A stretch of 5,405 bases of DNA, from positions 1 to 5,405 of IMG/VR virus record IMGVR_UViG_3300022693_000541; one strand, 5' to 3'. The translations under genes and the position numbers were made by a program. This document shows, one piece after another, positions 1 through 5,405 of the stretch (position 1 is the stretch's first letter; each line of letters starts with the position of its first letter). Below the pieces are notes generated by a model. The model did not search any database and was not told where the DNA came from. It saw nothing but the letters and a program-made list of their open reading frames with translations.

Positions 1-2
1 AA

Positions 3-326
3 GATACTAATGCTGTATCTACTTATGTTGATGGAGCGTCTGGATTGAATTACGAATGGTCGGGAACTGCCAATGCTTCTACTTCTAGAAAGCGTCCTGC
101 CATGTCTGTTATACGTGGTATACAGATTAAGAATGAATCCGGTACCAGTGCTGAAATTGTGTATGTAGCTTTTGATACAATTGCGTCCTCTAGTACGGGA
201 ATACCTGTATTGGCGGGAGCCACATATGAATCTAATTTTCCTGTAGACTTTAGGGATAATGTCTCAGTAGTATCTGCCTCTGGAACTCCTACTGTTAGCG
301 GGGTCATCTGGGGAGTCCATAGCTAA
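3..326 (+). CDS. 5'-truncated probable virion/structural protein (C-terminal part)
   Basis: The frame is open from position 3 (DTNAVSTYVDGASGLNYEWSGTANASTS...), so the TTG at 45 is probably not the true start. YVDG-x6-W-x-GT-x3-STS resembles a motif recurrent in phage minor tail/virion proteins (recalled, not searched). The C-terminus is beta-rich (IQIKN...VYVAFD...GIPVLAG). Stop TAA 324-326 overlaps the next ATG (TAATG). Confidence 0.6.
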   Translation, partial: DTNAVSTYVDGASGLNYEWSGTANASTSRKRPAMSVIRGIQIKNESGTSAEIVYVAFDTIASSSTGIPVLAGATYESNFPVDFRDNVSVVSASGTPTVSGVIWGVHS

Positions 327-1825
327 TGACTACATCCACTATTAAGACGGGTATAGGAGACATCCCCAGTCCTTCAAATTGGGTACACAATACTGAGATG
401 TATCAGACTGTTGGTATTGATGCTACCATACTTCCCATTGAAAAGCAAGATAGTGGTAAGGTTTCTTTAGAAGATATTTCTGATGCCCTTGATGAATATA
501 AACGATTATTTAAAGCGGGAATAGCTTCTAAAGCTGAAATTATTACATTGTCTAGAGCTTATCCAGACTCTACTTTGTACTCTAAAGCTGTCTCTAAACT
601 TAGTGAGGGAGATCCTATGATTTTAGGTGGCCCCGCCTCTGTAGAATTAATTGATAGAGAAGGGCATCTAATCACTACAGTTGCTTTAGAAAAAGCTTTC
701 AAGAAATACATGAATAATTTTCGTACCAGGAATACAATGGTACTACATTCTGATGTTCAAGTTGGATGGGCCTTACCTGCATATATTTCTAAGGGTGGAC
801 AGATATTTAAGTCTGGTGTAGGAGCGGAGGGACTTTTCTTCATTACGGAATTGCGGGATGATACCAAAATTGCCCAACGGGTTATGGATCAAGTTAATGA
901 AGGGAAGCTAAGGAGTTATTCCATTGCGGGAAGTGCAACTAAAACTCAGAATATGCAGAAAGGTTTACAACCTTATATGCAAGTAGACGAAATGGAACTA
1001 GCAGAAGTTACAGTTTGTGAGAAGGGGGTAAACCAAAGTGCTGGGTTTGACATTCTAAAAGCAGAGGGAGCAGTAACTACTTGTATTGATGGTAGTTGCC
1101 TTATGCAGAAACAGGAATGTAATGGTAGTTGCCTTCTCCAGAAAGAAGAAGGTAAAATTACTCAGCTAGACTCAGGCTATAGAAATGCTACGGATGTTGA
1201 AATGCAAAATGGGATTATGTGTGGTACCTGTAAGTTCTTTAATAAACAGGAACAAACATGTGATATAATTGAAGGAATGATTGAAGACCACATGTACTGC
1301 AAAATTTTTGCACCTCTGGATGAATCTCCAACTATTGATGAAGGAAGGGAATTAACTATGTTAATGGAAAAAGCAGATGGGTCAATTGATTTTACTGGGT
1401 CTTTCTTGAACTGGATGAAGAAACAAGGCAAACCTTCCTCGCCAAAAGATATGGCTGGAACCTTTGCAACCCTATTGAATACTGCGGGAAGGGTATCAGA
1501 ACATCATCAATTACTACGGGAGTATGGATTTCCTTCTGAGCAACCTCAAGAAGCCATGCGGTACACTCCAGTAATAGAAACAGAAACAGATGACTTTGGA
1601 ATTCCCATTCATATGAAACCTCCGTGGACTGTTAATGAAGCGGGGTCACATCTGGGAAAGAAATTAGATGCTGATGCTCCTACTTACGATACTTCGTTAG
1701 CTGCTAAGGCTGAGAAGGATTTGCAAACAACTATGCATCCTTGGTATTCGTCAGAAATAAAGGTGGCTTTTCCTATTCGGAAATCGTTTACCAAATGGTT
1801 TCATGATAATGAGTTCTATCTATAA
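326..1825 (+). CDS. Phage prohead (capsid maturation) protease, HK97/peptidase S78-like, with Cys-rich and HiPIP-like C-terminal extensions
   Basis: Residues ~97-246 show the family motifs: ILGGPASVELIDREGHLI, MVLH141SD (His), GKLRSYS199IAG (Ser), ELAE227VTVCEKGVN and FDILKA. GGGGAG RBS at 310-315, TAATG coupling. Confidence 0.85.
   Translation: MTTSTIKTGIGDIPSPSNWVHNTEMYQTVGIDATILPIEKQDSGKVSLEDISDALDEYKRLFKAGIASKAEIITLSRAYPDSTLYSKAVSKLSEGDPMILGGPASVELIDREGHLITTVALEKAFKKYMNNFRTRNTMVLHSDVQVGWALPAYISKGGQIFKSGVGAEGLFFITELRDDTKIAQRVMDQVNEGKLRSYSIAGSATKTQNMQKGLQPYMQVDEMELAEVTVCEKGVNQSAGFDILKAEGAVTTCIDGSCLMQKQECNGSCLLQKEEGKITQLDSGYRNATDVEMQNGIMCGTCKFFNKQEQTCDIIEGMIEDHMYCKIFAPLDESPTIDEGRELTMLMEKADGSIDFTGSFLNWMKKQGKPSSPKDMAGTFATLLNTAGRVSEHHQLLREYGFPSEQPQEAMRYTPVIETETDDFGIPIHMKPPWTVNEAGSHLGKKLDADAPTYDTSLAAKAEKDLQTTMHPWYSSEIKVAFPIRKSFTKWFHDNEFYL
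1082..1150 (+). repeat. In-frame imperfect tandem duplication, 33-nt period, encoding C-(I)-D/N-GSCL-x-QK-x-E twice
   Basis: ATGGTAGTTGCCTT occurs identically at 1089-1102 and 1122-1135. The protein reads CIDGSCLMQKQE / CNGSCLLQKEE. Confidence 0.85.
1154..1315 (+). other. HiPIP-like (high-potential iron-sulfur protein) four-cysteine domain inside the prohead protease ORF
   Basis: Residues 277-330 read K-ITQLDSG-Y285...C299-GT-C302-KFF-x6-C312-DIIEGMI-x4-Y-C325-KIF. This matches the small-HiPIP pattern (upstream Tyr, CxxCxxF, C-x-x-V/I-x-G-x-I, aromatic-C-x-x-aromatic). Confidence 0.65.
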
Positions 1826-1857
1826 TCATAATATGTAATATTCCACGCCTATCAAGG

Positions 1858-1885
1858 TTGACTTTCTCCTTTCTTGGTGTATAAT
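1858..1885 (+). promoter_or_regulatory. sigma70/sigmaA-type promoter
   Basis: TTGACT (1858-1863), 16-nt spacer, TATAAT (1880-1885), intergenic. It is followed by the purine-rich RBS AAGGGGGG (1905-1912) and ATG 1917. Confidence 0.75.
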
Positions 1886-1916
1886 AAAATAACACAAGAA
1901 ATTTAAGGGGGGTCAA

Positions 1917-2111
1917 ATGATAAGTAGTATAATCTTTTTCGGTATTGCAGGACTTGTAATATGTTTAATGGCAATAGTTTATGATAGAGGTAAGTCGGGG
2001 CATTCTGTGGAGTATTACAGATATTTAGAGAATAATAAAGTTCCTCCCCCGTCAGATAAAGACGACAGAATAATTCTTTATAATAACTTATGGGGAGTTA
2101 GGAGAAAGTGA
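1917..2111 (+). CDS. Small membrane-anchored hypothetical protein (64 aa)
   Basis: N-terminal hydrophobic helix IIFFGIAGLVICLMAIVY. RBS and promoter lie upstream, and the stop overlaps the next GTG (GTGA). Confidence 0.75.
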   Translation: MISSIIFFGIAGLVICLMAIVYDRGKSGHSVEYYRYLENNKVPPPSDKDDRIILYNNLWGVRRK

Positions 2112-2260
2112 AGTCTTTGCGCCCACAAATTCTTGTATGTATAATTATCCTAGGTGCTATTGCCATATTTTCTTTGGAATTAGAACATACTGCAATTACT
2201 ACTGGCTGTATAACATTGTTAGGGGCACTGGGAATGAAAATATTGGAGTCGGAAAAGTGA
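2108..2260 (+). CDS. 50-aa two-helix membrane protein (holin-like topology), absent from the ORF track
   Basis: GTG start in a GTGA overlap, with GGGGAG/AGGAG upstream. Translation MKSLRPQILVCIIILGAIAIFSLELEHTAITTGCITLLGALGMKILESEK gives two hydrophobic segments and a charged C-terminus. It tiles exactly between its neighbours. Confidence 0.8.
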   Translation: MKSLRPQILVCIIILGAIAIFSLELEHTAITTGCITLLGALGMKILESEK

Positions 2261-2385
2261 AAAAAAGTTGGGTACGATGTCCAGGTTGTCAACGAAAGCA
2301 ACATGCTAAGACTACTAAATCTGGGACTATGTGTGCCCCTTGTGTTAAACAGGGCAAGACTACTCAGACAGGTAAATTTAGATAA
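2257..2385 (+). CDS. 42-aa basic zinc-finger peptide (CxxC-x14-CxxC)
   Basis: GTG in a GTGA overlap, GGAG at 2245-2248. MKKSWVRCPGCQRKQHAKTTKSGTMCAPCVKQGKTTQTGKFR is the 3' half of track ORF 2137..2385. Confidence 0.75.
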   Translation: MKKSWVRCPGCQRKQHAKTTKSGTMCAPCVKQGKTTQTGKFR

Positions 2386-2400
2386 CTAAGGAGTTCTATA

Positions 2401-2589
2401 ATGGCAGAATGTGTTTGTGATGTTAATGCCTATGCGCTACAAGGTATCTGTGAATGTGAAGGAGAGTGTCCATGTGAGTGTGAAGTATGTGAGTGTGAAC
2501 AGGTTAATCTGTGGTCTGTAGATTTAATCGAAGAATGTCCTTGTGGTGATGGACATTGTAGCTGTGGAAAAGCCCCCTATGAAACTTAA
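2401..2589 (+). CDS. Acidic cysteine-rich metallothionein-like protein (62 aa)
   Basis: 13 Cys, all in CxC/CxCxC motifs, 14 Asp/Glu, 1 Lys and 1 His. Strong RBS TAAGGAG at 2387-2393. Confidence 0.7.
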   Translation: MAECVCDVNAYALQGICECEGECPCECEVCECEQVNLWSVDLIEECPCGDGHCSCGKAPYET

Positions 2590-2896
2590 TAGAACATTAC
2601 TTATTAAAGCACTATCCGCAATAATGGCATTCCTAGGTTTCTTCATGAAAAAGGATTTAGCTAGATACACGCTTACTATTACAGATGTAGTAGACGCAGG
2701 GAAAGATTCGGGAATGACTGTGTTATCAATTATAGATGCCATGAAAGACCGTAAGTTAAGCCCTGAAGAAACTTTAGAGTTAGCAGAAAGATTGACTTCT
2801 AATAAAAGAAGTTTAGATAAAGCTCTTACTACTCTCATTAAAGATCTGAAAGATCATGCAATTGAAAAAACAAAGGGGGGGAATGAAGATGCTTGA
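2579..2896 (+). CDS. Hypothetical protein with N-terminal hydrophobic/signal-anchor helix (about 105 aa)
   Basis: ATG 2579 gives MKLNRTLLIKALSAIMAFLGFFMKK and only an 11-nt overlap with the upstream gene. The remainder is helical (DAMKDRKLSPEETLELAERL). The start is uncertain. Confidence 0.7.
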   Translation: MKLNRTLLIKALSAIMAFLGFFMKKDLARYTLTITDVVDAGKDSGMTVLSIIDAMKDRKLSPEETLELAERLTSNKRSLDKALTTLIKDLKDHAIEKTKGGNEDA

Positions 2897-3086
2897 AAGA
2901 CTGGCCCAATTAATAATTAGATTAAAAGAAGTACTTCTTCATGTAGAAGAACGTCAAAAAGAAGCACATGGGAATGAAGCAGAGATAAAAGACTTACACG
3001 CAGAACTAGTTAGTTTAAAGAAAGACCAAGTAGATGCTATGAAAGCACTAGATGAACTAGAAGAGGTCATTAAAAAATGGGTATAG
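2889..3086 (+). CDS. Coiled-coil hypothetical protein (65 aa)
   Basis: The G-run RBS at 2875-2881 is 7 nt before ATG 2889. Heptad-like Leu/Ile pattern, rich in Glu/Lys. Confidence 0.75.
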   Translation: MLERLAQLIIRLKEVLLHVEERQKEAHGNEAEIKDLHAELVSLKKDQVDAMKALDELEEVIKKWV

Positions 3087-3544
3087 TTTATGATAAAATA
3101 GTTAAACTTAAACAGATGTGTACTCCTCCTGATTTAACTGAACCTTTGTTTGAAGCAAACACTGATTGGATAGGCCAAAAATTACGTGATGTAAATATTC
3201 TTAATACGGGAATGCATCATAAACCATTAGACAATAAATATTGGTGTTGCTCTCGATTGGATTTTGATGCTATAATCAAGTGGGATTGGACTGACAATAA
3301 AAAATATATAGCAGAAAAGTATGATTGTGATAATTTTGCCTTTAGTTTTAAAGCTAGAATGGATAGGAGATTTCATTTGAACAACGTGGGCTTGGTGATT
3401 GACTATTCGGGTGGACACGCTTATAATGTGATTGTTTTCTCTGACGGAACTGTGACATTGTTTGAGCCTCAATCAGATAGCTTCCCAATTTTAAATCCAG
3501 TAGCTGGATATTATAGATGTACATCGGGGTTTATAGTAATATGA
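3077..3544 (+). CDS. Papain/transglutaminase-like cysteine peptidase related to the C-terminal domain of Marasmius oreades agglutinin (lectin MOA-related / Agglutinin_C)
   Basis: Motifs D-x-x-Y (LDNKY), Y-x-x-E-x-YDC84DNFA, GGH114AYN and LFE130PQ reproduce the Cys-His-Glu triad arrangement of MOA. GAGGT RBS at 3063-3067. Confidence 0.8.
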   Translation: MGIVYDKIVKLKQMCTPPDLTEPLFEANTDWIGQKLRDVNILNTGMHHKPLDNKYWCCSRLDFDAIIKWDWTDNKKYIAEKYDCDNFAFSFKARMDRRFHLNNVGLVIDYSGGHAYNVIVFSDGTVTLFEPQSDSFPILNPVAGYYRCTSGFIVI

Positions 3545-3783
3545 TGACTAATGATGGTTATAACCAGGAAAAATATACTGAAATACTAGAATCAATACGT
3601 CCTTTTTATCCTAACAATCCTAATAAAGCTTACGCTATTGTTACGGAAAAGATTGGGCCAGTCTTTAATGATGTTCTTATCCAGTTATTGTGGAGGCAAT
3701 TGGATATGGAAAATATAAATACTCGTAGTGTAGAACATACAGTACCTTATCAAGTGATGAAGGGACGTTTTAATATGAATTAG
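3541..3783 (+). CDS. Hypothetical protein (about 80 aa)
   Basis: The ATGA overlap with the upstream stop (3541-3544) favours this start over 3517. No recognisable motif. Confidence 0.65.
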   Translation: MMTNDGYNQEKYTEILESIRPFYPNNPNKAYAIVTEKIGPVFNDVLIQLLWRQLDMENINTRSVEHTVPYQVMKGRFNMN

Positions 3784-3785
3784 GA

Positions 3786-3858
3786 ACTCCCAAACCGAGA
3801 TGAGGGAGTAAGGAGGTGATCCAGTTTCACCTAGGGGGCATCTGAAAATGATGCCCCC
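3786..3858 (+). ncRNA. Candidate structured RNA element: three tandem hairpins with a 15-nt complement to the 16S rRNA 3' end
   Basis: Stem 1 is ACTCCC 3786-3791 / GGGAGT 3804-3809. AAGGAGGTGATCCAG lies at 3810-3824. Stem 2 is AGGTGA 3814-3819 / TCACCT 3827-3832. Stem 3 is GGGGGCATC 3834-3842 / GATGCCCCC 3850-3858. Confidence 0.55.
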
Positions 3859-3866
3859 GATTGTTT
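3834..3866 (+). terminator. Possible intrinsic terminator or 3'-protective hairpin
   Basis: Perfect 9-bp GC-rich stem with a 7-nt loop, at the end of a gene cluster and just before a promoter. The U-tract is weak (GATTGTTT). Confidence 0.5.
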
Positions 3867-3893
3867 GACAAGGGGCCAACGTTGTGATAAAGT
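3865..3893 (+). promoter_or_regulatory. sigma70/sigmaA-type promoter with extended -10
   Basis: TTGACA (3865-3870), 17-nt spacer, TAAAGT (3888-3893), preceded by TGTG-n (3883-3887). Confidence 0.75.
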
Positions 3894-3921
3894 AATGGAA
3901 CTGAATTTTTTGGAGGTGACT

Positions 3922-3996
3922 ATGGAAATACAAGATCCTGCGAAAGCCCTATGGATACTAATTGCTTTTGGATTGTTAGCTTCGTTAGTAGTATGA
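3922..3996 (+). CDS. 24-aa single-helix hydrophobic peptide, absent from the ORF track
   Basis: Strong RBS GGAGGTGA at 3912-3919. Translation is MEIQDPAKALWILIAFGLLASLVV. The stop overlaps the next ATG (ATGA 3993-3996). Confidence 0.7.
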   Translation: MEIQDPAKALWILIAFGLLASLVV

Positions 3997-4292
3997 ATAT
4001 GAATAATGGTAATACATCACAGCCCGAATGGTCTGTTTTAGGCTCTGAGTTACTAGAGGGGTCAATGATGGAACCTTCTTATGGAGAAGCAATGCGTCTA
4101 TTAGACACCCCTGGAGTAGACCCAGCTTTATATATGCTCTTTTGTTCCTTACCTCAAGGGCATATGTGTATTACTAATCAAGATCCTACAGGTACTTGGT
4201 CAGTCGCAGAGGTAAGAGGGCTAATGCAATGCGCTTTTATGTTGGGTACTTACGTTAAAAAATCAATTGAGGAAGCAGAAAAGCTATGGTAA
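3993..4292 (+). CDS. Hypothetical protein (about 99 aa)
   Basis: ATGA coupling to the 24-aa ORF favours 3993 (or 3999) over the track start 3951. No recognisable motif. Confidence 0.7.
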   Translation: MNMNNGNTSQPEWSVLGSELLEGSMMEPSYGEAMRLLDTPGVDPALYMLFCSLPQGHMCITNQDPTGTWSVAEVRGLMQCAFMLGTYVKKSIEEAEKLW

Positions 4293-4468
4293 TGTCTTAT
4301 TTAATTACGTCTAATGCAGAATATACTAATAGGATTAATATGATTGAAGAGAAGATTGATAAAATGTTGGACAAATTACAAATTTTGGAGTATAATATTA
4401 ATGTAATCTCCACCGCTTTAAACAAAGAATTGGATACTATATCTGATATAGTACGGACATTAAAGTAG
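4286..4468 (+). CDS. Coiled-coil hypothetical protein (58-60 aa)
   Basis: Heptad pattern RINMIEEKIDKMLDKLQILEYNI. The start is 4286 or 4292 (TAATG overlap). Confidence 0.7.
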   Translation: MVMSYLITSNAEYTNRINMIEEKIDKMLDKLQILEYNINVISTALNKELDTISDIVRTLK

Positions 4469-4484
4469 TTTAGGAGGGTTTAAG

Positions 4485-5309
4485 ATGAGTTTATCACAGG
4501 CAGAAATTCATGAAAAGATTTTATATCCAGTTACTAAAGTGTTGGCAGGAAATGCAGGGGGAAGTGGGGTTTTAGTATACAGTAAAGAAGACCCCAATAA
4601 ACCAGGCGATTTTATTAATATTGCTTTAACTTGTCAACATGTTATTGATGGTGCTATTAAAGTCTCTGAACAATGGGATAACATTCTTAAGAAGGATGTA
4701 AAATCAGATGTGTTAGAGGAAGTTCGCATTGAAGTCTTTGACTACGATAAGAGTAAAGTAGTGTCGGCTAATTCGACAACGGCTCAAATCATTGCTTACG
4801 ATAAACATCATGACTTAGCCGCTGTTAAACTAAATAATACTAGACCTATGAGAAATGTAGCTACTGTTATACCTAAAGAACCAATAAAAGAACTCCAAGT
4901 AACTGATCCTGTATGGGTTTGTGGATGTTCTTTACTTCATGACCCTTTCCCAAGTCCAGGTAACCTAACATATCTACGTGAAATCATTGACCAGAAAGCA
5001 TACCTGATGCAGAATGCTCCTAGTATATTTGGGAACTCTGGTGGAGGTTTGTTTCACGGAGACACTGGACATCTACTGGGACTAACCTCTAGAATTACTT
5101 CTACCCAACTTGGATTTGGTATAGATATTATGACATGGATGGGATTCAGTACACATCCTGATAGATTATATGAGTTCTTTGAACATCAAGAACTACAGTT
5201 TCTATATGATGATACTGATAATTATTATGATGCTTTGCATCGTAGAGACAGTCGTAGGCATGAAGCTTTACGGAATCTATTGTTTGAATCTAAAGGGGAG
5301 AGTCCTTAG
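4485..5309 (+). CDS. Trypsin-like (clan PA, HtrA/Trypsin_2-type) serine protease without signal peptide or PDZ domain
   Basis: Motifs GSGV, ALTCQH52VI, HD110LAAVKL and GNS185GGGLF. AGGAGG RBS at 4472-4477. Confidence 0.9.
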   Translation: MSLSQAEIHEKILYPVTKVLAGNAGGSGVLVYSKEDPNKPGDFINIALTCQHVIDGAIKVSEQWDNILKKDVKSDVLEEVRIEVFDYDKSKVVSANSTTAQIIAYDKHHDLAAVKLNNTRPMRNVATVIPKEPIKELQVTDPVWVCGCSLLHDPFPSPGNLTYLREIIDQKAYLMQNAPSIFGNSGGGLFHGDTGHLLGLTSRITSTQLGFGIDIMTWMGFSTHPDRLYEFFEHQELQFLYDDTDNYYDALHRRDSRRHEALRNLLFESKGESP

Positions 5310-5347
5310 GGTATGAAGAAGCAAAGGAAACTGAAAAATGCCAGGAC

Positions 5348-5376
5348 TTGACATGCTTGTGCGATTCGGTTATTGT
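5348..5376 (+). promoter_or_regulatory. Probable sigma70-type promoter for a downstream unit
   Basis: TTGACA (5348-5353), 17-nt spacer, TATTGT (5371-5376), intergenic. Confidence 0.6.
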
Positions 5377-5405
5377 ATCATCTGTGACAACGGGCCAGAC
5401 AAGAA

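What the first reader, a model, noticed from the sequence alone, without database searches (positions are those of the whole stretch)
1154..1315. HiPIP-like iron-sulfur domain fused to a phage prohead protease
Seen: a ~54-aa module with Y...CxxCxFF-x6-C-xx-I-x-G-x-I-x4-YC-xx-F follows the protease domain. Established: HiPIPs are small periplasmic, Tat-exported [4Fe-4S] electron carriers with this Cys spacing. Inference: here it has no export signal and is attached to a capsid-maturation enzyme. It may be packaged into the head as redox or iron cargo, may redox-gate maturation, or may be a repurposed Zn-binding fold.
Basis: partly seen in the sequence, partly recalled or inferred. Interest (0 to 1): 0.75.

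Follow-up and report, generated by a model that had tools for sequence, protein, structure and literature searches.

The report
HiPIP-like domain inside viral capsid protease
A marine, probably archaeal, tailed virus carries inside its capsid-maturation protease a small four-cysteine domain related to bacterial high-potential iron-sulfur proteins, and similar domains are fused to several other phage capsid-protease families, so some virus heads may be built with an iron-sulfur cofactor that has not been described.

Summary
ORF 326-1825 (499 aa) is a head-maturation protease, by Pfam S78, PHROG and 98 structural matches to viral prohead proteases. Its nearest isolates are haloarchaeal tailed viruses, and the context is magrovirus-like.

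Residues 277-333 form a C-x2-C-x9-C-x12-C module. It is present in 90 of 119 homologues, and the four Cys are invariant. The window's module alone is sub-threshold for Pfam HIPIP (14.5 bits against a cut-off of 22). Five orthologous modules pass (23.9-32.2 bits). A profile of 26 modules hits PioC, a 54-aa HiPIP, at E 4e-6 over its whole length, and the next four PDB hits are also HiPIPs. AlphaFold/Foldseek gave no usable structural test.

The module is internal, with no export signal. It lies between the protease core and a strongly conserved C-terminal domain, and it was lost in two clades.

Related modules are also fused to canonical S78, XkdF-type, Mu-gpI-type and DUF2213 proteins in ordinary phage head modules, including Pontimonas phage phiPsal1, and to polyvalent-type proteins.

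Most likely it is a HiPIP-derived, probably [4Fe-4S]-binding accessory domain carried into the procapsid. Metal identity and role are untested. I found no paper describing it.

The parts
326..1825 (+). Gene for the 499-aa head-maturation protease polyprotein: N-terminal helices, S78 protease core, Cys-containing linker, HiPIP-like module, conserved C-terminal domain
   Evidence: ORF list. Pfam S78 24.6 bits against cut-off 21. PHROG 23555 head maturation protease, E 3.8e-15. Foldseek against viral models gave 98 hits at E<=1e-3, almost all prohead proteases. 634 homologues.
617..1060 (+). Protease core (aa ~98-245), with invariant H141 and S197/S199/S203
   Evidence: Pfam and PHROG coordinates. 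tblastn to the HVTV-1/HCTV prohead proteases over aa 89-252, 31-34% identity. Invariant columns. AF2 beta-rich domain aa 98-231, pLDDT about 70-90.
1082..1102 (+). Conserved C-x-D-G-S-C-L motif (C253-L259) in the linker after the protease core
   Evidence: At least 90% conserved in 90-121 family members. Absent from the HVTV-1 protease. AF2 pLDDT below 50. Role unknown.
1115..1144 (+). Second, tandemly duplicated copy of the same motif (E-C-N-G-S-C-L-L-Q-K, aa 264-273)
   Evidence: These alignment columns are gaps in about 70% of the family. The DNA repeat ggtagttgcctt is visible at 1091-1102 and 1124-1135.
1154..1324 (+). HiPIP-like module (aa 277-333) with predicted cluster ligands C299, C302, C312 and C325
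   Evidence: Alignment A1. Pfam HIPIP: window 14.5 bits, orthologues 23.9-32.2 bits. PioC 6xyv at E 4e-6 by profile and 0.0034 by single sequence. pLDDT 77-84 in the full-length AF2 model.
1358..1660 (+). Conserved C-terminal domain (aa ~345-445; motifs E-H-H-x-L-L-x-E-x-G-F-P-S-E and P-P-W-x-V-N-E-A-G). Inferred to be the capsid-docking or scaffold-like part.
   Evidence: Many columns are at least 90% conserved. It is retained in members that lack the module. Partly helical in AF2. In long homologues it is followed or interrupted by about 600 aa of Gly/Arg-rich basic sequence. The function is inference.
3..326 (+). 3' end of the gene for a conserved ~307-aa protein that always lies directly upstream. 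Its stop overlaps the protease start (TAATG).
   Evidence: tblastn hits in 77 of the related loci. Gene order in L080, L081 and L083. No Pfam or PHROG match.

Best explanation
ORF 326-1825 encodes the head-maturation protease of a marine tailed virus. The virus is related to haloarchaeal siphoviruses and is probably a magrovirus-like virus of Poseidoniales.

Between the protease core and a conserved C-terminal domain lies a ~55-aa domain that descends from the minimal, PioC-type HiPIPs. I infer the following.
- It binds a [4Fe-4S] cluster through C299, C302, C312 and C325.
- The host's cytoplasmic Fe-S machinery loads the cluster. HiPIPs normally acquire their cluster in the cytoplasm before Tat export, so no export is needed.
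- The domain enters the procapsid as part of the protease polyprotein.
- It does not act there as a diffusible electron carrier. It acts as a compact, cofactor-nucleated, oxidation-tolerant accessory domain of capsid-internal proteins: a folded spacer or docking unit between the protease and its capsid-binding tail. Its folding could also couple head assembly to the host's Fe-S and redox state.

What is shown: homology to HiPIP, conservation of the ligands, the internal position, loss in two clades, and recurrent fusion to other capsid proteases.

What is inferred: the metal, presence in the procapsid, and the role.

My sub-confidences:
- HiPIP homology: 0.9
- [4Fe-4S] rather than Zn: 0.6
- Enters the procapsid: 0.7
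- Mainly a structural or docking role: 0.35
For: - Protease identity and head-module context.
- HiPIP homology:
  - 14 of 26 orthologous modules hit Pfam HIPIP, and no other family recurs except PF18524 HPIP_like (4 of 26) and four families with two hits each.
  - Five modules pass the gathering score, covering profile positions 20-65 of 66.
  - The module profile matches PioC over residues 5-52 of 54 with all four Cys aligned, and the next four PDB hits are HiPIPs.
  - The window alone matches PioC at E 0.0034.
  - Of 94 small proteins found with the viral profile, 26 hit HIPIP (best 4.7e-9). Some carry twin-arginine signals.
- Residues: the four Cys, R284 and G317 are invariant. Aromatics are always present after Cys2, immediately before Cys4 (Y or W in 26 of 26) and at +3 after Cys4.
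- Link to the capsid interior:
  - Related modules are fused to canonical S78 (P0261; phiPsal1 gp006), XkdF-type (P0152, P0182, P0191, P0231, P0234), Mu-gpI-type (P0174, P0188, P0266) and DUF2213 (P0150) proteins.
  - These lie between portal or MuF and the major capsid protein.
  - Modules also occur in proteins carrying domains typical of virion-packaged polyvalent proteins: 2H-SAK, InPase and a D12 methyltransferase (PMC5512222).
- Accessory nature: the presence or absence of the module needs only two changes on the family tree.
Against:
- The window's own Pfam score (14.5 bits) is below the cut-off.
- The structural test failed. The isolated module folded at pLDDT 57, and Foldseek returned no HiPIP for either model.
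- Loss of the module in two clades shows that the protease works without it.
- Some fused modules in other phages lack the Trp/Tyr before Cys4 (P0188, P0261). That weakens the case for a uniformly HiPIP-like cluster environment.
- Nothing shows that the domain survives maturation rather than being digested and expelled, as HK97 protease fragments are.
- A four-Cys site can also hold Zn.
Confidence: 0.5

Rival explanations
1. Zn knuckle of HiPIP ancestry. The domain keeps the HiPIP scaffold but binds a single Zn(II) (or forms no cluster), serving purely as a small structural fold in the linker.
For: Four Cys in a 27-residue span can chelate Zn. Scattered weak hits of single modules to zinc-finger models (zf-MIZ, zf-primase, CP190 zinc finger) appear. 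The family tolerates replacement by a short C-x-C-x-C motif or by nothing. Virions in oxic seawater would keep Zn more easily than Fe-S.
Against: The only family hit repeatedly and significantly is HIPIP. The zinc-finger hits are single, at E 0.02-2. The spacing and the flanking aromatics that shield a cubane are conserved. Among Fe-S folds, HiPIP clusters are unusually oxygen-tolerant (established knowledge).
Confidence: 0.25
2. Redox or Fe-S-status gate. A bound [4Fe-4S] cluster senses oxidation or cluster availability. Through the flexible linker it controls when the protease is activated or released inside the procapsid.
For: The module sits next to the protease, separated by a disordered, Cys-containing linker (C253/C258, pLDDT below 50). 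HiPIP-like accessory subunits do regulate an enzyme in benzylsuccinate synthase (PMC12590467, found). The module is repeatedly fused specifically to maturation proteases.
Against: Its position relative to the protease is not fixed. It is C-terminal here, N-terminal and often distant in the S78, XkdF and Mu-gpI fusions. That argues against a precise allosteric coupling. Clades without the module have an otherwise near-identical protease.
Confidence: 0.12
3. Packaged cargo. After maturation the cluster-bearing fragment stays in the head, alone or with the basic C-terminal region. It is then either delivered to the next host with the DNA, or it protects or organises the packaged genome. The particles would therefore carry iron.
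For: Modules occur in polyvalent-type proteins that are predicted to be packaged and injected (PMC5512222). Long homologues append about 600 aa of Arg/Gly-rich basic sequence suited to DNA contact. Ferritin/Dps-domain proteins are among the structural matches to this protease in the viral library. Fe-S clusters do occur in virions, for example lambda gpL (Tam et al. 2013, cited in PMC13255074).
Against: There are no proteomic data. In the best-studied systems the protease and its fragments leave the head (established knowledge for HK97). The window protein has no effector-type enzyme domain.
Confidence: 0.1
4. A chance cysteine pattern or non-functional linker sequence.
For: The window's single-sequence Pfam hit is weak (E 0.044).
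Against: The ligands are invariant across 26 divergent modules. There are 927 profile hits at E<=1e-3 in 1.84 billion proteins. Orthologues exceed the Pfam cut-off.
Confidence: 0.02

Closest known systems
PioC and other minimal HiPIPs (PDB 6xyv, 3h31, 1isu, 2hip, 1pih; Pfam PF01355)
   Same: The size is about 54 aa. The ligand spacing is C-x2-C-x8/9-C-x12-C. Aromatics flank Cys2 and Cys4. The profile match runs over the whole length, and all four ligand Cys align.
   Different: It has no twin-arginine signal and is not a free periplasmic carrier. It is an internal domain of a 499-aa viral polyprotein. The window's own score is below Pfam's cut-off. The host is probably an archaeon. Cluster binding and potential are unmeasured.
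HK97-type (S78) prohead proteases, especially those of haloarchaeal viruses HVTV-1, HCTV-1 and HCTV-5, and of magroviruses
   Same: The protease core is homologous, at 31-34% identity over aa 89-252. The gene lies in the head module with an HK97-fold major capsid protein and a portal. The polypeptide is long.
   Different: The HVTV-1 protease (637 aa) has no Cys module. It has an acidic low-complexity tail instead. Here the gene lies downstream of the capsid gene rather than upstream of it.
Protease-scaffold fusion polyproteins (P2 gpO, lambda C/Nu3, herpesvirus UL26). From general knowledge, not tested here.
   Same: A maturation protease sits at one end and a long capsid-interior region at the other, joined by a flexible linker.
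   Different: No cofactor-binding domain is known in those linkers. The scaffold function of aa 345-499 is only inferred.
Virion Fe-S protein lambda gpL (tail tip, [4Fe-4S]; Tam et al. 2013, cited in PMC13255074 and PMC10721106)
   Same: It is a precedent for a structural virion protein coordinating an Fe-S cluster of unknown function.
   Different: It is a tail-tip protein, not a head protein. Its fold is not HiPIP-type and it is not fused to a protease.
HiPIP-like accessory subunits of benzylsuccinate synthase (Pfam PF18524 HPIP_like)
   Same: A HiPIP-type fold is used as a non-carrier accessory module of an enzyme. 4 of 26 viral modules give weak hits (best E 0.0024).
   Different: Those are separate subunits of an anaerobic glycyl-radical enzyme. 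The hits are far below that family's cut-off of 28.1 bits.
Polyvalent proteins of phages (Iyer et al. 2017, PMC5512222)
   Same: Several other module-bearing proteins found here have that architecture: effector-type domains plus a C-terminal assemblin-like or XkdF peptidase. They are predicted to be packaged in heads.
   Different: The window protein has its protease at the N-terminal side and no effector enzyme domain. The paper does not mention a HiPIP-like domain.

Membership tests
HiPIP (Pfam PF01355) | Four Cys ligands spaced C-x2-C-x(8-16)-C-x(12-13)-C | tested here: met
   C299-x2-C302-x9-C312-x12-C325 in the window. Invariant in 26 modules. Present in 90 of 119 family members.
HiPIP (Pfam PF01355) | Window sequence itself reaches the family's curated score | tested here: not met
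   14.5 bits, E 0.044-0.045, against a gathering score of 22.
HiPIP (Pfam PF01355) | Orthologous modules at the same position of the same protein family reach the curated score | tested here: met
   L019 32.2, L026 28.4, L029 27.7, L022 26.9 and L027 23.9 bits, covering profile positions about 20-65 of 66. P0044 and P0048 carry precomputed PF01355 hits.
HiPIP (Pfam PF01355) | Sequence match to solved HiPIPs with the ligand Cys aligned | tested here: met
   Module profile against PDB: PioC E 4.1e-6 (residues 5-52 of 54), then 3h31, 1isu, 2hip and 1pih. Window alone: PioC E 0.0034.
HiPIP (Pfam PF01355) | Aromatic residues packing around the cluster | tested here: met
   [FYH][FY] follows Cys2 in all 26 modules, Y or W lies immediately before Cys4 in 26 of 26, and F or Y lies at +3 after Cys4. 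Equivalence to particular HiPIP positions was judged by alignment only.
HiPIP (Pfam PF01355) | HiPIP three-dimensional fold | tested here: inconclusive
   AF2 of the module alone gave pLDDT 57, and Foldseek against PDB found nothing. In the full-length model the module has pLDDT 77-84, but the whole-model Foldseek search gave no significant PDB hit and the domain could not be cut out.
HiPIP (Pfam PF01355) | Tat signal peptide; free periplasmic electron carrier | tested here: not met
   The module begins at residue 277 of a 499-aa protein, and nothing resembling a signal precedes it. Some free-standing relatives do have RRxFL signals.
HiPIP (Pfam PF01355) | Binds [4Fe-4S] cycling 3+/2+ at high potential | not testable with these tools
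   Requires expression, metal analysis, EPR and electrochemistry.
Caudovirus prohead serine protease (S78, PF04586) | Match to the family profile and fold | tested here: met
   24.6 bits against cut-off 21. PHROG 23555 at E 3.8e-15. 98 Foldseek hits at E<=1e-3 in the viral library, nearly all prohead proteases.
Caudovirus prohead serine protease (S78, PF04586) | Catalytic His and Ser | tested here: inconclusive
   H141 and S197/S199/S203 are invariant in 90 sequences. They were not mapped residue by residue onto a characterised protease.
Caudovirus prohead serine protease (S78, PF04586) | Encoded in the head-morphogenesis module | tested here: met
   Portal, then further genes, then an SU10-type major capsid protein, three small genes, and the protease, in L080, L081 and L083.
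Magroviruses / archaeal tailed viruses | Capsid protein and protease similar only to haloarchaeal siphoviruses, at about 30% identity | tested here: met
   tblastn of the protease and of the neighbouring capsid protein against 50,697 phage records hits only Haloarcula viruses plus one Methanofastidiosa virus. This is the pattern described in PMC5434244. The second-best structural match is a 500-aa protease of an 'uncultured archaeal virus'.
Magroviruses / archaeal tailed viruses | Genome of about 100 kb with an archaeal-type replication module | not tested
   Homologues sit on contigs of up to 96.8 kb. Replication genes were not examined, and the window itself is a 5.4-kb contig.
Phage polyvalent proteins (PMC5512222) | Several effector-type domains with a C-terminal assemblin-like peptidase | tested here: not met
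   The window protein has its protease at the N-terminal side and no enzymatic effector domain. Other module-bearing proteins (P0191, P0231, P0261, P0157) do fit.

The most novel reading that the evidence does not exclude
HiPIP-type [4Fe-4S] domains are a widespread, unrecognised class of capsid-interior cofactor modules. They have been recruited repeatedly by maturation proteases of at least four families, and by packaged polyvalent proteins, in archaeal viruses and phages. On this reading many procapsids, and perhaps mature virions, contain tens to hundreds of Fe-S clusters. These would tie head maturation to host Fe-S and redox status, or would be delivered to the next host. In abundant marine viruses they would be a real iron cost, and their loss in some clades may reflect iron scarcity.
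Probability: 0.3. Interest if true: 0.8.

Novelty: new variant of a known kind. Interest (0 to 1): 0.65.

Why it matters
Prohead proteases are regarded as cofactor-free serine proteases with a capsid-targeting tail. A conserved Fe-S-type domain built into them, recurring across S78, XkdF, Mu-gpI and DUF2213 proteins, would add a redox or metal dimension to capsid assembly.

It would also extend the HiPIP family. HiPIPs are thought of as Tat-exported bacterial electron carriers. This one would work in the cytoplasm and the capsid interior, in viruses of archaea.

The claim is directly testable with a 55-residue domain.

For ocean biogeochemistry, an iron cofactor in an abundant virus group infecting Poseidoniales bears on how much iron is tied up in viral particles.

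Practically, the module is currently unannotated in these genes, including in the deposited phage phiPsal1, whose gene is annotated only as 'prohead protease'.

Tried and rejected
- Megablast of the whole window against 50,697 phage genomes found no match.
- AF2 of the isolated module with a 26-sequence alignment gave pLDDT 57. Foldseek against PDB gave only noise at E>2.
- Foldseek of the full-length model against PDB gave nothing significant. The EBV protease appeared at rank 22 with E 0.48, and MlaD hits are spurious. The domain could not be excised from the model, and no prediction jobs remained.
- Rooting the family tree with the HVTV-1 protease failed. The outgroup branch is saturated (length 10), so one gain followed by two losses is consistent with the tree but not proven.
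- tblastn of a free-standing 61-aa relative (P0149) against phage genomes found no match.
- Literature searches for HiPIP with prohead protease, phage or capsid, and inside the magrovirus, polyvalent-protein and viral Fe-S review papers, found no prior description.
- An encapsulin-type compartment was considered and rejected, because portal and terminase-type head modules are present.
- A generic zinc ribbon was considered and rejected, because no zinc-finger family recurs among the modules.
- PHROGs gave only weak links to phrog_5016, a family of unknown function.
Full report
WHAT IS THERE

The window is a complete 5,405-bp IMG/VR contig, IMGVR_UViG_3300022693_000541. Its GC content is 34-41%. 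Nothing in 50,697 phage genomes is close to it at the DNA level.

ORF 326-1825 (+) encodes 499 aa. Three lines of evidence say it is a head-maturation protease:
- Pfam Peptidase_S78 matches aa 167-243 at 24.6 bits against a cut-off of 21, and XkdF-type S78_2 matches aa 107-207.
- PHROG 23555, 'head maturation protease', matches at E 3.8e-15.
- The AlphaFold model of the full protein has 98 Foldseek matches at E<=1e-3 in the viral structure library, almost all prohead proteases.

By tblastn, the only isolates with a similar protease are Haloarcula tailed viruses (HVTV-1, HCTV-1, HCTV-5, HCTV-16), at 31-34% identity over aa 89-252. The neighbouring major capsid protein on longer homologous contigs hits the same haloviruses plus a Methanofastidiosa virus. 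That pattern matches the description of magroviruses of Marine Group II archaea (PMC5434244). The second-best structural match is a 500-aa protease from an 'uncultured archaeal virus'. Homologues lie on contigs of up to 96.8 kb, in the order portal ... capsid protein - three small genes - protease. I therefore treat the source as a magrovirus-like archaeal tailed virus. That assignment is probable, not proven.

THE OBSERVATION

The cysteines are at 299, 302, 312 and 325, spaced C-x2-C-x9-C-x12-C.

Of the 120 best homologues plus the window, 119 aligned well enough to score, and 90 of those carry the module. I aligned 26 modules taken from IMG/VR loci, which share only 29-46% identity with the window's outside its own subclade. 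In that alignment the four Cys, an Arg (R284) and a Gly (G317) are invariant. Aromatic residues are always present after Cys2, immediately before Cys4 (Y or W in every sequence) and three residues after Cys4.

IS IT HiPIP-LIKE?

The window's module alone scores 14.5 bits (E 0.044) on Pfam HIPIP, below the cut-off of 22. The case rests on four further results.
- Fourteen of the 26 orthologous modules hit HIPIP. No other family recurs apart from HPIP_like (4 of 26) and four families with two hits each.
- Five modules exceed the curated cut-off, at 23.9-32.2 bits, and cover profile positions 20-65 of 66. Two database homologues already carry a precomputed PF01355 hit.
- A profile of the 26 modules, searched against all PDB sequences, finds PioC, the 54-residue HiPIP of Rhodopseudomonas palustris. 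The match is E 4.1e-6 over residues 5-52, with all four cysteines aligned. The next four hits are also HiPIPs.
- The window's module on its own also has PioC as its best PDB hit, at E 0.0034.

The same profile, searched against 1.84 billion representative proteins, gives 927 hits at E<=1e-3. Of the 94 hits of 200 aa or fewer among the best 150, 26 hit Pfam HIPIP, the best at 4.7e-9, and no other family recurs. Some have RRxFL twin-arginine signals, as true periplasmic HiPIPs do.

Sequence homology to the HiPIP family is therefore well supported.

The structural test was not informative. The isolated module folded with pLDDT 57 and Foldseek returned noise. In the full-length model the module has pLDDT 77-84, but whole-model searches of the PDB gave nothing significant and the domain could not be excised.

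ARCHITECTURE

The family alignment and the model show these regions:

| Residues | Feature |
|---|---|
| 1-37 | Variable N-terminus |
| 49-91 | Three confident helices |
| ~98-245 | Protease core, with invariant H141 and S197/S199/S203 |
| 235-275 | Disordered linker |
| 277-333 | HiPIP-like module |
| ~345-445 | Strongly conserved C-terminal domain |

- The linker contains a nearly invariant C-x-D-G-S-C-L motif (C253-L259). In the window it also contains a tandem duplicate of that motif, which only about 30% of the family has.
- Members without the module keep both flanking regions. Many of them have a short C-x-C-x-C motif in its place, and others have no extra Cys.
- Long homologues of 1,000-1,300 aa add about 600 residues of Gly/Arg-rich basic sequence after or inside the C-terminal domain.
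- The HVTV-1 protease has no Cys module and has an acidic tail instead.

On a tree built from the flanking regions, presence or absence of the module needs only two changes. One is a 27-member clade without it, and the other is a nested pair without it. Rooting with HVTV-1 is unreliable because that branch is saturated. The data fit one early gain and two losses.

The module is thus an internal, conserved but dispensable domain of a protease polyprotein. It has no export signal.

THE WIDER PATTERN

Related modules are fused to other capsid-maturation proteins.
- P0261 has a HAD-type phosphatase region, then the module, then a canonical S78 protease (E 5.7e-41). Its gene lies between portal and an HK97-type capsid gene, next to a large terminase gene.
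- P0152, P0182, P0191, P0231 and P0234 combine the module with XkdF-type proteases. P0191 also has a D12 methyltransferase, and P0231 has a ChaB domain.
- P0174, P0188 and P0266 combine one to three modules with a Mu gpI-type domain. P0188 is encoded between MuF and an E-type capsid gene.
- P0150 has DUF2213 plus two modules.
- Other carriers have 2H-SAK plus InPase, PAP2, LMWPc, RNase H-like, GNAT or histidine-phosphatase domains. Several of these domains are typical of the virion-packaged 'polyvalent proteins' of Iyer et al. In those proteins assemblin-like peptidases sit at the C-terminus (PMC5512222). That paper does not mention a HiPIP-like domain.

Among deposited phage genomes, the only tblastn hit of the window's module (E 0.01) falls inside the annotated prohead protease of Pontimonas phage phiPsal1. 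That 484-aa protein has the module at aa ~58-115 (Pfam HIPIP 20 bits, E 8.7e-4) and a canonical S78 domain at aa 256-409 (E 3e-42). Its gene lies downstream of the portal gene and upstream of an HK97-type capsid gene.

Among the best 150 profile hits, 31 proteins longer than 200 aa lie outside the window's own family, and at least 10 of them carry a capsid-protease or scaffold-type domain. This repeated association is the strongest clue to function. Whatever the module does, it does it together with proteins that work inside the procapsid.

MECHANISM

*Best explanation*

Shown:
- Homology to HiPIP.
- Invariant ligands and shielding aromatics.
- An internal position between the protease and a conserved tail.
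- Dispensability in two clades.
- Recurrent fusion to capsid proteases.

Inferred from established knowledge:
- HiPIPs receive their cluster in the cytoplasm before Tat export, so a cytoplasmic viral domain can be loaded by the host machinery.
- Prohead proteases are co-assembled into procapsids through a non-catalytic tail, so the module should enter the procapsid.
- HiPIP clusters are buried and unusually oxygen-tolerant. That would suit a protein of particles assembled in aerobic surface-ocean hosts.

My best explanation is a HiPIP-derived domain, probably binding a [4Fe-4S] cluster. It would serve as a compact, cofactor-nucleated accessory or docking domain of the capsid-interior polyprotein, and not as a diffusible electron carrier.

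*Rivals*
- A Zn-only structural knuckle.
- A redox or Fe-S-status gate on maturation. The HiPIP-like regulatory subunits of benzylsuccinate synthase are a precedent (PMC12590467).
- Retained or injected cargo. The polyvalent-type carriers, the basic extensions, and the ferritin/Dps-domain proteins among the structural matches to the protease all point this way.

None of these can be separated without metal analysis and procapsid biochemistry.

COMPARISON WITH WHAT IS KNOWN, AND NOVELTY

As a fold family, this is a HiPIP relative. It fails the functional definition of the family, which is a Tat-exported free carrier, and the window's own sequence is sub-threshold.

As a protease, it is an ordinary S78-type enzyme of the halovirus and magrovirus lineage.

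Fe-S clusters in virion proteins are known for the lambda gpL tail-tip protein (Tam et al. 2013, cited in PMC13255074 and PMC10721106), but not for head proteases.

Full-text searches found no paper linking HiPIP with prohead proteases, capsids, magroviruses or polyvalent proteins. Automated Pfam tables already flag PF01355 on two homologues, so the raw domain hit is not hidden, but it appears undescribed.

I rate it a new variant of a known kind, with interest 0.65. The domain identification is solid and the recurrence across protease families is surprising. The metal and the role are still untested.

Noticed in passing
window 2401-2589 (+): A 62-aa ORF with 17 cysteines (runs of C-x-C, metallothionein-like), about 575 bp downstream of the protease gene. 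It is conserved at 50-69% identity in 15 related loci, so it is probably a real gene. It has no PHROG match. A second Cys-rich product next to a putative Fe-S protein may not be coincidental, since P0129 and P0188 also carry Cys-rich C-x-C stretches in the same polypeptide as a HiPIP-like module.
   Followed up: partly
window 1082-1102 and 1115-1144 (+): The C-x-D-G-S-C-L motif just after the protease core is at least 90% conserved in the marine family and absent from the HVTV-1 protease. The window carries a tandem duplicate of it. The clade that lost the HiPIP-like module often has an extra C-x-C-x-C a few residues downstream, so a second small metal or disulfide site may exist in the linker.
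   Followed up: partly
window 4485-5309 (+): A 274-aa trypsin-like serine protease (Pfam Trypsin_2 on homologues; PHROG 9683 'protease') is conserved in 22 related loci. It is a second protease a few kb from the head-maturation protease, and its role is unknown.
   Followed up: partly
window 3-326 (+): This is the 3' end of a ~307-aa gene that lies immediately upstream of the protease gene, with overlapping stop and start, in 77 related loci. It has no Pfam or PHROG match. It is probably a head component.
   Followed up: partly
window 2108-2260 (+) and 2137-2385 (+): A 50-aa hydrophobic ORF is conserved in 40 loci down to about 40% identity. In the overlapping 82-aa ORF in another frame, only the last ~35-40 residues are conserved in distant loci. 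That part holds a C-x2-C...C-x2-C pattern, which suggests a separate ~40-aa zinc-ribbon-like gene starting further downstream.
   Followed up: partly
window 3077-3544 (+): A 155-aa ORF whose homologue in L080 has a precomputed Pfam Lectin_C_term hit. It is conserved in 10 close loci and has no PHROG match.
   Followed up: no
L087 3330-4784 (Pontimonas phage phiPsal1, MG835450, gene 006): A deposited phage genome has a 484-aa 'prohead protease' made of a HiPIP-like module (aa ~58-115) plus a canonical S78 domain (aa 256-409). The module is not annotated. The phage itself is reported as lost.
   Followed up: yes
P0122-P0130, P0134, P0135 (homologues of the window protease, 1,000-1,300 aa): Long versions of the same protease carry about 600 aa of Gly/Arg-rich, strongly basic low-complexity sequence after or within the C-terminal domain. 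This suggests a DNA-contacting internal head protein made as part of the protease polyprotein.
   Followed up: partly
L082 8001-8546 and proteins P0151, P0153, P0154, P0156, P0159 and others: A family of ~170-185-aa proteins has two HiPIP-like modules in tandem and a conserved C-terminal D-I-E-D-L motif. The one context examined is a 91.5-kb contig with protein kinase, ankyrin, BTB and papain-like genes. That looks like a giant virus or a eukaryote rather than a phage.
   Followed up: partly
BFVD entries A0A6J5N5R9 and A0A6J5RFH1: Two proteins of uncultured phages named as ferritin/Dps-domain proteins (679 and 622 aa) are among the structural matches to this protease. This suggests that iron-storage domains are also fused to prohead proteases. 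Their sequences could not be fetched here.
   Followed up: no

Follow-up and report, generated by a model that had tools for sequence, protein, structure and literature searches.

Shine-Dalgarno (SD) elements that work independently of translation are known, but so far from few 5' leaders, all Gram-positive. In phages of the T4 type, promoter-early stem-loop (PeSL) cassettes consist of a stem-loop followed by a sigma-70 early-type promoter; they bound modules of small genes with variable neighbours, are repeated many times per genome and contain no rRNA-complementary block. The 3' cap-independent translation elements of plant RNA viruses show complementarity to 18S rRNA. The STAB-SD of the cry3A gene of Bacillus thuringiensis reportedly goes back to a study by Agaisse and Lereclus in 1996, and the polypurine 5' stabiliser of phage SP82, said to have been described by Hue, Cohen and Bechhofer in 1995, is reported to be phage-borne and to lie between genes, like the element analysed here. 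The cry3A STAB-SD is situated within a longer primary transcript, about 125 nt upstream of the start codon; it is bound by the 30S subunit without initiation, and RNase J1 is blocked (PMC4113751). In Escherichia coli, ribosomes bound in a 5' UTR hinder RNase E as it scans, and this hindrance rises with the strength of the SD and the persistence of the ribosome at the site (Richards & Belasco, PMC9943677). A stabiliser in the 5' UTR of ompA is credited to Arnold, Yu & Belasco (1998), a study cited in PMC3997798.

The window analysed here is the whole stretch of 5,405 nucleotides of virus record IMGVR_UViG_3300022693_000541, and all features located below lie on its plus strand unless stated otherwise. 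A preliminary description of this DNA had pointed to a 15-nt complement of the 16S rRNA 3' end that lacks a start codon and is placed between a 6-bp and a 9-bp hairpin, and these statements about the sequence were confirmed. The 15-mer, AAGGAGGTGATCCAG (3810-3824), has one exact match in the window, and matches with three or fewer mismatches are expected 0.19 times by chance. It overlaps a near-invariant block of 16 nt, AGTAAGGAGGTGATCC (3807-3822), which forms a start-less or 'orphan' SD; within the block, TAAGGAGGTGATCC (3809-3822) complements the 3' tail of 16S rRNA, GGAUCACCUCCUUA (E. coli 1529-1542), without a mismatch. Block and tail, the latter as in E. coli, can form 14 contiguous Watson-Crick pairs, and the final two bases of the 15-mer, AG (3823-3824), which are variable, would pair into helix 45. 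The predicted energy of the duplex between orphan SD and 16S tail is -24.5 to -26.2 kcal/mol, as compared to predicted values of -8.6 to -15 kcal/mol for the real ribosome-binding sites in the window and -18 kcal/mol for the best real SD in the family, TAAGGAGGTGA. Of 410 GGAGG contexts from family members, the orphan alone extends the complementarity by at least 6 nt 3' of GGAGG, into GATCC.

The minimum free energy (MFE) fold of positions 3781-3870 consists of three hairpins and amounts to -36.2 kcal/mol (z = -4.0); none of 200 shuffled versions of the segment folded equally well. Hairpin 1 (3786-3809) pairs ACTCCC (3786-3791) with GGGAGT (3804-3809) over 6 bp and follows, at a distance of 2 nt, the TAG stop codon (3781-3783) of the upstream ORF (3517-3783; about 75-88 aa, no assigned function). 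Hairpin 2 (3814-3832), which is seen in the fold as well as in the unpaired probabilities, is formed by AGGTGA (3814-3819) and TCACCT (3827-3832) with a loop of 7 nt. Hairpin 3 (3834-3858) is GC-rich, with 7 G-C pairs among its 9 bp, and pairs GGGGGCATC (3834-3842) with GATGCCCCC (3850-3858) around the loop TGAAAAT, inside which the next ATGs after the block are found. In the predicted fold, hairpin 2 masks the 3' half of the orphan SD, in agreement with the partial masking by TCACCT that had been noticed before, and AAGG (3810-3813) stays free as a toehold. A sigma-70-type promoter, TTGACA-N17-TAAAGT (3865-3893), with TG before the -10 hexamer, serves the downstream operon. The genuine ribosome-binding site GGAGGTGA (3911-3918) then precedes a 24-aa hydrophobic ORF (ATG 3922 to 3996), the constant downstream neighbour of the element, which lies about 110 nt upstream of that ATG. 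In nearly all variants of the cassette, the neighbour is a peptide ORF of 23-28 aa of the MxIxxPxK...W type.

Related phage contigs from many independent metagenomes yielded 17 distinct variants of the cassette. The block was found within collinear flanks in at least 10 IMG samples and in TARA, ENA and NCBI assemblies, and members that were recovered via flank-only patterns all still carry it. In viral, genome and metagenome collections, searched with patterns of the block plus TCACC or with flank-anchored patterns, no lineage besides this phage lineage was detected; the remaining pattern matches were due to chance and fell inside GC-rich coding DNA. The mean pairwise identity of AGTAAGGAGGTGATCC among the 17 variants is 98.5%, as compared to 43.5% for the 17-nt spacer of the neighbouring promoter, whose hexamers are conserved, and 53-63% for the flanking coding ends. 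The variants show just two substitutions within it, A to G in L017 and C to T in L006, each of which leaves a G·U wobble pair with the 16S tail. The conservation stops at the helix-45 boundary, that is, where the free 16S tail ends: after GATC the relatives have CAC, CAT, CTG, CAA or CGT, the identity over 3823-3826 is 55%, and the AG at the end of the 15-mer is specific to this contig. Thus, the reach of GATCCAG into helix 45 that was part of the original proposal is not conserved and GATCC alone is kept. Because the block is 98.5% identical with about 44% in neutral neighbours, and both substitutions are wobble-compatible, the comparison supports the view that selection preserves complementarity to the 16S 3' tail. 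A T before AAGGAGG is preferred, which fits a tail of the type ...CCUCCUUA-3' (as in E. coli) and not the Bacillus-type ...UUUCU. The 16S tail of E. coli matches the complement of the block exactly.

The stems are likewise kept among the related phages. Hairpin 1 has 7 bp in most relatives and a variable loop of 5-12 nt. Over the 17 distinct sequences, four of its seven pairs are changed on both sides and U·G pairs occur in addition; the mean pairwise identity is 48% for the 5' arm and 35% for the loop, and 97.5% of the cells are nevertheless paired. In the comparison with shuffled alignments, in which 99.2% of the cells were paired, none of 500 shuffles reached the observed values. Covariation is not possible in hairpin 2, since its 5' arm is fixed by the block; its TCACC is 95% identical, and its loop varies in sequence and in length (6-9 nt). 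In hairpin 3, 100% of the cells are paired in the 17 variants, with many G·U pairs that hold for the plus strand only, and the stem sequence has an identity of 87-94%. As the stem mismatches are G·U on the plus strand and A·C on the minus strand, they indicate an RNA made from the plus strand. Taken together, the variants support the assignment of the element as a conserved, structured, plus-strand RNA module.

In the window, no ATG, GTG or TTG is present 4-12 nt after GGAGG, and no conserved ORF was found on either strand among the 17 variants. This sequence comparison leaves no conserved frame for a translated ORF such as the one from GTG 3816 that had been considered earlier. Several other assignments were rejected. 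For an ordinary ribosome-binding site, a conserved ORF would have to begin with a start codon 4-10 nt further downstream, and there is none. A minus-strand frame (82 aa, 3685-3933 in the window), open in many variants, is interrupted in L002, L019 and L086; in its upstream part, the reading frame shifts with the length of the spacer, 3 or 4 nt among the variants. If the RNA, or a 16S mimic, were made from the minus strand, its stems would have A·C mismatches in place of the G·U pairs. A promoter of its own immediately 5' of hairpin 1 would have the candidates TAATAT (window) and TGATATAAT (L002), which are inconsistently placed relative to this hairpin. Finally, a switch acting on the downstream ribosome-binding site via a freed TCACC was discarded: in silico blocking of the orphan SD altered the accessibility of that site in just 2 of 16 variants, and pairing between TCACC and the downstream site is not conserved.

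Hairpin 3 had been regarded as a terminator-like stem. In the window it is followed by a T-rich tail (5 T in 8 nt), yet five or more T in the 8 nt after the hairpin are found in only 2 of the 17 variants (the window and L023); the other 15 have 2-4, and nine of the 17 have exactly 2. Other hairpins in the same phages do carry T-rich tails. In most relatives, hairpin 3 does not appear to be a canonical terminator. The lack of a U-tract in 15 of 17 variants makes read-through plausible. The placement of the site in a 3' UTR, as first proposed, is uncertain, since a conserved promoter follows the stem.

The locus shares with the cry3A STAB-SD a start-less SD-like sequence complementary to the 16S 3' end, a spacing of about 110-130 nt to the next real start (110 nt here, in read-through transcripts) and, as proposed below, a 30S roadblock to 5'-to-3' decay (PMC4113751). 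In contrast to the STAB-SD, the phage element comprises 14-16 nt instead of about 9 and spans the whole free tail as far as helix 45. Half of it is masked by an anti-SD-like arm of its own, conserved hairpins stand on either side, a stop codon comes directly before it, and a GC hairpin and a promoter come straight after. Its preferred T likewise differs and fits a tail of the E. coli type. With the RNase E obstacles and ompA it has in common a hairpin followed by a strong ribosome-binding site; in those systems, protection scales with 16S complementarity and ribosome dwell. Their sites, however, are genuine initiation sites or uORFs in E. coli 5' UTRs, whereas the phage element is without any ORF and lies between operons. 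A maximal SD without a start codon would be the limiting case of an obstacle to RNase E scanning (PMC9943677). The stem-loop immediately before a sigma-70 promoter is reminiscent of the PeSLs, but a repeated, PeSL-like cassette was rejected, as a covariance model search returned only one cassette at each locus, over stretches of up to 21 kb. The plant viral 3' elements are similar by analogy only, being viral, untranslated, structured, near the end of a coding block and complementary to small-subunit rRNA; they are eukaryotic, work by another mechanism and share no homology.

A scan of the window against Rfam at a permissive threshold, one of the checks suggested at the outset, gave no rRNA, riboswitch or ribozyme and no matching family; the sole match, below threshold, was RF01867 (the Caulobacter sRNA CC2171), with 24.2 bits against a gathering score of 75, an E-value of 0.037 and 100 of 159 model positions missing. 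CC2171 starts with the same string as the phage element, GAAAGGAGGUGAUCCAGU, and ends in a GC hairpin, but in contrast to the phage element it has GUG at normal spacing after the string, which is probably a real ribosome-binding site. In a literature search, no account of a natural start-less element like this one turned up: the DNA string occurs solely as a 16S reverse primer, and the RNA string solely in studies of YbeY, SD selection and decoding.

Our best explanation, to which we assign a probability of about 0.4, is that the cassette is a translation-independent 30S docking site of the STAB-SD type that acts as an RNase roadblock at the operon junction. At somewhat less than even odds, the cassette would accordingly be a cis-acting RNA where two phage operons meet, and it is a tentative reading of the alignments that the selected property is pairing with the whole single-stranded 3' tail of the host 16S rRNA without a start of translation. 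The AAGG toehold (3810-3813) would be exposed in the folded RNA, and a free 30S subunit or a just-terminated ribosome could nucleate on it by the tail of its 16S rRNA and displace the weak hairpin 2. With no start codon present, the subunit would be unable to leave by elongation and would become a persistent roadblock. Jointly with hairpin 1, which lies 5' of it, the bound subunit would halt 5'-to-3' nucleases, that is, RNase E scanning or, in a host that has it, RNase J, and read-through transcripts bearing the downstream operon would be protected. Hairpins 3 and 2 would block 3' exonucleases and protect the upstream operon, so that the whole cassette would work as a two-way decay insulator of the STAB-SD kind. 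In this scheme 30S binding, read-through of hairpin 3 and the effect on RNA stability are what we infer. The element had earlier been suggested to be a ribosome sponge for host shut-off, an RNA stabiliser or a ribosome-sensing switch; of these three, the stabiliser fits known mechanisms best (PMC4113751, PMC9943677). If the roadblock were true, phages would use parked ribosomal subunits to insulate adjacent operons from mutual decay, and the cassette would offer a compact, portable stabiliser part. The element would represent a limiting case, in which the complement of the entire free 16S tail stays nearly unchanged while its surroundings drift.

Some of the data count against the roadblock. 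Masking by the element's own structure is predicted to cost about 11 kcal/mol, which leaves a net affinity of about -15 kcal/mol, no better than that of a good ordinary SD. In addition, an SD helix of 13-14 bp, reaching G1529/G1530, may be strained in the assembled 30S subunit. The stem of hairpin 3 is more conserved than a plain protective hairpin needs, which the roadblock model does not explain. The conserved promoter that immediately follows hairpin 3 spares the downstream operon any need for read-through, and transcripts that start at this promoter are without the element. In the window and L023, hairpin 3 may terminate efficiently, and the downstream operon would then be unprotected.

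Action in trans is unlikely, although it is the alternative that survives best. A small RNA of ~75-80 nt, cut from the 3' end of the operon or ending at hairpin 3, would bind the anti-SD tail of the 30S subunit or of the 16S precursor; with the same low likelihood, it would serve as a decoy or sponge that shifts which messages initiate, or would disturb 16S 3' maturation. In its favour, the compact module folds very stably (-36 kcal/mol, z = -4) and has a toehold and a masked seed, and its complementarity is far above what initiation needs. Next to hairpin 1, on its 5' side, a conserved single-stranded stretch rich in A and U, TTTAATATGAATTAG, resembles an endonuclease entry site; it is partly retained even in L074, in which the upstream ORF is deleted. 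Masking of the anti-SD would, however, harm the phage as well, as its own genes all rely on strong SDs. Most variants also lack the U-tail typical of Hfq-dependent sRNAs derived from 3' UTRs, and there is but one copy per genome region examined. That the cassette is released as, or acts as, a dedicated ribosome-capturing RNA, a phage-encoded decoy by which the 30S subunits of the host (or the 3' ends of immature 16S) are titrated or marked through a full-length anti-SD duplex, we hold to be distinctly unlikely, and we think no better of the masking hairpin as a toehold-gated switch in such a decoy. Either form of trans action, if true, would amount to an undescribed viral control of bacterial translation by RNA rather than protein.

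The arrangement of SD, masking hairpin and hairpin 3 within 50 nt, mostly with a gap of 1-3 nt between hairpins 2 and 3, would also suit a control of hairpin 3 by ribosome sensing, a reading for which we see little probability. A 30S subunit on the nascent orphan SD would alter the formation of hairpins 2 and 3, and with equally little probability the number of free ribosomes available would decide the balance between termination (or 3'-end formation) and read-through into the next operon. In line with this, the sequence of hairpin 3 is unusually conserved and its U-tract is weak, as in terminators that rely on auxiliary inputs. The folds show no alternative, anti-terminator pairing for either of the two arms of hairpin 3, however, and the insertions of 8-23 nt between hairpins 2 and 3 in L080 and L086 would loosen a steric coupling. 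Moreover, control of read-through would be of little value with a promoter directly downstream, and a 30S subunit held by the SD alone need not thread the downstream RNA.

Two further readings are both improbable. The first is that ribosomes terminating on the upstream ORF melt hairpin 1, slide and are caught by the orphan SD; what they would be parked for (local re-use, shielding of the 3' end or prevention of spurious re-initiation) is just as doubtful. The upstream stop codon lies 0-3 nt before hairpin 1 in all variants, whichever ORF precedes it (a 75-aa homologue in 14 of 17, a 155-aa ORF in 3 of 17), and two of the three plus-strand frames have a stop inside the block, with the third closing within 7-20 codons. 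Proximity of a stop codon and a hairpin is common among compact phage genomes, however, and we find neither a known system of this kind nor an evident benefit. The second is that the SD resemblance is secondary and that the block and the hairpin 3 stem constitute a protein-binding site on RNA or DNA. The protein, from phage or host and with no higher probability, would be for example an endoribonuclease or repressor that reads GGAG or SD-like motifs, or the site a palindromic operator ~54 bp before the start site. Hairpin 3 is indeed a perfect, sequence-conserved palindrome just upstream of a conserved promoter, and the base of hairpin 1 (ACT/AGT) and TCACC are conserved in sequence too. Against a protein site, the block matches the free 16S tail base for base and ends where the tail ends, and both of its substitutions are compatible with wobble pairing. 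A site on DNA is further contradicted by the stem mismatches, which are G·U and not A·C on the plus strand and thus point to RNA, and by L018, where the entire promoter has moved by about 25 nt with respect to hairpin 3.

The remaining readings have next to no probability and are largely refuted: for a short ORF with a non-standard start (ATT, CTG, ATC), some variants have ATT or CTG 6 nt after GGAGGTGATCC, but no near-cognate start is common to all and the frames differ; for a primer or rRNA artefact, the 15-mer is the start of a universal 16S reverse primer (a string found in 986 papers), but such an origin, which the preliminary description had kept in view, is ruled out by the collinear flanks in many independent shotgun assemblies, with differing bases after GATCC; and for an attachment site at the 16S end, the minus strand does equal the end of the 16S gene, but none of the 43 genes called in the 21-kb locus L087 belongs to an integrase family, variants L006 and L017 break the identity with 16S, and the stems show the G·U signature of RNA.

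The carriers of the cassette belong to an uncultured marine phage lineage. No nucleotide match was present among 50,697 phage records, a search for close cultured relatives gave no protein match for the trypsin-like gene, and no tRNA genes were found in nine loci. For the prohead protease and for the capsid protein, all matches, at 25-34% identity, were with tailed viruses of haloarchaea and a single Methanofastidiosa virus.

The window comprises the complete IMG/VR contig IMGVR_UViG_3300022693_000541 (5,405 bp), and all its genes lie on the plus strand, where three sigma-70-type promoters (TTGACT-N16-TATAAT, 1858–1885; TTGACA-N17-TAAAGT, 3865–3893; TTGACA-N17-TATTGT, 5348–5376) divide it into short operons. 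Folding of positions 3781–3870 yielded three plus-strand hairpins with an energy of −36.2 kcal/mol (z = −4.0; 0 of 200 shuffled sequences folded equally well): hairpin 1 (3786–3791 with 3804–3809), hairpin 2 (3814–3819 with 3827–3832, AGGTGA with TCACCT) and hairpin 3 (3834–3842 with 3850–3858). The stop codon of the upstream ORF (TAG, 3781–3783, plus strand) precedes this cassette. The plus strand reads AAGGAGGTGATCCAG at 3810–3824, and no ATG, GTG or TTG is present in the window at working distance 3' of its GGAGG. In the predicted fold AAGG (3810–3813) is exposed and GGTGA is concealed within the weak hairpin 2. The preliminary description of the sequence itself, with its three hairpins, TCACCT arm and missing start codon, was correct.

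Conservation was assessed in 60 related viral-contig loci, retrieved with the two flanking proteins (the 155-aa ORF at 3077–3544 and the trypsin-like ORF at 4485–5309); close relatives carried GGAGGTGATC at the same place. A covariance model of the cassette, for which ten copies were used as input, matched one cassette per locus, including two copies with an altered block (the start-less Shine-Dalgarno sequence), and gave nothing convincing elsewhere. Pattern scans of viral, metagenome and genome collections, as had been proposed, added members from TARA, ENA, JGI and one NCBI assembly; beyond this phage lineage they returned only chance matches in GC-rich coding DNA. When the scan was anchored on TCACC and hairpin 3 only, and was thus blind to the block, 13 family contigs were found and 13 of 13 contained it. 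Over the 17 distinct versions of the cassette the mean pairwise identity was 98.5% for the block (AGTAAGGAGGTGATCC, 3807–3822), 95% for TCACC and 87–94% for the arms of hairpin 3; the values were 43.5% for the promoter spacer, 35% for the hairpin 1 loop, 63% for the upstream ORF end and 53% for the downstream ORF start. The constraint on the block is therefore much stronger than that on the nearby coding sequence, a degree of conservation that a specialist would find striking in a full-tail complement. Since the cassette is kept in this way, it is neither a product of chance nor an artefact.

Bases 3809–3822 are the exact complement of GGAUCACCUCCUUA, which is the free 16S rRNA 3' tail in its E. 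coli form (positions 1529–1542). Conservation ends with the free tail: the next bases, which would pair into helix 45, are CAG in the window and CAC, CAT, CTG, CAA or CGT in the relatives, and the proposed reach into helix 45 is thus not conserved. The block shows only two substitutions (A to G in locus L017 and C to T in locus L006), and in both a G·U pair with the tail is still possible. The predicted energy of the duplex with the tail was −24.5 to −26.2 kcal/mol for the orphan block, −8.6 to −15 kcal/mol for the real ribosome-binding sites of the window and −18.1 kcal/mol for the strongest real site of the relatives (TAAGGAGGTGA, then ATG). Opening of the structure has a predicted cost of ∼11 kcal/mol, and net binding of the orphan block would therefore amount to about −15 kcal/mol. 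Of the 410 distinct GGAGG contexts that the family contains, the orphan alone has a 3' extension of at least 6 nt beyond GGAGG.

The comparison of versions also bears on the fold. Both sides of hairpin 1 are changed in 4 of 7 pairs, so that the covariation looked for at the suggestion of the preliminary description is present, and 99.2% of cells in the whole structure are paired. The observed pairing and covariation were reached by 0 of 500 shuffles, which ignore relatedness and are supportive rather than a formal test. Where hairpins 1 and 3 depart from Watson-Crick pairing, the plus strand has G·U pairs; read from the minus strand, these would become A·C mismatches. In hairpin 2 covariation is impossible because the rRNA match fixes the 5' arm; its 3' arm is invariant and its loop differs in sequence and length, as would be expected of a selected hairpin. 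The cassette spacer is 3 or 4 nt. The spacing of hairpins 2 and 3 is not strictly fixed, since 8 nt are inserted between them in locus L080 (4523–4596) and ∼23 nt in locus L086 (377–480), where the insert contains a further small hairpin and hairpin 3 is longer. The block stops two plus-strand frames (TAA, TGA) and the third closes shortly downstream; a minus-strand ORF (3685–3933), open in the window, is interrupted in several relatives and was rejected. Overall, full pairing with the 16S tail in the absence of a start codon is the selected feature of a structured plus-strand RNA.

In 14 of 17 versions a 75-aa ORF precedes the cassette; in the remaining three it is preceded by the 155-aa ORF. 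In two loci lacking the 75-aa ORF its final ∼18 nt (TTTAATATGACTTAG) are retained, in L074 (850–890) and partly in L002 (5462–5490); the AU-rich stretch 5' of hairpin 1 may thus be part of the element, possibly as an entry site for an endonuclease. Downstream there is nearly always an ORF for a peptide of 23–28 aa with its own GGAGGTG site (3922–3996 in the window); the peptide and its homologues are hydrophobic, with a size and composition like those of small membrane peptides or type I toxin-like ORFs. The TTGACA-N17-TAAAGT unit lies directly 3' of hairpin 3. Its hexamers are kept despite divergence of the spacer, and in locus L018 the whole unit is displaced by 25 nt; it is thus a real sigma-70 promoter. 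The 8 nt 3' of hairpin 3 contain five T in the window and in locus L023, which agrees with the terminator-like stem described earlier, but two to four in the other 15 versions, and T-rich tails are present on other hairpins of these phages. Judged by these tails, hairpin 3 is probably a weak intrinsic terminator at best, so that transcription may plausibly continue into the next operon.

The most economical reading, to which we give a probability of about 0.4, is that a 30S subunit docks on the orphan block and stays, where it would form a roadblock to mRNA decay; the hairpins would also halt 3' exonucleases arriving from downstream. It is economical because two such mechanisms are documented. 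In cry3A a longer primary transcript contains, ∼125 nt ahead of the start codon, an SD-like sequence that binds 30S subunits without initiation and stops RNase J1 (PMC4113751), and in E. coli leader-bound ribosomes hinder scanning by RNase E, more so with a stronger SD and a locked ribosome (PMC9943677). The orphan SD is maximal, lacks a start codon, lies 110 nt ahead of the nearest real start downstream and has a hairpin on its 5' side, and therefore fits a roadblock. Weak points are the promoter directly 3' of hairpin 3 and the sequence conservation of hairpin 3, which a roadblock leaves unexplained.

A released RNA of ∼75 nt that acts in trans on ribosomes is unlikely, as the phage itself relies on strong SDs and the U-tail is missing from most versions. 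Ribosome-dependent control of hairpin 3 is quite unlikely: an alternative pairing was looked for and none was found, and the case is weakened by the insertions in L080 and L086, which separate hairpin 3 from hairpin 2. A switch in which freed TCACC would mask the downstream ribosome-binding site gained no support from the comparative analysis. The stop codon constantly abuts hairpin 1, as capture of post-termination ribosomes would have it, a reading that we consider very unlikely; equally so is a protein or DNA site whose likeness to an SD is incidental, given that the coincidence with the 16S tail is exact and the mismatches are of the RNA type. A short non-AUG ORF, an artefact or an attachment site is highly improbable.

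In its presumed working the element most resembles a STAB-SD-type stabiliser, with which it shares rRNA complementarity and, as read from the sequence, the absence of initiation; we infer that it functions in a similar way. Unlike the known STAB-SD cases, it spans the whole free tail, is masked by its own hairpin, is part of a fixed three-hairpin cassette that lies between an immediately preceding stop codon and a promoter, and occurs in a marine phage lineage. The element belongs to no family in Rfam, a comparison also proposed at the outset, and in the literature search the string turned up solely in primers and laboratory oligonucleotides. The consensus of Rfam RF01867 (Caulobacter sRNA CC2171) starts with GAAAGGAGGUGAUCCAGUG, in which this full-tail complement stands at normal spacing before a GUG; the 'sRNA' may therefore be a small-protein gene with an extreme SD.

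The sigma-70-type promoters point to a bacterial host, whose own polymerase would transcribe these genes. The 499-aa protein at 326–1825 (plus strand) has a prohead-protease domain and a long C-terminal extension with a duplicated Cys-rich stretch ('DGSCLMQKQECNGSCLLQKEE'). In the related 21-kb locus L087, part of the 71-kb relative NCBI VTLG01000513.1, the order is capsid protein, 307-aa ORF, protease, small ORFs, cassette, tiny hydrophobic ORF and trypsin-like protease. The only cultured relatives of the prohead protease and the SU10-type capsid protein (L087 8151–9491) are Haloarcula tailed viruses and one Methanofastidiosa virus (25–34% identity), an odd affinity for a phage whose promoters are of the bacterial type. 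Near the structural module lie glyoxalase-family, glutamate/Leu/Phe/Val dehydrogenase and Mom-like genes (L087 1299–3345 and 18353–19156), which probably serve auxiliary metabolism and DNA modification. The best conserved gene of the neighbourhood encodes the trypsin-like serine protease (4485–5309; Pfam Trypsin_2, E = 5e-11); it shows 85–94% identity in close relatives and occurs in 44 distinct viral loci at 50–100% identity. The 155-aa ORF (3077–3544) has no match in PHROG; it matches C-terminal domains of ricin-type lectins/agglutinins (PF18022, E = 2e-9; PF18021) and, faintly, a papain-fold glutamine deamidase. Small Cys-rich ORFs at 2401–2589 and 2260–2385 contain CxC/CxxC runs (e.g. 'CECEGECPCECEVCECE') and one of them is zinc-ribbon-like. 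Among more distant relatives, the homologue of the Cys-rich ORF is directly preceded by a canonical terminator, then a TATAAT box and the 11-nt SD TAAGGAGGTGA.
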